From: Oscillospiraceae bacterium
Lineage (GTDB): Bacteria; Bacillota; Clostridia; Oscillospirales; CAG-272
Direction of reading: 5' to 3'
NCBI GenBank assembly: GCA_015065455.1
Contig: SVQI01000008.1
Location: forward strand, 716 to 64,715
DNA length: 64,000 bases
Shown: in pieces, positions 1 to 64,000 of the stretch
Layout of the letters: every line of letters begins with the position of its first letter
Position numbering within the stretch: position 1 is the stretch's first letter
Made by a program: the position numbers and the translations under genes
The notes under the pieces: model-generated
Database searches by the model: none
Seen by the model: the letters and a program-made list of their open reading frames with translations, nothing else
Told to the model about the DNA's origin: nothing

Positions 1-3000
1 TACACAGCATCACAGGGTCTTCTTCTTATGATCCCCAACATGTACAAAATCGCAGGCGAACTTCTCCCTTGCGTAATTCATGTTTCGGCTCGTTGTGTTG
101 CTTCTCACGCACTTAACATTTTCGGTGACCACTCCGACGTTATGGCATGCCGTCAGACAGGTTTTGCTATGATGGCAGGTTCTAACCCTCAGGAAGTTAT
201 GGACCTCGGTGCTGTATGTCACCTTGCTACAATTAAAGGTCGCGTTCCTTTCGTAAACTTCTTCGACGGCTTTAGAACTTCTCACGAAATTCAGAAGATC
301 GAAGTTTGGGATTACGATGAACTCAAGGGCATGATCGACACAGATGCAGTTGCTGCATTTCGTGCCCGCGCTATTAACCCTGAACACCCCGTTCTCCGCG
401 GTTCTGCTGAAAACGGCGATATCTTCTTCCAGCACAGAGAAGCTTGTAACAAGTATTACGATGCTTTCCCTGCAATCGTTGAAGAATATATGGACAAGGT
501 TAACGAAAAGATTGGTACAGATTACAAACTCTTCAACTACTACGGCGCTCCCGATGCTGAAAGAGTAATCATCGCTATGGGCTCTATCTGCGACGTTGCA
601 GAAGAAGTTATTGATTACCTTAACGCAGCAGGCGAAAAGGTTGGTCTCGTTAAAGTTCGTCTTTACAGACCCTTCGTATCTTCCAAGCTCGCTGAAGCTA
701 TTCCTGCTACAGCAAAGAAGATTGCAGTTCTCGACAGAACAAAAGAACCCGGCGCTCTTGGCGAACCTCTCTACCTCGACGTTGTTGCTGCTCTTGCTAA
801 AGAAGGCGTTAAGGCAGAAGTTGTCGGCGGACGTTACGGTCTCGGTTCTAAGGATACTCCTCCTCAGAGCGTATTCGCAGTTTATGAAAACCTCAAGGCT
901 GCAGAACCTAAGAACAACTTTACAATTGGTATTGTAGACGACGTTACAAACCTTTCTCTCGAAGAAAAGACAGCTCCCGATACAGCTCCTAAGGGAACAG
1001 TAAGCTGTAAGTTCTGGGGGCTCGGCGGTGACGGTACTGTTGGTGCAAACAAGAACTCCATCAAGATCATCGGTGACCACACTGATAAATACATTCAGGC
1101 ATACTTCCAGTATGACAGTAAGAAGACAGGCGGTATTACAATTTCTCACCTTCGTTTCGGTGACCAGCCTATTAAGTCTTCCTACTACATCACAAAGGCT
1201 GACTTTGTTGCTTGTCATAACCCCTCATACATACTCAAGGGTTACAAGATTGTAAACGACGTTAAGCCCGGCGGTACATTCCTTTTGAACTGCCAGTGGA
1301 CTCCCGAAGAGGTTGAAGCAAATCTTCCCGGTGAAGTTAAGAGATACATTGCTGAAAACAACATTTCTTTCTATACCGTTAACGCTATCGACAAAGCTCG
1401 TGAAATCGGTATGGGTAAGAGAACAAATACAATTCTTCAGTCTGCATTCTTTGCTCTTGCAAACATTATGCCTATCGAAGAAGCTGTTGAATACATGAAG
1501 TACATGGCTAAGAAGTCATATCTCAAGAAGGGCGAAGCTGTTGTTGAGATGAACTACAAGGCTATTGACGCAGGTGTTGACGCTCTCGTTAAGATTGACG
1601 TTCCTGAAAGCTGGAAGAACGCTTCTAACGATACTGTTGAAGAAAAAGCAACAGGTACACGTCCTGAACTCGTTAAGTTTGTAAACGAAGTTCTCGTTCC
1701 CGTATCAAAGATGCAGGGTGATTCACTCCCCGTTTCCGCATTCGAAGATATGGCAGACGGTTCATTCCCTCAGGGCGCTGCAGCTTACGAAAAGAGAGGC
1801 GTTGCAGTTGACGTTCCTACATGGATTCCTGAAAAGTGTATCCAGTGTAATATGTGTTCGTTCGTATGTCCTCACGCGACTATCCGTCCCTTCGCTATGA
1901 GTGAAGAAGAGGCTAAGAACGCTCCCGCTTCTACAAAATTCCTTACTAAGCCCATGATCGGTAAGGGTTGCGAAAACTACAAGTTCACAGTTGCTATCAG
2001 TCCTCTTGACTGTATGGGTTGTACACTCTGCGTAAAAGCTTGTAAGACAGGTGCTCTCGAAATGGTACCTCAGGCATCACAGCTTGATCAGCAGGCAGCA
2101 TTCGACTACGCAGTTGCAGAAGTTGCACAGAAGGAACTTCCTTTTGCTGAAACAACAATTAAGGGCAGCCAGTTCAAGCAGCCCCTCCTCGAGTTCTCCG
2201 GATCTTGCGCAGGTTGTGCTGAAACTTCTTACGCTCGTCTTATTACACAGCTCTTCGGCGAAAGAATGTACATTTCTAACGCAACAGGTTGTTCTTCTAT
2301 CTGGGGTGGCTCTGCTCCCTCAACTCCTTACACTGTAAACCGTGAATCAGGACGCGGACCCGGTTGGGCTAACTCCTTGTTCGAAGATAACGCAGAACAC
2401 GGTCTTGGTATGTACCTTGGTCAGAAAGCTATCCGTGACAGACTTATCGGTTACGTAGAAGCTCTCAGAGAAGAAGTTAAGGACGAAGAAAAACTCGCTA
2501 TTATTGATAAGTACCTTGAGACAAAGGACAACAGCAAGGCAAACGAAGCTCCTACAAAGGCACTCGTTGCAATGCTCGAAGCTTGTCCCTGCGACAGCGA
2601 ACTCAAGAACAAGATTCTTGCAGAAAAGACATACCTCTCCAAGAAGTCCGTATGGATCTTCGGTGGTGACGGTTGGGCATACGATATCGGTTTCGGCGGT
2701 CTCGACCACGTAATTGCTACAGGTGAAGACGTAAACATTATGGTATTCGATACAGAAGTTTACTCCAACACAGGTGGACAGGCTTCCAAGGCTTCTCAGA
2801 TCGGTCAGGTTGCTCAGTTTGCAGCAGCAGGTAAGGCAATCGGAAAGAAAGACCTTGCACAGATCGCTATGTCCTACGGTTACGTATACGTAGCACAGAT
2901 CGCTATGGGCGCTGATATGAACCAGACACTTAAGGCTCTTGCAGAAGCAGAAGCATATCCCGGTCCTTCTATCGTAATCGGTTACGCTCCTTGCGAAATG

Positions 3001-3303
3001 CACGGTATTAAGGGTACAATGGCTAACTGCCAGCTCGAAATGAAGCGCGCAGTTGACGCTGGTTACTGGCAGATGTTCCGTTACAATCCTGCTCTCAAGG
3101 CTGAAGGAAAGAATCCTTTGACAATTGACTGCAAGGAACCCACAGGCGATTACAGAGAGTTCATTACAAGTGAAACTCGTTACAGCCGTCTTGCTCAGCA
3201 GTTCCCTGAAAGAGCTGAAAAACTCTTTGCTGACGCTGAAGTTAAGGCTAAGGAAAAGTACGAACACTTGAAGAAACTTTCCGAGCTTTACGGTAACAAC
3301 TAA
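1..3303 (+). CDS. nifJ: pyruvate:ferredoxin (flavodoxin) oxidoreductase, 5'-truncated by the window edge
   Basis: Frame 1 is open from base 1 (YTASQGLLLMIPNMYKIAGE). Two ferredoxin-type Cys clusters (CIQCNMCSFVCPH, CMGCTLCVKAC) and a TPP-type GGDGWAYDIGFGG motif. About 1100 aa. Stop TAA at 3301-3303. Confidence 0.95.
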   Translation, partial: YTASQGLLLMIPNMYKIAGELLPCVIHVSARCVASHALNIFGDHSDVMACRQTGFAMMAGSNPQEVMDLGAVCHLATIKGRVPFVNFFDGFRTSHEIQKIEVWDYDELKGMIDTDAVAAFRARAINPEHPVLRGSAENGDIFFQHREACNKYYDAFPAIVEEYMDKVNEKIGTDYKLFNYYGAPDAERVIIAMGSICDVAEEVIDYLNAAGEKVGLVKVRLYRPFVSSKLAEAIPATAKKIAVLDRTKEPGALGEPLYLDVVAALAKEGVKAEVVGGRYGLGSKDTPPQSVFAVYENLKAAEPKNNFTIGIVDDVTNLSLEEKTAPDTAPKGTVSCKFWGLGGDGTVGANKNSIKIIGDHTDKYIQAYFQYDSKKTGGITISHLRFGDQPIKSSYYITKADFVACHNPSYILKGYKIVNDVKPGGTFLLNCQWTPEEVEANLPGEVKRYIAENNISFYTVNAIDKAREIGMGKRTNTILQSAFFALANIMPIEEAVEYMKYMAKKSYLKKGEAVVEMNYKAIDAGVDALVKIDVPESWKNASNDTVEEKATGTRPELVKFVNEVLVPVSKMQGDSLPVSAFEDMADGSFPQGAAAYEKRGVAVDVPTWIPEKCIQCNMCSFVCPHATIRPFAMSEEEAKNAPASTKFLTKPMIGKGCENYKFTVAISPLDCMGCTLCVKACKTGALEMVPQASQLDQQAAFDYAVAEVAQKELPFAETTIKGSQFKQPLLEFSGSCAGCAETSYARLITQLFGERMYISNATGCSSIWGGSAPSTPYTVNRESGRGPGWANSLFEDNAEHGLGMYLGQKAIRDRLIGYVEALREEVKDEEKLAIIDKYLETKDNSKANEAPTKALVAMLEACPCDSELKNKILAEKTYLSKKSVWIFGGDGWAYDIGFGGLDHVIATGEDVNIMVFDTEVYSNTGGQASKASQIGQVAQFAAAGKAIGKKDLAQIAMSYGYVYVAQIAMGADMNQTLKALAEAEAYPGPSIVIGYAPCEMHGIKGTMANCQLEMKRAVDAGYWQMFRYNPALKAEGKNPLTIDCKEPTGDYREFITSETRYSRLAQQFPERAEKLFADAEVKAKEKYEHLKKLSELYGNN

Positions 3304-3316
3304 TATATAAAAATAA

Positions 3317-3348
3317 GGCTATCCCTTTAAACAGGGATAGTCTTTTTT
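3317..3348 (+). terminator. rho-independent terminator after the PFOR gene
   Basis: GGCTATCCCT / AGGGATAGTC stem followed by TTTTTT. Confidence 0.75.
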
Positions 3349-3367
3349 ATATCTAAAATATATTTTT

Positions 3368-3411
3368 GAAAAGTTTTTGAGGATTCTAAAGGAGCTTTTT
3401 TAAAAAAGCGC
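3368..3411 (+). repeat. R1 repeat, short or degenerate copy
   Basis: AAAGTTTTTGAGGATTCTAAAGGAGCTTTTTTAAAAAAGCGC. It shares the AAGTTTTTGAGG...AAGG-NN-CTTTTTT/AAAAAAG-NN head and hairpin with the other R1 copies. Confidence 0.5.
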
Positions 3412-3454
3412 AATTAAAATATTATTTTAAAAAAATAATATAAGAATTATTATC

Positions 3455-3530
3455 AAAAGTTTTGAGGGAGTCAAGAGGGCACTTTTTTAAAAGTGCTCCT
3501 TTGATGTGGGTTTGGGAGTGAAACTCCCGG
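3455..3530 (+). repeat. R1 repeat, full copy
   Basis: AAAAGTTTTGAGGGAGTCAAGAGGGCACTTTTTTAAAAGTGCTCC...GGGAGTGAAACTCCC. Nearly identical to the copies at 14108 and 44623. Confidence 0.8.
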
Positions 3531-3547
3531 TTGCATATGCAAAAAGA

Positions 3548-3569
3548 CAAAAGCCCGAAAGGGCTTTTG
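3548..3569 (-). terminator. terminator for the 3580-4026 gene (bidirectional hairpin)
   Basis: CAAAAGCCC-GAAA-GGGCTTTTG, with a T-rich run downstream on the minus strand. Confidence 0.65.
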
Positions 3570-3579
3570 AGAAAATATT

Positions 3580-4026
3580 TTATTTTCTATTGTTTTTTTC
3601 GTTATTTTTTGATACCATAACAATGATGATGATTACGATAACAACTGCAATAATAATTGCGATAATAACGCCCATCATTCCGTTTGATGCGGTATCGTCA
3701 ACTGCGTCTTCGACGTCGTCTTTTGCGCTGTCAACTACGTCACTTGCATCACCGATGATACTGTCAAGTGCGCCTGTTGACTGATTGCCCGTGTCTGTTC
3801 CGGAATTGTTATTATTGTTGTTATTATTTCCGTTTCCGGTTTCTGCGGCTCTGTTATTTCTTGATGTGTTATCATTGGAGTCTCTGTCGATAGACTGGTC
3901 GGGAATATTGCCTGAGTCGTATCGGCTCTGGTCGTTGATCATAGCGGCAGCGTTAAGTGCCAGAGATGCTAAAATTACAAATGTGAAAACCAAAGTTAAG
4001 AGCTTTAACAAATTGTTCTTTTTCAT
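3580..4026 (-). CDS. hypothetical low-complexity membrane or secreted protein (Asn-rich)
   Basis: 148 aa. N-terminal hydrophobic signal or TM segment (LLTLVFTFVILASLALNAAA), an N8 run, an acidic D/V-rich stretch and a C-terminal TM (GVIIAIIIAVVIVIIIIVMV). It has an AAAGGAA RBS and its own terminator. Confidence 0.55.
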   Translation of the reverse strand: MKKNNLLKLLTLVFTFVILASLALNAAAMINDQSRYDSGNIPDQSIDRDSNDNTSRNNRAAETGNGNNNNNNNNSGTDTGNQSTGALDSIIGDASDVVDSAKDDVEDAVDDTASNGMMGVIIAIIIAVVIVIIIIVMVSKNNEKNNRK

Positions 4027-4127
4027 ATTAATATTCCTTTCGGGAGTTTGTTTTGATTTTGGTTTATGAATATTATGCGCAAAAGATTCGAATGTATGTT
4101 ATGAAAATATAATTTGGAGATAGTTTA

Positions 4128-4454
4128 ATGGAAAAGAAAATTTTTACAAAAAATGATAATGGATTTATTTGCAAAAACTGCGGATTTGAAGTATTGCCGC
4201 TCGGATATTCATCGCGCAATCATTGTCCGAATTGTCTTCATTCTTTGCACGTTGACGTAAATCCGGGCGACAGAGCGAACGAATGTGGCGGCGTAATGGA
4301 GCCGATAACTGCCGAAGTTGATTCAAAAAAGGGATTTATTATAATCCATAAATGTAAAAAGTGCGGTGCCATTTCGCGAAATCGTTCTGCCCACGAAGCA
4401 AAGGTTCAACCGGATGACATAAGAAAACTAATCGCCCTCACAGCTAAACATTGA
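4128..4454 (+). CDS. RNHCP domain-containing protein (Cys-rich zinc-ribbon protein)
   Basis: 108 aa with a literal RNHCPNC motif plus CKNCG and CKKCG pairs. Confidence 0.7.
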   Translation: MEKKIFTKNDNGFICKNCGFEVLPLGYSSRNHCPNCLHSLHVDVNPGDRANECGGVMEPITAEVDSKKGFIIIHKCKKCGAISRNRSAHEAKVQPDDIRKLIALTAKH

Positions 4455-4506
4455 AAAATTAATTATGATACCATACAATTTTTAATTAAAAAATAACGCG
4501 CGCAAG

Positions 4507-4833
4507 TTGCGCAAAAACATGACTCGGGAAGAAAGAATTTTGTGGTATGAATTATTTAAAAAATTACCTATCACAGTAAAAAGACAATATAGAATAGAAA
4601 ATTATATTGTTGATTTTTATATTGCGGAAAAGAAATTGATCATAGAAGTTGATGGAAGACAGCACCTTATGTCTGATTATAAAAATTTAGATGCAGTAAG
4701 GGACAAAAAACTTTTAGAATGGGGAATAGAAGTTATTCGTATACCCAATAAAGATATAAACGAAAATTTTAATGGAATTTGTAATTATTTATTAAAAAGA
4801 TTAGGATTTGTATACTCAGATTTAAAAAGATAG
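4507..4833 (+). CDS. DUF559 / Vsr-like endonuclease domain protein, possibly lacking a proper start
   Basis: YIVDFYIAEKKLIIEVDGRQH core typical of DUF559. Paralogous to the ORF at 18741-19118. The conserved N-terminal ARKLR segment lies upstream of the first usable start codon. Confidence 0.65.
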   Translation: MRKNMTREERILWYELFKKLPITVKRQYRIENYIVDFYIAEKKLIIEVDGRQHLMSDYKNLDAVRDKKLLEWGIEVIRIPNKDINENFNGICNYLLKRLGFVYSDLKR

Positions 4834-4848
4834 TATATTTTGAGAATG

Positions 4849-5104
4849 ACGACCTCATCCGTCACACCGCTTTTTGCATCTGATAAAGACCTTATTTATC
4901 AGCGGTGTGCCACCTTCTCCCACCGGAGAAGGCTCAAAATTAGCGCGTTTTCTTTGTTGTTTATTATGTGTTAATATTAATATTAATTTGAAAAAATAAA
5001 GGCAAAAGACTTTACTCTGCGCCTTCTCCGGTGGGAGAAGGTGGCGTTCCGCCAATATGTTTAATTTATTATTGTTTATAATGCGGCGCGACGGATGAGG
5101 TCGT
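4849..5104. repeat. 256-bp nested palindrome made of two inverted R3 units, with no ORF
   Basis: Outer inverted repeat GACCTCATCCGTC (4851-4863) / GACGGATGAGGTC (5090-5102). Inner perfect 25-bp inverted repeat GCCACCTTCTCCCACCGGAGAAGGC (4909-4933) / GCCTTCTCCGGTGGGAGAAGGTGGC (5021-5045). Confidence 0.85.
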
Positions 5105-5151
5105 AAAAAATAAACGACATTCTTTTGATAAGGTTGTCGTTTTTTTATTAT

Positions 5152-5204
5152 AAAGTTTTTTGAGGGACAAAAAGGGAACTTTTTTCAAAAAAGTTCCCTT
5201 TGTC
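5152..5204 (+). repeat. R1 repeat, short copy; it also serves as the terminator hairpin at the 3' end of the M3 peptidase gene
   Basis: AAAGTTTTTTGAGGGACAAAAAGGGAACTTTTTTCAAAAAAGTTCCCTTTGTC. Confidence 0.7.
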
Positions 5205-5209
5205 TTATA

Positions 5210-6895
5210 TTATAATTTATTTTCTTCAAGCCATTTTTCTGTTGAGACTGCAATTTCTCTTAGCGCGCCGTCTTCAAAGGGTGTCTTAATGCCTGCGACC
5301 TCGCAAAGCTCGACAAAGGTCTTCTTTCCGCCTTCTTTTACAAACTTCATATATCTGTCCCATGCATCTTTATAGTCGTTTTGCGACAGACCTCTGAATA
5401 TAAGCGATTCTGTCTGCGCCAAGCAATAGTCGATATAATAGAAGGGATAATGATATATGTGAAGCTGTCTCTGCCAACCTCTGCCCTCGCTGTAGAAGGG
5501 AACGCCCGTCATATCGATATAGGGTCTGTACTGTCTTTCTAAATCAGCCCATGCTTCGTGTCTCTGTGCGGGGGTCATATCGGGATTATCGTAAACGATA
5601 TGCTGGAATTCGTCAACTATACATCCGTACGGGATAAATATAAGAGCGCCTTTCAAATGGGTGAGCTTAGCTCTTTTCGTATCTTCCTTATAAAACAGAT
5701 CAAGCCATGGCCAAGCAAAAAACTCCATAGACATAGAATGAGTTTCGCATGATTCCATAGACGGATTCTTGTTTTCCTCAAGCTCGAAGTTTCTCACCGT
5801 ATAGTCGGCAAAAGCGTGTCCTGCTTCATGAGTCAAAACCTCAACGTCACCTGCTGTTCCGTTAAAGTTTGAGAAGATAAATGGAGCTTTGTAGTCGGGA
5901 ATTGTAATACAGTATCCGCCGACAGCTTTGCCTTCTTTAGCCAGAACGTCAAGAAGTTCGTTGTCATACATAAAGTTAATAAACTCGTTTGTTTCGGGGG
6001 ACATTTCCTCATACATTTTCTTTCCTGCGGCAAGGATATCCTCGGGAGTTCCTGCGGGCTTGGGATTGCCGTCAAGATAGAACGTTGAATTGTCGTAAAG
6101 CATAAGATTGTCTACGCCGATGGTTTTTGCTTGTTCTTTTTTGATTTTTGTAACTATTGGAACGAGGTCTTTTTTTACCTGCTCTCTGAAATTCTTAACC
6201 ATTTCGGGAGTGTAGCAGTTACGTGTTCTGCGCATATATCCGAGCTCGGTAAAGTTCTTAAAGCCTAACTTTCTTGCAATTTCGGTACGAACCTTTACAA
6301 GCTCGTCAAAAATCGTATCGAGCGTATCTGCATGGCTCATATAGAAATTACCCTCTGCTTCGAAGGCTCTTTTTCTTACGTCTCTGTCCTTGTCGACCTT
6401 ATACACGCCGAGCTGAGAAATGTTAAGCTTCTTGTTGTCAAAATCGATTTGTGCCGATGCAATAAGCTTCTGATAGTCGCTGACAAGCTTATTTTCTTTT
6501 TGAAGAAGGGGAATAATTTCAGGAGAGAAAGTCTTTAGCTCCATTTCAAGATTTTTGAATAACAAACTTCCGTGTTTCTTTTCAACCTCGTTTCTGAAGG
6601 GCGAAACAAGGAGCGCTTTCATGAATTCTGTGGTCTTTTCCTGAAGCAACGGGCCATTTTTGTCATAAAAATCATTTTCTTTGTCATAGAACTCGTCTTT
6701 TGTGTTAATGCTGTGTCTTACGTAAGCGAGAGTTGACATTGTTGCAAAGTTAGAGCTGATTTTCTCGTGTTCGTCTATTGCTGAAAAAACGTCTTCTGCA
6801 TTTTTTGCTTGTTTAATATCAAGAGTAAGTTTGTCGTATTTTTCGCCGAGCAAAGCCATATCGACTCTCTCGTATTTCATTTCGCTGAACTTCAT
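5210..6895 (-). CDS. M3 family oligoendopeptidase (PepF-like)
   Basis: 561 aa with an HEAGHAF zinc motif. Length and overall sequence are typical of M3B oligoendopeptidases. Confidence 0.85.
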   Translation of the reverse strand: MKFSEMKYERVDMALLGEKYDKLTLDIKQAKNAEDVFSAIDEHEKISSNFATMSTLAYVRHSINTKDEFYDKENDFYDKNGPLLQEKTTEFMKALLVSPFRNEVEKKHGSLLFKNLEMELKTFSPEIIPLLQKENKLVSDYQKLIASAQIDFDNKKLNISQLGVYKVDKDRDVRKRAFEAEGNFYMSHADTLDTIFDELVKVRTEIARKLGFKNFTELGYMRRTRNCYTPEMVKNFREQVKKDLVPIVTKIKKEQAKTIGVDNLMLYDNSTFYLDGNPKPAGTPEDILAAGKKMYEEMSPETNEFINFMYDNELLDVLAKEGKAVGGYCITIPDYKAPFIFSNFNGTAGDVEVLTHEAGHAFADYTVRNFELEENKNPSMESCETHSMSMEFFAWPWLDLFYKEDTKRAKLTHLKGALIFIPYGCIVDEFQHIVYDNPDMTPAQRHEAWADLERQYRPYIDMTGVPFYSEGRGWQRQLHIYHYPFYYIDYCLAQTESLIFRGLSQNDYKDAWDRYMKFVKEGGKKTFVELCEVAGIKTPFEDGALREIAVSTEKWLEENKL

Positions 6896-7038
6896 AGTCT
6901 GCCTCCGTTTTATATATTTAGATTTACATTTTAACAGTATTTTACAGATAACTGATAGAATTATACCACTTTTTTAAAAATTAATCAACGATGATAAAAG
7001 GTTTTGCCTGTAAAAATGAATATATTTACAAAAAGGAT

Positions 7039-7067
7039 TTGACAAAAGGGAAGAAACAATGTAAAAT
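7039..7067 (+). promoter_or_regulatory. sigma-A type promoter for the transketolase genes
   Basis: TTGACA, a 17-nt spacer, then TG-n-TAAAAT. Confidence 0.5.
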
Positions 7068-7134
7068 AATATAAGCTAATACAGTAAAAAATGAGTAATT
7101 TTTTTAAGTTTTATATGCTTTAGGAGGAACACCG

Positions 7135-7962
7135 ATGGAACAGGCAAAAATTGCTGAATTGCAAAAAAAAGCTATACAAATCAGGCTTGATATTCTCGAA
7201 GAGGTATTCAGTGCATCTTCAGGACATCCCGGCGGTTCAATGTCAATTGCGGACGTACTCACATATTTGTATTTCCACGAATTGAGAATTGATCCTAAGA
7301 ATCCCAAATGGGAGGACAGAGACCGTTTTGTTCTTTCAAAGGGACATACAGCTCCCGGTCTTTATGCAGCTTTGGCTGAGAGAGGATTTTTCCCCACAGA
7401 AGACCTTAAAACATTCAGAAGAGTAGACAGCTATCTTCAGGGACATCCCGATATGAAGGGCGTACCCGGTGTTGATATGTCATCCGGCTCACTCGGTCTT
7501 GGAATATCCACTGCTTGCGGTATGGCTCTTTCGGGCAAAATATATAACAAGGATTACAGAGTTTACACAGCACTCGGTGACGGTGAAATTGCAGAAGGTC
7601 AGGTATGGGAAGCAGCTATGTTTGCATCTCACTACAAGCTTGACAATCTTTGTGCTTTCGTTGACTTTAACGGACTTCAGATTGACGGTGCTATTACAGA
7701 CGTTATGAATTCTACGCCCATTGACGAAAAGTTTGAAGCTTTCGGTTGGCACGTGATTGTTATTGACGGTCATGACTTCAACCAGATCGAAAAGGCTGTT
7801 GAAGAAGCTAAAACAGTTAAGGGTAAGCCTACTATGATTCTTTGCAAGACTGTTAAGGGTAAAGGCGTATCGTTTATGGAAAACAAAGCCGGCTGGCATG
7901 GTAAGGCACCCAACGCGGAAGAATACGAACAGGCAGTTAAAGAACTGAAGGCTCAATTATAA
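7135..7962 (+). CDS. transketolase, N-terminal (TPP-binding) subunit
   Basis: 275 aa with SGHPGGS and LGDGEIAEGQVWEA motifs. First gene of a split tkt pair. Confidence 0.9.
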   Translation: MEQAKIAELQKKAIQIRLDILEEVFSASSGHPGGSMSIADVLTYLYFHELRIDPKNPKWEDRDRFVLSKGHTAPGLYAALAERGFFPTEDLKTFRRVDSYLQGHPDMKGVPGVDMSSGSLGLGISTACGMALSGKIYNKDYRVYTALGDGEIAEGQVWEAAMFASHYKLDNLCAFVDFNGLQIDGAITDVMNSTPIDEKFEAFGWHVIVIDGHDFNQIEKAVEEAKTVKGKPTMILCKTVKGKGVSFMENKAGWHGKAPNAEEYEQAVKELKAQL

Positions 7963-7986
7963 TTATATATTTATAGGAGTATAGTT

Positions 7987-8925
7987 ATGGCAGATAAGAT
8001 TGCAACAAGAGAAGCCTACGGCAACGCGCTTGCCGAGCTTGGTGAAAAATATGATTTTGTAGTGTTTGATGCTGACTTGGCTGAAGCTACAAAGACAATT
8101 ACATTTAAAAAGAAATTCCCCGAAAGACACTTTGACTGCGGTATTGCAGAGGGCAATATGATTTCGGTTGCTGCAGGTGTTGCCGCAACAGGAAAGATTC
8201 CTTTTGTAAGTACTTTTGCTATGTTTGCTGCAGGACGCGGCTTCGAGCAGGTCAGAAACTCTATCGGATATCCTCATTTGAACGTTAAGATCGGTGCAAC
8301 TCACGGCGGTATCTCTGTTGGTGAAGACGGTGCTACACACCAGTGCAACGAAGACTTTGCTACAATGCGCGCTATTCCCGGTATGACAGTAATTTGTCCT
8401 GCTGACGCTGTTGAAGCAAGAGCTGTTGTAGAAGCGGCTATTCTTCATGAGGGTCCCATTTATATGAGATTTGGAAGATTTGCTGTTCCCACACTTTTTG
8501 ATAAGGATACTTATAAGTTTGAAATCGGTAAGGGCGTTCAGATGGCTGACGGTACTGACGTAACCATCGTTGCAAACGGTCTTATGGTTGAACAGGCGCT
8601 TATTGCTAAGGATCTTCTTGCAAATGAAGGAATCAGCGCAAGAGTTATCAATATGGCTACAATTAAGCCTCTCGATACGGAAATTCTTGTTAAGGCTGCA
8701 AAGGAAACAGGCGCTATCGTTACAGCAGAAGAGCACAGCGTAATCGGCGGTCTCGGAAGCGCGGTATGCGAAGCTTTGGCTGAAACCTATCCCGTACCCG
8801 TAAAGAAGGTTGGCGTTCAGGATACGTTCGGCAGAAGCGGTAAGGTTCCTCCGTTGCTTGAAATGTACGGCTTGACAGCAGCAAACATTGTTGCTAAGGC
8901 AAAAGAAGCTATTTCGATGAAATAA
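7987..8925 (+). CDS. transketolase, C-terminal (pyrimidine-binding) subunit
   Basis: 312 aa with GIAEGNMISVAAG and GEDGATHQ motifs. Directly follows the N-terminal subunit. Confidence 0.9.
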   Translation: MADKIATREAYGNALAELGEKYDFVVFDADLAEATKTITFKKKFPERHFDCGIAEGNMISVAAGVAATGKIPFVSTFAMFAAGRGFEQVRNSIGYPHLNVKIGATHGGISVGEDGATHQCNEDFATMRAIPGMTVICPADAVEARAVVEAAILHEGPIYMRFGRFAVPTLFDKDTYKFEIGKGVQMADGTDVTIVANGLMVEQALIAKDLLANEGISARVINMATIKPLDTEILVKAAKETGAIVTAEEHSVIGGLGSAVCEALAETYPVPVKKVGVQDTFGRSGKVPPLLEMYGLTAANIVAKAKEAISMK

Positions 8926-9076
8926 TAAGATGCTTCCCCCGCGTTTGCGGGGGAAACATTGAAAAAGGCACCTCGATATTATCAGAGGTTCTTAGGGTTT
9001 GTGTATTGTTTTATGTTTTTTTGGAAAAACTGAACAAACGGCAAAACAAAAGAATAATATGTAGAAGGAGAACGTA

Positions 9077-9388
9077 ATGGCTGTTATTACTATAACAAAG
9101 GAAAATTACGAGGAAGAGGTAATAAACTCCTCTGTTCCCGTATTGCTTGATTTTTGGGCGTCATGGTGCGGTCCCTGCCGTATGCTTTCTCCCATTGTGG
9201 ACGAAATAGCAGAAGAGGTAGAGGGAAAAGTTAAGGTTGGAAAGATCAACGTTGACGAACAGCCCGAGCTTGCAAAGGAATTTGGAATAATGAGTATTCC
9301 TACGCTTGTCGTTATGAAAAACGGCGAAATTTCTTCCAGAGAAGTGGGCTTAAGGAGCAAACAGGCTATCCTTGAAAAGCTGAACTGA
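9077..9388 (+). CDS. trxA: thioredoxin
   Basis: 103 aa with a WCGPC active site. Confidence 0.92.
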   Translation: MAVITITKENYEEEVINSSVPVLLDFWASWCGPCRMLSPIVDEIAEEVEGKVKVGKINVDEQPELAKEFGIMSIPTLVVMKNGEISSREVGLRSKQAILEKLN

Positions 9389-9395
9389 ATAAAAA

Positions 9396-9440
9396 AGGCT
9401 TTGCCCCATGAATAATATCACGGACAAAGCCTATTTTTTT
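9396..9440 (+). terminator. terminator after trxA
   Basis: AGGCTTTG...CAAAGCCT stem followed by a T7 run. Confidence 0.7.
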
Positions 9441-9504
9441 AGGTTTTAGAAAACACGTCGTTTTAAAAAACGTTTTCATTTAAGGAATATGCCGACGCGA
9501 TAGT

Positions 9505-9801
9505 TCAGTCAGCTTCACTGCCGGAATACAGAACTTCGGGTTCTTCGGCGAGCTTAGCCTCGTAAGCTTCGATAACGGCTTTTTCAAGTAATGCTCTAAA
9601 TTCCGCGTTAATGGGGTGTACAATATCACGATAGGTGTTATCGGGATTCTTGCGGCTGGGCATTACAATAAATAGTTTATCTTTAGTGTTGATTACTTTA
9701 ATGTCGTGAACTGCAAGCTGGTTGTCGAAGGTTACTGATACAATTGCTTTCATAGGACTCTCGTCGAATAGTTTTCTTACCTTGATATCAGTAATAACCA
9801 T
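9505..9801 (-). CDS. spoVG: septation protein SpoVG
   Basis: 98 aa. [11 protein letters not shown]...[27 protein letters not shown] is the SpoVG signature. Confidence 0.92.
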
Positions 9802-9995
9802 AGTTTCCTCCTAAGTAATAATTATTGTTATTCTATCATATTATAACTTTATTTTATTAAAATAATACAAGTAAATATTGGTTAATTTTTAAATAATTTT
9901 AGAAAAAGTTGTTCACAATTTGTGCTATGTGTATAACAAATGTGAATAATATATATACATAATGCTAAAAAACAGTGAAAAGGAGTGGTGATGGC

Positions 9996-11378
9996 GTGTC
10001 AAAGGATATTAATAATTATGATAGATTTATATTACCTGACGGCGCGGAATCTGTTTTCTTTATCGGTATATGTGGAATAAGTATGTCGAGCCTTGCTTTT
10101 ATAACTCATACTCATGGCATAAAGGTGGGCGGCTCTGATACAAACGACGGAGAAATGGCAAGAAAACTCAGAGAGTCGGGAATAGAACTCTATATCGGAC
10201 ACTCCGCTGAAAATATAAAGGGCTACGATGCGGTTGTATACACAGCGGCAATTGCAGAAGATAATCCCGAGCTTATGTATGCAAGAGAAAACGGATTGCC
10301 TTGCATAAACAGAGCCGAATATCTTGGAAAGCTGATGCAGTCATATACAAATAAAATCGGAGTTGCGGGTATGCACGGAAAGAGCTCTGTTACGGGAATG
10401 ATTTCCCACGTATTTATTGAGTCGGGAAAAGAGCCTACTGTTCTTAACGGTGCGAATACTTATGAGCTCGACGGTGGTGCATATAAGATAGGAAGACAGG
10501 ATAGCTTTATTTTTGAGGCTTGTGAATACAAGGACAGTTTTCTGTCGTTTTATCCCGATATCGCCGTTTTGCTTAATCTTGAAATGGACCACGTTGATTA
10601 TTTTAAATCGCTTGACCAGATAAAAGAATCGTTTGCAAAATATGCAGATAAGGCAAGTACGGTTGTAGCATTTGGTAATGACGAAGACCTTATGGACGCT
10701 ATAAAAAACTATAAGGGAAGACTTGTTACCTACGGTGTTAATGACAATACACTTGATTTTTACGCCTATGATATAAGAGAAAACAGTCAAGGCTATGATG
10801 TTTTTAAAATTGGTCATAACGGTGAATTGTTGTGCGAGGTGGAGCTTGCAGTTCCCGGGGAGCATAACGTTGTAAACGCTACAGCGGCAATTACAGTTGC
10901 ATATCTTAACGGTATTGATGTTGGCGTTGCGGCTGAGAGTATGGGTACATTTAAGGGTGTAAACAGAAGAAGCGAATATAAGGGTACGGTAGACGGCGTA
11001 GTTATATACGATGATTACGCGCACCATCCGTCAGAAATAAAATCATCGCTTCACGGGCTGAAAAAGCTGTGCCGCGGTAGACTTTGGTGTGTATATCAGC
11101 CGCACACTTATTCAAGAACGGCAGGGCTTTTTGACGAGTTTTGCGAAAGCTTTGGCGAGGCTGACGAGGTTATCTTTGCCGAAATATATGCAGCAAGAGA
11201 AAAGAATACATTTGGTATATCTTCAAAGGACCTTGCTGACAAAATAGACGGCGCATTATTTATTGATAGTTTTGAAAAGATTGCAGAATATGTTAAAAAG
11301 AATGCAAAAGAGGGCGACCTTGTCGTATCGATGGGTGCGGGTGACGTATTCAAAGTACATCAGCTTTTGCTGAAATAA
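9996..11378 (+). CDS. murC: UDP-N-acetylmuramate--L-alanine ligase
   Basis: GICGISMSSLA and GVAGMHGKSS motifs of a Mur ligase. GTG at 9996 is preferred as the start because AAAGGAG lies 11 nt upstream. The ORF is open from GTG 9975. Confidence 0.9.
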   Translation: MSKDINNYDRFILPDGAESVFFIGICGISMSSLAFITHTHGIKVGGSDTNDGEMARKLRESGIELYIGHSAENIKGYDAVVYTAAIAEDNPELMYARENGLPCINRAEYLGKLMQSYTNKIGVAGMHGKSSVTGMISHVFIESGKEPTVLNGANTYELDGGAYKIGRQDSFIFEACEYKDSFLSFYPDIAVLLNLEMDHVDYFKSLDQIKESFAKYADKASTVVAFGNDEDLMDAIKNYKGRLVTYGVNDNTLDFYAYDIRENSQGYDVFKIGHNGELLCEVELAVPGEHNVVNATAAITVAYLNGIDVGVAAESMGTFKGVNRRSEYKGTVDGVVIYDDYAHHPSEIKSSLHGLKKLCRGRLWCVYQPHTYSRTAGLFDEFCESFGEADEVIFAEIYAAREKNTFGISSKDLADKIDGALFIDSFEKIAEYVKKNAKEGDLVVSMGAGDVFKVHQLLLK

Positions 11379-11404
11379 AATACTTAACTTTTATTTATTA
11401 AAAG

Positions 11405-11600
11405 TTTTTACGTTACTTTCTTGCGTGCCAAGAAAGTAACCAAAGAAGGCACAAGAGGAGGGGATTTCGATTTCCCCTCCTCTTGACTCCTACCCCTGAA
11501 ACGACCGAGGGCGTTCCTCCCTCGGTACCCCCCCTTTGTTCGCAGAAATGGTATTGCTTAATTATGTAGGGCGTATAACTTGACTTCCGCCCGTTTTTTT
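11405..11600 (+). repeat. R2 structured repeat, copy A (about 196 nt)
   Basis: TTACGTTACTTTCTTGCGTGCCAAGAAAGTAACCAAAGAAGGCACAAG is identical in all three copies. It is followed by a 13-bp purine/pyrimidine hairpin (11451-11484), a CCGAGGG...CCCTCGG hairpin and a terminal GGGCG...CGCCC hairpin plus T run. Confidence 0.85.
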
Positions 11601-11631
11601 AAAAGTAAGAATATAAAAAAACCTTTCCCTT

Positions 11632-12183
11632 TTAGCAAGGGAAAGGAAGATGATACGTATAAAAATTATCAAATTTTTTATCCGAGCAGACGGTTATTAT
11701 ATATCCGTCTGTTTCTTTATGTGAATAAATAAAAGTGTCCTCGGTTTTGTCAAAAAAACCGTTTCCGGTGAGCTTGCCCTTAGCCTCTCTTTTGGTCCAC
11801 TCTAACATATTTTCTGCAAATCTTTTTTTGACCAATGTCGAGAGCTCTTTGTCAAGCTCAATATCTATACCTACGGGTGTATCGGATATTGCGCATACTG
11901 CGTAGTCACCCGAATGAGAAAGGCTGAAATAAAATGGATTACCCTCTATATAGGGTTTGCCGTTTTCCATAGTCTTAAATGACAGATTTTCGTATTTGTA
12001 GTCTGTGCTGTCTTCTATTGCAAATCGTAATAGTGCGCCAAGTCCAATTGAACGCGCTTTATCTATGGGTAAAATAAGCTTATCGGCTTTTTGCTGTCTA
12101 TTAATATCAGTTTTGTCGTAGTAGTATTTATAAACGTCGGGTTTTAACAAAGGTGTAATATTAGTTATATAAACACAATTCAT
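11632..12183 (-). CDS. 4'-phosphopantetheinyl transferase (Sfp-type)
   Basis: GKPY....FSLSHSGDYAVCAIS..PVGIDIE motifs. The ATG at 12183 has a GAGGTG RBS. Confidence 0.75.
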   Translation of the reverse strand: MNCVYITNITPLLKPDVYKYYYDKTDINRQQKADKLILPIDKARSIGLGALLRFAIEDSTDYKYENLSFKTMENGKPYIEGNPFYFSLSHSGDYAVCAISDTPVGIDIELDKELSTLVKKRFAENMLEWTKREAKGKLTGNGFFDKTEDTFIYSHKETDGYIITVCSDKKFDNFYTYHLPFPC

Positions 12184-12240
12184 AAATATCACCTCTATTA
12201 TGATTTTAACATTATTAAAGGGGGATGTCAACTTATTCTA

Positions 12241-12268
12241 TTGATTTTCCGTTGTATTATGATATAAT
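12241..12268 (+). promoter_or_regulatory. sigma-A type promoter for the lipoate ligase gene
   Basis: TTGATT, a 16-nt spacer, then TG-a-TATAAT. Confidence 0.45.
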
Positions 12269-12325
12269 TAGGTATGAAAGACATTTTGTAAGATCTAATA
12301 AACAATACAAAATTAAGGTGTAATA

Positions 12326-13309
12326 ATGAAAATATACAGAAATAACAGTTTAGACCCTTACTTCAATCTGGCGGCGGAGCAATACTTGCTTGACTGCGAA
12401 GATAAAGAGGTGTTTATGCTGTGGAGAAACGATAACGCGGTTATCGTTGGGAAGAACCAGAATACGTATGCGGAAATTGACCTTGATTACGTAGAAAAGA
12501 ATAACATAAAGGTCGTGCGCAGACTGACGGGCGGGGGAGCAGTGTTCCACGATATAGGAAACGTGAATTTTACTTTTGTTGTTCCCGAAACATCAAATGC
12601 GACGCTCGATTTTGAGATATTTACAAAACCAATTATAAAGGCTATCCAAAATCTTGGGGTAGATGACGTGCATTTGTCGGGTAGGAACGATATAATGCTT
12701 GGTGACCGCAAAATATCAGGGAATGCGCAGACTCAGTATAACGGAAAGACGCTTCATCACGGAACGATTTTATATTCTGCCGATCTTTCAAAGCTTGCGG
12801 GCGCTTTAAGAGTTGATCCTGAAAAAATCAAGGCGAAAGGCATTAAGAGTGTTCGGAACAGAGTAGTCAATATATGCGACTGTTTAGAAAATAAAATGGA
12901 TACGGAAAGCTTTATGGCTTACCTCGAGGAATACGTTGAAAGCGAAACGAATTCGGAGATAGTTTCATTTTCTGCAGAGCAGATAGAAAAGATTCAAACT
13001 TTGGCAGATGAGAGATATTCAACTTGGGAGTGGAATTTTGGAAAGTCAAAAGATTTCTATACCGAGAAGAAAAAAAGATATTCTTTCGGAACAGTCGAAA
13101 TTGACCTGTCTGTGGAAAACGGAATTATAAAACAGATAAAAATTCTCGGTGACTTTTTTGGCATAAAAGATATATCTTTGGTTGAAGAGCTTTTGCTTAA
13201 TACAAGATATGAAAAAAACGATATCGAAAAGAAAATAAACGGCTGTGTTTTAGACGAGCACATATCAGGAATGACCGTTGATTTGTTTACAGAGCTTTTA
13301 TTTTCATAG
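12326..13309 (+). CDS. lipoate--protein ligase
   Basis: 327 aa with RRLTGGGAVFHDIGNVNFTF and ISGNAQ motifs of the LplA family. Confidence 0.85.
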   Translation: MKIYRNNSLDPYFNLAAEQYLLDCEDKEVFMLWRNDNAVIVGKNQNTYAEIDLDYVEKNNIKVVRRLTGGGAVFHDIGNVNFTFVVPETSNATLDFEIFTKPIIKAIQNLGVDDVHLSGRNDIMLGDRKISGNAQTQYNGKTLHHGTILYSADLSKLAGALRVDPEKIKAKGIKSVRNRVVNICDCLENKMDTESFMAYLEEYVESETNSEIVSFSAEQIEKIQTLADERYSTWEWNFGKSKDFYTEKKKRYSFGTVEIDLSVENGIIKQIKILGDFFGIKDISLVEELLLNTRYEKNDIEKKINGCVLDEHISGMTVDLFTELLFS

Positions 13310-13320
13310 GAGAAAAATAA

Positions 13321-14088
13321 ATGAAATACGGGCAATATGAGGCTTTGGCGTCTTTTTACGACGGGCTTAATCCCGACGTTGATTATCCGAAGTGGTGTGA
13401 ATTTATACAAAAAATTATAGAAAAGTTTGGAAATATAGAAACGAAGTTAGTGCTTGATCTTGCATGCGGAACGGGAAGTATGTCCGTTTTGCTTTCAAAG
13501 GCGGGGTATGAGGTAATAGGTGTTGACTTGTCTGCAGAAATGCTTATGGAAGCACAGCAGAAGGCGTTTGAAGAGGGAGAAAATATCTTGTTTTTGAATC
13601 AGGATATGTGCGAGATTGACCTCTACGGAACTGTTGACGCCTGCGTTTGCTGTCTTGACAGTATAAACTATCTTACTGAGGACGGACAGCTCAAAAAATG
13701 CTTTTCTTTAGTTAATAATTTTATGAATGACGGCGGACTGTTTATTTTTGATGTAAATACACCGCACAAGTTCAGAAACACGTATGGAAACAACGCTTAT
13801 ATTCTTGAAAACGAGGGCGTTTTGTGCGCGTGGCAGAACACGTTTAATGAAGAAGATGGAATATGTGATTTTGATCTATCGTTTTTTGTAGAGAAGAAAA
13901 ATGGAACATACGAGCGATTTGATGAAAGCCAAAGTGAAAGAATGTATAAAGACGAGGCATTAAGAAGCACATTGAAAGAATGTTCCTTTGACGTGTTGGG
14001 TGTTTATTCTGACTATGACTTTACAGAACAGACAGAAACTGACGAACGTTGGTATTACGTTTGCAGAGCAAACAATAAAAACAAATAA
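13321..14088 (+). CDS. class I SAM-dependent methyltransferase
   Basis: VLDLACGTGSMS (motif I). 255 aa. Confidence 0.8.
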   Translation: MKYGQYEALASFYDGLNPDVDYPKWCEFIQKIIEKFGNIETKLVLDLACGTGSMSVLLSKAGYEVIGVDLSAEMLMEAQQKAFEEGENILFLNQDMCEIDLYGTVDACVCCLDSINYLTEDGQLKKCFSLVNNFMNDGGLFIFDVNTPHKFRNTYGNNAYILENEGVLCAWQNTFNEEDGICDFDLSFFVEKKNGTYERFDESQSERMYKDEALRSTLKECSFDVLGVYSDYDFTEQTETDERWYYVCRANNKNK

Positions 14089-14107
14089 TATAAGTGCTTA
14101 TTTATAT

Positions 14108-14195
14108 AAAGTTTTTGCGGAGTCAAGAGGGGATTTTTTCAAAAAGCCCCTTTTGTCAAGGGTTCGGGAGCGAAGCTCCTGACATTCTGTGCTCC
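14108..14195 (+). repeat. R1 repeat, full copy
   Basis: AAAGTTTTTGCGGAGTCAAGAGGGGATTTTTTCAAAAAGCCCC...GGTTCGGGAGCGAAGCTCCTGACATTCTGTGCTCC. Confidence 0.8.
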
Positions 14196-14246
14196 TTTAA
14201 AAAACGCGAAAGCGTTTTTTTGTTTTAAGACGTATTATTTGTTTTA

Positions 14247-14530
14247 ATAATATTGTCTTTTCTTTTTTTACGTTACTTTCTTGCGTGCCAAGAAAGTAAC
14301 CAAAGAAGGCACAAGGGGGCGGAGGTTTCGATTCCTCCTCCCCCTCGACCCCCAACCACCAAACGACAAAGGGGGATTACCCCCTTTGCACCCCCATCGT
14401 TTGCGAAAGATGGAAGGTTAGGTTATACTTTTTGTTTTTTAATGAAAATGTTCCTCCCTCGGTACCCCCCTTTGTTTGCTGAGATAATATTATTTAAATT
14501 TGTAGGGCGTATATCCTGCTCCCGCCGTTT
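14247..14530 (+). repeat. R2 structured repeat, copy B (about 284 nt, chimeric or partly duplicated)
   Basis: Same 5' block as copies A and C. It contains a variant middle module (CAAAGGGGG-ATTA-CCCCCTTTG) followed by a 5'-truncated canonical module (GTTCCTCCCTCGGTACCCCCC...). Confidence 0.8.
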
Positions 14531-14541
14531 AAAATATTTTG

Positions 14542-15030
14542 TTATATAATATATTCAAGCTCAATATATGTATGTTTTTTGCCGAAAAAGTCATAAACAG
14601 TCTTATTTCCGGTTTCTTTAAAGCCGAGTGATAAATAGCACCTATATGCAGACACGTTGCTGTCAAAAACGGATAGGGTTAATGTTTTTGCATCAAATTT
14701 TGTTTTTGCATAAACAATAGCAGCTTCAAGCATTTTTTTGCCATAGCCCATTCCGCGTTTTGTGTCGTCTACAACAATCAAGCCAAATTTTATTTTTTGA
14801 GGGTTAAGAATTTGGAAAAACAAATGGCCGACAGTTTGACCCTCGTCCTCGGCAATCATACCAAAAAAATCATCGTTTCCGTTTTTTTCATACATTTCAT
14901 TAAACTTATCGGCAGTCAATGGATAAACGTCAAACCTATCGGCACACCAAAGCTTTAATGCCATTTCGTTTTTTATCCAGCCCACGACTAAATTTGCATC
15001 TTCTTTTTTGTACTGTCTTAAATTAATCAT
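14542..15030 (-). CDS. GNAT family N-acetyltransferase
   Basis: 162 aa with an RGMGYGKKML acetyl-CoA binding motif. Confidence 0.8.
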   Translation of the reverse strand: MINLRQYKKEDANLVVGWIKNEMALKLWCADRFDVYPLTADKFNEMYEKNGNDDFFGMIAEDEGQTVGHLFFQILNPQKIKFGLIVVDDTKRGMGYGKKMLEAAIVYAKTKFDAKTLTLSVFDSNVSAYRCYLSLGFKETGNKTVYDFFGKKHTYIELEYII

Positions 15031-15050
15031 AAAAACCCTTTCAAATATTA

Positions 15051-15079
15051 ATATATCCTCGGCATAGCCGAGGATATAT
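15051..15079. terminator. perfect palindromic hairpin between the NYN and GNAT genes
   Basis: ATATATCCTCGGC-ATA-GCCGAGGATATAT. The T run is weak. Confidence 0.4.
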
Positions 15080-15085
15080 ATTTTG

Positions 15086-15877
15086 TCAATCTGTAAAGAT
15101 TCCGTCTTTTTTAGCAGAATCCCAATTCACATTCAAAACTTTAATTGTTTTTACCGCATTGACCTTAACGGATTTCTGATAAATATATCCGTCTTCCATA
15201 AGCTTACGCAGAGCTTTCGTAACGTATCCTTTATCAATACTGTTTTTACGGGAAACAGCCTCAACCGTTGCCCAGAACGTAGGAAAACTTCTTTTGCCTT
15301 TTTTTCTGTTGCTTTTTTCTGTCAAAGGCTTCAAACTTGTAAGAATAGCTTTGTAACAGCTATATAATTCTTCATCTCTGCCGGGTATTTCAAAGAAACG
15401 GCTTGCGCAGTTTTTGAGCTGAGTGCTCATTGCGTCCTTAACTCCGTATACGAGAACCTCTTTGTTGCAGCGAGTAACGAGAAAGCTGACGGCAGAACTG
15501 AAATGGCCGTCGCCCGAGAAAATAATAAACGTGTCAATACCATCTGATTTAACGGCTTTTTGATAAATGTGGTCAAGCATAATAAAATCGGTGAAGTCTT
15601 TTTTGTGATGAGCAGATGCGTTTTGTGTTTCAACGATAGTGCTTGAAACCTCGCGTATTTTTGAAATTTCCAAACGAATAGCCGTATTTGAAAAATCTGC
15701 AAAAAAGATAATATCTTTTATATCGTAGTTGGCTGAGATTTCGTTAAACCAACCTTTTACATCAGGTTTTTGATTATGAAGTTTTCCGAGAGAAATATAC
15801 CAATGCTCATAGTCAACGAAGCATATAGCGTGCGGTTTTCTGTGCGCAGACTGACGTTTAAAAATATTAAACATCAA
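15086..15877 (-). CDS. NYN (LabA-like) domain protein with a C-terminal winged-helix-like region
   Basis: 263 aa. CFVDYEHW... and IIFSGDGHFSSAV resemble NYN/PIN-like nuclease motifs. The assignment rests on motif memory only. Confidence 0.55.
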   Translation of the reverse strand: MMFNIFKRQSAHRKPHAICFVDYEHWYISLGKLHNQKPDVKGWFNEISANYDIKDIIFFADFSNTAIRLEISKIREVSSTIVETQNASAHHKKDFTDFIMLDHIYQKAVKSDGIDTFIIFSGDGHFSSAVSFLVTRCNKEVLVYGVKDAMSTQLKNCASRFFEIPGRDEELYSCYKAILTSLKPLTEKSNRKKGKRSFPTFWATVEAVSRKNSIDKGYVTKALRKLMEDGYIYQKSVKVNAVKTIKVLNVNWDSAKKDGIFTD

Positions 15878-16046
15878 AGCTTTTTTCCTTCCTCCTTTCC
15901 CTAAAAATATTCAATAATATTATACAACATACCAAAAAAATAATCAAGGACATTTTTATTATTGAAAAATGATTTACTTTAATCTATAAAATGTGGTATA
16001 ATAAGAAAAGATATACAGAGTATTTTCACCGATGGGAGAAAAGTTT

Positions 16047-18542
16047 ATGAAAAAAATGCTTATAATTGACGGTAACAGTATAGTCAACAGAGCTTTTTAC
16101 GGAATCAGACCGCTGACCACAAAAGAGGGATTGCACACAAATGCAATCTACGGTTTTGTTAATATATTGCTGAAGAACCTGCAGAGTATTTCTCCCGATT
16201 ATGCGGCAGTTGCTTTTGATTTGAAGGCTCCTACCTTCAGACATAAACAGTATGCCGAATACAAGGCGGGAAGACACGCAATGCCGGACGAACTCAAAAT
16301 GCAGATGCCCTACGCGCATGAAACAGCAGAAAATCTTGGATTTGCCGTTCTTGAAAAAGAAGGGTATGAAGCTGACGACATCCTCGGTACACTTGCAAAA
16401 ATGGGTGAGGCAAACGGATGCGAGGTATACGTTCTGACGGGAGATAAAGATAGTTTACAGCTTATTTCGGATACTACCAAGGTCTTGCTTGCAGGTAATC
16501 AGGATACTTTAACCTTTGACAGACAGAAGTTTTTTGAAAAATACACGATTCAGCCTGAGCAGTTTGTTGACCTAAAAGCTCTTATGGGGGACAGCTCGGA
16601 TAATATTCCCGGTGTTGCGGGAGTAGGGGAGAAGACCGCCATAAAGCTGATTGCGGCGGAAGGCTCACTTGAAAATCTTTATGATGGAATAGAAAATAAG
16701 GATTACTCAGCATCAGTAAAGCAGAAGCTTATTAATTCAAAAGAAATGGCTTTCTTGTCGCAATTTTTGGCAAGGATTGAGAGAGATGCGCCTATTGGGG
16801 TTGAGCTTTCGGATATAGAATACAAGGGCTTTGACAATAAAGGACTTACCGACGTGTTTACAAAGCTTGAATTTTTCAATTTTATAAAAAGACTTGAATT
16901 GACAAGCAACACTGAATCCGTTGAATACAAGAAAACAGACGACATTACAGCACTTGATAAAAATAAAAATTATGCAATATATAAAAAGAACGATATATTA
17001 TATATTTATTCAGATAGCGTACAGGTTTGCGCAGAATTATCTGATTGTTATAGTTTTCTTGCTGACAAAGATTATAAAAAGATTGTATACGACGTAAAGC
17101 AATATTATAAAGAATTTGCCGAAAAAAATATTGAACTGAACGGCGTTTGTTTTGACGTTATGCTTGGCGCTTATCTTGCCGATTCTACCCTCGGCAGTTA
17201 TGATATTGAGCACCTGACGTCGTCGTATCTTAATGTTATCTACGAAAAGGACAAGACAGATAACGCACAGACAGTTTATAAGCTGTATTCGGTGTTAATG
17301 GATAATCTCGAACAGTCGGGAATGGTTAAGCTGATGGAAAATATAGAGCTTCCCTTGGCGCATACTTTGTCAAGTATGGAAAGACGCGGTTTCAGAATTG
17401 AACGCGAGGGACTGTACAAGTACGGCGAAGCTTTGGCGGCTATTGCCGAGGAGTTGACGGGAAGAATATATTTTGCCGCGGGGTGTGAATTTAATATAAA
17501 CTCACCAAAACAGCTGGGCGAGGTGCTTTTTGAAAAACTGGGACTTCCCGCTGTCAAGAAGACAAAAACGGGGTATTCGACCAATGCAGAAGTGCTTGAA
17601 AAATTAAGACCGTACGCCCCCATTGTTGACGATATTCTTGAATACAGACAGGTTGTGAAGCTGAAGAGCACCTACGTTGACGGACTTTTGGCTGTTGCTG
17701 ACAGAAACGGCAGAGTGCATACGACCTTTAACCAGACGGGGACGGCAACGGGCAGACTTTCTTCAACCGAGCCTAATTTGCAGAATATACCCGTAAGACA
17801 GGAAATGGGCAGAGAGCTTCGCAGATTTTTTGTTCCCGAAAATGAAAATTACGTTTTGGTTGACGCCGATTATTCACAGATAGAGCTTAGACTCCTGTCG
17901 CATATTTCGGGCGATGAAACAATGATAAACGCGTTTATTGACGGCGTTGATATTCATACCGTAACCGCATCACAGGTGTTTAATACAGCGATAGAATTTG
18001 TAACACCCGAACAGCGTAAGAGGGCTAAAGCTGTAAACTTTGGAATTATTTACGGAATGAGTGATTTTTCACTTGCAACCGATATAAAAGTATCCAAGAA
18101 ACAGGCGGGAGAATATATACAAAGCTATTTTGAAAAGTATCCGAAGGTTGACGAGTATTTGAAGAACACCGTTGAACAGGCAAAACTTGACGGATATGTT
18201 ACGACCCTGTACGGACGCAGAAGGTATATACCCGATTTGAAGTCGGGCAAGGCTATGCTTCGCAAGTTTGGTGAAAGAGTAGCTATGAACAGTCCTATTC
18301 AGGGCACGGCGGCTGATATAATAAAGATTGCTATGGTCAATACCGAACGTGCGCTCAGAGAAAGCGGAATTGATGCGCATTTGATTTTGCAAGTACACGA
18401 CGAACTTATAGTTGAATCTAACGTTAACTGTATGGAAAAAGCAAAAGAGATATTGCAAAGAGAAATGGAGAATGCAGTAAGCCTTGCAGTGCCTCTGACT
18501 GTGGAAATCCAGAGCGGCAAGACCTGGTACGAATGTAAGTAA
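16047..18542 (+). CDS. polA: DNA polymerase I
   Basis: 5'-nuclease N-terminus (LIIDGNSIVNRAFY, GDSSDNIPGV). Polymerase motifs A (VDADYSQIELR), B (RRKAKAVNFGIIYG) and C (QVHDELI). GGGAGA RBS before the ATG at 16047. Confidence 0.95.
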   Translation: MKKMLIIDGNSIVNRAFYGIRPLTTKEGLHTNAIYGFVNILLKNLQSISPDYAAVAFDLKAPTFRHKQYAEYKAGRHAMPDELKMQMPYAHETAENLGFAVLEKEGYEADDILGTLAKMGEANGCEVYVLTGDKDSLQLISDTTKVLLAGNQDTLTFDRQKFFEKYTIQPEQFVDLKALMGDSSDNIPGVAGVGEKTAIKLIAAEGSLENLYDGIENKDYSASVKQKLINSKEMAFLSQFLARIERDAPIGVELSDIEYKGFDNKGLTDVFTKLEFFNFIKRLELTSNTESVEYKKTDDITALDKNKNYAIYKKNDILYIYSDSVQVCAELSDCYSFLADKDYKKIVYDVKQYYKEFAEKNIELNGVCFDVMLGAYLADSTLGSYDIEHLTSSYLNVIYEKDKTDNAQTVYKLYSVLMDNLEQSGMVKLMENIELPLAHTLSSMERRGFRIEREGLYKYGEALAAIAEELTGRIYFAAGCEFNINSPKQLGEVLFEKLGLPAVKKTKTGYSTNAEVLEKLRPYAPIVDDILEYRQVVKLKSTYVDGLLAVADRNGRVHTTFNQTGTATGRLSSTEPNLQNIPVRQEMGRELRRFFVPENENYVLVDADYSQIELRLLSHISGDETMINAFIDGVDIHTVTASQVFNTAIEFVTPEQRKRAKAVNFGIIYGMSDFSLATDIKVSKKQAGEYIQSYFEKYPKVDEYLKNTVEQAKLDGYVTTLYGRRRYIPDLKSGKAMLRKFGERVAMNSPIQGTAADIIKIAMVNTERALRESGIDAHLILQVHDELIVESNVNCMEKAKEILQREMENAVSLAVPLTVEIQSGKTWYECK

Positions 18543-18579
18543 TTTATCCTATTAATTTAAAGAATGCATTCCAATTCTT

Positions 18580-18693
18580 GCCTTCCTCTGACGAGGAAGG
18601 TGGCTTGACGTAAAGAAAAAGACGCGTTTTCTACCTATAAGTAAAGTTGGAAAGAAAACGCGTATTTTTTAGTCAAGACGGAAGGAGAGAGAA
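18580..18693 (+). repeat. R3 unit (P1 hairpin, P2 hairpin, purine-rich tail)
   Basis: P1 is GCCTTCCTC-TGAC-GAGGAAGGTGGC. P2 is ACGCGTTTTCT...AGAAAACGCGT plus a T run. The tail is GTCAAGACGGAAGGAGAGAGAA. Confidence 0.8.
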
Positions 18694-18740
18694 TGTGAAA
18701 GTTTACACGACAAAAAAATCTTGACTTTTTAAGGTAAAAA

Positions 18741-19118
18741 ATGAAACAGTATAACAAATCAAATGTAACGTTAGCGAAAAAACTGCGACGCGAACAAACA
18801 GAGTGGGAAAGAAAATTGTGGTATTGCTATTTGAGTAAATACCCAATAAAATTTCAAAGACAGAAACCTATAGGAGAATATATTGTCGATTTTTATTGTG
18901 CAAAAGCAAAACTTGTTATTGAGCTTGATGGATACTATCATACAACAGATAAACAGTATCAAAACGATAAAAAACGAACTGAAGAAATAAGAAAACAGCA
19001 CTTAACAATATTAAGATTTACAAACCAAGAGATAGAAACAAAGTTTAATGTAGTCTGTAAAAAGATAGATGCTTTTGTGAAAAGGAGTGTGGAGATTAAT
19101 GAAGTTGTGGAAAGTTGA
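18741..19118 (+). CDS. DUF559 / Vsr-like endonuclease domain protein
   Basis: 125 aa with LAKKLRREQTEWERKLWY and YIVDFYCAKAKLVIELDGYYH motifs. Confidence 0.75.
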   Translation: MKQYNKSNVTLAKKLRREQTEWERKLWYCYLSKYPIKFQRQKPIGEYIVDFYCAKAKLVIELDGYYHTTDKQYQNDKKRTEEIRKQHLTILRFTNQEIETKFNVVCKKIDAFVKRSVEINEVVES

Positions 19119-19121
19119 TTA

Positions 19122-19231
19122 TTCTCTCTCCTTCAGTCTTGGCTAAAAACTCGGTATTTTCTTTGATTAATTATCAAGGAAGAAAATACCGAGTTTTTTT
19201 ACGCCAATCCAGCTTCCTCGTCAGAGGAAGC
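19122..19231 (-). repeat. R3 unit, inverted copy
   Basis: TTCTCTCTCCTTCAGTCTTGGC matches the reverse complement of the left tail at 20/22 positions. P2 is CTCGGTATTTTCT...AGAAAATACCGAG. P1 is GCTTCCTC-GTCA-GAGGAAGC. Confidence 0.8.
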
Positions 19232-19294
19232 CGAGTGGGAGCTGAATTTTATTGTTTTACTTATAATTTTATTATAAACAATAAAGAGGACTTT

Positions 19295-19819
19295 TTAAAA
19301 AGTCCTCTTTATTATTTCATCATTTTTGAGTGATTTTTGTACGTCAATAATTCTTTGATTTGACGAGCCGCGGAACTTAAGGCTTATATCCTTCAGTTCC
19401 TCAATAAACTCACCGTCAACCAGCACATCGACCATAGAAAGCATTTCAAGTGTTGTATCAGTAAATGCTCTCGACTCTTTTTTGCCCGTCAATTCTTCAA
19501 ATAAATATCCGCTGTACACCCAAACGTTTTTTTCGGGAAGTTCCATTTTTACTCTTCGTAAGAGCTTTACGAGAGTTTTTTGATTTTCCGGTTCAAAAGG
19601 TTCACCGCCGAGTAACGATAACCCCTCGATGTATCCCGGACTTAAAGCTTCAATAAGCTCATCTTCGGTCTGCTCCGTGTATTCTGTTCCAAAGTTGAAG
19701 TTCCACGTTTCGGGATTAAAGCAACCCTTGCAGTGATGTGTGCATCCGGAAACGAACATACTCACGCGTACGCCCGTTCCGTTTGCAATATCAACTTTTT
19801 TTATTTCGCCGTAGTTCAT
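19295..19819 (-). CDS. nrdG: anaerobic ribonucleoside-triphosphate reductase activating protein
   Basis: 174 aa with a radical-SAM-type CTHHCKGC cluster. Immediately downstream of nrdD. Confidence 0.9.
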   Translation of the reverse strand: MNYGEIKKVDIANGTGVRVSMFVSGCTHHCKGCFNPETWNFNFGTEYTEQTEDELIEALSPGYIEGLSLLGGEPFEPENQKTLVKLLRRVKMELPEKNVWVYSGYLFEELTGKKESRAFTDTTLEMLSMVDVLVDGEFIEELKDISLKFRGSSNQRIIDVQKSLKNDEIIKRTF

Positions 19820-21996
19820 TACAGGTGCAATACTCTTTCTTTAATTTCCTGAGTTCTACCCTGGTTCCAATACTGTGTACCGATATAACCGCAGGTACGT
19901 CTTGCAACGTTCATCTTATCCTGGTCTGTGTTTCCGCACTTGGGGCATTTCCAGATAAGCTTGCCGTTTTCGTCTGTTTCGATCATAATTTCGCCGTCCC
20001 AGCCGCATTCCTGGCAGTAGTCACTCTTTGTGTTAAGTTCAGCGTACATAATATTATCATAGATAAACTGCATAACCGAGATAACAGCGTCGAGGTTATT
20101 CTGCATATTGGGAACTTCAACGTAGGAGATAGCGCCGCCGGGAGAGAGTGCCTGGAATTTAGACTCAATCTTCAGCTTTGTAAACGCGTCAATATCTTCG
20201 GTAACGTGAATATGATAGCTGTTTGTAATATAGTTCTTGTCAGTAACGCCTTCAATTATTCCAAAGCGGTTCTGTAAGCATTTAGCAAACTTGTAAGTTG
20301 TACTTTCAAGTGGAGTGCCGTAGAGAGAATAGTCAATATTCTCATCAGCCTTCCATTTAGCAGTATACTCATTGAGCTTTCTCATAATTGTAAGGCCGAG
20401 TTCTTCGCCTTCGGGCTCAGTAAGCTTCTTGCCGTTCAGCGCCATTACGCATTCCCAAAGACCTGCATAGCCGAGAGAAATCGTACTGTAACCGCCATGG
20501 AGATATTTGTCGATTGTTTCGCCTTTCTTAAGACGGAGCAATGCGCCGTGCTGCCAAAGTATAGGAGCAGCGTCTGATTTTGTTCCGGTAAGTCTTTCGT
20601 GTCTGCACTGGAGAGCCTTATGGCAAAGCTCCATTCTTTCATCGAATATCTTCCAGAATTCGTTCATATTGCCTTTTGCAGAAAGAGCAATATCAACGAG
20701 GTTAACTGTAACAACACCCTGATTGAATCTGCCGTAGTATTTGGGCTTGCCGTTTTCGTCAACGTAGGGAGTGAGGAAGCTGCGGCAACCCATGCAGGTG
20801 TAGCAATTTCCGTTTCCATTTTTATCGATCTTGTTCTGGAGCATGATCTTTTCGGAAATATAGTCGGGAACCATTCTCTTAGCCGTACATTTAGCTGCAA
20901 GCTTTGTCAGATAGAAGTAAGGGGTTCCTTCCTTTATATTGTCTTCTTCAAGAACGTAAATAAGCTTGGGGAATGCGGGTGTTACCCAAACGCCGTCCTC
21001 ATTTTTTACGCCCTGATATCTCTGCAGCAATACCTGCTCAATAATAAGAGCCAAGTCTTTCTTTTCCTGCTCGTTCTTTGCTTCGTTAAGGTACATAAAC
21101 ACGGTAACGAAGGGAGCTTGTCCGTTTGTCGTCATAAGTGTTACGACCTGATACTGAATAGTTTGAACGCCTTTGCAAATTTCGTCTCTAAGACGTTTTT
21201 CAACAATAGTGCGTATCTGTTCTTCGGAAGGATTAATTCCGAGAAGTTCATTTTCTTCAATAACGTTTTTGTAGATCTTTTCTCTTGAGATCTGTACGAA
21301 GGGAGCAAGATGTGTCAAGCTGATGCTCTGACCTCCGTATTGGTTGCTTGCAACCTGAGCTATTATCTGAGTTGCAATATTACAAGCTGTTGAAAAGCTG
21401 TGGGGTTTTTCGATTTTTGTTTCGCTGATAACCGTTCCGTTCTGGAGCATATCCTCGAGGTTTACGAGGTCGCAGTTATGCATCTTCTGTGCATAGTAGT
21501 CGGAATCGTGGAAGTGAATAATACCTTCCTTGTGAGCTTGTACAATATCCTGGGGGAGCAATATACGGTCGGTGATGTCGCGGCTGACCTCTCCTGCCAT
21601 ATAGTCTCTTTGAACACTGTTTACTGTGGGGTTCTTGTTTGCATTTTCCTGTTTGATCTCCTCATTTTTGCAGTCGATCAAGGAAAGGATTCTGTCGTCT
21701 GTTGTGTTTGCTCTTCTTGCCAAAGAACGAATGTATCTGTACTTAATGTAGTTTCTTGCTACGTTGAAAGCACCGTGCTTCATAATCTCACTTTCAACCA
21801 TATCCTGTATTTCTTCAACGCCGAGAGCACGGCCGAGTTTTTCACATTCGCCTCTTACGTGGTGCTCGATAGCTTCAATGTATGCCTCCGAGAGTCTTTC
21901 GTTTTCAGGAACTGTCATATTTGCTTTTGATATAGCTATCTTGATTTTTTCGCCTTCATAAACTGTCTGCGCGCCGCTTCTTTTGATAATATTCAT
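19819..21996 (-). CDS. nrdD: anaerobic ribonucleoside-triphosphate reductase (class III)
   Basis: 725 aa. N-terminal ATP-cone, a C-terminal Zn ribbon (CQECGWDG...CPKCG) and the glycyl-radical motif RRTCGYIG. Confidence 0.95.
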   Translation of the reverse strand: MNIIKRSGAQTVYEGEKIKIAISKANMTVPENERLSEAYIEAIEHHVRGECEKLGRALGVEEIQDMVESEIMKHGAFNVARNYIKYRYIRSLARRANTTDDRILSLIDCKNEEIKQENANKNPTVNSVQRDYMAGEVSRDITDRILLPQDIVQAHKEGIIHFHDSDYYAQKMHNCDLVNLEDMLQNGTVISETKIEKPHSFSTACNIATQIIAQVASNQYGGQSISLTHLAPFVQISREKIYKNVIEENELLGINPSEEQIRTIVEKRLRDEICKGVQTIQYQVVTLMTTNGQAPFVTVFMYLNEAKNEQEKKDLALIIEQVLLQRYQGVKNEDGVWVTPAFPKLIYVLEEDNIKEGTPYFYLTKLAAKCTAKRMVPDYISEKIMLQNKIDKNGNGNCYTCMGCRSFLTPYVDENGKPKYYGRFNQGVVTVNLVDIALSAKGNMNEFWKIFDERMELCHKALQCRHERLTGTKSDAAPILWQHGALLRLKKGETIDKYLHGGYSTISLGYAGLWECVMALNGKKLTEPEGEELGLTIMRKLNEYTAKWKADENIDYSLYGTPLESTTYKFAKCLQNRFGIIEGVTDKNYITNSYHIHVTEDIDAFTKLKIESKFQALSPGGAISYVEVPNMQNNLDAVISVMQFIYDNIMYAELNTKSDYCQECGWDGEIMIETDENGKLIWKCPKCGNTDQDKMNVARRTCGYIGTQYWNQGRTQEIKERVLHL

Positions 21997-22041
21997 GCTG
22001 TTCCTCCTCTTTTTTTAGTCAAATTTTTCGTCATTGTCAAT

Positions 22042-22071
22042 ATTATAACACATACAATATGTAGAAGTCAA
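22042..22071 (-). promoter_or_regulatory. nrdDG promoter
   Basis: On the minus strand: TTGACT, an 18-nt spacer, then TG-t-TATAAT. Confidence 0.5.
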
Positions 22072-22099
22072 TAGGGAGAACGGTCACTATATATTGTGT
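22050..22099 (-). promoter_or_regulatory. two NrdR-box-like palindromes overlapping the nrdDG promoter
   Basis: On the minus strand: ACACAATATATAGTGA (22084-22099) and TCTACATATTGTATGT (22050-22065). Both resemble the acaCwAtATaTwGtgt NrdR box. Confidence 0.5.
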
Positions 22100-22207
22100 T
22101 TTTGGGATTGTATCATACGTCAGCGAAACGGGGGAGGAAAGAGTCAAAAAGGATTGATTATATGCATATATTTTGGGGTAAAAACATACCAAAAAAACGC
22201 AAAAAAA

Positions 22208-22229
22208 GTCGCCGAAAAAAATCGGCGAC
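22208..22229 (-). terminator. terminator of the abrB-like gene
   Basis: On the minus strand: GTCGCCG-ATTTTTTT-CGGCGAC followed by TTTTTTT. Confidence 0.75.
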
Positions 22230-22317
22230 ACAATATGTAGACTGAAAATTTTTTTAAAAAATTTGCAAAATATTAAAAGTAATAAATTACCGTAATAAGA
22301 ATAAAATTTATAAAGAC

Positions 22318-22560
22318 TTATTGTATCTTTAGTTCTTCTGCGCAGTCGCGGCAAATGAGCTTACCTTTAAAATAAGTAACGTTATCAGCGTTTCCGCAGA
22401 AAATACAAGCGGGCTGATATTTTTTTAAAATAATTTTGTCGTCGTCAGTAAAAATTTCAATAGCATCGCTTGTTGAAATGTCAAGGACGTTGCGTAATTC
22501 AATCGGGATTACAAAGCGTCCCAAAGAGTCAATTTTTCTTACAATTCCTGTTGATTTCAT
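22318..22560 (-). CDS. AbrB/SpoVT-family transition-state regulator with a CxxC...CxxC C-terminus
   Basis: MKSTGIVRKIDSLGRFVIPIELR swapped-hairpin N-domain. GGGGGA RBS before the ATG at 22560. Confidence 0.85.
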   Translation of the reverse strand: MKSTGIVRKIDSLGRFVIPIELRNVLDISTSDAIEIFTDDDKIILKKYQPACIFCGNADNVTYFKGKLICRDCAEELKIQ

Positions 22561-22680
22561 AACAAATTCCCCCATAACTTTTTTTAAAAAAGTGTTTATT
22601 ATCCTTGTTATGTATTTTATCACAAAAAAAGTATTTTGTCAATATTTGCCACAAAAAGTATTTTTTGGAGTTTTTGATTT

Positions 22681-23262
22681 ATGATTGGAAAAATATGTGG
22701 AATTATATGCGTAATATCCTTTATATTTGGGTGTTTTACGGGAAATTTATCTCAACTTAGCAGTGCTGTGGTTGACGGCGCGTCAAATGCGGTTACTCTG
22801 ACAATTACCCTGATGGGAATGATGTGTCTTTGGAGCGGTATTATGCGGGTTGCTCAGGTTTCGGGTATTATAGATAAATTTGCATCTTTAATGTCTCCTG
22901 TGTTAAAGTTTTTATTCCCGGATGCTTATAAAAAGAAAAACGGACTTGGAGAAATTGCCGCGAGCATAAGTGCCAATATATTTGGTATTGGAAATGCGGC
23001 AACCCCTCTTGCAATATGTGCTATGGAGAAGCTGCAGGAAAATAATGAAAAAAAGGATGTAGCAACAAATGATATGATTATGTTTGCTGTACTCGGTACC
23101 GCTTCGTTTGATATTTTTCCTACAACGCTTATAGCATTGAGGAGAGCGGCTGACAGTCAGAATCCGTTTGAGATAATAGTGCCCGTATGGATATGTTCTT
23201 TTTTAACAGCTGTGTTTGCGGTGTTGCTTGTAAAAGGATTCTGCGCTTTAAAAAAACGTTAA
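22681..23262 (+). CDS. spmA: spore maturation protein A (nucleoside-recognition domain membrane protein)
   Basis: 193 aa, polytopic. Paired with spmB. Confidence 0.75.
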   Translation: MIGKICGIICVISFIFGCFTGNLSQLSSAVVDGASNAVTLTITLMGMMCLWSGIMRVAQVSGIIDKFASLMSPVLKFLFPDAYKKKNGLGEIAASISANIFGIGNAATPLAICAMEKLQENNEKKDVATNDMIMFAVLGTASFDIFPTTLIALRRAADSQNPFEIIVPVWICSFLTAVFAVLLVKGFCALKKR

Positions 23263-23311
23263 AATGCCGTATATATTATATATAATTAAAAAGGAAGGAA
23301 ATTTGTCGGAA

Positions 23312-23833
23312 ATGGCTGTATTGTCTCAAATTATAGTTCCTCTTGTAATGGCTCTCGTGGGAATTGGAATGGTCGTGTCCAAAAAAGACTTGTTTTCGGC
23401 GTTTACCGATGGGGCAAAGGATGGAATGAAAACGGCGTTTTCGCTTTTGCCTACGTTAGTAGTTTTGCTTTCGGCAATAGCGATGTTTAACGGAAGCGGG
23501 GCATCGGTGGCTTTGGCCAAGTTCTTGTCTCCGTTGGGAGAGAAGATCGGAATACCTTCTGAAATAATTCCGCTTGTACTGGTAAGACCGTTGTCGGGGG
23601 GAGCGTCAACGGCTTTAATAACCGATATATTTGAAAAATACGGTCCCGATAGCTTTGCGGGAAGGTGTGCTTCTGTAATAGCGGGCTCATCTGATACGCT
23701 TTTATACGTAATTTCTGTGTATTTTGGGGCTGTTGGGGTGAAAAAAACGCGCGGTAGTGTGCCAATTTCCTTTTTTGTTATGGTTTTTTGCGTGTTTTTG
23801 TCCGTGCTTATGTGCAGAATAGTGTTTATTTAG
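23312..23833 (+). CDS. spmB: spore maturation protein B
   Basis: Polytopic membrane protein directly after spmA. Start trimmed to MAVLSQ. Confidence 0.75.
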   Translation: MAVLSQIIVPLVMALVGIGMVVSKKDLFSAFTDGAKDGMKTAFSLLPTLVVLLSAIAMFNGSGASVALAKFLSPLGEKIGIPSEIIPLVLVRPLSGGASTALITDIFEKYGPDSFAGRCASVIAGSSDTLLYVISVYFGAVGVKKTRGSVPISFFVMVFCVFLSVLMCRIVFI

Positions 23834-23918
23834 CATACTTTTGTGCATAATGTAGATAAATAGGTAAAAAAATACATAAAAATTCTACGTTTTGGATATA
23901 AGAAAAATTGTAAAACTA

Positions 23919-23947
23919 TTGCAATTATGGGGAGAATATGATATAAT
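23919..23947 (+). promoter_or_regulatory. strong sigma-A promoter of the S10 operon
   Basis: TTGCAA, a 17-nt spacer, then TG-a-TATAAT. About 260 nt upstream of the rpsJ ATG. Confidence 0.6.
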
Positions 23948-24082
23948 TACAAGGCTTGATGTGCGTTGAAGCGAGAGGTTGCTGTAGAAATACAGGTAAT
24001 TTTCGTGGAGTATGTCCGATATTTAACCGGGCGACAGCAAATTGCTAAACACTTACCCGTGCGTTTTTGCGCGGACGTTACC

Positions 24083-24121
24083 CGGATTTTGCCCTGAGTT
24101 GCAGGCAAATTCCGTTTTTTG
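24083..24121 (+). terminator. terminator-like hairpin inside the S10 leader (candidate attenuator)
   Basis: CGGATTTTGCC / GGCAAATTCCG stem (one mismatch), a 10-nt loop, then TTTTTT. About 90 nt before rpsJ. Confidence 0.45.
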
Positions 24122-24211
24122 TAAGGTCTGCTAAGAAACACCCGGCAGAGTGTTAGAGACAATTTCGGCCCTTTTAAATGGAGTTAATTATTTAAAAGGA
24201 GGCAAAACAAA

Positions 24212-24523
24212 ATGGCAGTTATTGAGAAACTCAGAATTCGTCTTAAGAGCTACGATCACACATTGATCGACCAGGCTGCAGAGAAGATCGTTGAGACAGC
24301 GAAGAGAAACGGTGCTAAGGTATCGGGTCCCATTCCGCTTCCCACTGAAAAGGAAATCGTAACGATTCTTCGTGCTGTACACAAGTACAAGGACAGCCGT
24401 GAGCAGTTCGAAATGCGTACTCACAAGCGTCTTATTGACGTAATCAAACCGTCCGAAGAAGCAGTTAAGGCTTTCACAAGTCTCGAGCTTCCCGCAGGCG
24501 TTGAAATCGAAATCAAACTGTAA
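24212..24523 (+). CDS. rpsJ: 30S ribosomal protein S10
   Basis: [15 protein letters not shown]... 103 aa. First gene of the S10 operon. Confidence 0.97.
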
Positions 24524-24608
24524 TAAAATACGGTTTTGAAAATGAGACCGAAAGGTCTTGGTCACGTTGGAGAATTCCAACCAATAACCTAACAGGAGGA
24601 AAAACAAA

Positions 24609-25238
24609 ATGAAAAAGGCGATCATCGGTAAGAAACTCGGGATGACACAGATTTTCGATGAAAAAGGCAACGTAATTCCGGTAACCGTAATCGAAGCGGG
24701 ACCCTGCGTGGTTTCGCAGATCAAAACAAACGAAACAGATGGTTATGAAGCAGTTCAGCTCGGCTTTATGGATATAGCCGAAAGAAAGTTGAACAAGGCT
24801 GAAGCAGGTCACTTGAAGAAGGCCGGCGTTTCCATGAAGAAGCACTTGAAGGAATTCAGACTTGATGACATTTCCGGATACAAGCTTGGCGATACCGTCA
24901 CCGCAGACATCTTTGCCGCAGGTGAAAAGGTCGACATTACCGGTATTACAAAGGGTCACGGATACACAGGTGCTATCAAGAGATGGAACCAGCACACACT
25001 TATGAAGACTCACGGCGTAGGTCCTATCCACCGTCAGTCAGGTTCTATGGGTGTTATCGACCCTGCGAGAATTTTCAAGAACAAACACATGGCAGGACAG
25101 TACGGTAGCGAACAGGTAACAGTTCTCAACCTCGCTGTTGCAAAAATCGATGCAGAAAAGAACATTATTGCTGTAAAAGGTGCCGTTCCCGGCGCTAAAG
25201 GCGGCATCGTGTTCATCCGCAGTGCGGTAAAAGCGTAA
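24609..25238 (+). CDS. rplC: 50S ribosomal protein L3
   Basis: IIGKKLGMTQIFDEKGNVIPVTVIEAGPC. 209 aa. Confidence 0.97.
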   Translation: MKKAIIGKKLGMTQIFDEKGNVIPVTVIEAGPCVVSQIKTNETDGYEAVQLGFMDIAERKLNKAEAGHLKKAGVSMKKHLKEFRLDDISGYKLGDTVTADIFAAGEKVDITGITKGHGYTGAIKRWNQHTLMKTHGVGPIHRQSGSMGVIDPARIFKNKHMAGQYGSEQVTVLNLAVAKIDAEKNIIAVKGAVPGAKGGIVFIRSAVKA

Positions 25239-25256
25239 GCGGAAGGAGGAAATGAG

Positions 25257-25880
25257 ATGCCAAACGTAAAAGTTGTTAATATGGCTGGCAAGGAAGTTGG
25301 AGAAATTACACTCAGCGATGCAGTGTTCGGCGTAGAAGTAAACGCAACAGTCCTCCACTCTGCAGTCAGAGCATATCTTATGAATCAGAGACAGGGCACA
25401 CAGTCAACTCTTACTCGTACAGAGGTTTCCGGTGGCGGAAGAAAGCCTTGGCGTCAGAAGGGTACCGGTCGTGCAAGACAGGGTTCGACAAGATCTCCTC
25501 AGTGGACACACGGCGGTGTAGCTCTCGGTCCCAAGCCTCGCGAATACAGAGTAACCCTTAACAAGAAGACAAAGCGTCTTGCACTTAAGAGTGCGCTTTC
25601 CGATAAAGTTGCAAACGGCAACATGATTGTTGTTGACAACATTATTGCAGAAGAATACAAGACAAAGACCATGAAGAGCATGCTTGATGCTATCGGAGCT
25701 GCAAAGAAAACATTGGTAGTACTTCCCGAAGTTGATGCGAAGGCTATCAAGAGCTTTGCAAACATTCCCGGAGTTAAGACAGCTCAGTACAATACAATTA
25801 ACGTATACGATATACTGAACTGCGATACTTTTGTTGTAGCACAGGCTGCGGTTTCTAAAATGGAAGAGGTGTACGCATAA
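25257..25880 (+). CDS. rplD: 50S ribosomal protein L4
   Basis: GGGRKPWRQKGTGRARQGS motif. 207 aa. Confidence 0.97.
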   Translation: MPNVKVVNMAGKEVGEITLSDAVFGVEVNATVLHSAVRAYLMNQRQGTQSTLTRTEVSGGGRKPWRQKGTGRARQGSTRSPQWTHGGVALGPKPREYRVTLNKKTKRLALKSALSDKVANGNMIVVDNIIAEEYKTKTMKSMLDAIGAAKKTLVVLPEVDAKAIKSFANIPGVKTAQYNTINVYDILNCDTFVVAQAAVSKMEEVYA

Positions 25881-26173
25881 TGAAAACAGCACAGGATATT
25901 ATTGTCAGACCGATCATTACAGAAGACAGTATGGCGAGAATTGCTGATAAGACATACACCTTCGAAGTAATGAAGAGTGCAACCAAGCCCGAAATCGCAG
26001 ATGCGGTTGAAAAGCTTTTCAAAGTAAAGGTTGCAGATGTAAATACGATCAACATGAAGAAGAAGCCCAGAAGAGTAGGCGTTCATGCAGGATACAAGAA
26101 AGCTTGGAAGAAAGCAATCGTAACTCTTACTGCAGATTCGAACACTATCGAGTTCTTCGATGGCATGATCTAA
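25880..26173 (+). CDS. rplW: 50S ribosomal protein L23
   Basis: 97 aa, supported by operon position. Sequence IIVRPIITEDS... Confidence 0.95.
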   Translation: MKTAQDIIVRPIITEDSMARIADKTYTFEVMKSATKPEIADAVEKLFKVKVADVNTINMKKKPRRVGVHAGYKKAWKKAIVTLTADSNTIEFFDGMI

Positions 26174-26192
26174 TAGGAGGAGGTAGAAGAAA

Positions 26193-27023
26193 ATGGCAGC
26201 TATTAAATACAAACCTACTACTCCGTCGAGAAGACACATGTCAGCTCCTTCTTTCGACGAAGTAACAAAGTTTACCCCCGAAAAAAGCCTTCTTACAACT
26301 CTTAAGAAGCATTCAGGCCGTAACAGCTACGGTAGAATAACAGTTCGTCACAAGGGTGGCGGTAACAAGAGAAAATACAGACTTATCGACTTCAAGCGTG
26401 AGGCTATCGGTGCTGAAAAGGTTATCGGTATTGAATACGATCCTAACAGAACAGCATACATCGCGCTTCTCGAAAACGAAAACGGCGATAAGAAGTATAT
26501 GGTGGCTCCCGCAGGACTTACAGCAGGTGATACAGTTTACACTGGTCCCGAAGCTGATATCAAAGTGGGTAACACACTTCCTATAGAAAACATTCCGGTT
26601 GGTACATTCATTTACAACATTGAGTTGTATCCCGGTAAGGGCGGCCAGATGGTTCGTTCTGCAGGTGCTGCAGCACAGCTTATGGCTAAAGAAAACGGCA
26701 TGGCACAGGTTCGTTTGCCTTCAGGCGAAGTTCGTCTCGTTCGTCTTAACTGCAAAGCTACAATCGGACAGGTTGGTAACATTGAGCACGACACAGTTAA
26801 GATCGGTAAGGCAGGACGTAAACGCCACATGGGTATCCGTCCTACAGTACGCGGTTCAGTAATGAACCCTGTTGACCACCCTCACGGTGGTGGTGAAGGC
26901 CGTTCACCTATCGGTCATCCGTCTCCTGTTACACCTTGGGGCAAACCTGCTCTTGGTTATAAGACACGTAACAAGAAGGCAAAAACCGAAAAATTCATTT
27001 TGAAGCACAGAAACGGCAAATAA
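26193..27023 (+). CDS. rplB: 50S ribosomal protein L2
   Basis: [15 protein letters not shown] and [13 protein letters not shown] motifs. Confidence 0.97.
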
Positions 27024-27040
27024 GAAGGAGGTACCGATAA

Positions 27041-27319
27041 ATGAGCAGAAGCTTGAAAAAAGGCCCGTTCGTCGAAGCAAAACTCTTCGCAAGAGTAGAA
27101 GCTATGAACGCAGCTAATGAAAAGAAAGTTATAAAGACATGGTCGAGAGCCTCCACAATATTCCCGGAATTTGTAGGCCACACCATTGCGGTTCACGACG
27201 GTAGAAAGCATATCCCGGTATACATTACCGAAGATATGGTAGGACATAAGCTCGGCGAATTCGCACCTACAAGATTGTTCAAGGGCCACTCCGGTTCCAA
27301 GACAACAAACTCGAGATAA
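27041..27319 (+). CDS. rpsS: 30S ribosomal protein S19
   Basis: [11 protein letters not shown]...[23 protein letters not shown]. Confidence 0.97.
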
Positions 27320-27350
27320 GACGGGAAATGAAAGGGAGGAATCATCCGTA

Positions 27351-27707
27351 ATGGAAGCAAATGCACAGGTAAAAGAAGCAAGAGCGATTCTCAGATATGC
27401 CAGAATTTCACCGCGTAAAGTAAAGATTGTACTTGACTTGATCAGAAATCAGGACACGGAAAAGGCTCAGGCAATTCTTAAGAATATTCCTAATTCGGCA
27501 GCAGAGTATCTTCTCAAGCTGTTGAACAGCGCTATTGCAAATGCAGAAAACAACTTCAATATGGACGGCAAGAACCTTTACGTATCTGAATGCTACGTAT
27601 GTCCTGGTCCTACTCTTAAGAGAATGATGCCCAGAGCAAGAGGCTCGGCTGACAGAATATTGAAGAGAACAAGCCATATGACAATTGTCGTAAAAGAAAG
27701 AAACTAA
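27351..27707 (+). CDS. rplV: 50S ribosomal protein L22
   Basis: [18 protein letters not shown]. 118 aa. Confidence 0.96.
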
Positions 27708-27724
27708 GAAAGGAGCAAGCGAAA

Positions 27725-28486
27725 ATGGGTCAGAAGGTTAATCCCCACGGTTTGCGTGTGGGCGTAATTAAAAACTGGGATTCAAGATGGTTCGAAAAAG
27801 ACGAAAACTTTGGCGATACGCTTGTGTCCGACTATAAAGTAAGAAATTATCTTAAAAAGAGCTTGCAGGCAGCAGGTGTTCCCAAGATTGAAATCGAGCG
27901 CGACAGCGCAAGAGTAAGAGTATTCATTCACTGCGCTAAGCCCGGTATGATCATCGGACGCGGCGGTGCAGAAATTGAAAAGCTCCGTCTCACACTTGAA
28001 GGAATGCTCAACAAGCCTGTATCAGTAAATGTTGTTGAAGTTAAATATCCTGACTTGAATGCACAGCTCGTAGCTGAAAGCATTGCAGGACAGCTTGAAC
28101 GCAGAATTTCATTCCGCCGTGCTATGAAGCAGGCGATCGGTCGTACAATGAGACTTGGTGCAAAGGGTATCAAGGTAACATGCGGCGGACGTCTTGGCGG
28201 CGCAGAAATCGCAAGAAGCGAGCACTATCATGAAGGTACTATTCCGCTTCAGACACTTCGTGCTGATATCGAGTATGGTTTCTTTGAAGCTAATACAACA
28301 TACGGTAAGATCGGTGTTAAAGTATGGATTTACAAAGGCGAAGTACTTCACGACGGCAAGAACCGCTTTGCAGAAGCAAAGGTAGACGTTAAGCCTGATA
28401 AGCGTGACCGTCGCGACAACCGTCAGAGACGCGACAGAAACGACCGTGCTCCGAGAAGAGAACGCAGAGAAGGGGGCGCGAAGTAA
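27725..28486 (+). CDS. rpsC: 30S ribosomal protein S3, with an Arg/Asp-rich C-terminal tail
   Basis: [15 protein letters not shown] domain [10 protein letters not shown]. 253 aa. Confidence 0.97.
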
Positions 28487-28489
28487 GCT

Positions 28490-28924
28490 ATGTTAATGCC
28501 TAAGAGAGTAAAATTCAGACGCGTACAGCGCGGAAGACTTAAAGGTAAAGCAACTCGCGGCAATACAATCACATACGGTTCATACGGCCTTGTAGCTACT
28601 GAACCCGCTTGGATCACAAGCAACCAGATTGAAGCAGCCCGTATTGCTATGACACGTTACGTAAAGCGTGGCGGTAAAGTTTGGATTAAGATTTTCCCGG
28701 ACAAGCCGATAACAGAAAAACCCGCTGAAACTCGAATGGGTTCCGGTAAAGGTTCACCTGAGTACTGGGTAGCTGTTGTTAAGCCCGGAAGAGTAATGTT
28801 TGAAATGGCCGGCGTTGAAGTTGAAGCTGCAAGAGAAGCTATGCGTCTTGCATCTCATAAACTTCCCATTAAGTGCAAGTTTGTAGTTAAGGAAACCGCC
28901 GCAACAGAAGACGAGGAGGTATAA
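28490..28924 (+). CDS. rplP: 50S ribosomal protein L16
   Basis: [15 protein letters not shown]. Confidence 0.97.
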
Positions 28925-28927
28925 GCC

Positions 28928-29116
28928 GTGAAGATTAAAGAAATCAGAGAGATGACTTCAGAAGAGCTTAACGCAAAGCTCGCTGAACTCAAAGGCGAAT
29001 TGTTTAACCTCCGCTTCCAGCATTCGATAAACCAGCTTGACAATCCTCACAGAATCGCAGACGTTAAGAAGGATATCGCACGCGTAATGACAATTCTTCG
29101 TGAGAAGAATGCATAA
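28928..29116 (+). CDS. rpmC: 50S ribosomal protein L29
   Basis: GTG start. EIREMTSEELNAKLAELKGELFNLRFQ. Confidence 0.95.
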   Translation: MKIKEIREMTSEELNAKLAELKGELFNLRFQHSINQLDNPHRIADVKKDIARVMTILREKNA

Positions 29117-29137
29117 TTGCAGGAAGGAGAAACAGTC

Positions 29138-29401
29138 ATGAGTGAAGCAGTTCGTAATCTTAGAAAAGTCCGTGTTGGTAAGGTAATTTCCAATAAGATG
29201 GAAAAGACAATCGTTGTTGCTATTGAAGACAACGTAAAGCACCCCAAGTACGGCAAAGTTATTAAAAACACAATCAAACTTCATGCACACGACGAAAAGA
29301 ACGAGTGCAATGTTGGCGATAAAGTAAGCATAATGGAAACAAGACCTCTCTCAAAGACAAAGAGATGGAGACTTGTTGAAATAATCGAAAAGGCGAAGTA
29401 A
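29138..29401 (+). CDS. rpsQ: 30S ribosomal protein S17
   Basis: [30 protein letters not shown] before the ATG at 29138. Confidence 0.95.
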
Positions 29402-29445
29402 TAAAGTAGATACGGCACTAAGCGTATCGAAAAGGAGGAAACGCA

Positions 29446-29814
29446 GTGATACAACAGCAATCATATATGAAAGTGGCGGACAACACCGGCGCTAAAGAAC
29501 TTATGTGTATTCGCGTGCTCGGCGGAACAGGCAGACGTTATGCTAACATCGGCGATGTTGTGGTTTGTTCAGTCAAAAAAGCTGCTCCCGGCGGCCAGGT
29601 TAAGAAGGGCGACGTCGTAAAGGCGGTAGTCGTAAGAACAGTTAAGGGCATTAGACGTAACGACGGTTCATATATTAAGTTCGGCGAAAACGCTGCTGTT
29701 ATAATTAAAGAAGATAAGAACCCGAGAGGAACACGTATTTTTGGTCCTGTAGCGAGAGAACTTCGTGAAAAGGATTACTTGAAAATATTGTCCCTTGCAC
29801 CGGAAGTACTTTAA
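29446..29814 (+). CDS. rplN: 50S ribosomal protein L14
   Basis: GTG start. [18 protein letters not shown]. Confidence 0.97.
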
Positions 29815-29826
29815 GGAGGTATTATC

Positions 29827-30144
29827 ATGAATAAGAAGGTTCACGTAAGAAAAGATGATACTGTAGTTGTTATTTCCGGAGACGATAAAGGCACACAGGG
29901 TAAGGTAGTCGAAGTTTCTCCCAAAGAGGGCAAGGTTATCGTAAGCGGTGCTAATATCGTAAGTAAGCATGTTAAACCCAGAAGACAGGGCGAAGCAGGC
30001 GGTATCATCAAGGTTGAAGGCGCTATGTATGCAGATAAGGTGCAGATCGTATGCCCCAAGTGCAAAAAAGGCGTTAGAATTAAACACGAAATTAAAGACG
30101 GCAAAAAGATCCGCGTTTGTGCAAAATGCGGTCAAGAGCTGTAA
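29827..30144 (+). CDS. rplX: 50S ribosomal protein L24 (four-Cys C-terminal variant)
   Basis: KOW motif VRKDDTVVVISGDDKG. C-terminal CPKC...CAKC. Confidence 0.95.
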   Translation: MNKKVHVRKDDTVVVISGDDKGTQGKVVEVSPKEGKVIVSGANIVSKHVKPRRQGEAGGIIKVEGAMYADKVQIVCPKCKKGVRIKHEIKDGKKIRVCAKCGQEL

Positions 30145-30165
30145 GGAAAGCGGAGGTAGAATAAA

Positions 30166-30705
30166 ATGGCAAGACTTAGAGATTTATACAAATCAGAAGT
30201 AGCCCCCGCTCTTATGAAGAAATTCAATTACAAGAGTGTTATGCAGATTCCCCGTTTTGACAAGATCGTTATCAACGTTGGAACAGGCGACGCTAAGGAT
30301 AACTCAAAGGTAATTGAAAACGTTATCGAAGAAGTAACAATGATATCCGGCCAGAAGGCAGTTCCCACATACGCTAAGAAGTCAGTTGCAAACTTCAAGC
30401 TCAGACAGGGCATGAAGATCGGCGTTAAGGTAACACTCAGAGGCGAAAAGATGTACGAATTTATGGATCGTCTTTTCAACTTCTCACTTCCCCGCGTTCG
30501 TGACTTCAAGGGTATCAACCCCAACGCTTTCGACGGCAGAGGTAACTACTCTCTCGGTTTGAAAGAACAGTTGATCTTCCCTGAAATCGAATACGATAAG
30601 ATCGACAAGATTCGCGGTATGGATATCGCATTTGTAACGACTGCTCAGACAGATGAAGAAGCAAGAGAGCTTCTCACATTGATGGGCGCACCGTTCGCAA
30701 AATAA
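30166..30705 (+). CDS. rplE: 50S ribosomal protein L5
   Basis: 179 aa. [24 protein letters not shown]. Confidence 0.97.
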
Positions 30706-30720
30706 AAGGAGGAAAAAATC

Positions 30721-30906
30721 GTGGCAAAGAAGGCAATGGTTTTAAAACAGCAGAAAACACAGAAGTATTCCACACGTGAATACAACAGATGTAAGATCTG
30801 CGGACGTCCTCACGCTTACCTCCGCAAGTACGGTATCTGCCGTATTTGTTTCCGCGAGCTGGCTTATAAGGGCGAAATTCCCGGCGTGCGCAAGGCAAGC
30901 TGGTAA
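30721..30906 (+). CDS. rpsZ: 30S ribosomal protein S14 type Z (zinc-binding)
   Basis: 61 aa with CKICGRP...CRICFRE. GTG start. Confidence 0.95.
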
Positions 30907-31038
30907 TCAAAAATAAAAGCTAAAAAGCTTCCAAACCTGCCGGTAGGAAAGTAATAAACTTTAACCCCCGGTATGCAGCCCGAAAAAATATAAAACGGGC
31001 GGCAAGAAATTATACTTGCATAATGGAGGAAAATTAAA

Positions 31039-31434
31039 ATGCAAATGTCAGACGTTATTGCTGATATGCTCACACGTATCAGAAACGCAAACAGCGCAAA
31101 GCACGAAACTGTTGATGTTCCTGCATCTAACCTCAAGAAGGCTATTGCAGACATTCTCGTTGCAGAAGGCTTCATCAAGGGTTATGAAATCGTTGAAGAT
31201 TGCAAGCAGGGTATCATCAGAATCACACTTAAGTACAAGAATAAGCAGAGAGTTATTCAGGGTCTTAAGAGAGTATCTAAGCCCGGTCTCAGAGTTTATT
31301 CAAACTGTGAAGATATGCCGAAAGTTATGAACGGCCTCGGCATCGCTATCGTATCCACACCCAAAGGCATTATGACCGACAAACAGGCTCGTAAAGAGAA
31401 TGTTGGCGGCGAAGTTCTTGCTTTTGTTTGGTAA
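31039..31434 (+). CDS. rpsH: 30S ribosomal protein S8
   Basis: [14 protein letters not shown]. Confidence 0.97.
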
Positions 31435-31451
31435 TTGGGGAGGTAAGAAAG

Positions 31452-31991
31452 ATGTCAAGAATAGGAAGAAAGCCGATTGAAGTTCCTGCAGGCGTAGACG
31501 TAAAGATCGAAGCAGGCAACGTAGTAACTGTAAAAGGTTCATTGGGAACAATGACACAGACTCTTCACAAAGATATGATTATCAAGAAGGAAGGCAACGA
31601 GCTTATCGTTGAACGTCCTTCAGAAATGAAAGAACACAAATCACTTCATGGCTTGACAAGAACATTGTTGAGCAATATGGTAGAAGGTGTAACAAAGGGC
31701 TTCAGCAAGACTCTCGATATCAACGGTGTTGGTTACAGAGCTACTAAAGCAGGTAAGACACTTACACTTAACCTTGGTTACTCTCACCCCGTAGTATTTG
31801 AAGAAGCAGACGGAATTACACTTGAAGTTCCGAACGCTAACCAGGTAATCGTTAAGGGTATTGACAAGCAGAAGGTTGGTCAGGTTGCAGCTGAAATCAG
31901 AAGCAAGAGACCTCCGGAACCCTATCTTGGTAAGGGTGTTAAGTACTCTGACGAAAGAATTCGCCGTAAAGCCGGTAAGGCCGGTAAATAA
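31452..31991 (+). CDS. rplF: 50S ribosomal protein L6
   Basis: [15 protein letters not shown]. The start was trimmed from the ORF-track start at 31428. Confidence 0.96.
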
Positions 31992-32009
31992 GGAAGGGAG
32001 TGGAACAGA

Positions 32010-32369
32010 ATGGTATCAAGAAAAGACAGCAAAGCTCAGCGTCTTAAGAGACATAAGAGAATCAGAGCAAAAATATCAGGTACTACTGAAAGACCTCGCC
32101 TTTGTGTATATCGTTCACTTCAGAACATTCAGGTTCAGGTTATCGACGACGTAAAAGGCGTAACATTGGTTTCCGCATCCACTATGGAAAAGGCATTTGC
32201 AGGATACGGCGGTAACAAGGAAGCCGCAAAGCAGATCGGTAAGACAATTGCTGAAAGAGCACTTGAAAAGGGCATTACAGAAGTTGTATTCGACCGTGGC
32301 GGTAACCTTTATCACGGACGTGTAAAAGAACTCGCAGAAGCAGCTCGCGAGGGCGGACTTAAGTTCTAA
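32010..32369 (+). CDS. rplR: 50S ribosomal protein L18
   Basis: [25 protein letters not shown]. Confidence 0.97.
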
Positions 32370-32390
32370 GGAAACAGGAGGAAAAGATTA

Positions 32391-32894
32391 ATGAATCAGA
32401 GAATAGATGCTTCGACACTCGACCTTCAGGAAAAACTCGTAGCTCTCAACCGTGTTTCCAAGACAGTTAAGGGCGGCCGTATTGCAAGATTTACTGCAGT
32501 TATGGTAGTAGGCGACGGACAGGGCCACGTAGGCTACGGTCTCGGTAAGGCAGCAGAAGTTCCGGACGCTATCCGTAAGGGTATCGAAGATGCAAAGAAA
32601 AATATGATTACAGTATCTCTCAAGGGTGATACAATTCCTCATGAGGTAATCGGTGTATTTGGTGCAGGAAAGGTTCTCCTTAAGCCTGCCGCAGAAGGTA
32701 CCGGTATTATCGCAGGAGGTACATGCCGTGCCGTTGTTGAAATGGCTGGTATTAAGAACATTCGTGCAAAGTGCCTTCGTTCAAACAATCCTACAAACGT
32801 TGTTAAGGCAACATTTGAAGGACTCAAGGCTCTTCGTACAGTAGAAGAAATTGCAGCTCTCCGCGATGTAAGCGTAGAAGCTATCAAGGACTAA
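32391..32894 (+). CDS. rpsE: 30S ribosomal protein S5
   Basis: [21 protein letters not shown]. Confidence 0.97.
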
Positions 32895-32906
32895 GGAGGC
32901 AGAATT

Positions 32907-33092
32907 ATGGCAAACGTAAAAGTAACGCTTGTAAAGAGCCTCATCGGTGCAAAGCCGAATCAGAAGACAACAGCAAAGTCTCTCGGACTTGCTAAAATAG
33001 GTGATTTTATCGTACACGCTGAAGGCGATGTATTGAACGGTAAGATCAAGGTTATTTCCCACCTTGTCAAGGTGGAAAAGATTGAAGGATAA
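32907..33092 (+). CDS. rpmD: 50S ribosomal protein L30
   Basis: 61 aa. VTLVKSLIGAKPNQKTTAKSLGL. Confidence 0.95.
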   Translation: MANVKVTLVKSLIGAKPNQKTTAKSLGLAKIGDFIVHAEGDVLNGKIKVISHLVKVEKIEG

Positions 33093-33104
33093 GGAGGAAA
33101 TACC

Positions 33105-33545
33105 ATGAAACTTCATGAACTTTCACCGGCAGAAGGCTCAGTAAAGAGCGCATACCGTAAAGGTCGTGGTGCTGGTTCCGGAAACGGAAAGACAGCAGGT
33201 AAGGGTCACAAGGGTCAGAACGCTCGTTCAGGCGGCGGTGTACGTCCCGGATTTGAAGGCGGCCAGATCCCGCTTTACAGACGTTTACCTAAGAGAGGAT
33301 TTAAGAACAGATTTGCTAAAGAATATACAATCGTTAACGTATGTGATCTTGAAAGATTTAACAATGGCGACGTAGTAGATTTGGCAGCACTCGTTGAATG
33401 CGGCTTGGTTCGCAAGGAACTTGACGGTCTTAAGATTCTCGGAAACGGCGAACTCACAAAGAACTTGACTGTAAAAGCTAAAATCTTCTCTGCTGCTGCA
33501 AAAGAGAAAATCGAAGCAGTAGGCGGAAAGACTGAGGTGGTATAA
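33105..33545 (+). CDS. rplO: 50S ribosomal protein L15
   Basis: [31 protein letters not shown]. Confidence 0.97.
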
Positions 33546-34843
33546 TGCTTCAGACAATAAAGAACGCGTGGAAAATACCCGAACTTCGCGCTAAGATACT
33601 GTTTACACTGATGATAGTGATACTGTACCGTGTGGGTGCCGTTGTACCGGTTCCTTACGTAAGCTCGGAAGTACTCGACGGCATTATGAATTCCGCATCG
33701 GGCTCACTTTTTCAGTATATAAACGTTCTTTCAGGTGATGCATTTTCACAGGCGACACTGTTTGCACTTTCAGTTTCGCCGTATATCACGTCACAGATTA
33801 TTATGCAGCTTCTTACTATTGCAATTCCCGCTCTCGAAAGACTTTCGAAGGACGGCGAAGAAGGTAAGAAGAAGATCAATCAGATTAGCCGTTACGTAAC
33901 TATCGGTATTGCTGTTGTTACAGCATACGGTTACTATATGTATATGAAGATGAATGGCGTTATTCAGGCTGAAGGCGCATTCGCAGGTATTGTAATCGTT
34001 GCTTGTTATGTAGCAGGTTCTGCGTTGATAATGTGGTTGGCTGAGATGATAAACGAAAAGGGTATCGGAAACGGCGTATCCATAATACTTTTTGCAAATA
34101 TTCTTTCCGGTCTTCCCGGATTTTTGAGCGGATTGGTTCAACAGTTGTTCCAGGGCGGTTGGAAAGGTATTGTTTACACCATTACAGTAATCGTGATTGG
34201 TCTTGGTATGCTCGTATTCATCATATTTATGAGTGAAAGCGAACGCAGACTTCCCATTCAGTATGCTAAAAAGGTAGTAGGCAGAAAGATGTACGGTGGA
34301 CAGAGTACAAACCTTCCCATTAAGGTTAATATGTCAGGTGTAATGCCTATCATATTTGCAAACTCTATCCTCGGACTTCCCACAACTATTGCTGCATTGA
34401 TTAAAACCCCGAAAGAAGGAACATTCTGGTTTAAATTCCTGAATTTCTTCTCATATACATCATGGGTTTACGTGGTAATATTTGTAATTCTTATTATTGC
34501 ATTCGCATATTTCTACATTGCAATTTCTTTTAACCCTGTAGAAGTATCAAACAACCTCAAGCGACAGGGTGGCTTTATTCCCGGTATTCGTCCCGGAAAG
34601 CCTACGTCTGATTACATTACAAAGGTTCTCAACAAGATTATCCTTATCGGTGCTCTTATGTTGTGTGTTGTTGCAGCTCTTCCGCTTGTAATAAACATAA
34701 TCACATCGAAATTCGGATACAGTCTTGGAAGCCTTGCATTCGGTGGTTCTTCAATAATCATCGTTGTAGGTGTTGTAATTGAGCTTGTTCGTGCTATTGA
34801 AGCTGAAATGACTATGCGTCATTACAAAGGCTTCTTGGAATAA
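33545..34843 (+). CDS. secY: preprotein translocase subunit SecY
   Basis: 432 aa with 10 TM segments, at the conserved spc-operon position. Confidence 0.97.
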
Positions 34844-34853
34844 AGGAGACAAT

Positions 34854-35486
34854 ATGAAGATAATATTTCTTGGAGCTCCCGGAGCTGGAAAAGGAACACA
34901 GGCAGAAAAGGTTGCACAGTTGTGTTCTATTCCTACGATTTCGACAGGAGCGATCATTCGCGAAGCGATAAAGAACGGAACGGAAATGGGCAAGGCTGCA
35001 ACAGCTTATACCGAAAAGGGTGCTCTCGTTCCCGATGAAGTGGTAATCGGAATTATAAAAGAACGTCTTGCAAACGATGACTGCAAGAACGGCTTTATAC
35101 TTGACGGTTTCCCCCGCACAGTTCCTCAGGCAGAAGCGCTTGACGAACTCGGCGTGAAAATAGATTACGTTGTTGACATTGATGTTGACGACGCTGACAT
35201 TGTTGAACGTATGAGTGGACGTAGAGTTTGCGAAGCGTGCGGAATGTCATATCATATTAAGTATATTCCCACAAAGGATAATAAGACTTGCGACAAATGC
35301 GGAGCAAATCTTATAATCCGTAAGGATGACCAGCCCGAGACAGTTCTTGAAAGACTCAAGGTTTACCATGACCAGACAGAGCCCCTCAAGGCATACTATG
35401 CGGCAAAGGGAATTCTTAAGTCCGTTGATGGACGCGGAGATATAACACAGATAACGGAATTGATTATGAAGTCAATTCAGGCCTGA
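34854..35486 (+). CDS. adk: adenylate kinase (zinc-lid type)
   Basis: [11 protein letters not shown]-loop. The lid has CEACG...CDKCG. Confidence 0.97.
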
Positions 35487-35497
35487 AGCGAATATCT

Positions 35498-36250
35498 ATG
35501 ATACAAATAAAAAACGCAGCTCAAATTGCGATTATGAAAGAGGCCGGCAGAATCACAGGTGAGGCGCTCTGCCTTGCCGGTGAAGCTGTAAAGGCAGGTA
35601 TCAGTACGAAGCATCTTGACGATATAATTTACAATCATATTGTGAAGTCTGGAGCGAAACCGAGTTTCTTAGGATACGGCGGTTTCCCCGGAAGTGCTTG
35701 TATATCAATAAACGATGAGGTTATACACGGTATCCCCTCAAAGAAAAGGATATTGCAAGACGGAGATATAGTTAAGATCGACGTAGGAGCTTTTTATAAA
35801 GGGTTCCATGGAGATTCTGCCAACACTTTTGCCGTTGGAAATATTTCCGACGAGGCAAAGAGACTTATTGAAGCAACCAAGACGTCTTTTGAAAAAGCTA
35901 TCGAGGTCGCGATGCCGGGAAACCGAATTGGCGATATCGGCAATGCAGTTGAGTCTTACGTAAAGGAATGCGGTTACAGCGTGGTAAGACAGTTTGTCGG
36001 ACACGGAATCGGAAAGGAATTGCACGAGGATCCAAGCGTTCCGAATTACGGAACAAAGGGACACGGAGTCAAGCTCTATAAGGGAATGGCTATTGCAATC
36101 GAACCGATGGTAAATATGGGAACTGCTGAGGTTTACGTATTACCTGACGGTTGGACGGTAAAGACCAAGGACGGTAAATTATCCGCTCATTATGAACATA
36201 CGAACATTTTGACGGATGACGGCGTTATATGTACAACACGAGTAAACTGA
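35498..36250 (+). CDS. map: type I methionine aminopeptidase
   Basis: 250 aa. Metal-ligand context DIVKIDVGA, HGIG and EPM. Confidence 0.95.
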   Translation: MIQIKNAAQIAIMKEAGRITGEALCLAGEAVKAGISTKHLDDIIYNHIVKSGAKPSFLGYGGFPGSACISINDEVIHGIPSKKRILQDGDIVKIDVGAFYKGFHGDSANTFAVGNISDEAKRLIEATKTSFEKAIEVAMPGNRIGDIGNAVESYVKECGYSVVRQFVGHGIGKELHEDPSVPNYGTKGHGVKLYKGMAIAIEPMVNMGTAEVYVLPDGWTVKTKDGKLSAHYEHTNILTDDGVICTTRVN

Positions 36251-36251
36251 T

Positions 36252-36521
36252 ATGAGTTTACAAGGAAGTATCGCAGTTTCACTTGCCGGACGCGATAAGG
36301 ACAGAACGTTCATTATAGTCGGTGTGCTTGATGAAAGAAACGTGCTTATAGCAGACGGTAGGCTGAGAAAAGTTGAGAAGCCTAAGAAAAAGAAGCTGAA
36401 ACATCTTAGGATTGAAGGAAAGCTTGAGGGCGAGTCGATAGAATTGCTCAAAGAAAACAAACTTACCAACAGAACCGCGGCAAAGATAACAGCTTCGTAT
36501 CATAAATGTCCTGAAAATTAA
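36252..36521 (+). CDS. KOW domain-containing RNA-binding protein
   Basis: 89 aa, GRDKDRTFIIVG. It sits between map and infA, as in many Clostridia. Confidence 0.75.
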   Translation: MSLQGSIAVSLAGRDKDRTFIIVGVLDERNVLIADGRLRKVEKPKKKKLKHLRIEGKLEGESIELLKENKLTNRTAAKITASYHKCPEN

Positions 36522-36536
36522 GAAGGAGTGATTATT

Positions 36537-36755
36537 CTGCCAAAGGACGACGTTATTGAATTTGAAGGTACAGTGCTTGAGGCATTGCCTAACGCTACTT
36601 TCAAAGTACAGCTGCCCAATGGGCACACGGTTAATGCTCATATATCGGGAAAACTCAGAATGAATTATATCTGGATAGTACCGGGAGATAAGGTAACCGT
36701 AGAAGTTTCAGTATACGACCTTACAAAAGGACGTATAACCTGGCGAACGAAATAA
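36537..36755 (+). CDS. infA: translation initiation factor IF-1, with a non-AUG start
   Basis: [28 protein letters not shown]. The frame opens at 36522. The only candidate start codons are GTG 36528, ATT 36531 or 36534, and CTG 36537, all after GAAGGAG at 36521-36527. Confidence 0.9.
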
Positions 36756-36787
36756 TTATACGCGTAAAGAAAGGACCGGTGTAAAAG

Positions 36788-36901
36788 ATGAAGGTCAAAC
36801 CCAGCGTAAAGAAAATATGTGAAAAATGCAAGATCATTAAGAGAAAAGGACACGTAATGGTCATTTGTGAAAACCCTAAGCACAAACAGAAACAAGGCTA
36901 A
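36788..36901 (+). CDS. rpmJ: 50S ribosomal protein L36
   Basis: This 37-aa ORF is not in the ORF track: [37 protein letters not shown]. Confidence 0.95.
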
Positions 36902-36918
36902 AGAGGTGAAATAATAGA

Positions 36919-37287
36919 ATGGCACGTATAGCAGGTGTTGATATTCCAAATGCAAAACGCATCGAAATAGCTCTTACCTATATATATGGTATTGGTCGCA
37001 AAAGCGCAAACGACATCCTTGCAAAGACAGGCATTGACCCTGACAAGAGAGCAAAGGATCTCACAGAGGATGAAGTAGCAAAGCTTCGTGACGAAATTGA
37101 AAACAATTACAAAGTAGAAGGTGACCTCCACCGTGAAGTAGCACTTGACATCAAGAGATTGATCGAAATCAACTGCTACCGCGGTATCAGACACAGAAAA
37201 GGTCTCCCTGTCAGAGGTCAGCGTACAAAGACAAACGCGAGAACAAGAAAAGGCCCTGCAAAAACTATCGCAAATAAGAAGAAGTAA
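36919..37287 (+). CDS. rpsM: 30S ribosomal protein S13
   Basis: [26 protein letters not shown]. Confidence 0.97.
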
Positions 37288-37305
37288 AGGAGTGTAATAC
37301 TTCAG

Positions 37306-37707
37306 ATGGCAAAAGCAGCATCAACTAAAAAGGTTGTAAGAAAACGCCGTGAGCGCAAGAACATTGAAAAGGGTGCAGCACACATTCGTGCAACCTTCAA
37401 TAACACAATCGTAACAATTTCCGATGTAAACGGCAACGCAGTATCTTGGGCATCTGCAGGCGAACTTGGTTTCAAGGGCTCAAAGAAGTCCACACCCTTC
37501 GCAGCACAGATGGCAGCAGAAACTGCAGCAAAAGCAGCTATGGAACACGGTATGAAGACCGTAGAAGTTTACGTAAAAGGCCCCGGCTCCGGCAGAGAAT
37601 CCGCAATACGTGCTCTTCAGGCAGTAGGTCTTGATATTACACTTATCAAAGACGTAACACCCATTCCCCATAATGGATGCAGACCGCCTAAGAGAAGACG
37701 TGTTTAA
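37306..37707 (+). CDS. rpsK: 30S ribosomal protein S11
   Basis: [30 protein letters not shown]. Confidence 0.97.
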
Positions 37708-37733
37708 TACGGAAACAGGAGGAAAAGTAATTT

Positions 37734-38360
37734 ATGGCTAGATATACAGGACCTGCGTGCAGACTTTGCCGCAGAGAAGGACAAAAGCTCTTTTTGAAGG
37801 GCGAACGTTGTATGTCAGATAAGTGCTCGGTTGCTCGCAGACCCGCAGCTCCCGGACAGCACGGTGCAAACAGCAAGAAGCTCAAGGAATACGGAATGCA
37901 GCTTCGTGAAAAGCAGAAGGCAAGAAGATACTACGGAGTGCTTGAAAATCAGTTTAAGCACTACTACGAAATTGCTGCAAAGCAGGAAGGTATTACCGGT
38001 GAAAATCTTCTTTCATTGCTCGAACGCCGTTTTGACAATGTAGTGTACAGAATGGGATTGGCAGAAAGCCGTAAGGAAGCTCGTCAGCTCGTTACACACG
38101 GACATTTTTCTATCAATGGCAAGAAGGCAAACGTTCCTTCTATAATCGTTAAACAGGGTGATGTAATTGCTCTCAGAGAGGGCGCTCGTTCATCAGAAAA
38201 GTTTAAGGGCTTGATGGAAGCAATGGAAAGCAACAACGCTCCTAAATGGCTTGAAGTAGATAACAGTGCTGTATCAGCAAAGGTTATTGCTCTGCCTAAG
38301 AGAGACGATATTGACTTCCCGTTCGAAGAACAGCTCATCGTAGAGTTGTACTCAAAGTAA
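37734..38360 (+). CDS. rpsD: 30S ribosomal protein S4
   Basis: [26 protein letters not shown]. Confidence 0.97.
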
Positions 38361-38432
38361 AACAGCACCTCCGCACACATAGCCGGAAAAGAAAACCGGT
38401 GAACACACAAAATTTACAGGAGGATAATTGTT

Positions 38433-39383
38433 ATGATCGAAATAGAAAAGCCCAATATTTCCACGATAAACTTAAGCGAAGACGGTTCAAAAGGTAAATT
38501 TATCATTGAACCTCTTGAAAGAGGATATGGAACAACACTCGGCAACTCACTTCGCAGAGTCTTGCTCAGCTCACTTCCCGGTGTAGCAGTAGTAAGCGTA
38601 AAGATTGACGGTGTGCTCCACGAAATTTCAACTATTCCCGGTGTTACCGAAGACGTTACGAATATTATTCTTAACATTAAAGGTATCACAGCAAAGCTTA
38701 ACTCACAGGGTGCAAAGACCGTAGTTCTTGACGTAACAGGACCTATGGACGTTACCGCAGGAGATATTAAGCAGGATGCGGATATTGAAATTTTAAATCC
38801 TGACCATCATATTGCAACAGTCAGCGAAAATACCCGTTTGTATATGGAACTTACATTCGACCACGGACGTGGTTACGTTTCTCAGGAAAAGAACAAGCAG
38901 AACAACCAGTCTGTAATCGGTGTTATATACACAGATTCCATTTACACACCCGTATATAACGTTAACTACACTGTTGAAAACACACGTGTAGGAAACATTA
39001 CTGACTACGATAAGCTTACCCTCGAGGTATTGACTAACGGTACTATCAGTGCTAAAGAGGCAATCTCCCTCGGTGCCAAGATACTCAACGAGCATCTCAA
39101 TCTGTTCGTAGACTTGTCAGACGAGCCTATGAAGGCAGATATATTGGTTGAACGCGAAGAAACAATCAGAGAAAAGGTTCTTGAGATGACCATTGAGGAG
39201 CTTGAACTTTCCGTAAGAAGCTTCAACTGTTTGAAGCGCGCAAGCATTGATACGGTTCAGGATTTGACTAACCGTACGGAAGAGGACATGATTAAGGTCA
39301 GAAACCTCGGCAAGAAATCGCTTGAAGAAGTTATTCAAAAATTACACTCACTCGGACTCGACCTCAAGAAAGAGGAAGACTGA
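38433..39383 (+). CDS. rpoA: DNA-directed RNA polymerase subunit alpha
   Basis: 316 aa. [20 protein letters not shown]-terminal domain [15 protein letters not shown]. Confidence 0.97.
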
Positions 39384-39443
39384 GAACCGAAGGTTTGAGT
39401 ATATCGCTCATTTAATTGAAATGTAAGAAGGAGGTCCCTTACA

Positions 39444-39905
39444 ATGCCAGGAACCAGAAAACTCGGCAGACCTACTGCTCACAGACAAGCGATGTTAAGA
39501 GGAATGGTGACCTATCTCTTGGAGAACGGCTCCATTGAAACAACTCTTACCAGAGCTAAAGAAGTACGTAGCTTGACCGAAAAAATGATTACACTCGGCA
39601 AGAAGAATACTCTTGCTGCTAAGAGAGCTACTATGGCTTTCATTACAAAGGAAGACGTAGTTAAAAAGCTTTTTGATACTATAGCTCCCGAATATGCAGA
39701 CAGAAACGGTGGTTATACCCGTATGTACAAATTGGGTCCCCGCCGCGGTGACGGAGCAGAAATGGCTCTTATAAAGCTTGTTGCTGACGAACAGGAAGCA
39801 GCTAAAGAAGCTAAGAAAGAGACAAAGAAGAAAGCTGCAAAGGTTGAAGAAGTTAAGGCTGAAGAAGTTGTAGCTGAAGCAACCGAAGAAACCAAAGCAG
39901 AATAA
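39444..39905 (+). CDS. rplQ: 50S ribosomal protein L17, with a Lys/Glu/Ala-rich C-terminal tail
   Basis: [16 protein letters not shown]. 153 aa. Confidence 0.96.
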
Positions 39906-40005
39906 TTGTTTTGTAAAGAAAAAGGGGACTCATATTTTTGTGTGGGTCCCCCTATCTTTAATTAATAAGACCGATCGTGTGACATCCAAGAAGGAGGGTG
40001 TTTTT

Positions 40006-41883
40006 ATGTCGAATAAAGAAAATATAAACAAGGGCGGAATATCAGTTGAGACGGAACATATATTTCCCATTATAAAAAAGTGGCTTTATTCGGAAAAGGA
40101 GATATTTCTCCGCGAGATAGTAAGTAATGCAAGTGATGCCGTAACCAAGCTGAAAAGACTTATTTCTTTGGGCAAGGTTAAGGATATTGAAGATGAATTT
40201 AAGATAACCGTAACACTTAATAAAGACGAAAAGACGTTAACAGTCAGTGATAACGGCATAGGCATGACTCTTGATGAAGTCAAAAACTATATTTGCCAGA
40301 TAGCTCTTTCAGGAGCTCTTGATTTTATTAAAGAATACGAAGGCGAGGACGGTTCAAAGAACGGTATAATCGGACATTTCGGTCTCGGTTTTTATTCCTC
40401 GTTTATGGTAAGTGATACTGTTGACGTTATAACAAAGTCATATACCGGTTCTCCCGCAGTAAAATGGGTTTGTAATGAAGCGGGCGAATACGAAATATTT
40501 GAAAACGTTGAAAAGGACTGCCGCGGAACAGACGTCGTTATGCATATCAGCGATGCTGAGGCAGAGTTTTTATCCGAAAACAAGATCAGAGAGATTTTGA
40601 ATAAATATTGCTCCTTTATGCCCGTTGAGATATATTTTGTAAACGAGGGCGACGAGCACAAATGTAACCACGAACACAACGGCGAAGAATGTGACTGTGA
40701 GCACGAAAATGAGCCGATAAATGATACAACACCTTTATGGCAGAAGTTGCCGTCTGAGTGCGAAGAGAGCGAATATAATGAATTTTATAAGAAGGTTTTC
40801 TCCGATTTCAGAGAGCCGTTGTTCCATATTCATATAAACGCTGACTATCCGCTCAATTTTAAGGGTATATTGTACTTCCCCAGAATCAACCACGAATATG
40901 ATAGTCTTGAAGGACAGGTTAAATTATACTATAATCAGGTTTTTGTGGCTGATAATATAAAGGAAGTTATTCCCGAATTTATGCTTATGCTTAAAGGCGT
41001 ACTTGATTGTCCGGAATTACCTCTTAACGTATCAAGAAGCTATCTTCAGAACAGTGCTTACGTATCAAAAATGTCAGCGCATATCGTTAAAAAGGTTGCA
41101 GATAAGCTGAACGGTATGTTTACAAACGAGCGCGAAAAATACGAATCTCTTTGGGACGATATAAAGATGTTCATTGAATACGGCTGTATGAGAGACCGTA
41201 AGTTCTATGACAGAGCAAAAGGAAGTTTACTGTTTGCTTTGACTGACGGCAGACACGTTACAGTTGACGAATATCTTGAAAAGGCAAAAGAGAAAAATGA
41301 GAATACCGTTTACTATGCAACGGATAAGACGGTACAGGCTCAGTATATTTCACTCTTTAATGCTCAGGGGATTGAAATTGCCCTTCTTGACAAGGTTATA
41401 GATACCTCGTTTATGGGTATGCTTGAGCAGGACAGAAATATTAAATTTGTAAGAGTTGACGCAGACATTGAAGCTTTGAAGGGCGACGGCGAGGTTTTCG
41501 AAAATGAAGATTTAGCAAAGCTGTTCAAGGAAGTAAGCAAAAACGAAAAGCTTAACGTCAAATTTGAAGCGTTGGCAGAAGCTAAAACACCCGCTCTTTT
41601 GAATATATCCGAGGATTCGAGAAGAATGGAAGATATGATGAAGTTCTATGCAGCGCATGGCGGTATGGAAGAAATGAACATTCCGACAGAATCTACACTG
41701 GTGCTTAATACAGAGAGCGCGCTTATAAAGAAGCTTTGCAATGATACCCAAAGTGAAAAGGCTAAGATTATAGCGCATCAGGTGTATATGTTGGCGCTTC
41801 TTGCGCAAAGACAGTTGTCTGCGGACGAGTTGCAGGAATTTTTGTGCGACAGCTTTAAGCTACTTGAAAATAATATAGACTAA
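40006..41883 (+). CDS. htpG: molecular chaperone HtpG (Hsp90)
   Basis: IFLRELVSNASDA-type N-terminus (EIFLREIVSNASDAVTKL) and GHFGLGFYSSFMV. AAGGAGG RBS before the ATG at 40006. Confidence 0.93.
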   Translation: MSNKENINKGGISVETEHIFPIIKKWLYSEKEIFLREIVSNASDAVTKLKRLISLGKVKDIEDEFKITVTLNKDEKTLTVSDNGIGMTLDEVKNYICQIALSGALDFIKEYEGEDGSKNGIIGHFGLGFYSSFMVSDTVDVITKSYTGSPAVKWVCNEAGEYEIFENVEKDCRGTDVVMHISDAEAEFLSENKIREILNKYCSFMPVEIYFVNEGDEHKCNHEHNGEECDCEHENEPINDTTPLWQKLPSECEESEYNEFYKKVFSDFREPLFHIHINADYPLNFKGILYFPRINHEYDSLEGQVKLYYNQVFVADNIKEVIPEFMLMLKGVLDCPELPLNVSRSYLQNSAYVSKMSAHIVKKVADKLNGMFTNEREKYESLWDDIKMFIEYGCMRDRKFYDRAKGSLLFALTDGRHVTVDEYLEKAKEKNENTVYYATDKTVQAQYISLFNAQGIEIALLDKVIDTSFMGMLEQDRNIKFVRVDADIEALKGDGEVFENEDLAKLFKEVSKNEKLNVKFEALAEAKTPALLNISEDSRRMEDMMKFYAAHGGMEEMNIPTESTLVLNTESALIKKLCNDTQSEKAKIIAHQVYMLALLAQRQLSADELQEFLCDSFKLLENNID

Positions 41884-41901
41884 TCTTTTGTATAAAGGAA
41901 T

Positions 41902-42834
41902 GTGTATATGGGATCTATTGAAGAGAAAAATCTGAAAATAGACGAAAATTTAAAAGATATTGATATTTGTATTTCAAACTGTCTTGAAAAAAGAATAGCG
42001 CACGTGTCCGAGAAAGCAGAAATAATCGGGTTGTGCGACAGTGATGACTTCAGAGAGAAATATGAAAAAATATTTCTCTGCCAAAAGGATTTGCCGAATA
42101 TTCTTGACGAAAACAATAAATATGTTTTATCTGTAAAAAATACTATAAATATGCTTGACCGAATAAAATGTGTTGAGTATGTTTCTACTGAAGATAAAGT
42201 AAAACTGTTTGACGATGAGCCTGATACAGTGTTTGAAACGAACACGGTGGTATATCTGAAAAATCCGCTTGCAGATATTGCATTCAACAAGTTTTCAAAA
42301 TGTCTTGATGATGCAAGAGTCATATACGAAGAATCGTTTGCAGAGGTTTGCGAAGAGGTATATTACAGCCGTCAGCCCTACTGTATATTACCTGTTGAAA
42401 ATTCCGAGGACGGAAGACTTTCGGGATTTGGTAATATGATTCGTAAATATGAGCTTAAGATCGTTTTGACCTGCAACGTTGAAAGCGCAAACGGAAGAGT
42501 AACGAAATTTGCCCTTTTAAAAAGAGAACTGACGCGTATCGATTGCCCCGATTATTTAAACGAGGGGGAATATCTTGAGATAGGATTTAACTTTGGAGAA
42601 GAAGAAAAATTAGGCGCCGTGCTTGAGGCTGCAAGTTTTTTTGGATATAAGTTGAATAAGGTTGATTCACTACCCATATACTATTCAGAAAAAGAATATT
42701 ATTTTGATATTGTATTTAAAGGAAACGGAAAGCTCAAAAAGTTTTTGTTGTGGCTTGAGCTTGAAGTTCCAAGATACGAAATAATTGGAATATACACACA
42801 GATAGAGACAAACGGAAGGAGAACCGGAGGTTGA
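41902..42834 (+). CDS. hypothetical protein, divergent prephenate-dehydratase-like / ACT-like
   Basis: 310 aa. CILPVENSEDGRLSG resembles the PDT VPIENSxxG motif. The C-terminal 80 aa look ACT-like. The assignment is weak. Confidence 0.35.
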   Translation: MYMGSIEEKNLKIDENLKDIDICISNCLEKRIAHVSEKAEIIGLCDSDDFREKYEKIFLCQKDLPNILDENNKYVLSVKNTINMLDRIKCVEYVSTEDKVKLFDDEPDTVFETNTVVYLKNPLADIAFNKFSKCLDDARVIYEESFAEVCEEVYYSRQPYCILPVENSEDGRLSGFGNMIRKYELKIVLTCNVESANGRVTKFALLKRELTRIDCPDYLNEGEYLEIGFNFGEEEKLGAVLEAASFFGYKLNKVDSLPIYYSEKEYYFDIVFKGNGKLKKFLLWLELEVPRYEIIGIYTQIETNGRRTGG

Positions 42835-42836
42835 CT

Positions 42837-44558
42837 ATGGGAGATTATTTGAAGGAATACACGAGATGGAAGGAAAAAGAAGGGCTTGACGCTGACGTAA
42901 AAGAAGCTCTTTTAAAAATGGAATCAAACGACGATGAGAAAAAGATGTGGTTTTCGTCTGATATTTCATTTGGAACAGCGGGACTTCGCGGAATTATGAC
43001 CGCAGGAACAAATGCTATGAACGTTTATACTGTTGGCAGAGCAACGCAGGGAATGGCTGACCTTATAAACAGTATCGGCAAGGCAGACAGAGGTGTTGCC
43101 ATTTCGTACGATTGCCGTAATAATTCGGAGAGATTTGCAAAGGTATCTGCAGAGGTATTGGCAGCAAACGGAGTAAAGGCATATATATTTGAATCTTTAA
43201 GACCGACACCCGTTCTTTCTTTCGCCTTAAGAGAGCTTAACTGCATCGCGGGAATTAATATTACAGCATCCCACAATCCCAGCAAATATAACGGATATAA
43301 GGCTTATTGGGAGGATGGCGCTCAGCTTGCATCCGAAGAAGCAAAAATCGTTGCTGAATATATGAGCAAAACGGACATTTTTGATGACGTTAAGCGTATT
43401 GATTTTGATACAGCAGTAAAGAATGGCAAGATCGTTATAATTGGCAAAGAAATAGACGAAAAGTATTTGGAAAAAGTAAAAGAACAGGCAATATATCCCG
43501 AGTTGTTTGGAAAAGTTGCGGATTCTTTAAAGATAGTTTATACTCCACTTCACGGTACGGGCAGAGTGCTTGTTCCTGAGGTTTTAAAACAGTGCGGACT
43601 TAAACATCTGTATACGGTTGACAGCCAGATGGAGCCAAACGGAAACTTCCCCGGAACACCTAACCCCAACCCCGAATTCCCCGAGGTTTTTGAAGAGGGA
43701 ATTAAGCTTGCAGAAGACGTAAAGAGTGACCTTATTATTGCAACAGACCCCGATGCAGACAGAGTAGGTATCATGGTGCGTAAGAAGGACGGAACGTTTA
43801 CGACTCTTACAGGTAACCAGGTTGGCTCTCTTTTGCTTGATTATATTATTACTGCATACAGAGAAAAGGGAATAAAGCTTGAAAATCCTTACGCTGTAAA
43901 AACAATTGTTTCAACCGAGCTTGCAACAAAAATATGCAAGGAGAACGGCGTAAAGATTCATAACGTATTGACAGGCTTTAAGTTTATCGGAGAAGTAATA
44001 AAGAATTACGAAGCTAAAGGATACGGAGATTTTATGCTTGGCTTTGAAGAAAGCTACGGATATCTTAAAGGTACCTATGCAAGAGATAAGGACGCCGTTG
44101 TGGCAACTATGCTTATATGCGAAATGGCGGCATACTATATGCAGAAGAATATGACACTTTACGGTGCGTTGGTTGCGCTCTATGAAAAGTACGGTTACTA
44201 TTTTGAAGGTGTCAAGAGTATCCATATGGAAGGGCTTGATGGCAAAGAAAAGATGAATGCCTTTATGGAAAACCTTAGAACCAATCCCCCAAAAGAGCTT
44301 GGCGGTGTAAAGGTTATTTCTGTTCGTGATTACAGATCAGGGGTTATAACTGATGTTGAAACGGGCAAGACTGAGCCGACCGGACTTCCTTCATCTAACG
44401 TTTTGTACTTTGTTAATGAAAACGAGGACGTTGTTATCGTAAGACCTTCGGGCACAGAGCCGAAGTTAAAGCTTTATTTTCTTGTAAACGGAGAAACAGA
44501 GGAAAAAGCGAATATGGCATTGGCTGCCTGCAAGGAAACAATGCAGAGCTATTTATAA
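42837..44558 (+). CDS. phosphoglucomutase / phosphomannomutase family phosphosugar mutase
   Basis: TASHNPSKYNGYK active-site loop. About 573 aa. GGAGG RBS before the ATG at 42837. Confidence 0.9.
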   Translation: MGDYLKEYTRWKEKEGLDADVKEALLKMESNDDEKKMWFSSDISFGTAGLRGIMTAGTNAMNVYTVGRATQGMADLINSIGKADRGVAISYDCRNNSERFAKVSAEVLAANGVKAYIFESLRPTPVLSFALRELNCIAGINITASHNPSKYNGYKAYWEDGAQLASEEAKIVAEYMSKTDIFDDVKRIDFDTAVKNGKIVIIGKEIDEKYLEKVKEQAIYPELFGKVADSLKIVYTPLHGTGRVLVPEVLKQCGLKHLYTVDSQMEPNGNFPGTPNPNPEFPEVFEEGIKLAEDVKSDLIIATDPDADRVGIMVRKKDGTFTTLTGNQVGSLLLDYIITAYREKGIKLENPYAVKTIVSTELATKICKENGVKIHNVLTGFKFIGEVIKNYEAKGYGDFMLGFEESYGYLKGTYARDKDAVVATMLICEMAAYYMQKNMTLYGALVALYEKYGYYFEGVKSIHMEGLDGKEKMNAFMENLRTNPPKELGGVKVISVRDYRSGVITDVETGKTEPTGLPSSNVLYFVNENEDVVIVRPSGTEPKLKLYFLVNGETEEKANMALAACKETMQSYL

Positions 44559-44567
44559 ATAAAAAAC

Positions 44568-44590
44568 AGGGCGGATTAAAATTCCGCCCT
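44568..44590 (+). terminator. hairpin after the phosphosugar mutase gene
   Basis: AGGGCGGA-TTAAAAT-TCCGCCCT. The T run is weak. Confidence 0.5.
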
Positions 44591-44622
44591 AATTATTTGT
44601 TATAGTCAACACTTGTATTTAT

Positions 44623-44711
44623 AAAAGTTTTGAGGGAGTCAAGAGGGCACTTTTTCAAAAAGCACCTTTGGTGTGGGTTCGGGAGCGAAGCTCCTGACGT
44701 TCTGTGCTTCC
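44623..44711 (+). repeat. R1 repeat, full copy
   Basis: AAAAGTTTTGAGGGAGTCAAGAGGGCACTTTTTCAAAAAGCACC...GGTTCGGGAGCGAAGCTCCTGACGTTCTGTGCTTCC. Confidence 0.8.
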
Positions 44712-44731
44712 AGAAATAATCTCTCTTTTTA

Positions 44732-44789
44732 CCTCCATCTGACGAGGGAGGTGGCATTTTCGTTAGAAAATGACGGAGGGAGAGAAAAG
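44732..44789 (+). repeat. R3 unit, solo compact copy
   Basis: P1 is CCTCCATC-TGAC-GAGGGAGGTGGC. P2 is CATTTTC-GTTA-GAAAATG. The tail is GACGGAGGGAGAGAAAAG. Confidence 0.7.
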
Positions 44790-44805
44790 CAAACGTTTTA
44801 AACAG

Positions 44806-45010
44806 ATAATATTGTCTTTTCTTTTTTTACGTTACTTTCTTGCGTGCCAAGAAAGTAACCAAAGAAGGCACAAAGGGGAGAGGGAGTTCCGATCCTCCCC
44901 TCCCCTTGACCCCTCCCTTTCAAACGGCCGAGGGCGTTCCTCCCTCGGTACCCTCCCTTGTTCACAGAAATGGTATTGCCTGTTTTGTAGGGGCATTATA
45001 CGCCCGTTAT
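44806..45010 (+). repeat. R2 structured repeat, copy C
   Basis: Same 5' block as copies A and B. The long hairpin is at 44871-44908 with a different stem sequence that still pairs. Confidence 0.85.
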
Positions 45011-45044
45011 AAAATAAGCTTCAAATTTTTGTTTTTTTCGTTTG

Positions 45045-45093
45045 AAGTTTTTGGGGAGTTTAAGAGGGGCTTTTTTCAAAAAGCCTCTCTTAT
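45045..45093 (+). repeat. R1 repeat, short copy
   Basis: GAAGTTTTTGGGGAGTTTAAGAGGGGCTTTTTTCAAAAAGCCTCTCTT. Confidence 0.65.
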
Positions 45094-45146
45094 TAAAAAA
45101 CCACCTGCATCTTATTTGCAAGTGGTTTTCTTTTATCTATAAATTA

Positions 45147-46385
45147 TCAATTATCAGAAAACGAGCTTCTCATAATATCTCCCGTCTTCACCTCAAAGGG
45201 TACCTTTACGTATACGTACATTCCGGGGTGTGGGGCAGAGTCGATAGGTTCAAGCTTTTCATTGTATATCTCTTCGACGGTAAATTTTTGACCGACCTTA
45301 CCGGGTGAAAGAATTTCAGCAACGTCGCCAACCTTAAATTTATTTCTTTGTCTGAAGTAATAAAGATTTCCCGATACATCAGCACCTTCAGATACAGCAA
45401 AATAAGACTGCTCACAAACGTTTTTGTTGCCTGAGCTAATATTGGCTTCTTCGTTTACTTTATCATAAAAGAAGCCTGTTGAGTATTCTCTGTGGCTTAC
45501 GCTTTCGAGCTCTCTTTTCCAAAGCGGATTATAAGTATAGTTTTCTTTATCGGAAATATAGCTGTCGATAGCCATTCTGTAAGCATTTGTAACACAAGCG
45601 GTATAATAAGCGCTTCTCATTCTGCCTTCAATTTTAAAGCAGTCGATTCCGGCTTCCATCAAATCGGGTATATGTTCGATCATACACATATCCTTTGACG
45701 CCATAATAAACGTACCCTGTTCTGTTTCAATAACAGGCATTCTTTCGTCGGGTCGTTTTTCTTCTTCGATTTCATACATTTTATAGTTCCAGCGGCAAGG
45801 CTGTGAACAAGCGCCTCTGTTAGCGTCTCTGTTATTCAGATTTCCCGAAATAAGACATCTTCCGCTATATGAAATACACATTGAGCCGTGAATAAAGCAT
45901 TCAAGCTCAAGCTCGGGGGATATTCTTTTCCTTATCTCTCTTATCTCGTCAAAGCTGAGCTCTCTTGCAAGAACTATTCTCGATGCGCCCATCTTATGCC
46001 ATGCGTTGCAGGAAGCGTGGCTGACAGTATTCGCCTGAGTTGATATATGTATCTCCATTTTCGGAAGCACTCTTCTCACGGTTTCAAAAACACCAATATC
46101 GGAAACTATCAAAGCGTCAATTCCCGCATCTCTGATATTGCACAAATACTGTTCGAGCATATCATACTCATACCAATGGGGCATAGTGTTTACTGTCAGG
46201 TAAACTTTTTTGCCAAGCGAGTGGGCGTATCTCACAGCTTCAAAAATACCTTCAACGTCAAAGTTAGTCGCAAATGCGCGCATACCAAAAATATTACCCG
46301 CCATATACACGGCATCGGCGCCGTAAAGACAAGCGCTTTTTAATTTTTCCATATCTCCCGCAGGGGATAATAGTTCAATACTCAT
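45147..46385 (-). CDS. peptidase U32 family protein
   Basis: MSIELLSPAGD N-terminus. E-x-F-x-H-G-x-x-C-x-x-x-S-G-x-C signature (ECFIHGSMCISYSGRC). Confidence 0.85.
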   Translation of the reverse strand: MSIELLSPAGDMEKLKSACLYGADAVYMAGNIFGMRAFATNFDVEGIFEAVRYAHSLGKKVYLTVNTMPHWYEYDMLEQYLCNIRDAGIDALIVSDIGVFETVRRVLPKMEIHISTQANTVSHASCNAWHKMGASRIVLARELSFDEIREIRKRISPELELECFIHGSMCISYSGRCLISGNLNNRDANRGACSQPCRWNYKMYEIEEEKRPDERMPVIETEQGTFIMASKDMCMIEHIPDLMEAGIDCFKIEGRMRSAYYTACVTNAYRMAIDSYISDKENYTYNPLWKRELESVSHREYSTGFFYDKVNEEANISSGNKNVCEQSYFAVSEGADVSGNLYYFRQRNKFKVGDVAEILSPGKVGQKFTVEEIYNEKLEPIDSAPHPGMYVYVKVPFEVKTGDIMRSSFSDN

Positions 46386-46440
46386 TATTTCACCTTTAAA
46401 TATATCCCCGTATATCACACGGGGATATATTATTATTTAA

Positions 46441-47898
46441 TTATTGTTCCTTTTTAAGAGCTTCCGATTCTGCGCGTACGGTAGCTATATTAGCCTCATG
46501 TTCGGGGTAGGTTTTAGCAAACAGCATATTACCTTTAACGTTTGATACAAAGAAGTAATATGAAGTTTTTTCAGGATAAAGAGCTCCTCTGATTGCTTTA
46601 AGTGTCGGATTGCTTATAGGGCCGGGGGGAAGTCCCGAGTTTTTATACGTATTATAGGGATGCTCAATAAGCGTATGCTCGTGTGTAAGGTTTTCTACGC
46701 GTTCTTCGAGCAGATACTGAATAGTGGAGTCGCAGTCGAGTCTGCGCATATAGTACGAGCTGTTAAGTCTGTTGTGTAATACGGAAGAAACAGTAGTATA
46801 TTCGCTTGAATACTTTGCTTCCATCTGTATAATAGAAGCCAAATTCACCACGTCATCAACGCTCATTCCCGCTTTTTCACATTCCTGCTTATACTGAATG
46901 TTGAATTTGTTGTGGAAATTTTTCAGCATCTTATCTATAATAACCGTTTCGTCGGATTCTTTGTAGAAGTAGTAGGTATCGGGATACAGATAACCCTCGA
47001 GTCTGTATTTTCTGTTAGGGTTAAGGTCCTTGAGCTCTTCAACAAACCAATAGTCATATTCGCCGTTCTGTATTGCGTTAATAAAACCTTCTTTTGTGCC
47101 TATGCCTTTTTCTTCAACGAGAAGTCTGATTATGTCGTCAACGGTATATCCCTCGGGGATAGTAACGGAAACCTCTGTCAAAGTATAATCTTTTTTTGCA
47201 ATAAAGGTAGACAAAAGCTCATCGTAGTTTTGAGAGGGTGAAACGGAAAACGTTCCGGAAAGATATTTTCCTGGGTCATTACCTCTTATCATAGTATAAA
47301 GTACGAAAATTTTCGGATATTTTATTACTTCCTTTTCGTGAAGCTCGTTTGCAATTTCACCGAGAGTTGCGTATTCGGGGATAGTAACCTCGGCTGTGCC
47401 GTCATCCTTAACGAAGGCAAAAACGTCATTTGCAACTACGATTATAAAATATGCGCACAGACATGAAACAAGGAGAACCACGGCAATATAAATCAAAGCC
47501 TTAGCGAGTACAGCGCCTACGTTTGCGCGTCCTTCGTCTGTGATGGGTTTAATCGGCTTAATCTTTTTTTCTTTCTTATCCTTTGGAACTTTTGGAACCA
47601 CAGGTTTTCTTTTTATGCCCGATGATGCACCGTATACTACCTTATTGGCAGGCACATCGGTAATTTTTTTTGCCTGTGTGTTTTCGGTGTGCTGAGGGGG
47701 ATTTTGAATGGGCGTTTTAGCGCTCAAGTCAGTATTTTCAACCTTCTTTAATTCGTCGGCTTTAGCTTTGCGGTGAGCGTCAAAGTCAAAAATATCGAGA
47801 TCGGAGTAATCCTCAGCCGTAGTATCGGCAACGGGATTACCGTCGATTTTAACGTCGTTATTTTCGACGGGCGTATTTTTAAAATTATTTTCGTTCAT
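46441..47898 (-). CDS. mltG: endolytic transglycosylase MltG (YceG-like) with a long N-terminal extension
   Basis: A TM segment is followed by the YceG domain (ASIIQMEA, YNTYKNSGLPPGPISNP). The ATG at 47898 is preferred over the TTG at 47916. Confidence 0.85.
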   Translation of the reverse strand: MNENNFKNTPVENNDVKIDGNPVADTTAEDYSDLDIFDFDAHRKAKADELKKVENTDLSAKTPIQNPPQHTENTQAKKITDVPANKVVYGASSGIKRKPVVPKVPKDKKEKKIKPIKPITDEGRANVGAVLAKALIYIAVVLLVSCLCAYFIIVVANDVFAFVKDDGTAEVTIPEYATLGEIANELHEKEVIKYPKIFVLYTMIRGNDPGKYLSGTFSVSPSQNYDELLSTFIAKKDYTLTEVSVTIPEGYTVDDIIRLLVEEKGIGTKEGFINAIQNGEYDYWFVEELKDLNPNRKYRLEGYLYPDTYYFYKESDETVIIDKMLKNFHNKFNIQYKQECEKAGMSVDDVVNLASIIQMEAKYSSEYTTVSSVLHNRLNSSYYMRRLDCDSTIQYLLEERVENLTHEHTLIEHPYNTYKNSGLPPGPISNPTLKAIRGALYPEKTSYYFFVSNVKGNMLFAKTYPEHEANIATVRAESEALKKEQ

Positions 47899-47950
47899 AT
47901 TATTTTCCTTTATCAAACAATATATATCAAAAAATAAACAGTAGCTTAAA

Positions 47951-48865
47951 TCAAAGTACCAGCGTCGCTATGAGGTACACAAGTATACAACCGAGAAAGC
48001 TTGGAGAAACAAGGGCTTCAAACAAAAGCTTTATTCCGCCCTCTCTCTTTTTTGCCTCGGGTGGAGATTCCTCGCCTTTTATTCCGGCTGTATAAAGAAT
48101 ATTCTCTGCTCCGTTAAATGATAACACAAGAAATACTATAAATAATGTCATAATAACGAACAAAAAGAAAATTAAACTGTTCGGTGACTTAATAACGTCC
48201 CATAAAATTGATTCAAAGAATATTGCATACAGATTATTTAGAAAGTGTAATAATATTGCCGCAAAAAGAGATTGTGTTATGTAAACGGCATAAGCGGTTA
48301 CAACGCCGCAGAAAAAGTATACGATAAACTGATTTAAATTAAAGTGCAGCATTGAGAACATTGCTGACGAAAGGAAAACTGCGGTAGCAACTCCGTAGCT
48401 TGAATATTCCGAGAGCAAAATTCCTCTGAAGATAAATTCTTCGGTGACAGCGGGAAGTATTGCAAACGTGATTACAATATAAATAAGGTTTGTCCAGCTG
48501 TCATTACCCATGGGGGAGAATGTGTTATACACTGAATAACCGTCGTTACTGCCGAAAATGTAGAAAGTGGCGGTATTGAGAAGTGTACTTCCAAAAATCA
48601 GAACTCCAAAGCAAGATGCAACAAACCACGCCTTGCGTGCGGAAAACTTTGTAATTCTCAAGCTTTTTGTGTTGTTTTCGGTTCGTATCTTGCAATAAAA
48701 CACTCCTGGGATAATAAAAATCAAAAGCTGTAAGATTATCATAGACAAGTAAACGTTGTCGTTTATCTGTAGGGACTCAAGCTTTATATATCTTGATAAA
48801 ATAAGGAGAACGTATATCACGAGCACAAGCAGGGGAGCTGTAAACGTGCTTTTAATTTTTTGCAA
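47951..48865 (-). CDS. CPBP family intramembrane glutamic endopeptidase
   Basis: EEFIFRG, FSMLHF and HFLNN motifs. Polytopic. Confidence 0.8.
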   Translation of the reverse strand: MQKIKSTFTAPLLVLVIYVLLILSRYIKLESLQINDNVYLSMIILQLLIFIIPGVFYCKIRTENNTKSLRITKFSARKAWFVASCFGVLIFGSTLLNTATFYIFGSNDGYSVYNTFSPMGNDSWTNLIYIVITFAILPAVTEEFIFRGILLSEYSSYGVATAVFLSSAMFSMLHFNLNQFIVYFFCGVVTAYAVYITQSLFAAILLHFLNNLYAIFFESILWDVIKSPNSLIFFLFVIMTLFIVFLVLSFNGAENILYTAGIKGEESPPEAKKREGGIKLLFEALVSPSFLGCILVYLIATLVL

Positions 48866-49439
48866 AAGATATCACTCCTTTTTCGGTAATAATCAAGTCG
48901 GATTTAAGGTCAAATTTTCCCTTTGGTATTTCGTCAAGTACAAAACCGCTGTATACAAGTCCTATCTTTATGCCCTTGAATTTTGAAAGAAATCTGTCGT
49001 AATATCCCTTTCCGTATCCAAGGCGGTAGCCTTTTTTGTCGTAAACGATTGCAGGAAGAATACAGATAGCGTTGTCCTGTCCGTTTTCATAAACGGGTAG
49101 GGTTTCAATAGGCTCTTTTATTCCGTATTTGCCCGATATAAGCTGTTCTTCGGAAGTAATGATATGGTATACCATTTCGTTCCCCTCGATACATCGCGGA
49201 TATGCAACCCTTTTTCCTTTTGATAATGCATCTTTGACTATGGCTGAGGTGTCTATTTCGTTTTTTAGTGGTGAATACAAGAGTATTGTATCAGCAAATC
49301 TGTATGAGCTGAGAGAAAGAAGCTTTTTGCAGATTTTTTCATCGTTAATTACCCTTTGTTCAGAGGGAACGTTTTTTCTTTTCTCTTTATACTCAGTTCT
49401 GATCTTGTTTTTTTCTTCTTTTATGTTAATACGTCTCAT
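48852..49439 (-). CDS. 5-formyltetrahydrofolate cyclo-ligase
   Basis: 195 aa. C-terminal GYGKGYYDRFL motif. Confidence 0.85.
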   Translation of the reverse strand: MRRINIKEEKNKIRTEYKEKRKNVPSEQRVINDEKICKKLLSLSSYRFADTILLYSPLKNEIDTSAIVKDALSKGKRVAYPRCIEGNEMVYHIITSEEQLISGKYGIKEPIETLPVYENGQDNAICILPAIVYDKKGYRLGYGKGYYDRFLSKFKGIKIGLVYSGFVLDEIPKGKFDLKSDLIITEKGVISFAKN

Positions 49440-49453
49440 CGTTTTGAATGTTT

Positions 49454-49993
49454 TTATGCAAATATTGCCTTTTTAATTTTATCTGCCGTATCTGCATCCT
49501 TAAGCGCTGTAATAAGAGCCGCCGAAAAATCAATCGATTTGCCCATACCCATAGCGGTAATAAAATTGCCGTCAACTACACAGCCCGACTGTGACAAATC
49601 AGCGCCCTTTAAATATTTTTCAAATCCCGGATAACAGGTTGCTTTTTTGCCGTCTAAAAGCCCTTTTTCGCCTAAGATACGGGGGGCTGCGCATATAGCG
49701 CATATATATTTGTTTTGTTCATTGGCTTTGTCAATAAACATCTGTACCTTTTGGTTTTCTCTGAGATTGTCAGCGCCGGGAAGACCGCCGGGAAGAACTA
49801 CCATATCAATATCTTCGATAGGGGTATTATCTATCGTTTGGTCTGCTATTACTTTTATTCCGTGAGCGCCGATAACTGTTTCGTCTTTGTTTATTGACAC
49901 CGATTTTACGGGAATTCCCGCACGTTTCAGCATATCTATTGGAGTCAGAGCCTCAATTTCTTCAAAGCCGTCTGCTAAAAATACGTATACCAT
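49454..49993 (-). CDS. DJ-1/PfpI family protein
   Basis: 179 aa with the nucleophile-elbow motif AICAAP. Confidence 0.85.
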   Translation of the reverse strand: MVYVFLADGFEEIEALTPIDMLKRAGIPVKSVSINKDETVIGAHGIKVIADQTIDNTPIEDIDMVVLPGGLPGADNLRENQKVQMFIDKANEQNKYICAICAAPRILGEKGLLDGKKATCYPGFEKYLKGADLSQSGCVVDGNFITAMGMGKSIDFSAALITALKDADTADKIKKAIFA

Positions 49994-50010
49994 AATATTA
50001 CTCCTTAAGA

Positions 50011-50673
50011 TTACAGTCCAAGGGCATTAACGATGTCTGCAAAAATATCATTTATAGCCCTCAGGTTGCCCTCGTCATCACAACAGTGAATAATGTCCCA
50101 GCCGAGCTTTTCGCTTGTATAGAGGGCAGCAGAATAGCTCTTTGTAAGATGTGTGTTGTCAGCTTCGTGGATATCCTTAACTCTGCCCGTCTGTTCCGAA
50201 CGGCTGTTTATAAGTGACATTGAAACTTTGGGGTTCATTTCAAGATAAATAACTCTATCGGGCGCGGGAAGTCCAATTTTTTTGAATTCAAAATCCCACA
50301 GCCATTCAAGGAAGTCGTTCCATTTTTCTCTGGGAAGCTTTGACAACTGATGCACCGCGTTAGCTGAAGTGTATCTGTTTGCAATTATATAGGTGTCGTC
50401 GTCAAGGTAATCCTTCGACCAGTCTGTGCGGTAGCTGTAATATCTGTCGAGAGCAAAGAACACCGATGCCGCGTAAGCGTTGGTATCCTCGGGATTTTTG
50501 CCAAGCTCTCCTTTTAAATAGATGTCAACGAACGTAGAGCCGCGACCGTCGTATGTGGGGAAAGAGAGTAGTCTGACCTTTTTTCCTTTTTCGGTCAGGT
50601 ATTTTATCAGCCTTTTGCTCTGCGTTTCTTTTCCGGAACCGTCAAGTCCGTCTATTGCTATAAGCTTTGCCAT
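50011..50673 (-). CDS. thymidylate kinase-like P-loop kinase
   Basis: IAIDGLDGSGKETQ P-loop. 220 aa. Whether it is the true Tmk or a paralog is unresolved. Confidence 0.6.
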   Translation of the reverse strand: MAKLIAIDGLDGSGKETQSKRLIKYLTEKGKKVRLLSFPTYDGRGSTFVDIYLKGELGKNPEDTNAYAASVFFALDRYYSYRTDWSKDYLDDDTYIIANRYTSANAVHQLSKLPREKWNDFLEWLWDFEFKKIGLPAPDRVIYLEMNPKVSMSLINSRSEQTGRVKDIHEADNTHLTKSYSAALYTSEKLGWDIIHCCDDEGNLRAINDIFADIVNALGL

Positions 50674-50700
50674 ATTCTTTCTCCTGTTTATAAAAATAAT

Positions 50701-53268
50701 TTAATCTTCCTGCTTGAATGCCATTTCCATATAATCCTGTCGGTTTATAAGAACTGAACGCGGCTTTTGACCCTCAGGAGCGCTTACAATGCCTCTTTGT
50801 TCCATCTTGTCAATAAGCTTTGCCGCTCTGCCGTATCCGATAGACAAACGTCTCTGCAAGAGGGAAGTGGATATTTTACCCGATTCAATAGCAAGCTCAA
50901 CGGCAGCTCTGAACAAGGGGTCGCCATCGTTATCTCCGTCGTCACCCTCGTGAGAGTGTGAGCCTTTGCCTTCACCGCATTTTGCCGCTTCTTTTTCGAT
51001 GCTTTCAATAACGGTTGAGTCATACGAGCTGACGCCGCTGTTGGTTTTTATAAAGTCAATTATTTTTTCAATTTCCGATTCGCTGACAAAAGAACCCTGA
51101 ACACGCGCAGGTTTTGAGAAACCTACGGGCGCATAAAGCATATCGCCTCGGCCGATAAGTTTTTCGGCGCCGGCAATATCAATGATTGTACGTGAGTCAA
51201 CCTGAGATGCCATAGTAAAAGCAATTCTTGACGGTACGTTAGCCTTAATAAGACCTGTTACAACGTCAACTGAAGGTCTCTGTGTACCGATAACGAGGTG
51301 CATACCCGCAGCTCTCGCCTTTTGGGCAAGTCGGCATATAGAGTCTTCTACCTCTTTGGGAGCTGTCATCATGAGGTCAGCAAGCTCGTCTATTACTATA
51401 ACTATCTGAGGTAAAAATTCCTTTTCGGGATCGTCTTTTGTAATTCTGTTATAGCTTGCAATATCACGGACTCCAACCTCTTCAATAAGTTCAAATCGTC
51501 TGTCCATTTCAGTAACTGCCCAATGTAAGCTTCCTGCTGCTTTCTTGGGGTCGGTAACTACCGGTACGAGAAGGTGGGGAAGGCCGTTATATATGCTGAG
51601 CTCAACTTTCTTAGGGTCGATAAGTATAAGCTTTACTTCATCTGGGGTAGCCTTGTAGAGAAGGCTTACTATCATAGCGTTGATGCATACCGATTTACCC
51701 ATACCGGTAGCACCTGCGATAAGTAAGTGGGGCATTTTTGCGATATCAAGATAAATAGGTGTTCCCGCAACGTCCATACCTAATGCAACGGTAACGCGGC
51801 TCTTTGCCGTTCTGAACTGTTGGGTATCAATAAGCTCTTTTAGATAAACGGTAGAAACGTTTTTATTTGGAACTTCAATTCCTACAGCCGCCTTACCCGG
51901 AATGGGAGCTTCGATTCTGACACCCGACGTAGCAAGGCTGAGGGAGATATCGTCAACGAGGTTTGCAATAGTACGTACTCTTACGCCTTCTTCGGGCGCA
52001 AGCTCGTATCTTGTGATTGACGGACCTCTGGAAACGTCGATTATTCTTGTTTTAACCTTAAAGCTGCGGAGTGTTTCAACAAGCTTTATTGCCGTTGAAC
52101 GCATTTCTTCGCTTACGTCTTCGTTCTTAACGTTATTTTCCTGCTTAAGAAGATTGATAGGCGGATAAATATATTCTCTTACGGGCTGAACCTCTTTTTG
52201 CGCGGGTTCTGATTTTTCTTCCTTAATCTGCTTACGTTCAACCATAAGCTCGATTTCCTTAGCGTCGGGAACGCTTCCGTCAACTGCCGACGAGGGAACG
52301 TTTTCGTTTTCGGATGAATTGAATATTCCGTCAAGGTTAATATCCTTGTTTGCTTTGTTCATGGGAGATAACGATTCTTTTCTTGCCTTGTTAACGTTTT
52401 CAGCAAGGTCGTCAAGCGGAATATCGGGATTAAAGGGGGGCTCGTCGGTAAGAGCTACGTCAAGCTCATTCTTTTTGCGCTGTCTTTCGCGCAGAGCTTC
52501 ATCGTAAGCGGACAGGTCTACGGGAGACTGCTGTTCGTCGGGTTCAAGTGCTGTTTCGTCTATCTTCAATTTACGCTTGTCCTTAGGGCTGTGCCATACC
52601 TTTTGTTCGTCGTAGTCGATTTCATAGCTGTTAAGCTTATCCTTGCCCTCGCGAAGTTTTTCTCTTATAAATACGATAACAGAAAAGGGGGTAAGGCCGA
52701 ATATAAACGTCGAGAAAATAACAAGTACGGGAATAAATATGCAAAGCGTAAGAGTTTTGTCAACTCCTGCGACGAAGAGTTTAGAAATAAATCCTCCAAC
52801 CAAGCCGCCTCCAAGCCAGTCGTTTCCGTCTGACCATAGGGTTGCAATATTAAGAGTGAGGTCGTCTTTCGGAATGGCTATAACGTGGATTATAACTGAA
52901 AGCGAAACGAGAACGAACGCCGATGATACGAGTTTAAAAATAACTGAGTTTGTTTTTATACTTTTTCTCCACAAAATAGCCTGAACAAATATAAGAAAAG
53001 GAATTGATGCCGCCGCCGAGCCAAAAAAACCGCACAGCAAGGGGTTAAGCATCTTGCCGATAAAGCCGGAATGGTCTTTGAATATAAGACAAAACATAAC
53101 CGCAAACGCAAGAAGACCCCATACGTACGGCAGTATCTGATTTAAAACACTGTCGGGGTTGTTGTTGCGTTTTTTTACAGGTTTAAGCTCGGGTTGGTTT
53201 TTTGCAACGGTCTTTTTTGCGGGAGCTTTTTTACTTGTTTTTTTAACAGTCTTTTTGTAAGTTGGCAT
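50701..53268 (-). CDS. ftsK: DNA translocase FtsK/SpoIIIE
   Basis: 855 aa. N-terminal TM segments, Walker A GATGMGKS and a C-terminal gamma winged-helix domain. Confidence 0.93.
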   Translation of the reverse strand: MPTYKKTVKKTSKKAPAKKTVAKNQPELKPVKKRNNNPDSVLNQILPYVWGLLAFAVMFCLIFKDHSGFIGKMLNPLLCGFFGSAAASIPFLIFVQAILWRKSIKTNSVIFKLVSSAFVLVSLSVIIHVIAIPKDDLTLNIATLWSDGNDWLGGGLVGGFISKLFVAGVDKTLTLCIFIPVLVIFSTFIFGLTPFSVIVFIREKLREGKDKLNSYEIDYDEQKVWHSPKDKRKLKIDETALEPDEQQSPVDLSAYDEALRERQRKKNELDVALTDEPPFNPDIPLDDLAENVNKARKESLSPMNKANKDINLDGIFNSSENENVPSSAVDGSVPDAKEIELMVERKQIKEEKSEPAQKEVQPVREYIYPPINLLKQENNVKNEDVSEEMRSTAIKLVETLRSFKVKTRIIDVSRGPSITRYELAPEEGVRVRTIANLVDDISLSLATSGVRIEAPIPGKAAVGIEVPNKNVSTVYLKELIDTQQFRTAKSRVTVALGMDVAGTPIYLDIAKMPHLLIAGATGMGKSVCINAMIVSLLYKATPDEVKLILIDPKKVELSIYNGLPHLLVPVVTDPKKAAGSLHWAVTEMDRRFELIEEVGVRDIASYNRITKDDPEKEFLPQIVIVIDELADLMMTAPKEVEDSICRLAQKARAAGMHLVIGTQRPSVDVVTGLIKANVPSRIAFTMASQVDSRTIIDIAGAEKLIGRGDMLYAPVGFSKPARVQGSFVSESEIEKIIDFIKTNSGVSSYDSTVIESIEKEAAKCGEGKGSHSHEGDDGDNDGDPLFRAAVELAIESGKISTSLLQRRLSIGYGRAAKLIDKMEQRGIVSAPEGQKPRSVLINRQDYMEMAFKQED

Positions 53269-53292
53269 TATAATTCCTCGCTTGTGTGTTTA

Positions 53293-54120
53293 TTAGCCGA
53301 ATATTATTGCAAGAATACCTATTACAAAGCAATAATATGAGAACATTCTGAAGTTTGATTTTCTTGATATGTAAATTAAAAATTTCATTGCCAATATTCC
53401 AACAACTGCTGCTGATATTGCGCCTGCAATATATGGAATAACGTCTGTTTTTGCAATCGGATTTTCAAAAATGTCTGCAAATGAGAGAAGGTTTGCGCCA
53501 ATAATTGCGGGGATTGAAAGAATAAAGGAGAACTTAACTGCATATTCGCGCTTGAATCCCATCAAGAGACCACCCGTGATAGTAGAGCCCGAACGAGAAA
53601 GACCGGGAACTATTGCGCACATCTGGCAAAGCCCGACGAAAAGCGCGTTCTTGGGTTTTGTGTTTTCGAGAGAAACAGTTCCTCTTTCGAGCTTATCGGA
53701 AATAAAGAGAACGATACCGTTAAAAATAAGTATACCGCCTATTATTTTTGTGTAATTGCCAAGAAGCTCAATGTAGTCTTTTATGAATACGGCTAAAACA
53801 AGGGGAAGTGTTGCAATAATAACGAAGATAACGAATCTTTCGTTTTCTGTGTATTCGGAAAGCTTGAATTTACCCTTGAATACTTTGCCAAGCATTGTAA
53901 AAGCGGCAGGGACAAGAGAAAATATATCTTTGTAGTAAACGATAAATACCGCTATAAGCGTTCCGAGGTGAAGAAGAATGTCAAAAGTGAAATGATTAGC
54001 TTCAACGTTGCTCATTCCGAATACGTTCTGCGCTATTGCAAGATGCGCTGAACTTGAAACGGGAAGAAATTCGGTAATGCCTTGAATTATACCGTAAAAA
54101 ATTGCAGAAAATATGTTCAT
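53293..54120 (-). CDS. uppP: undecaprenyl-diphosphate phosphatase
   Basis: GIIQGITEFLPVSSSAHL and PGLSRSGSTI motifs. Start trimmed to MNIFSAIF. Confidence 0.9.
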   Translation of the reverse strand: MNIFSAIFYGIIQGITEFLPVSSSAHLAIAQNVFGMSNVEANHFTFDILLHLGTLIAVFIVYYKDIFSLVPAAFTMLGKVFKGKFKLSEYTENERFVIFVIIATLPLVLAVFIKDYIELLGNYTKIIGGILIFNGIVLFISDKLERGTVSLENTKPKNALFVGLCQMCAIVPGLSRSGSTITGGLLMGFKREYAVKFSFILSIPAIIGANLLSFADIFENPIAKTDVIPYIAGAISAAVVGILAMKFLIYISRKSNFRMFSYYCFVIGILAIIFG

Positions 54121-54227
54121 ATTGCTACCTCGATAAATATAGTCATATATAATATATAATAACATAATAAACATAAAATTACAATAGTAACGGTATAAAA
54201 AGCTTGGAAAACAAGGAGAAAACAAAT

Positions 54228-54587
54228 ATGGATATCTGGAAATTAGCGTGTGTGGGATTGTCTGCAGGATTTATAAACGGACTTTTGGGAACAGGAGGGG
54301 GAATAGTGTTAGTTTTTGCTTTGGACAAGCTTTTGAAGGGAAAAGACGGTAAGGATATTTTTGCTATGACGCTGACTGTAACTCTATCAATGTCGATAGT
54401 GTCGGCGTTTGTTTATTATCTGAAGGGAAGACTTGATTTTAGCACAGGTATAGGATACGGGATTGCGGCGATACCCGGAGGTGTTGTCGGGGCGTATTTA
54501 CTCAATAAGTTAAAAACGGAAACGGTAAAAAAGGTGTTTGGTGTACTCGTAATATGGGTCGGACTGAATATGGCGGGGGTGGTGTAG
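54228..54587 (+). CDS. TauE/SafE-family membrane protein, half-size (N half)
   Basis: About 119 aa with about 4 TM segments. GLLGTGGGIVLV motif. Confidence 0.65.
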   Translation: MDIWKLACVGLSAGFINGLLGTGGGIVLVFALDKLLKGKDGKDIFAMTLTVTLSMSIVSAFVYYLKGRLDFSTGIGYGIAAIPGGVVGAYLLNKLKTETVKKVFGVLVIWVGLNMAGVV

Positions 54588-54950
54588 GTGATTTTGGTAA
54601 TAGATTTTTTTGCAGGAATGATTATATCGATTCTTGCGGGAATGGGAATCGGTGGCGGAGGACTTCTGGTACTTTATTTGGTGTACGTTAAAAATATGGA
54701 GCAGATTTCAGCGCAGGGGATAAATTTACTGTTTTTTATTTTTGCGGCAGTATCTTCTTTGTTATATCACAGAAAAAAGAGGGATATGGATTACAAAATG
54801 TGCCTGAAGTTGATGGCGTTTGGCGCTATGGGGGCAATATTAGGCGCTCTGACGGCTCAATTTTTAGACGGTGGGGTAATCAGAAAGATGTTCGGGTGGC
54901 TTCTAATAACGTCAGGAAGTATAAGTTTGCTGAAAAAGAAAAAAGAATAA
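54588..54950 (+). CDS. TauE/SafE-family membrane protein, half-size (C half)
   Basis: 120 aa with about 4 TM segments. GMGIGGGGLLVL motif. The GTG start abuts the stop of the previous gene. Confidence 0.65.
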   Translation: MILVIDFFAGMIISILAGMGIGGGGLLVLYLVYVKNMEQISAQGINLLFFIFAAVSSLLYHRKKRDMDYKMCLKLMAFGAMGAILGALTAQFLDGGVIRKMFGWLLITSGSISLLKKKKE

Positions 54951-54969
54951 ATTTTTTTGCAAGAAGGGG

Positions 54970-54998
54970 TTGACATAGGAGAAAGAATATGGTATTAT
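54970..54998 (+). promoter_or_regulatory. sigma-A promoter of rplJL
   Basis: TTGACA, a 17-nt spacer, then TG-g-TATTAT. Confidence 0.6.
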
Positions 54999-55004
54999 AC
55001 TTGG

Positions 55005-55139
55005 GTAATCTAAAGACAGCAGGTAACACGATAAATCCTGCCGAGGATAACAAACATTCAAATATTGATTGGTTTGCTTTCTTTCGGTGCATTTTTGTGG
55101 ACACTGCGAGAAAGCATTTTTTATCAGGAGGTGAAAAAC
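55005..55139 (+). ncRNA. ribosomal protein L10 leader with an attenuator terminator
   Basis: It lies between the promoter and rplJ. It has an AGACAGCAGG...CCTGCCGAGG helix and a TGCTTTCTTTCG...CGAGAAAGCA hairpin plus T6 at 55075-55122. This architecture matches the known L10 leader of Firmicutes. Confidence 0.6.
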
Positions 55140-55670
55140 ATGCCGAGCGCAAAAATATTGGAACAAAAGAAAGCCGTTGTAGCAGAACTTACAGAAAAGA
55201 TTAAGAACGCTACCGCAGGTGTTGTTGTAAACTATTCCGGTATCACAGTTGAAAACGATACAAAGCTTCGTGCAGAACTCCGTAAAGCCAATGTTGAATA
55301 TAAAGTATATAAGAACACTTTGACAGCAAGAGCTTGCGAAGAGGCAGGTTTGGAAGGACTTAAGGACCAGTTCGAAGGTATGACAGCTATAGCAATCAGT
55401 TCGGAAGACCCGATTGCACCCGCGAAGATTCTTAAGGAATATGCTGACAAAATTGAAACATTTGAAATTAAAGCAGGTTTCCTTGATGGCGCGGTAATGG
55501 ACAAGGAGCAGGTACTTGCACTTGCAGACATTCCGTCAAAAGAAATTCTTATCGGACGTATTGTGGGCAGTCTTATGTCATCGCTTTATGGCTTTGCATA
55601 CGGTTTGCAGGCAATTATCGACAAGAACGGCGAAGGCGCTGCTGAAGCAGCAGAAACAACAGAAGCATAA
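55140..55670 (+). CDS. rplJ: 50S ribosomal protein L10
   Basis: MPSAKILEQKKAVVAELTEKIK. AGGAGG RBS. Confidence 0.96.
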   Translation: MPSAKILEQKKAVVAELTEKIKNATAGVVVNYSGITVENDTKLRAELRKANVEYKVYKNTLTARACEEAGLEGLKDQFEGMTAIAISSEDPIAPAKILKEYADKIETFEIKAGFLDGAVMDKEQVLALADIPSKEILIGRIVGSLMSSLYGFAYGLQAIIDKNGEGAAEAAETTEA

Positions 55671-55733
55671 TAGAGAGCTTCAAAAAAATTATTACAAAAA
55701 ACTAATACAATATTTTATTGGAGGTAAAATAAA

Positions 55734-56102
55734 ATGGCAAACATTGAAAATATCATAGAAGAATTAAAATCTCTTACAATTCTTGAACTTGCAGACCTCG
55801 TAAAGAAGGTTGAAGAAGAATTCGGCGTATCTGCAGCACCCGTTGCAGTAGCAGGCGCAGCAGCTCCCGCAGCTGCAGCAGCAGAAGAAAAGACAGAATT
55901 CGACGTAGTACTTAAGGAAGCAGGCGCTAAGAAGCTTGACGTAATCAAGGCAGTTCGTGAAATCACAGGTCTTGGACTTAAGGATGCTAAGGATCTTGTT
56001 GAAGCAGCTCCCAAGGTAGTTAAGGAAGCAGCTCCCAAGGAAACAGCTGAAGGCATCAAGAAGCAGCTCGAAGAAGCAGGAGCAGTTGTTGAACTTAAGT
56101 AA
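55734..56102 (+). CDS. rplL: 50S ribosomal protein L7/L12
   Basis: 122 aa. Ala-rich hinge and [19 protein letters not shown]. Confidence 0.97.
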
Positions 56103-56178
56103 GTTTAACTTTATGTATATTGACTTGGCGAGTTCCGTATAAAAACGGGACTTGCCGGGTATATATAAAAAATAATAT

Positions 56179-56270
56179 GGAGAGATGGCTGAGCTGGTCT
56201 AAGGCGCACGACTGGAAATCGTGTGAACGCTAATACCGTTCCGAGGGTTCGAATCCCTCTCTCTCCGCCA
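56179..56270 (+). tRNA. tRNA-Ser (anticodon GGA), with CCA encoded
   Basis: Manual cloverleaf. Acceptor GGAGAGA/TCTCTCC. Anticodon stem CACGA/TCGTG with loop CTGGAAA. Long variable arm GAACG...CGTTC. T arm GAGGG-TTCGAAT-CCCTC. Confidence 0.9.
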
Positions 56271-56493
56271 AACAAACAGAGACACCGAATGCTGACACCT
56301 GATAAGGAAGTAATTTAGAAACTACATCTAATGCATTGAATTATCCGGTATTAGCAAAGACAAGTCCCAAAAGATGAATACCGAGAAGAACTGTAAAAGG
56401 TTTTTCTCGGTATTTTTCTGTTTATAGCGGTACATTCGACTATTAAGCCGACTTTGAGTACAATTACGGTAGAAACTTAAAGGAGGTAACAAT

Positions 56494-56793
56494 ATGGGTA
56501 AATTTATAGAAGAATTTTACTACGGCAACATTGATCCGCAGGCACGAAGCACTAAGCAAAATAAAGCCGTGCAAAAGCAAATGGAAGTGCTGATGCTCAA
56601 TGAGGACTTTCTGACGGAGCATTTATCGGGAGAAAACAAGAAGAAATTTCTCGATTTTGTAAATGCGTGGAGCGTGGTAAACGGCGAATCCAATCTCGAC
56701 AGTTTTATGATGGGATTTCGCTTGGGAGCAAACTTTACATATGATACCTTTGTTGCAACCGATACCCCGTTTCAAGACTTGCTGAAGGAGTAA
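56494..56793 (+). CDS. small conserved hypothetical protein (mobile-element-associated type)
   Basis: 99 aa. EFYYGNIDPQ...NAWSVVNGESNLDSFMMGFRLGA. AAGGAGG RBS. I am not certain enough of the family name to give it. Confidence 0.6.
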   Translation: MGKFIEEFYYGNIDPQARSTKQNKAVQKQMEVLMLNEDFLTEHLSGENKKKFLDFVNAWSVVNGESNLDSFMMGFRLGANFTYDTFVATDTPFQDLLKE

Positions 56794-56798
56794 TAGAT

Positions 56799-56984
56799 AT
56801 GCGTGATAAGAAGTATTACATAGCGCTTGATGATTTTGAAAGACGGGTGGTTGTGAACTGCTTGAATGAAATGCGGAACAACCTTATTGCCAATGGCAAG
56901 TATACCGATGTGGTGGACGAGGTTTTGCTGAAAATCATTGATGCAAAGCAAAAGAAATTCAAGATAATATACAAGGAGGCGTGA
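56799..56984 (+). CDS. small hypothetical protein
   Basis: 61 aa. Tightly spaced between its neighbours and overlaps the next gene by 4 nt. Confidence 0.5.
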   Translation: MRDKKYYIALDDFERRVVVNCLNEMRNNLIANGKYTDVVDEVLLKIIDAKQKKFKIIYKEA

Positions 56985-56986
56985 TT

Positions 56987-57364
56987 ATGGAAAAGGTTAT
57001 TTATGATGAAAAGAACGGTCTTTGGTACGAACTGCAAGGCGACTATTACATTCCTTGCTTAAAGATGCCGGAAGAGGAAAAAGAACCTATCGGTGTGTGG
57101 GGACAGCGGCATTTACGATATATTAAGCAAAATCGCAAGGTTTTATATCTTAATTTGCTGACAAGCGGCAAACTGAACGGATACCTTGCTGACCTCGACA
57201 AGCAGGCAGAAGAACTGTTTTCTCGGCTTGTAAAGCAGATGGCAGAACGTGAGGGTGTGACGGAAAAGCTCAAAGCGGACAATCAAATGGAGTGGATAGG
57301 TCGTATAAATAATATTCGAGAAAATGTGATCAATATTATAAATCAAGTTATTATCTTAACATAG
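56987..57364 (+). CDS. tnpV: TnpV-family protein (transposon-associated)
   Basis: WGQRHLRYIKQNR...MAEREGVTEKLKADNQMEWIGRINNI matches the conserved TnpV core (MAxxEGVTExLKAxDQMxW) of Tn4451-type elements. Confidence 0.7.
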   Translation: MEKVIYDEKNGLWYELQGDYYIPCLKMPEEEKEPIGVWGQRHLRYIKQNRKVLYLNLLTSGKLNGYLADLDKQAEELFSRLVKQMAEREGVTEKLKADNQMEWIGRINNIRENVINIINQVIILT

Positions 57365-57400
57365 AGAAAAGGACCGTTTTCAAACGGTCCTTTTCTCTAT
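57361..57400. terminator. bidirectional terminator between tnpV and the XRE gene
   Basis: Perfect 19-bp stem: ATAGAGAAAAGGACCGTTT-TC-AAACGGTCCTTTTCTCTAT. Confidence 0.75.
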
Positions 57401-57433
57401 GTTGGTGCAGTGAGCGTATTGATAATAAACTTA

Positions 57434-57754
57434 CTATCTAGAAATAAGATTATTCTGCTTTATATCTATTTCTGAATCTGGAGTACAGTTTAGTATGTTT
57501 TTCACTTCATATATTAGCTCTTTTCTTAAGAGCATCACTTTTCGTGAAGCATCATTTGCATAAAACAAAATAAATAATGATAAAAATGTATTCCAAGATA
57601 AATCACGTTTCTTTTGCTCCAATGCACAGTAAGTTTGACGAGATATTCCTATTTTATCTGCTACTTCCGCTTGAGATATTCCAAGTGACGCGCGCAAAAT
57701 CGGTAACGCTGTTGTAAAATCGTTTAATATATTTTTCTTTTCTATTTCTTTCAT
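57434..57754 (-). CDS. XRE-family helix-turn-helix transcriptional regulator
   Basis: LRASLGISQAEVADKIGISRQTYCALEQKKR. Confidence 0.85.
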   Translation of the reverse strand: MKEIEKKNILNDFTTALPILRASLGISQAEVADKIGISRQTYCALEQKKRDLSWNTFLSLFILFYANDASRKVMLLRKELIYEVKNILNCTPDSEIDIKQNNLISR

Positions 57755-57873
57755 TTTTTCCTCCTGGTTAGACGATTTATATATAACTAAAATAATATTT
57801 TGGTTTGTACATTTAAAGGGCTCGCAATGTACAAGCAGAAGAACTTGTTAAGGAAACAATGGGGTTATTTATA

Positions 57874-58791
57874 TTAATTTTGATCGGTGAGAAATGCTTC
57901 TATGGTGTTCCAATACAATTCTGGATTGATATGAACAGCACCCGTATGGTCTGCATTTTCAATTATAAGTTTCTGTTTAGGCGCAACACATTTATCATAA
58001 AGTTTGTTTCCCATAGTTACTGGTACAAAGCCATCTGCTTGACCATGAATAAACAAAGTCGGTACCTCTATCTCAGATACAATACTTATGGGAGAAGCAT
58101 CTTTTAACCAATATCCAGCAAAAATACGGCAGTATAGTGAAATAATATCAATGACAAGGGGAGTTAAAAATCCAAGTTTTCCATACAAAATTCTAGTGAA
58201 CATAGACATAAAATCTGTTGGAACTGAGTCAGTAACAACGAAAGACACCTCTTCCGAGGCATAAGCTGAACTCATTAATGCTGTAGCACCGCCCATAGAT
58301 ATTCCAAAAAGAATAACCTGAGAGTGTGGAGACTTTTGTTTGGTATAATCAATCCATTGTGCAATGTCATACTGATCTAAATATCCTAAGCCATAGTATT
58401 TACCTTCACTACGACCGTGACCACGTAAATCTACGGATAGGACATTGTGTCCAAGTCGTATGAAGTGGTCCATATATATCGCCATGTTTGAAGCATTACC
58501 AGAGTAACCATGGATACAAATAATCCACTTTGCTGAAACATTGTTAATATATTCGTAGCCAGAAAGGATAAGTCCATCTTTGGATCTGACTGTGACATAT
58601 GTAACCTGCTCTAACCAAGGAAACTCCACATTATTTTTAGGTACTTCTTCCTTTGCATGTTCTTTACCAAAAACCGTTTCTTTAGCAGAGGCTGATTTTA
58701 TAGCAATACAAAAAATAACGTAGGATCCAACAATTATTAATAATGCTAAGAGGAGGAAAACTAATAATACAATGTAGAAAATCACATTCAT
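57874..58791 (-). CDS. alpha/beta hydrolase with an N-terminal membrane anchor
   Basis: 305 aa. N-terminal TM segment. Nucleophile elbow GISMGG and an HG oxyanion motif (CIHGYSG). Confidence 0.8.
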   Translation of the reverse strand: MNVIFYIVLLVFLLLALLIIVGSYVIFCIAIKSASAKETVFGKEHAKEEVPKNNVEFPWLEQVTYVTVRSKDGLILSGYEYINNVSAKWIICIHGYSGNASNMAIYMDHFIRLGHNVLSVDLRGHGRSEGKYYGLGYLDQYDIAQWIDYTKQKSPHSQVILFGISMGGATALMSSAYASEEVSFVVTDSVPTDFMSMFTRILYGKLGFLTPLVIDIISLYCRIFAGYWLKDASPISIVSEIEVPTLFIHGQADGFVPVTMGNKLYDKCVAPKQKLIIENADHTGAVHINPELYWNTIEAFLTDQN

Positions 58792-58805
58792 ACTGTCACC
58801 GTTGA

Positions 58806-60005
58806 TTAATCAATTCTTTTGAAAATGTGCTTTAAACAATACTGAGCAAGCATACAGAGCCGAGGAACACCATAGCACAAAGCATTTAGGGAGTCTACAA
58901 TATGTACTGCTACAGTGCGCTTATTTCGTATTGCTTCAATGATTTTTTCCTGCGAGTTGGTTTCAGCGAAAACCATTGTAAAATGTTTGCCACAAATCGG
59001 GTCAATGGAATATGTGTGTGAATCTGTAGATCCCAAATAAGCTGTGCATTCTGGGTTCGCGCCGAAACTGTTTGCCAGCATATACTGCATATGAGTGGTC
59101 ATAATATCCTCGTCAGGAGATCCGGAAACTACTTCGACAGCATCAAACACACGATCTTCCAGCAATTCCTTTATCAATGAAACGGGAACATCGATTCGAT
59201 GCCCATCTGCGTGGAATGGTTTCCACAGAGGGTGACACATAACACTGACGCCACCATTGCGATGGATTTCCTCACAGAAACGACGAGTGAGTTCAGCTGC
59301 AGACATCTTGCGTTCTTCATCCGTAGGAACTAGATTGTAAAAGGAGTCATCAAGAGGTTTTGATGCACCCAAAGAAATGATGTGCATATTGGTAAAGGTG
59401 CTGGAGTATTCCTCACCATTAATTACCGTTATCGGCAGCTGCCTTTCTGCAACAACATCTGCTGCTAAAGCGGAACCATTATAATTGTTGTGATCTGTTA
59501 CAGCGATAAAATCCAATTTGCATTTGATAGCAGATTCCACTACACTTTCGGGGGATTCAATTCCGTCCGAATGGATTGTGTGACAGTGGAGGTCACCAAT
59601 ATAAGGCGTTAAGCTGTACAAATCCTTGTCAACTGCATATACTGCCGTTTTCAGCAAGAGAGCAAGACCGTCCTCAACCTTTTCGGCCACAACAATGCGG
59701 TACATTTGCTCAGATTCGAATAGATAGTCAAATGCCAGGGCACCATCTTTAGCTTCAACCTCATGTATTTTATCGCGATACACCTCAAACGGAATGTACT
59801 CATATTCATAGTAAGGGACAACCATTACCAAATAAGTCCCTTGCAGCTCAATGTAGTCCTTCTTACTGTGAATGGTGACTGTGCTGTGCACACCTGCTGG
59901 ATGAATCTGGGGCGTAACATCAAAATAAGGTGCTTTATCTTGACGAAGAAAATGTCTGCGAACACGTTCCGCGTCATCTTCTGCAATTCCTTTGAAATTA
60001 AGCAT
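58806..60005 (-). CDS. PHP-domain metallohydrolase with an extra N-terminal domain of about 130 aa
   Basis: GDLHCHTIHSDG and FIAVTDHN PHP motifs. 399 aa. Confidence 0.75.
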   Translation of the reverse strand: MLNFKGIAEDDAERVRRHFLRQDKAPYFDVTPQIHPAGVHSTVTIHSKKDYIELQGTYLVMVVPYYEYEYIPFEVYRDKIHEVEAKDGALAFDYLFESEQMYRIVVAEKVEDGLALLLKTAVYAVDKDLYSLTPYIGDLHCHTIHSDGIESPESVVESAIKCKLDFIAVTDHNNYNGSALAADVVAERQLPITVINGEEYSSTFTNMHIISLGASKPLDDSFYNLVPTDEERKMSAAELTRRFCEEIHRNGGVSVMCHPLWKPFHADGHRIDVPVSLIKELLEDRVFDAVEVVSGSPDEDIMTTHMQYMLANSFGANPECTAYLGSTDSHTYSIDPICGKHFTMVFAETNSQEKIIEAIRNKRTVAVHIVDSLNALCYGVPRLCMLAQYCLKHIFKRID

Positions 60006-60016
60006 CTAATTACCTC

Positions 60017-60913
60017 CTAAATATTGCTGTTCCACCACAGTGGAATCAAACTTGCGAAATCATCATATTGGGCACGCAAATTATCTGCTTGCAGCTTAAC
60101 TTGTTTTCCCTTGGCCTGGTATTTCCATATCGCATATTCCACTACTTGAAGAGTACTGTATAACAAATTCTTTTTCCAAAAATCATCGGAATCCATCTCA
60201 CTCAAATATGTTTGAAGGACTTCCTTGGAAAATGGGAAGAACTGTTCTCCTCCCATAGTAGTCAAATAGGAAAAATCAGTAGCTCGCTCACCCAAGCTTC
60301 CGTTATCAAAGTCAATCAAATAAAGCTGTTCATCCTTGACGACAAAATTTTCCGGACGAATATCTTTATGCACGAAGCAAACATGATCTGCGCCATAATT
60401 ATTCACACTTTTGCGCAGAAAGTCGCAGCACTGTTCATGTTGAGGGAATGTTAGCTGTAATTCTTCTACTTGAGTACATGCCCGATATACCCGATCCTGA
60501 AGTTGCTTTGCATATCCGGGATATTCAAATGGGGTTTGATGTAACTTCAGCAGAATCTGGGCCGCCTGTTCGCCGAACCGTTGTAAATCTTTTTTGTTTC
60601 CGTTGAGCAGCCTCTCTTCCAAGGATTCGCCGTCAATCCATGGTGACATTAAGCACAATGTACCACCTTCGAAAAGATGGTGCATCTTAGGGCAGGCCAT
60701 CCGGTCATCTGACCGGATAGCCAACTCCTTATACCATAGATCTCTGACAGCATTTCCGGGAAGGATCTTAACCATCCAGTCCTGCTCAAATACCCTCGCT
60801 TTAAACTTGCCTGCATTGCTCAAGCCTCCGCTAACCGGTTGTAGCGAATCAGGTTGTTTGCCGGCAGTTAGTGCAATTAGTTCTTTTACGTGATTGTGAT
60901 CCATGTCTTTCAC
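60017..60913 (-). CDS. APH-fold (aminoglycoside phosphotransferase family) small-molecule kinase
   Basis: Catalytic loop HKDIRPENF and metal-binding IDFDNG. 298 aa. Confidence 0.8.
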   Translation of the reverse strand: MKDMDHNHVKELIALTAGKQPDSLQPVSGGLSNAGKFKARVFEQDWMVKILPGNAVRDLWYKELAIRSDDRMACPKMHHLFEGGTLCLMSPWIDGESLEERLLNGNKKDLQRFGEQAAQILLKLHQTPFEYPGYAKQLQDRVYRACTQVEELQLTFPQHEQCCDFLRKSVNNYGADHVCFVHKDIRPENFVVKDEQLYLIDFDNGSLGERATDFSYLTTMGGEQFFPFSKEVLQTYLSEMDSDDFWKKNLLYSTLQVVEYAIWKYQAKGKQVKLQADNLRAQYDDFASLIPLWWNSNI

Positions 60914-62580
60914 CCATTCTTAATACTCATTATGTTCCGATAGTACTGGTTTGTCTCCATTAATTGTTCGTGCGTACCAGAACCACAGATTTTGCCTTCA
61001 TCTAGCAAAATAATCTGATCGTACTGATCAATCAACTGACTAGAGAAATTATGAGAAACAAAGAGGACGGTTTGATCTTTTAGCGAAAGAAGGGTTTGCT
61101 CAATACTGTACGCTGTTTGGATATCTAGTGTAGAAATGGCTTCATCATAGATAATCACACTGGCCCTGTTGATCAGAGAGCGTGCGATTTCAATGCGTCG
61201 CGTTTCGCCACTAGACAAATTACGCTCTCCATCCCGGACAACTCTATCTAGGTTTACCTTCAGTCCAACTTGCTTAACAACTGCTTGTAGTTGTTCTTCA
61301 GGAATATCTCTATAGAGCGTGATGTTCTGTCTGACAGTATCGCAAATCAAGGACACCGATTCGTTTATATAGCTGACAATATTGGCTAAGGAACTGTAGG
61401 AGAAGCTATGAATATCTTTTCCATTAATCCGAATTGCACCCTCAAAATCTTCCTGGCTACGCTTCAGCAGACGTAACAGTGTGCTCTTACCAGCACCATT
61501 ACGTCCAATAATTAGATATTTTTTGCCGGGCTCAAAGGTGTAGGTTGTTCCATCTAAAACATGTTTGCCGTCGATATTTACTCCGACGTTATCGAGTTCA
61601 ATAGTTGCTGGTGCGTCCAGAACCACATCCTCTTGTTTTTGCTCATTACGGGAGGCATTAGAAATATGTTTGATGCGAGATACAATACTTTTTACGGACT
61701 CTATAGAATTAATCTTTGTAATCAAGGAATGCATAGGACCTACAACCTGATCCGTGAAGCGATAGGAAGAATATACGATACCTATGGTTATATTTCCTTT
61801 TATCATTAGAATAACGCCTATCGCACAAAGCATAAATTTGAGCATAGAGTTACAAACCATAGTCAAAGTATTAACGAAAGAAAGAGACATATCTGCCGCA
61901 TCTTTCGAGTCTTCTACATCCTGGTTCATTCTACTGAAACGCCGTTTAATCTGATTTTCCACGGAGTAATTCCGAATCATTTGAAACGAAGTGAAGTAGT
62001 CCTTTATGCGTTGCGTAAAATGAGCTAGCTTTTCGATATATACCTTATTCCGGAACATTGAGTAGCGACGGACTAAGAAACATAAAACCAGACTAAAAAC
62101 TTCTCCGACAACAATAATTACTGCCATTACTTTGTTTAACATCAGGAGTGCAGACAGCGCAGTAACCAGGGACAGAACTGCCTCAATTGCTTCCAGCCAT
62201 GCTTCAAAATACTTGCTCTCAAGGATAGTAATATCATTGGAAAAGGCAGCAATGTGGAAGCCGGAGTCAGGTTTTGAGAAGAACGCGTTGTCTGCAGACA
62301 TGATCTGACGGAACATATCTTGCTTTAAATCTCGACGACAGCAGCTGATAATCTTAATGCGTATGCTTTGAATTATAAATAGCAACCCACCGTGAACTAA
62401 GAAATAGATTGCAAATATTCCTAAAGAACGAAAGAAACCACTTACATCCCCAGCACCTGCAAGATCCATCATTTCCCCAGAGACTAACGCCGCATTTGCA
62501 TTAACTATAGGCGCTAAAACCGTAACAACTAAGTATACTGCCACTAGGGGCCATCTTTTGATAAGATACTTTACTAACAT
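60910..62580 (-). CDS. ABC exporter, fused permease/ATPase (heterodimer partner 2)
   Basis: Six-TM domain, Walker A GRNGAGKST, signature LSSGETRR and Walker B IIYDEA. AGGAGG RBS before the ATG at 62580. Confidence 0.85.
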   Translation of the reverse strand: MLVKYLIKRWPLVAVYLVVTVLAPIVNANAALVSGEMMDLAGAGDVSGFFRSLGIFAIYFLVHGGLLFIIQSIRIKIISCCRRDLKQDMFRQIMSADNAFFSKPDSGFHIAAFSNDITILESKYFEAWLEAIEAVLSLVTALSALLMLNKVMAVIIVVGEVFSLVLCFLVRRYSMFRNKVYIEKLAHFTQRIKDYFTSFQMIRNYSVENQIKRRFSRMNQDVEDSKDAADMSLSFVNTLTMVCNSMLKFMLCAIGVILMIKGNITIGIVYSSYRFTDQVVGPMHSLITKINSIESVKSIVSRIKHISNASRNEQKQEDVVLDAPATIELDNVGVNIDGKHVLDGTTYTFEPGKKYLIIGRNGAGKSTLLRLLKRSQEDFEGAIRINGKDIHSFSYSSLANIVSYINESVSLICDTVRQNITLYRDIPEEQLQAVVKQVGLKVNLDRVVRDGERNLSSGETRRIEIARSLINRASVIIYDEAISTLDIQTAYSIEQTLLSLKDQTVLFVSHNFSSQLIDQYDQIILLDEGKICGSGTHEQLMETNQYYRNIMSIKNG

Positions 62581-62593
62581 ATATGGCCTCCTA

Positions 62594-64000
62594 TCATATA
62601 CTACCGCAACGGAGTCTGTAAATTTCCCGATACTCATCAGATTTTTGCATCAGTTCGGAATGTGTGCCCTGAGCCAAAATACTTCCTTGGCTCATTAAGA
62701 CAATCTGATCATACCGATCCAAGAGCTGTCCGGAAAAGGCATTAGAAATCATTATAACCGTCCGTTCTTCTAGCGACAATACCAGCTTTTCAATTTCATA
62801 GGCCGTTTCTATATCCAAGGTGGATACTACTTCGTCTAGGATCATAACCTGAGGGTTGTCGATTAAGGCTCGGGCCAATTCAAGCTTCCGGCGTTCGCCA
62901 CTGGAAAGGAAACGTCCGCCATCACCTGCTTTGCGGTTCATTGGTACTCGCAGATCTGCTAAGCGGACTGCTGTTTCCAATCTATCATCTGATACATCTC
63001 TGTATAGCAGAATATTATTTCGAACCGTGTCGGAAAGGAGTGAAACCGTTTCGTTAGAATAAGATACTAGGCGACTAAGGGAAGCACCTTCAGGTGCCGC
63101 TAAGTTGTAAGTGTCTAGCAAAATGTTTCCCTCATAACCTGAGTATGTGTTTTTTAGCAATTTTGCCATAGTAGACTTTCCGGATCCATTACTGCCTAAA
63201 ACCAGATACTTCTTCCCGTGTTCAAAGGTTATGTTGATATTATTCAAGATGGGGTTGTCCTTGATAGACAAACTGACATGGTCTAGTGTGATATCCATTT
63301 TTATACCGTCTGTTGAAAAACCCTCAGCAGGACTGACAATCTCATCTAGCTCGCTCAATGCTTTGAATTTCTGTTCAATGGCACCGACTGATCTTATCAT
63401 ACTGATTCTATTGCCTAAGCTCTGGAGGGGCATACCTAGAGTTCCAGCTAACAGATAGGCGGAAAACACATTGCCAATTGTAAGAGATCCGTTAATTACA
63501 CCTATTAAACCAATTACAACAACCAGAATTTCAATAGCCCAGGCAAATCGACCAACTAGGTTGTTCATCACGACTAAAGAAAACTCTGCGCGATACTTAT
63601 CTTTTTCTACTTGAGTATTTTCTTCTGCGAAATTATTAACGATCTTACCTTCAACTGCATAATTCTTAAAAGTAAAAAAGGCACTAAAACTATCTTTTAA
63701 GAATTGCACAAAATGATCAAACCGATGAAGAAAGCGAGACATTCTTGATGTGGTGTATCGTGTCATTATCAGAGGAATACTCAGACAAATAACTACACCA
63801 ACTGCGAGAATCAATGTCATTCGCACATCTATCGTGAAGATGGCGGCGCAGGCCGTTACGATAGTAATCAGATAGGAGACCATTTCTTTGCAGGGAATCA
63901 AGAATTTATTCTCGATCACCGTGATGTCGTTAGTAAATTCCGCAATATATTCGCCGGTGTCGCGATCAGCAAAGGCTGGTAACTGCTTATTCACAACGGC
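62594..64000 (-). CDS. ABC exporter, fused permease/ATPase (heterodimer partner 1), 5'-truncated by the window edge
   Basis: Walker A GSNGSGKST, signature LSSGERRK and Walker B MILDEV. The frame stays open to the end of the window. Confidence 0.85.
   Translation of the reverse strand, partial: AVVNKQLPAFADRDTGEYIAEFTNDITVIENKFLIPCKEMVSYLITIVTACAAIFTIDVRMTLILAVGVVICLSIPLIMTRYTTSRMSRFLHRFDHFVQFLKDSFSAFFTFKNYAVEGKIVNNFAEENTQVEKDKYRAEFSLVVMNNLVGRFAWAIEILVVVIGLIGVINGSLTIGNVFSAYLLAGTLGMPLQSLGNRISMIRSVGAIEQKFKALSELDEIVSPAEGFSTDGIKMDITLDHVSLSIKDNPILNNINITFEHGKKYLVLGSNGSGKSTMAKLLKNTYSGYEGNILLDTYNLAAPEGASLSRLVSYSNETVSLLSDTVRNNILLYRDVSDDRLETAVRLADLRVPMNRKAGDGGRFLSSGERRKLELARALIDNPQVMILDEVVSTLDIETAYEIEKLVLSLEERTVIMISNAFSGQLLDRYDQIVLMSQGSILAQGTHSELMQKSDEYREIYRLRCGSI

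Follow-up and report, generated by a model that had tools for sequence, protein, structure and literature searches.

An intact DUF559 gene in the polA–nrdG spacer of the window (the whole 64-kb stretch of DNA analysed here) stands between two inverted units of a structured repeat family. Gut Clostridia and organisms as far removed as E. coli show this pairing of gene and repeat, and its recurrence suggests that DUF559 is the missing partner enzyme of the long-unexplained repeats. By analogy with REP/RAYT pairs or with homing endonucleases, we give even chances to the view that a nuclease and its repeats make up a widespread two-part system, of which the window has a resident copy with long arms. 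DUF559 is among the commonest uncharacterised nuclease domains of bacteria, and the BoxC/PIT triplex repeats have been known from E. coli since the 1990s; we know of no later work that gave these repeats an enzyme or a function. No report linking DUF559 with repeats of the BoxC/PIT/TM_ECO type was found in the literature. The link spans Clostridia, Bifidobacterium, E. coli, Neisseria and cyanobacteria and is directly testable in E. coli K-12; the two old unknowns would then explain each other.

The DUF559 gene of the window

The gene (18741–19118, plus strand) encodes a protein of 125 aa and is intact, as the first-pass annotation had read it. Its product matches Pfam DUF559 (PF04480) over residues 10–112 with a score of 104.4 bits (E 3.7e-30; the curated cut-off is 20.6), and the only other profile match is a weak one to MTES_1575. 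Residues D50, E61, D63 and H67 are intact and are invariant in 21 homologues. The nearest folds to the predicted structure (pLDDT 89) are 3HRL and the catalytic domain of I-Bth0305I, the latter with a Foldseek probability of 1.0 and a TM-score of 0.81. Among solved structures, the model matches 3HRL (E 2.6e-6, and E 3e-13 in a separate search) and 3R3P (E 4.8e-5) at target-normalised TM-scores of 0.81–0.82, while Vsr itself gives a poor match (E 0.2). On the strength of this model, the gene is predicted to encode a PD-(D/E)xK nuclease fold of the Vsr/I-Bth0305I-like kind. With pN at 0.16–0.23 and pS at 0.64–0.88, the DUF559 protein is under purifying selection. Its neighbours within about 6 kb are polA, nrdG, nrdD, an NYN-domain gene and a GNAT gene; no cytosine-5 methyltransferase gene lies within that distance.

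Architecture of the two arms

The left arm, a class-C repeat unit on the plus strand (18580–18712; fold z −6.6), begins with hairpin P1, formed by CCTTCCTC (18581–18588), a TGAC loop and GAGGAAGG (18593–18600), and followed by TGGC. A closing helix, TTGAC (18605–18609) with GTCAA (18672–18676), encloses the P2 hairpin (18616–18632 with 18653–18669), which has an A-run before it and a T-run after it. After GAC comes the purine tail, GGAAGGAG (18680–18687) with AGAGAA up to 18693, continued by an inner extension (18694–18712). The right arm, a class-G unit on the minus strand (19104–19231; fold z −9.5), repeats this order: P1 is GCTTCCTC-TGAC-GAGGAAGC (plus-strand positions 19212–19231), followed by TGGA; the closing helix is TTGGC/GCCAA (19203–19207 with 19139–19143); P2 occupies 19145–19163 with 19180–19198; and after GACT the tail reads GAAGGAG, AGAGAA (19122–19143 including the closing helix), continued by an inner extension (19104–19121). 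Both arms fold far better than shuffled sequence (z −6.6, −7.7 and −9.5).

The arms had been described as inverted copies of one structured unit, and every element of that description was located. Thus, the outer hairpin CTTCCTC-TGAC-GAGGAAG lies at 18582–18599 (plus) and 19213–19230 (minus), with 0.01 matches per window expected by chance. The P2 stems, although unlike each other in sequence, are 94% (left) and 100% (right) complementary. The tail at 18672–18693 differs from the complement of 19122–19143 at 2 of 22 positions (chance expectation 0), and the right tail starts at 19122, just past the stop codon that ends at 19118. The inverted repeat in fact reaches some 18–19 nt farther inward than first described (18694–18712 and 19104–19121), so that the final 15 nt of the ORF, i.e., its last 5 codons, are part of the right arm's inner extension. 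The helix that closes P2 is an additional feature of both arms, and the arms differ there by a compensatory change. Elsewhere, both sides of a pair have changed in 3 of the 8 pairs of P1 and in 7 of the 18 pairs of P2. The arm-to-arm mismatches GCC/GC in P1 and GACGG/GACTG in the tail are a class difference conserved throughout the family and not noise. In each arm, the tail repeats the P1 purine strand exactly in mirror order (GAGGAAGG versus GGAAGGAG on the left, GAGGAAG versus GAAGGAG on the right).

The enlarged P2 hairpins of the window, sited at the gene ends with A-runs before and T-runs after, are probably also two-way terminators, which would insulate DUF559 from its neighbours polA and nrdG. 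No terminator was called here by the scan, the P2 loops (16–20 nt) being longer than the scanner limit. The gene nrdG has a terminator hairpin of its own at 19276–19317. The upstream unit lies 47 nt from the DUF559 start codon, and no convincing sigma-70 promoter was found between P2 and that codon. At gathering score, Rfam 15 has no match in the arms, the whole window or six related loci, and at E ≤ 10 the region gives sub-threshold chance matches only. A hammerhead ribozyme was considered for the core-like CTGACGAG and rejected: the string is P1 loop plus stem, and no stem II/GAAA arrangement follows it. Integron attC and Xer/dif-type sites were likewise rejected, the core sites not being matched and an integrase being absent nearby.

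A repeat family with a mirror-image layout and two classes

From the 5′ end, each unit has a pyrimidine strand, a loop and a purine strand, then TGKC, a variable hairpin, GAC(T) and a mirror-image purine tail. Judged by this layout, the window arms belong to a repeat family with the intrastrand purine-motif triplex arrangement known in E. coli as BoxC, PIT or TM_ECO. The tail is an exact mirror for 7 of the 17 purine strands that are not themselves symmetric; shuffling gives an expectation of 0.52, none of 5000 shuffles reached 7, and an exact direct repeat was seen in one case only. A tail that directly repeats the P1 purine strand was rejected: in direct order the match is at just 5–7 of 8 positions, whereas the mirror matches are exact. 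The tail may still pair in part (6–7 bp) with the pyrimidine strand.

As second connector the units have a hairpin, 15 to about 80 nt long; the published triplex pattern has loops of 1–6 nt. Pairing in this hairpin is maintained while its sequence changes: 5 or more pairs form in 59 of the 65 distinct short P2 segments, compared with 28% of shuffles, and these segments use 39 different stem sequences. Moreover, the right arms of the window and of two related cassettes (L004 and L005) are 85–92% identical where polA fourfold sites are 41% identical. These comparisons show that the units are structured and conserved far beyond neutral sites.

Units upstream and downstream of the gene are two distinct classes (38 C and 6 G upstream; 4 C and 26 G downstream). 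In many loci the start codon follows the upstream tail at a distance of 0–14 nt, and in many the downstream unit extends over the stop codon; in compact cassettes the upstream tail GGAGGGAGAGA also serves as the Shine-Dalgarno of the DUF559 gene. Units are found in either orientation, and gene-less doublets, solo units and the common alternating arrays are all present, one of them inside a prophage. The terminal inverted repeats that the first-pass annotation saw are not simple transposon ends; they are two classes of a triplex-type unit that occurs independently and also builds gene-less doublets and arrays.

Association of the units with DUF559 genes

A flank-versus-flank inverted-repeat score misses short-armed cassettes (L017 scores as background, although its arms are plain), and a unit parser was used instead. 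Across 75 non-identical loci, the density of full units is 1.61 per kb within 250 nt of DUF559 and 0.015 per kb elsewhere, which shows an enrichment of about 100-fold, seen in many lineages. Analogously, P1-like hairpins reach 7.8 and 5.7 per kb at the gene ends and 0.32 per kb beyond 400 nt. Units distant from DUF559 are rare in the sampled flanks (4 in 265 kb), so their dispersal there is modest. The flanking arrangement is not obligatory, because L004 lacks the left arm and L005 has both arms downstream of the gene. DUF559 lineage and unit type co-vary, and no other candidate enzyme recurs beside the units in the loci examined.

DUF559 cassettes form a large family found in unrelated genomic contexts, and the window gene with its arms is one member of it. 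The contigs of L035 and L095 share a 490-nt cassette that is 98.6% identical (ORF 100%) between unrelated flanks. One MAG (GCA_045652425.1) carries a gene-bearing locus, L009, and two gene-less ones, L010 and L011, with nearly identical arms; relative to L009, L011 lacks exactly the ORF and its short leader, between conserved inner arm segments. Array copy number differs between near-identical strains, and related phages have units in a terL–portal spacer that measures 30 nt in one phage. Site occupancy is thus shown to vary among close relatives and among related phages. Target-site duplications, which had been proposed as a check at the outer edges, were not found at the boundaries of the window cassette, L009–L011 or L035/L095, where relatives are too diverged to give exact junctions. 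Scanning a genome collection for the arm pattern returned one MAG only, and a metagenome collection, which is incomplete for the lineage (the JGI contig behind L001 carries the pattern), returned nothing; scans of viral contigs gave no match to the arm patterns.

The polA–nrdG site among relatives

In the closest relative (L128–L131; NrdG 90% identical, same synteny), DUF559 is absent between polA and nrdG, and the spacer contains other repeat units instead. The site is thus polymorphic for the gene; a clean empty polA–nrdG site was not found, the spacer of this gene-less relative having other units in it. In L132 and L133 the site is occupied by a different DUF559 lineage, and the MAG with L132 keeps a lineage-A copy elsewhere. 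Lineage-A DUF559 adjoins polA in three species and its divergence is similar to that of polA, with an identity of 73/69% against 79/77% for polA. Judged by these identities, the window copy looks not to be recently mobile but resident, apparently inherited vertically with polA over genus-level divergence, and because of this seeming co-inheritance the window DUF559 behaves as a resident gene. The original notion of a mobile or homing-type cassette is accordingly supported in part: unrelated contexts, gene-less derivatives, a polymorphic site and a homing-endonuclease-like fold speak for it in the family, and recent movement of the window copy is not supported.

Escherichia coli and wider occurrence

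DUF559 genes adjoin such units in Bifidobacterium, E. coli (ycjD), Neisseria and Synechocystis, and units and DUF559 occur also in human-gut phage contigs. In E. coli K-12, ycjD adjoins TM_ECO no. 9, and gene-less units are present at 18 loci; ycjD itself is single-copy and is found in 3378 of 5426 E. coli genomes. The published per-strain counts of TM_ECO are 19–30 for strains that we assign to phylogroups A/B1/C and 1–2 for those that we assign to B2. O157 strains, which we take to be phylogroup E without ycjD, nevertheless have 11 TM_ECOs. Phylogroups A/B1/C carry ycjD, and in B2 eefRABCD stands in its place (PMC12817139). The between-strain correlation of ycjD with TM_ECO is confounded by phylogeny.

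TM_ECO occurs as inverted pairs of type A and type B and marks rearranged loci (PMC4666352). It forms a triplex in vitro, as oligonucleotides; in vivo footprinting did not reveal the triplex, and purine-motif triplexes are reported absent in RNA (PMC4666352). Holder et al. (2015), citing earlier repeat work by Hoyne, Maher and colleagues, named no associated gene or enzyme and did not find a link with mobile elements (PMC4666352).

Comparison with known systems

A close likeness is to the BoxC/PIT/TM_ECO repeats of E. coli and other bacteria, with which the window units share the succession of pyrimidine strand, loop, purine strand, connector and second purine strand mirroring the first. Both are intergenic, occur singly or in inverted pairs of two types (A and B there, C and G here) and are tied to local rearrangement, and K-12 no. 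9 adjoins a DUF559 gene. In the window units, however, the second connector is the long hairpin between TGKC and GAC(T), whereas that of TM_ECO is a 3-nt loop; the stem is CCTTCCTC as compared with CCCTCNCCC; and the hosts of window-type units are Clostridia. Physically, a triplex was demonstrated for TM_ECO oligonucleotides (PMC4666352); for the hairpin-interrupted units described here it is predicted from the layout.

REP/BIME/REPIN–RAYT systems likewise have a usually single-copy, largely vertical nuclease-type gene between inverted short structured repeats, and the repeat also forms gene-less inverted doublets and two-type alternating arrays. The window shows this arrangement of gene and inverted repeats, and the doublets occur in the same genome as a gene-bearing locus in GCA_045652425.1. 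RAYT, however, belongs to the IS200/IS605-like HUH Y1 transposases, a type that the profile search (DUF559 and weak MTES_1575 only) did not return; DUF559 is a Vsr-like PD-(D/E)xK protein for which strand-transfer activity is not known. REPs are plain imperfect palindromes with no mirror repeats, and copies distant from the gene are apparently fewer in the present family.

Homing endonucleases of the I-Bth0305I type (EDxHD) have the same catalytic fold and are encoded by small, selfish-looking genes present or absent at a fixed site, as DUF559 is at polA–nrdG. They possess an additional N-terminal DNA-binding region and reside in group I introns or between the split-intein halves of conserved genes (PMC2677866, PMC3239194), whereas the window gene encodes a bare catalytic domain in intergenic DNA between structured repeats, with no intron or intein context. 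Insertion sequences and MITEs resemble the cassettes in having an ORF within inverted ends (here with the ribosome-binding site in the left end and the stop in the right), gene-less shorter derivatives with both ends, and multiple copies in unrelated flanks, as for L035 and L095. They differ in that here a recognised transposase family is absent, a target-site duplication was not found, and the ends are two classes of independently occurring unit, with alternating-end arrays common. Finally, superfamily and Pfam clan are shared with the Vsr/VsrA enzymes of very-short-patch repair, and a Caulobacter DUF559 protein that triggers the SOS response has been proposed as such a repair nuclease (PMC12907096); against this likeness, a cytosine methyltransferase gene is absent nearby and the structural match to Vsr is weak (E 0.2).

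Proposed mechanism and alternative explanations

At somewhat less than even probability, in our opinion, and by analogy with the systems above, nucleases of the DUF559/YcjD type may be cognate structure-specific enzymes of intrastrand triplex repeats, in a pan-bacterial system that would create, move and rearrange the repeats and neighbouring DNA. In the two-part system to which we give even chances, DUF559 would recognise a unit folded into hairpins and triplex, the DNA being single-stranded or supercoiled, and would nick or cut it; recombinational repair between units would then copy, delete or exchange units and gene among unit-bearing sites. Such a scheme would parallel REP with its RAYT enzyme, or a homing endonuclease with the repeat as its target. 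Movement of anything by DUF559 itself is putative.

The arms could instead be cis-acting parts of the DUF559 transcript only, with gene-less units as decayed cassettes: a 5′ leader giving, and perhaps masking, the Shine-Dalgarno, and a 3′ stabiliser or terminator whose pyrimidine tail pairs with the leader. The left tail can indeed pair with the right tail complement, the A- and T-runs at the window P2 hairpins and the concentration of units at the gene agree with such roles, and so does the position of the units at many loci (tail 0–14 nt from the start codon, downstream unit over the stop codon). We nevertheless regard this explanation as unlikely: no Watson–Crick RNA pairing accounts for the conserved mirror repeat, and RNA is reported not to form purine-motif triplexes (PMC4666352). 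Units without a gene also stand at 18 K-12 loci, inside a prophage and among unrelated genes; both unit orientations and arrays occur; and in the window, L004 and L005 there is either no upstream unit or one separated from the start codon by 47 nt. A chance resemblance between arms that are only the polA and DUF559/nrdG terminators, which the first-pass annotation had named as the case that would undo its reading, has in our view a probability close to nil. P2 hairpins with A- and T-runs do stand at the gene ends, but the expected number of chance pattern matches is 0.00–0.01, such units recur at numerous further loci, other phyla included, a terminator hairpin belonging to nrdG itself lies at 19276–19317 and the scan called no terminator in the region; the comparative data contradict this case.

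It is doubtful, too, that the repeats owe their origin or spread to something other than DUF559 (a different enzyme, or errors of replication at non-B DNA) and that DUF559 is a secondary guest, whether as free-standing homing-type genes inserting between doublet tails or as mere survivors in permissive, repeat-filled spacers. The exact difference between L009 and L011 (just the ORF and a short leader) and the homing-endonuclease fold speak for insertion; unrelated units lie in the polA–nrdG spacer even without the gene, and the same spacer hosts different DUF559 lineages. The roughly 100-fold concentration of units and their side-specific classes, however, indicate an integrated unit and not random lodging, unit type follows DUF559 lineage, and no other enzyme recurs beside the units in the loci examined. 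Very unlikely, in our opinion, is a host repair nuclease, related to Vsr, that processes triplex or hairpin lesions of the repeats and limits damage without spreading them. The Vsr-family fold, the SOS response and proposed repair role in Caulobacter (PMC12907096), the purifying selection on the protein and the conservation of single-copy ycjD in 3378 of 5426 E. coli genomes are consistent with such a role. It leaves unexplained, however, the ribosome-binding site and stop codon built into the units and the cassettes that carry units in unrelated contexts and across phyla, and a cytosine methyltransferase gene is absent within about 6 kb.

If the link between DUF559 and the triplex repeats holds, it would represent a second REP–RAYT-like system, based on a different enzyme, and a natural DNA triple helix would serve as a recognition element; rearrangement hot spots, e.g., the sapF–fabI region, would be explained as well. 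For annotation, the units yield many spurious ORFs and spurious C-terminal extensions on DUF559 proteins, and they cause contig breaks in gut metagenomes.

Further units and a second DUF559-like ORF in the window

A second, divergent DUF559-like ORF (4507–4833, plus strand; 40% identity to the first) has an in-frame stop upstream of the conserved N-terminal stretch and may, from its sequence, be truncated. It is followed, in the R position, by a unit of another type on the minus strand (4848–4933), which in plus-strand order shows the tail complement ACGACCTCATCCGTC, a hairpin and P1 CCTTCTCC-CACC-GGAGAAGG (4913–4932). An L-oriented unit of the same type lies on the plus strand at 5022–5105, with P1 CCTTCTCC-GGTG-GGAGAAGG (5022–5041), TGGC, a hairpin, GAC and the tail GGATGAGG (mirror 7/8). 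The region 4507–5105 thus displays an ORF-R-L arrangement that is common within the family. A gene-less, solo short unit is found on the plus strand at 44729–44793 (E 1.3e-5; fold z −4.1) and reads CCTCCATC-TGAC-GAGGGAGG, TGGC, ATTTTC-GTTA-GAAAAT, GAC and GGAGGGAGAGAAAAG.

DUF559 genes and a two-class repeat unit

The polA-nrdG spacer of the window contains a single 125-aa DUF559 ORF (18741-19118; Pfam DUF559, E 3.7e-30), as the first-pass annotation had read it. The inverted arms described around this ORF are each built as one unit, which consists of a pyrimidine/purine hairpin (P1), a second hairpin (P2) and a purine tail. An 18-nt core of P1 occurs in two exact copies, at 18582-18599 (+) and 19213-19230 (-), with 0.01 expected by chance; the 22-nt tail at 18672-18693 recurs on the opposite strand at 19122-19143 with two changes (0 expected by chance); and each arm has a long P2 hairpin whose stem sequence is unlike that of the other arm (inverted-repeat pairs I4 and I5). 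The arms bracket the ORF as claimed, but they are longer than was thought: the repeat continues inward for another ~18-19 nt, to 18694-18712 and 19104-19121 (pair I1), so that the final codons of the ORF fall within the right arm. Each arm folds far more stably than shuffled sequence (z-scores -6.6 to -9.5). The helix closing P2 is TTGAC/GTCAA in one arm versus TTGGC/GCCAA in the other, a compensatory change, and a relative supplies a third variant, TCGGC/GCCGA. At least 24 metagenome contigs of this species show the identical arrangement, and no Rfam family matched the arms, the cassette or six related loci.

The association is general: DUF559 genes are coupled, tightly and widely, to a structured repeat unit of triplex type that comes in two classes. 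In a sample of 80 metagenomic loci with DUF559 proteins 44-62% identical, P1-like hairpins occur at 7.8 per kb in the 100 nt upstream of DUF559 and at 5.7 per kb in a 100-nt bin that begins 60 nt ahead of the ORF end, versus 0.32 per kb beyond 400 nt. Full units reach 1.61 per kb within 250 nt of DUF559 versus 0.015 per kb elsewhere (75 non-identical loci); those distant from the gene show modest dispersal in the sampled flanks. Where enough flank was available, a P1-like hairpin was found upstream in 50/65 loci, at or after the stop in 44/65, and on both sides in 29/65; L-gene-R-L and L-gene-R-L-R arrangements (L and R denoting unit orientation) are common. The usual compact unit reads gCCTCCCTC-TGAY-GAGGGAGG-TGKC-(short variable hairpin)-GAC-GGAGGGAGAGA. 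In compact cassettes the tail ends 0-14 nt before the start codon and thus is the Shine-Dalgarno sequence, while overlap of the downstream unit with the ORF end accounts for the recurrent "...SLPQS..." C-termini. P2 is conserved at the level of structure, its sequence being free to vary: at least 5 pairs form in 59 of 65 distinct segments versus 28% of shuffles, with 39 different stems.

Units fall into class C (CC...GG, TGGC, GAC-GGAG...) and class G (GC...GC, TGTC, GACT-GAG...). Upstream, same-strand units comprise 38 of class C and 6 of class G; downstream, opposite-strand units comprise 4 and 26, respectively. The left arm of the window belongs to class C and the right arm to class G; the few mismatches noted earlier between the arms are therefore a conserved class difference.

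The P2 hairpins of the window's long-armed variant, which are enlarged and carry A- and T-runs, probably serve as two-way transcription terminators too; a terminator scan called none at these hairpins, because their loops exceed the scanner limit. An ATG-TGA start-stop pair stands directly 3' of the left tail (18691-18698), and the same GAGAGAATGTGAAA string precedes the true DUF559 start of comparison locus L017 (2592-2605); the gap from tail to gene start in the window is therefore 47 nt longer than in compact cassettes. A 21-nt perfect-stem hairpin (19276-19317), conserved in the closest relative (L128), overlaps the stop codon of nrdG; this is probably the terminator of nrdG itself, distinct from the right arm. 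Many compact cassettes have an extra conserved hairpin 5' of P1, GTGCG..CGCAC followed by CAAAG (2416-2443 in loci L035/L095; also in the upstream flanks of L045, L047 and L054), so the left end of some cassettes reaches past the unit.

The mirror rule and a predicted triplex

Read backwards, the purine tail gives the P1 purine strand; it is neither the reverse complement nor a direct copy of that strand. The P1 purine strand and tail are GAGGAAGG and GGAAGGAG in the left arm of the window, GAGGAAG and GAAGGAG in the right arm, GGGAGAGG and GGAGAGGG in loci L132 and L133, GAGGAGGG and GGGAGGAG in L089, and GAGGGGGG and GGGGGGAG in L080. Exactly mirrored tails accompany 7 of 17 distinct non-mirror-symmetric purine strands, whereas random reassignment of tails among types predicts 0.52, and none of 5000 such shuffles gave as many as 7. 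A tail that repeats the strand directly and exactly was seen once, in a spurious unit. This relation is beyond any Watson-Crick scheme. Intrastrand purine-motif triple helices have as their standard design a pyrimidine strand followed by a loop, a purine strand, a connector and a mirrored purine strand; the units have this layout, with the triplex predicted to form across the hairpin connector.

A known repeat of this class is BoxC/PIT/TM_ECO of E. coli, CCCTCNCCC-N3-6-GGGNGAGGG-N3-GGGNGAGGG (PMC4666352), in which a 3-nt second loop stands in place of the hairpin. That paper describes a stable triplex in vitro, 23 copies in K-12, inverted pairs that always combine one type A with one type B, and rearranged loci marked by the repeat; it names no associated gene and found no mobile-element association. 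Purine-motif triplexes, according to the same authors, do not form in RNA (PMC4666352), which points to the units acting as DNA.

Gene-less copies, turnover and constraint

Gene-less derivatives of the cassette exist, and site occupancy varies. Other inverted-repeat-bounded copies, which the first-pass annotation proposed to count, were encountered; the arm-pattern scans of sequence collections were incomplete. In MAG GCA_045652425.1 the arms surround a 63%-identical DUF559 at a locus unrelated to the window's (L009), and arms almost identical to these form doublets with no gene at two more loci, L010, in the terminase-portal spacer of a prophage, and L011; a fourth, more diverged doublet lies at L009 744-1010. 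L009 and L011 are essentially an ORF and short leader apart, the inner arm segments being conserved around it. The terminase-portal spacer of this prophage family is 30 nt long in one member (L098 1869-1898) versus 264-594 nt in others (L099 2088-2351; L010 6738-7332), in phages whose terminases are 80-83% identical. The longer spacers hold triplex-type units and other hairpin modules; thus phages carry these repeats.

The closest relative (NrdG 90%, same gene order) lacks DUF559 at polA-nrdG, as presence/absence variation would have it, but offers no clean empty site: its 169-nt spacer contains unrelated units in R...L order. Two further relatives (NrdG 81% and 79%) have another DUF559 lineage there, with 48% identity to that of the window and 71% between the two, and one of these genomes retains a DUF559 of the window's lineage at another locus. 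Within the latter lineage, DUF559 identities of 73/69% versus 79/77% for polA indicate divergence roughly in step, which makes the window's copy an old resident. There is turnover elsewhere too: a 490-nt cassette, 98.6% identical (ORF 100%), occupies two unrelated contexts in one sample. Strains whose ORFs are 97.6% identical differ in a single additional R-L doublet. No target-site duplications were found at the boundaries examined (window, L009-L011, L035/L095).

The flanking arrangement is not obligatory. In L005, whose DUF559 is 69% identical to the window's and also directly follows polA, both arms are 3' of the gene with tails only ~60 nt apart; in L004 (73%) the right arm alone is present. 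The L004 contig, an NCBI MAG contig, terminates (4494) precisely at the final base of the right-arm P1, consistent with assembly having broken at a multi-copy repeat. Between the window, L004 and L005, right-arm identity is 85-92%, versus 41% at polA fourfold-degenerate sites (window and L004), so the arms are either strongly constrained or kept uniform through exchange. The protein is under purifying selection (pN 0.16-0.23; pS 0.64-0.88, saturated). Its structural model (pLDDT 89) can be superposed on 3HRL and on the I-Bth0305I homing-endonuclease catalytic domain, and only weakly on Vsr.

E. coli ycjD and other phyla

The DUF559 gene of E. coli K-12 is ycjD (b1289). Its 3' end enters a degenerate, inverted unit, followed by a second, partial copy of the last ~35 nt of ycjD with another degenerate unit (L142, K-12 1351239-1351760, minus strand), and then, on ycjD's strand ~170 nt downstream, by TM_ECO no. 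9 (1351204-1351239). The order is gene-R-L, as in Clostridia. In some sequence types 12 nt are inserted at the ycjD 3' end, and the sapF-fabI spacer contains ycjD in phylogroups A, B1 and C and eefRABCD in other groups (PMC12817139). Of 5426 complete E. coli genomes, 3378 have the gene, in a single copy. We take K-12, BL21, HS, 55989, IAI1, W and E24377A to be ycjD carriers, CFT073, UTI89, IHE3034, S88, APEC O1 and JJ1886 to be B2 strains without ycjD, and O157 strains, IAI39, 042 and UMN026 to represent groups E, F and D. Published TM_ECO counts are 19-30 per strain in the first set and 1-2 in the second; O157 strains have 11, and IAI39, 042 and UMN026 have 6-15. The trend, confounded by phylogeny, is compatible with the repeats depending on the gene. 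No paper tying DUF559 or ycjD to these repeats was found.

CTCCCTC-TGAT units with ~90-nt inverted arms flank a DUF559 gene in a Bifidobacterium felsineum isolate, and Y-R-R(mirror) motifs lie next to the DUF559 genes of a Synechocystis plasmid, of Neisseria gonorrhoeae and of a human-gut phage contig.

Possible roles of the nuclease and the unit

The reading to which we give an even chance is that the DUF559 nuclease would recognise the folded unit and cleave, and that recombination following cleavage would spread or reshuffle units and cassettes. Such a system would resemble REP-RAYT, or homing by an endonuclease that targets a repeat. Purely cis-regulatory units are, in our opinion, unlikely, a reading weakened by the mirror rule, by the gene-less copies and by the confinement of purine triplexes to DNA. 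We attach the same low probability to units that spread independently, with DUF559 as a guest homing into them, and consider a host repair nuclease quite improbable.

Other repeats in the window

A second, divergent DUF559-like ORF (4507-4833; 108 aa when begun at a TTG codon, with 40% identity to the first) has an in-frame stop just 5' of its conserved N-terminal stretch. An R- and then an L-oriented unit come after it, extending to 5105; they have a different stem type, CCTTCTCC, with loops CACC/GGTG. A solo short unit (44729-44793; P1 with one mismatch, a small hairpin and tail GGAGGGAGAG) has no DUF559 gene nearby and lies in a spacer crowded with other repeats. A separate dispersed intergenic family, with copies 85-100% identical (3455-3527, 11405-11577, 14109-14513, 44623-44979 and 45045-45085), includes TTTTTACGTTACTTTCTTG/CAAGAAAGTAACCAAAGAA hairpins and the module GAGTCAAGAGGG..TTTTTCAAAAAGC..GGGTTCGGGAGCGAAGCTCC, and gives rise to spurious proline-rich ORFs. 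The sole Rfam matches in the window are an S10-Clostridia ribosomal-protein leader (23957-24037) and a tRNA gene (56179-56267).

Follow-up and report, generated by a model that had tools for sequence, protein, structure and literature searches.

A modular, high-copy intergenic repeat of an Oscillospiraceae lineage carries a predicted pseudoknot core that recurs in several bacterial phyla

Dispersed structured repeats are common and are usually genus-specific hairpins. The REP sequence, short and imperfectly palindromic, begins with GTAG or GTGG, and the gene encoding RAYT, a Y1 HUH protein, is typically flanked by REPs. An orientation polarity linked to replication is known for the single-strand transposition of IS200/IS605. 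To our knowledge, a pseudoknot is a feature neither of IS200/IS605 ends nor of REP ends. At the level of RNA structure, U•A-U and C+•G-C triples in the major groove require a parallel pyrimidine strand on a homopurine/homopyrimidine stem, and such triples are known from the telomerase, SAM-II and ENE/MALAT1 structures; in the 3'-end triple helices of MALAT1 and of the PAN ENE, the order of the strands is U-rich linker, U-rich strand and A-rich strand.

The element described here, named R2, is present in a window of 64,000 nucleotides (the whole stretch of DNA analysed) from an Oscillospiraceae bacterium, and belongs, in broad terms, with the REP/BIME mosaics and with miniature elements that have no transposase. 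As in REP/BIME and REPINs, the copies are numerous and extragenic, favor gene 3' ends and convergent spacers and are assembled, in varying combinations, from short hairpin modules; M5, the terminal module (GTAGGGGC..GCCC at 44987-45006, also at 11566-11593), is similar to a REP, and the Ralstonia relatives of R2 are found as inverted doublets, as REPINs are. Unlike a REP, however, the core of R2 combines an AT-rich hairpin of 12 bp with a covarying pseudoknot and is not a GTAG palindrome, and its host belongs to a Clostridia lineage. Unlike REPINs, the copies of the window are single, lie on one strand and are co-oriented with replication, doublets being restricted to the Ralstonia relatives. 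No RAYT (Y1 HUH) gene was found beside the cores, whether among the neighbors of 130 cores, in the 64 kb window or in the ~150 kb of a related MAG that were readable. The BOX, RUP and bcr1-type repeats of Firmicutes are, like R2, intergenic repeats of Gram-positive hosts, modular and structured and 100-300 nt long, but they have no sequence similarity with it and are genus-specific, whereas the R2 core is cross-phylum. A sequence-conserved, covarying pseudoknot core common to several phyla appears to be previously undescribed.

A 47-nt block (TTACGTTACTTTCTTGCGTGCCAAGAAAGTAACCAAAGAAGGCACAA) occurs exactly three times in the window, where none would be expected by chance, at 11408-11454, 14268-14314 and 44827-44873, always on the + strand. 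These exact matches are in agreement with the first-pass annotation, which had reported three same-strand copies, called here A (11405-11600), B (14247-14530) and C (44806-45010), with an identical 5' block in each. Their location in gaps between convergent genes was also confirmed for all three, and the flanking genes are of housekeeping type: a Mur ligase and a PPTase-like protein for copy A, a methyltransferase and a GNAT protein for copy B, a phosphoglucomutase and a peptidase U32 for copy C. Beyond the block, alignment and repeat finding showed that the similarity extends over ~150 nt and comprises two more hairpins and a terminal GC hairpin, in the order of a variable purine/pyrimidine hairpin, a C-rich linker, a GC hairpin, a further C-rich stretch that contains a small AT hairpin, and finally the terminal GC hairpin. 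Both strands fold much better than shuffled sequences (z about -4.6 to -6), with equal z-scores for the + and the - strand. The description of R2 as a repeated, structured and non-coding element is supported by these data. Copy C is the only one to overlap an ORF of 100 aa or more (44840-45142), and a protein-coding function of R2 was ruled out because the indels between copies are not multiples of three.

The pseudoknot core of copy C occupies 44831..44871 and is delimited by the exact block, by a stem present in every fold and by the covariation of loop and partner in relatives; its assignment to the - strand comes from the G·U pairs of these relatives, as discussed below. The stem arms, 44831-44842 (GTTACTTTCTTG) and 44848-44859 (CAAGAAAGTAAC), enclose the loop CGTGC (44843-44847) and are followed by the linker CAAAGAA (44860-44866) and by the loop partner GGCAC (44867-44871), which would pair with GTGCC at 44844-44848. 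The cores of copy A (11412..11452) and copy B (14272..14312), likewise assigned to the - strand, have the same sub-parts with offsets of -33419 and -30559, respectively. In copy C the core is preceded by an AT-rich lead-in with a T-run (ATAATATTGTCTTTTCTTTTTTTAC, 44806..44830), which is the 3' half of M1, a module made of an AT-rich hairpin and a T-run that is found upstream of the core in most copies and is absent from copy A. Relative to the core stem, the T-run sits before and the A's after.

The variable purine/pyrimidine hairpin, M3, follows the core at 44873..44907 in copy C (AAGGGGAGAGGGAG / loop TTCCGATC / CTCCCCTCCCCTT), at 11452-11485 in copy A and at ~14313-14346 in copy B. Its loop is TTTCGATT or TTCCGATC, and its stems differ among the three copies yet pair. 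At least five stem variants were counted, with the pairing kept in all of them; an optional 45-nt hairpin is nested inside M3 in some copies of the MAG, and the mismatch types in M3 are mixed and give no strand preference. The changes in this stem had been taken as compensatory: the pairing is indeed kept, but independent compensation is not supported, the stem variants being discrete module types common to paralogous copies. A repeat acting at the DNA level would be equally expected to show compensatory changes in the downstream hairpins, so that such changes are by themselves no indication of an RNA gene. The proposed resemblance of the M3 loop to a T-loop was not retained. The T-loop of a tRNA has 7 nt (UUCRANY) on a 5-bp stem in a tRNA-like fold, whereas the M3 loop has 8 nt (TTYCGATY), and ARAGORN and Rfam detected only a tRNA-Ser at 56179 in the window and nothing tRNA-like at R2.

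Downstream of M3, copy C contains a C-rich unpaired linker (GACCCCTCCCTTTCAAACGG, 44908..44927) that reads as a G-rich, Shine-Dalgarno-like sequence on the - strand, then the M4 hairpin CCGAGGG-CGTTCCT-CCCTCGG (44928..44948), another C-rich stretch containing a small AT-rich hairpin (TACCCTCCCTTGTTCACAGAAATGGTATTGCCTGTTTT, 44949..44986, repeat family D5) and the terminal REP-like module M5, formed by GTAG and the GC hairpin GTAGGGGCATTATACGCCCG (44987..45006). The C-rich stretches differ from copy to copy. Three covarying variants of M4 were observed. The CCGAGGG..CCCTCGG form announced for R2 is present in copy C and in copy A (11505-11525), but in copy B it is replaced by CAAAGGGGG-ATTA-CCCCCTTTG (14367-14388); this variant is followed by ~75 additional nt and by a second module in truncated form (14450-14462). 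M5 is found at ~14504-14528 in copy B and, followed by T7, at 11566-11593 in copy A. A GC-rich hairpin with a T-run directly after it, as expected of an intrinsic terminator, is limited to the last hairpin of copy A (CGCCCGTTTTTTT, 11588-11600), and a terminator scan made no call at the last hairpin of copies B and C; of the terminal hairpins with a T-rich stretch described for copies A and B, only that of copy A has a clear T-run.

The element had also been considered a self-contained unit of about 190 nt, which our results do not support; R2 is one arrangement of exchangeable modules within a larger repeated region. At copy C this region extends from ~44617 to 45100 and includes other repeat families, which are joined to the copy at 44617..44805 and lie outside R2 proper. 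Among them are the R1/D1 hairpin module (44618-44695), upstream of copy C, and the module M0 (44725-44785), organized as CCTCC-ATCTGACGA-GGGAGG-TGGC-hairpin-GACGGAGGGAGAG.

The core was scanned against one genome per species, and it was matched only in the MAG of Oscillospiraceae bacterium SIG632, with 26 copies, many of them at contig ends. In this MAG the modules are mixed, nested, duplicated or missing from one copy to another, M5 is present one or more times per copy and also independently of the core, in both orientations, and copies that share a contig share their strand. Roughly 10 of the 17 scorable copies lie in spacers between convergent genes. In contigs of gut metagenomes, the depth over the core is ~94-190x that of the unique flanks, a ratio to which other species in the samples may contribute, and the depth differs from module to module. 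The MAG contig L004 is syntenic with positions 10769-14154 of the window at 76-82% nucleotide identity and has a copy at each of the two sites occupied by A and B; the core of these copies is 100% identical to that of the window, and their variants of M3 and M5 are different. Moreover, a non-orthologous site of the MAG (L011) has the M3 variant seen in copy A. The repeat family is therefore old at the sites of copies A and B, and its modules are undergoing replacement or conversion. The core itself is either strongly constrained or continually homogenized. No repeat longer than ~460 nt was found among the loci compared. The left junction in the window lineage consists of a T-run and then AYG, and no clean empty site was seen for this lineage among metagenome contigs, because these contigs break at the repeats.

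The exact core had no match in viral contigs or JGI metagenomes, nor the core in phage and E. coli collections. Sensitive BLAST of plasmids and chromids revealed core-like sequences in Ilyobacter polytropus (Fusobacteriota), Pseudoalteromonas, Ralstonia, Caballeronia/Burkholderia, Paraburkholderia and Subdoligranulum variabile. Some replicons of Caballeronia/Burkholderia carry the core at 40 places or more each, and a degenerate scan of the JGI metagenomes (ACTTTCTTTG-N6-CAAAGAAAGTAA) gave at least 120 loci. The relatives have in common a stem ACUUUCUUUG / CAAAGAAAGU, a loop of 5-6 nt, an A-rich linker (AA-S-CAAAGAAA) and then a complement of the loop of 4-5 nt. In the family as a whole, the core is described as a pyrimidine/purine hairpin of 12-13 bp, whose stem is homopurine/homopyrimidine in every lineage, with a pseudoknot linker of 8-12 nt.

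The loop and its partner change together. The combinations found include CTGCTG/GCAGC, CTTCGC/GGCGA, CTTGTG/CACA and CCGCCG/GCGG, as well as TGCGGC/GCCGC, CTTGTC/GGACA, TTTGGG/GCCCA and CTGGCA/TGCC, and 28 distinct loop/partner helices of at least 4 bp were counted among 54 unique sequences. Contiguous Watson-Crick runs have a mean length of 4.07 in these sequences, compared with 2.39 in shuffles (5000 shuffles, sd 0.12, maximum 2.98), so that the observed mean lies ~14 sd above the shuffles and was reached in 0 of 5000. A pairing of the CGTGCC loop with the downstream GGCAC had been envisaged from the window itself, where the pair is GTGCC/GGCAC. Because loop and partner covary across the relatives, this pairing can be considered a conserved pseudoknot, and folding of the invariant block of the core, as a single strand, into an H-type pseudoknot is strongly supported by the covariation.

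The first-pass annotation had taken the + strand as the folded one, whereas the G·U patterns of the relatives favor the complementary strand. The outermost pair of the stem covaries in these relatives (G-C in 30, C-G in 20 and A-U in 2). At the pair lying two positions inward, the complementary strand has U·G in 29 or U-A in 25, while the same position on the + strand is a C·A mismatch in 61% of the sequences. In a variant of Burkholderia sp. RPE67 the wobble is flipped: the complementary strand has G·U, the + strand A·C. Owing to the frequency of the C·A mismatch, the fold strand is probably the - strand of the window; this is an extrapolation from the proteobacterial relatives, since the stem is perfectly Watson-Crick in the window lineage. 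Signals of the opposite sense are a G·T that is conserved in the optional hairpin nested in M3, a terminal pseudoknot pair compatible with G·U in the GGCAT variants and the loop type of Ralstonia, which all favor the + strand. The loop lengths are also more classical on the + strand, with ~3 nt over the deep groove and 12 nt over the shallow groove.

On the complementary strand the linker reads UUUCUUU and is parallel to the purine strand of the stem, AAAGAAA, in most lineages; the window and Subdoligranulum have AAGAAA as the purine strand and UUCUUU as the linker. Stem and linker change together across lineages with the parallel register kept, and the AAGAAA/UUCUUU form breaks the mirror symmetry that would make antiparallel pairing equally good. 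As the linker repeats one strand of the stem, it could occupy the major groove and form a U•A-U/C+•G-C triplex there, a reading that depends essentially on one asymmetric lineage. The fold strand would resemble the triple-helix pseudoknots of telomerase RNA, SAM-II, preQ1-II and ENE/MALAT1 by its pyrimidine linker, its pyrimidine Watson-Crick strand and its purine strand, and the parallel register would allow six or seven U•A-U/C+•G-C triples in the core. In contrast to these systems, the R2 core is multi-copy and dispersed, has no association with a riboswitch-type ligand or with a gene, and its triplex is deduced from sequence. The loop lengths would equally suit a classical pseudoknot of the + strand, with the A-rich loop in the minor groove. 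It seems doubtful, though conceivable, that the core is a bacterial counterpart of the eukaryotic and viral triple-helix RNA stability elements, carried by horizontally spreading repeats that encode no protein in at least three phyla. If the triplex were real, its extreme stability on one strand would explain the survival of a single orientation relative to replication, and the core could generally block exonucleases or polymerases.

A comparison with described RNAs was made by an Rfam scan of the window, in which no family matched R2 either at the gathering thresholds or at E<=10, in agreement with the earlier statement that R2 belongs to no named RNA family. Two Rfam models nevertheless touch the core in its relatives, both on the complementary strand, which speaks for this strand as the folded one. 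RF02421 (Bp1_684) reaches 45.4 bits in a Burkholderia-type relative, for a threshold of 44, but has no match in the window at E<=10. In the Burkholderia-type contig L035 it spans the 3' half of the long stem together with the neighboring GC hairpin and ~70 nt beyond, on the strand proposed here for the fold. It differs from R2 in that the model omits the pseudoknot partner and the linker, and in having been described as a single sRNA gene and not as a multi-copy repeat; its source is Bp1_Cand684_SIPHT, a B. pseudomallei sRNA candidate positive by RT-PCR (PMC3521395). RF01731 (TwoAYGGAY), read along the fold strand, immediately precedes the pseudoknot on its 5' side in Pseudoalteromonas (L026) and in the metagenome contig L045, that is, in the place of the M3/M4 hairpins of R2, and the 3' tail of the model overlaps the first strand of the pseudoknot in both. 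The hairpins of R2, however, match no TwoAYGGAY model, their loops being RATCGRAA and not AYGGAY. A search of the literature by sequence and by topic gave nothing on the R2 core, the report on Bp1_Cand684 (PMC3521395) being the sole related paper. No RNA run containing the R2 locus was found. In metatranscriptomes selected through the ribosomal operon, the organism was barely present and coverage was limited to the unrelated module M0, and the runs that match the element itself are of a type not stated and of low depth.

These data bear on the hypothesis that R2 is, on the + strand, a family of independently transcribed, trans-acting sRNAs whose C-rich stretches would serve as seeds against Shine-Dalgarno sequences. 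The significant folding, the single-stranded C-rich stretches between stable hairpins and the AT-rich upstream module, which by inspection could hold a weak promoter, are consistent with such a family. It is nevertheless very improbable: a promoter scan of the + strand gave no passing hit at any copy, the C-rich stretches vary among copies, modules are freely swapped or lost, the G·U evidence favors the opposite strand and no RNA contig supports it.

Several known types of element were also considered. A DDE-type MITE was ruled out, as the ends of R2 are unlike each other and have no inverted repeats, and as the Ralstonia comparison presented below shows no target duplication. An integron attC site, a CRISPR repeat, an ωRNA/reRNA and a type III antitoxin were rejected as well; the grounds for these rejections are the lack of inverted repeats and target duplication, the housekeeping flanks, and the absence of a variable guide beside the fold and of an adjacent gene.

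The position of the copies leads to another hypothesis, in which R2 would act at the RNA level as a 3'-UTR or inter-terminator module for its convergent neighbors, blocking 3'-5' exonucleases or read-through in the manner of REP stabilizers or, if the triplex forms, of ENE/MALAT1. The convergent spacers noted above for all window copies and for the majority of scorable MAG copies agree with it, as does copy A, which starts 27 nt past the stop of the murC-like gene with no terminator between and ends with a hairpin and T7. In addition, the conservation of the core at orthologous sites exceeds that of the flanking genes, parts of the relatives are catalogued as RNAs (RF02421, RF01731), and the order of U-rich linker, U-rich strand and A-rich strand on the fold strand is that of the known 3'-end triple helices. 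On the other hand, canonical terminators already precede copies B and C, some copies lie between divergent genes, and the bias of orientation relative to neighboring genes in metagenome contigs is weak (41 vs 29). In Burkholderia, moreover, the conserved sequence continues 3' of the pseudoknot, and ~100 or more copies, together with nested insertions and tandem arrays, would rather be expected of selfish repeats. We consider this hypothesis unlikely.

The orientation of the copies follows replication. The GC skew of the window is positive (~+0.1), which identifies its + strand as the leading-strand sequence, and the + form of R2 is on the locally G-rich strand in 23 of 25 MAG copies and in all three window copies (26/28 together). 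Orientation tracks the direction of replication better than it tracks the orientation of the upstream gene; in short proteobacterial contigs no GC-skew orientation bias was detectable. Such a polarity, with the + form on the lagging-strand template, is an established signature of IS200/IS605, and R2 could then be a single-stranded DNA mobile element, derived from IS200/IS605 (PATE) or from REP/RAYT, of which a Y1 HUH transposase encoded elsewhere in the genome would recognize the core hairpin in the lagging-strand template, excising and inserting copies during replication. R2 further resembles IS200/IS605 and PATE in its hairpin-based ends and in having neither terminal inverted repeats nor target duplication. 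The terminal module of GTAG and a GC hairpin would also fit, and the patchy spread across phyla together with the highly conserved core suggests horizontal transfer. The polarity could equally arise, however, if the more stable fold were tolerated only on the leading-strand template.

Against mobility of this type, clustering of the neighboring ORFs around 130 cores identified no linked protein family shared by them, the clusters being common families (LysR-like, SDR-like) or spurious ORFs that lie over the repeat; no tnpA/tnpB with matching ends lies beside these cores, and no Y1 transposase or shared gene was found there or in the loci examined. The G·U pattern apparently assigns the selected fold to the complement of the lagging-strand template, a pseudoknot between loop and downstream sequence is foreign to the known ends of IS200/IS605 or REP, and copies A and B keep their position between species that differ by ~20%.

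The only case of presence and absence was found in Ralstonia solanacearum, where two elements lie tail-to-tail between glgX and glgB. In a near-identical strain exactly 450 nt are missing at glgX-glgB, and one small GC hairpin is kept. The absence corresponds to a derived precise loss, since more distant strains are occupied, and neither a target duplication nor terminal inverted repeats were seen in the comparison of the occupied and empty sites. Such REPIN-like inverted doublets that can be precisely lost are in agreement with a single-stranded DNA element, but the loss is also explicable by the instability of a large palindrome, and no insertion event was seen. Taken with the points raised before, we regard mobility through a Y1 HUH transposase as a possible, though not a probable, origin of the copies. 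Elsewhere, a tandem duplication of 480 nt in Burkholderia sp. RPE67 and tandem units of 142 nt in the contig L102 point to recombinational expansion.

We therefore favor, with about an even chance of being right, an interpretation in which R2 is a modular, high-copy arrangement of intergenic repeats with the core as its functional handle, the copies being maintained by recombination or conversion. The core would be a very stable, strand-specific fold, as RNA or as single-stranded DNA, and the conserved handle of the repeat family; it would be recognized by a putative trans-acting factor or would act alone as a block to nucleases or polymerases. Copies would be multiplied and homogenized by recombination or gene conversion among themselves. 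M3, M4 and the GTAG hairpin M5 are exchangeable cargo modules specific to each lineage.

Structured extragenic repeats are a known kind of element, of which Rfam models, in the relatives of R2, only a flanking fragment (RF02421) or a neighboring domain (RF01731). Here, a core of ~45 nt and its covarying pseudoknot are kept across Bacillota, Fusobacteriota and Beta- and Gammaproteobacteria with no model in Rfam 15, at ~100 copies per genome in the window lineage and at 40 or more places per replicon in some relatives. A core that is conserved across phyla, in high copy number and without an Rfam model constitutes a well-defined target, and cultured carriers exist (Ralstonia solanacearum, Caballeronia, Ilyobacter polytropus, Subdoligranulum variabile). 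For the gut lineage, repeats of the R2 type break metagenome assemblies, and their masking is advisable in searches for small RNAs. For the family, the core may tie the orphan Rfam entries Bp1_684 and TwoAYGGAY to one family of modular elements, and it offers a handle on the factor that multiplies or maintains such repeats.

A structured module distinct from R2, the modular intergenic repeat, was found three times in the window and is named M0 (18577-18700, + strand; 19120-19235, - strand; 44725-44785, + strand). Its layout is CCTCC-ATCTGACGA-GGGAGG-TGGC-variable hairpin-GACGGAGGGAGAG, with covariation in the first stem (CCTCC/GGAGG versus GCTCC/GGAGC), and no match to M0 was obtained in Rfam. 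The third copy lies directly 5' of R2 copy C, and the first two form an inverted pair bracketing an ORF of 125 aa (18741-19118), a DUF559 gene with a Vsr-like endonuclease fold. In gut metagenomes the depth of M0 is very high, and metatranscriptome contigs also contain the module, in a wide variety of flanking sequences.

A second DUF559-like ORF, 40% identical to the first in a tblastn comparison (4507-4833, + strand), has on its 3' side a long inverted-repeat structure (4849-5104) with CCTTCTCC..GGAGAAGG-TGGC hairpins, the design of which resembles M0. Taken together, the two cases suggest an association of the DUF559 gene with the repeats.

A further repeat family has the sequence TTTTGAGGGAGTCAAGAGGGCACTTTTTCAAAAAGCACC, in many cases with GGGTTCGGGAGCGAAGCTCCTGAC after it; it occupies the same intergenic regions (3374-3527, 5142-5183, 14098-14179, 44613-44695 and 45034-45096) and is present upstream of R2 copies B and C. 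At the ortholog of the copy B site in the related genome Oscillospiraceae bacterium SIG632, this family is found in tandem. Downstream of R2 copy C, the PyrR binding-site model matches below its threshold over two terminator-like hairpins (45014-45136, + strand; 34 bits where 54 are required, E 0.006), probably a chance likeness of repeat hairpins. The S10-Clostridia ribosomal-protein leader (23957-24037, + strand; 45.2 bits), upstream of a ribosomal protein operon, is consistent with a Clostridia origin of the window.

Among the proteobacterial relatives, the glgX-glgB spacer of a Ralstonia solanacearum strain (L152, 1480-1950) carries an inverted doublet of elements of roughly 230 nt each. 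This doublet (450 nt) is precisely missing from a strain with 99.5% identical flanks (L153), which keeps a single small GC hairpin, and other strains have 67 nt extra at the same site. Elsewhere the proteobacterial element forms tandem arrays of 142-nt units (L102, 1000-1330, + strand, with an inverted counterpart), and a 480-nt tandem duplication in Burkholderia sp. RPE67 (L151, 1080-1720) extends over the 3' end of an MFS transporter gene that lies upstream.

In two sequences unrelated to each other (a Pseudoalteromonas locus, L026, 1535-1698, - strand; and contig L045, 941-1064, - strand), the orphan Rfam family TwoAYGGAY was located immediately 5' of the pseudoknot core, the invariant 5' block of R2, and shares its strand. 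TwoAYGGAY may therefore not be a stand-alone RNA but one of the exchangeable modules of the R2-core repeat family.
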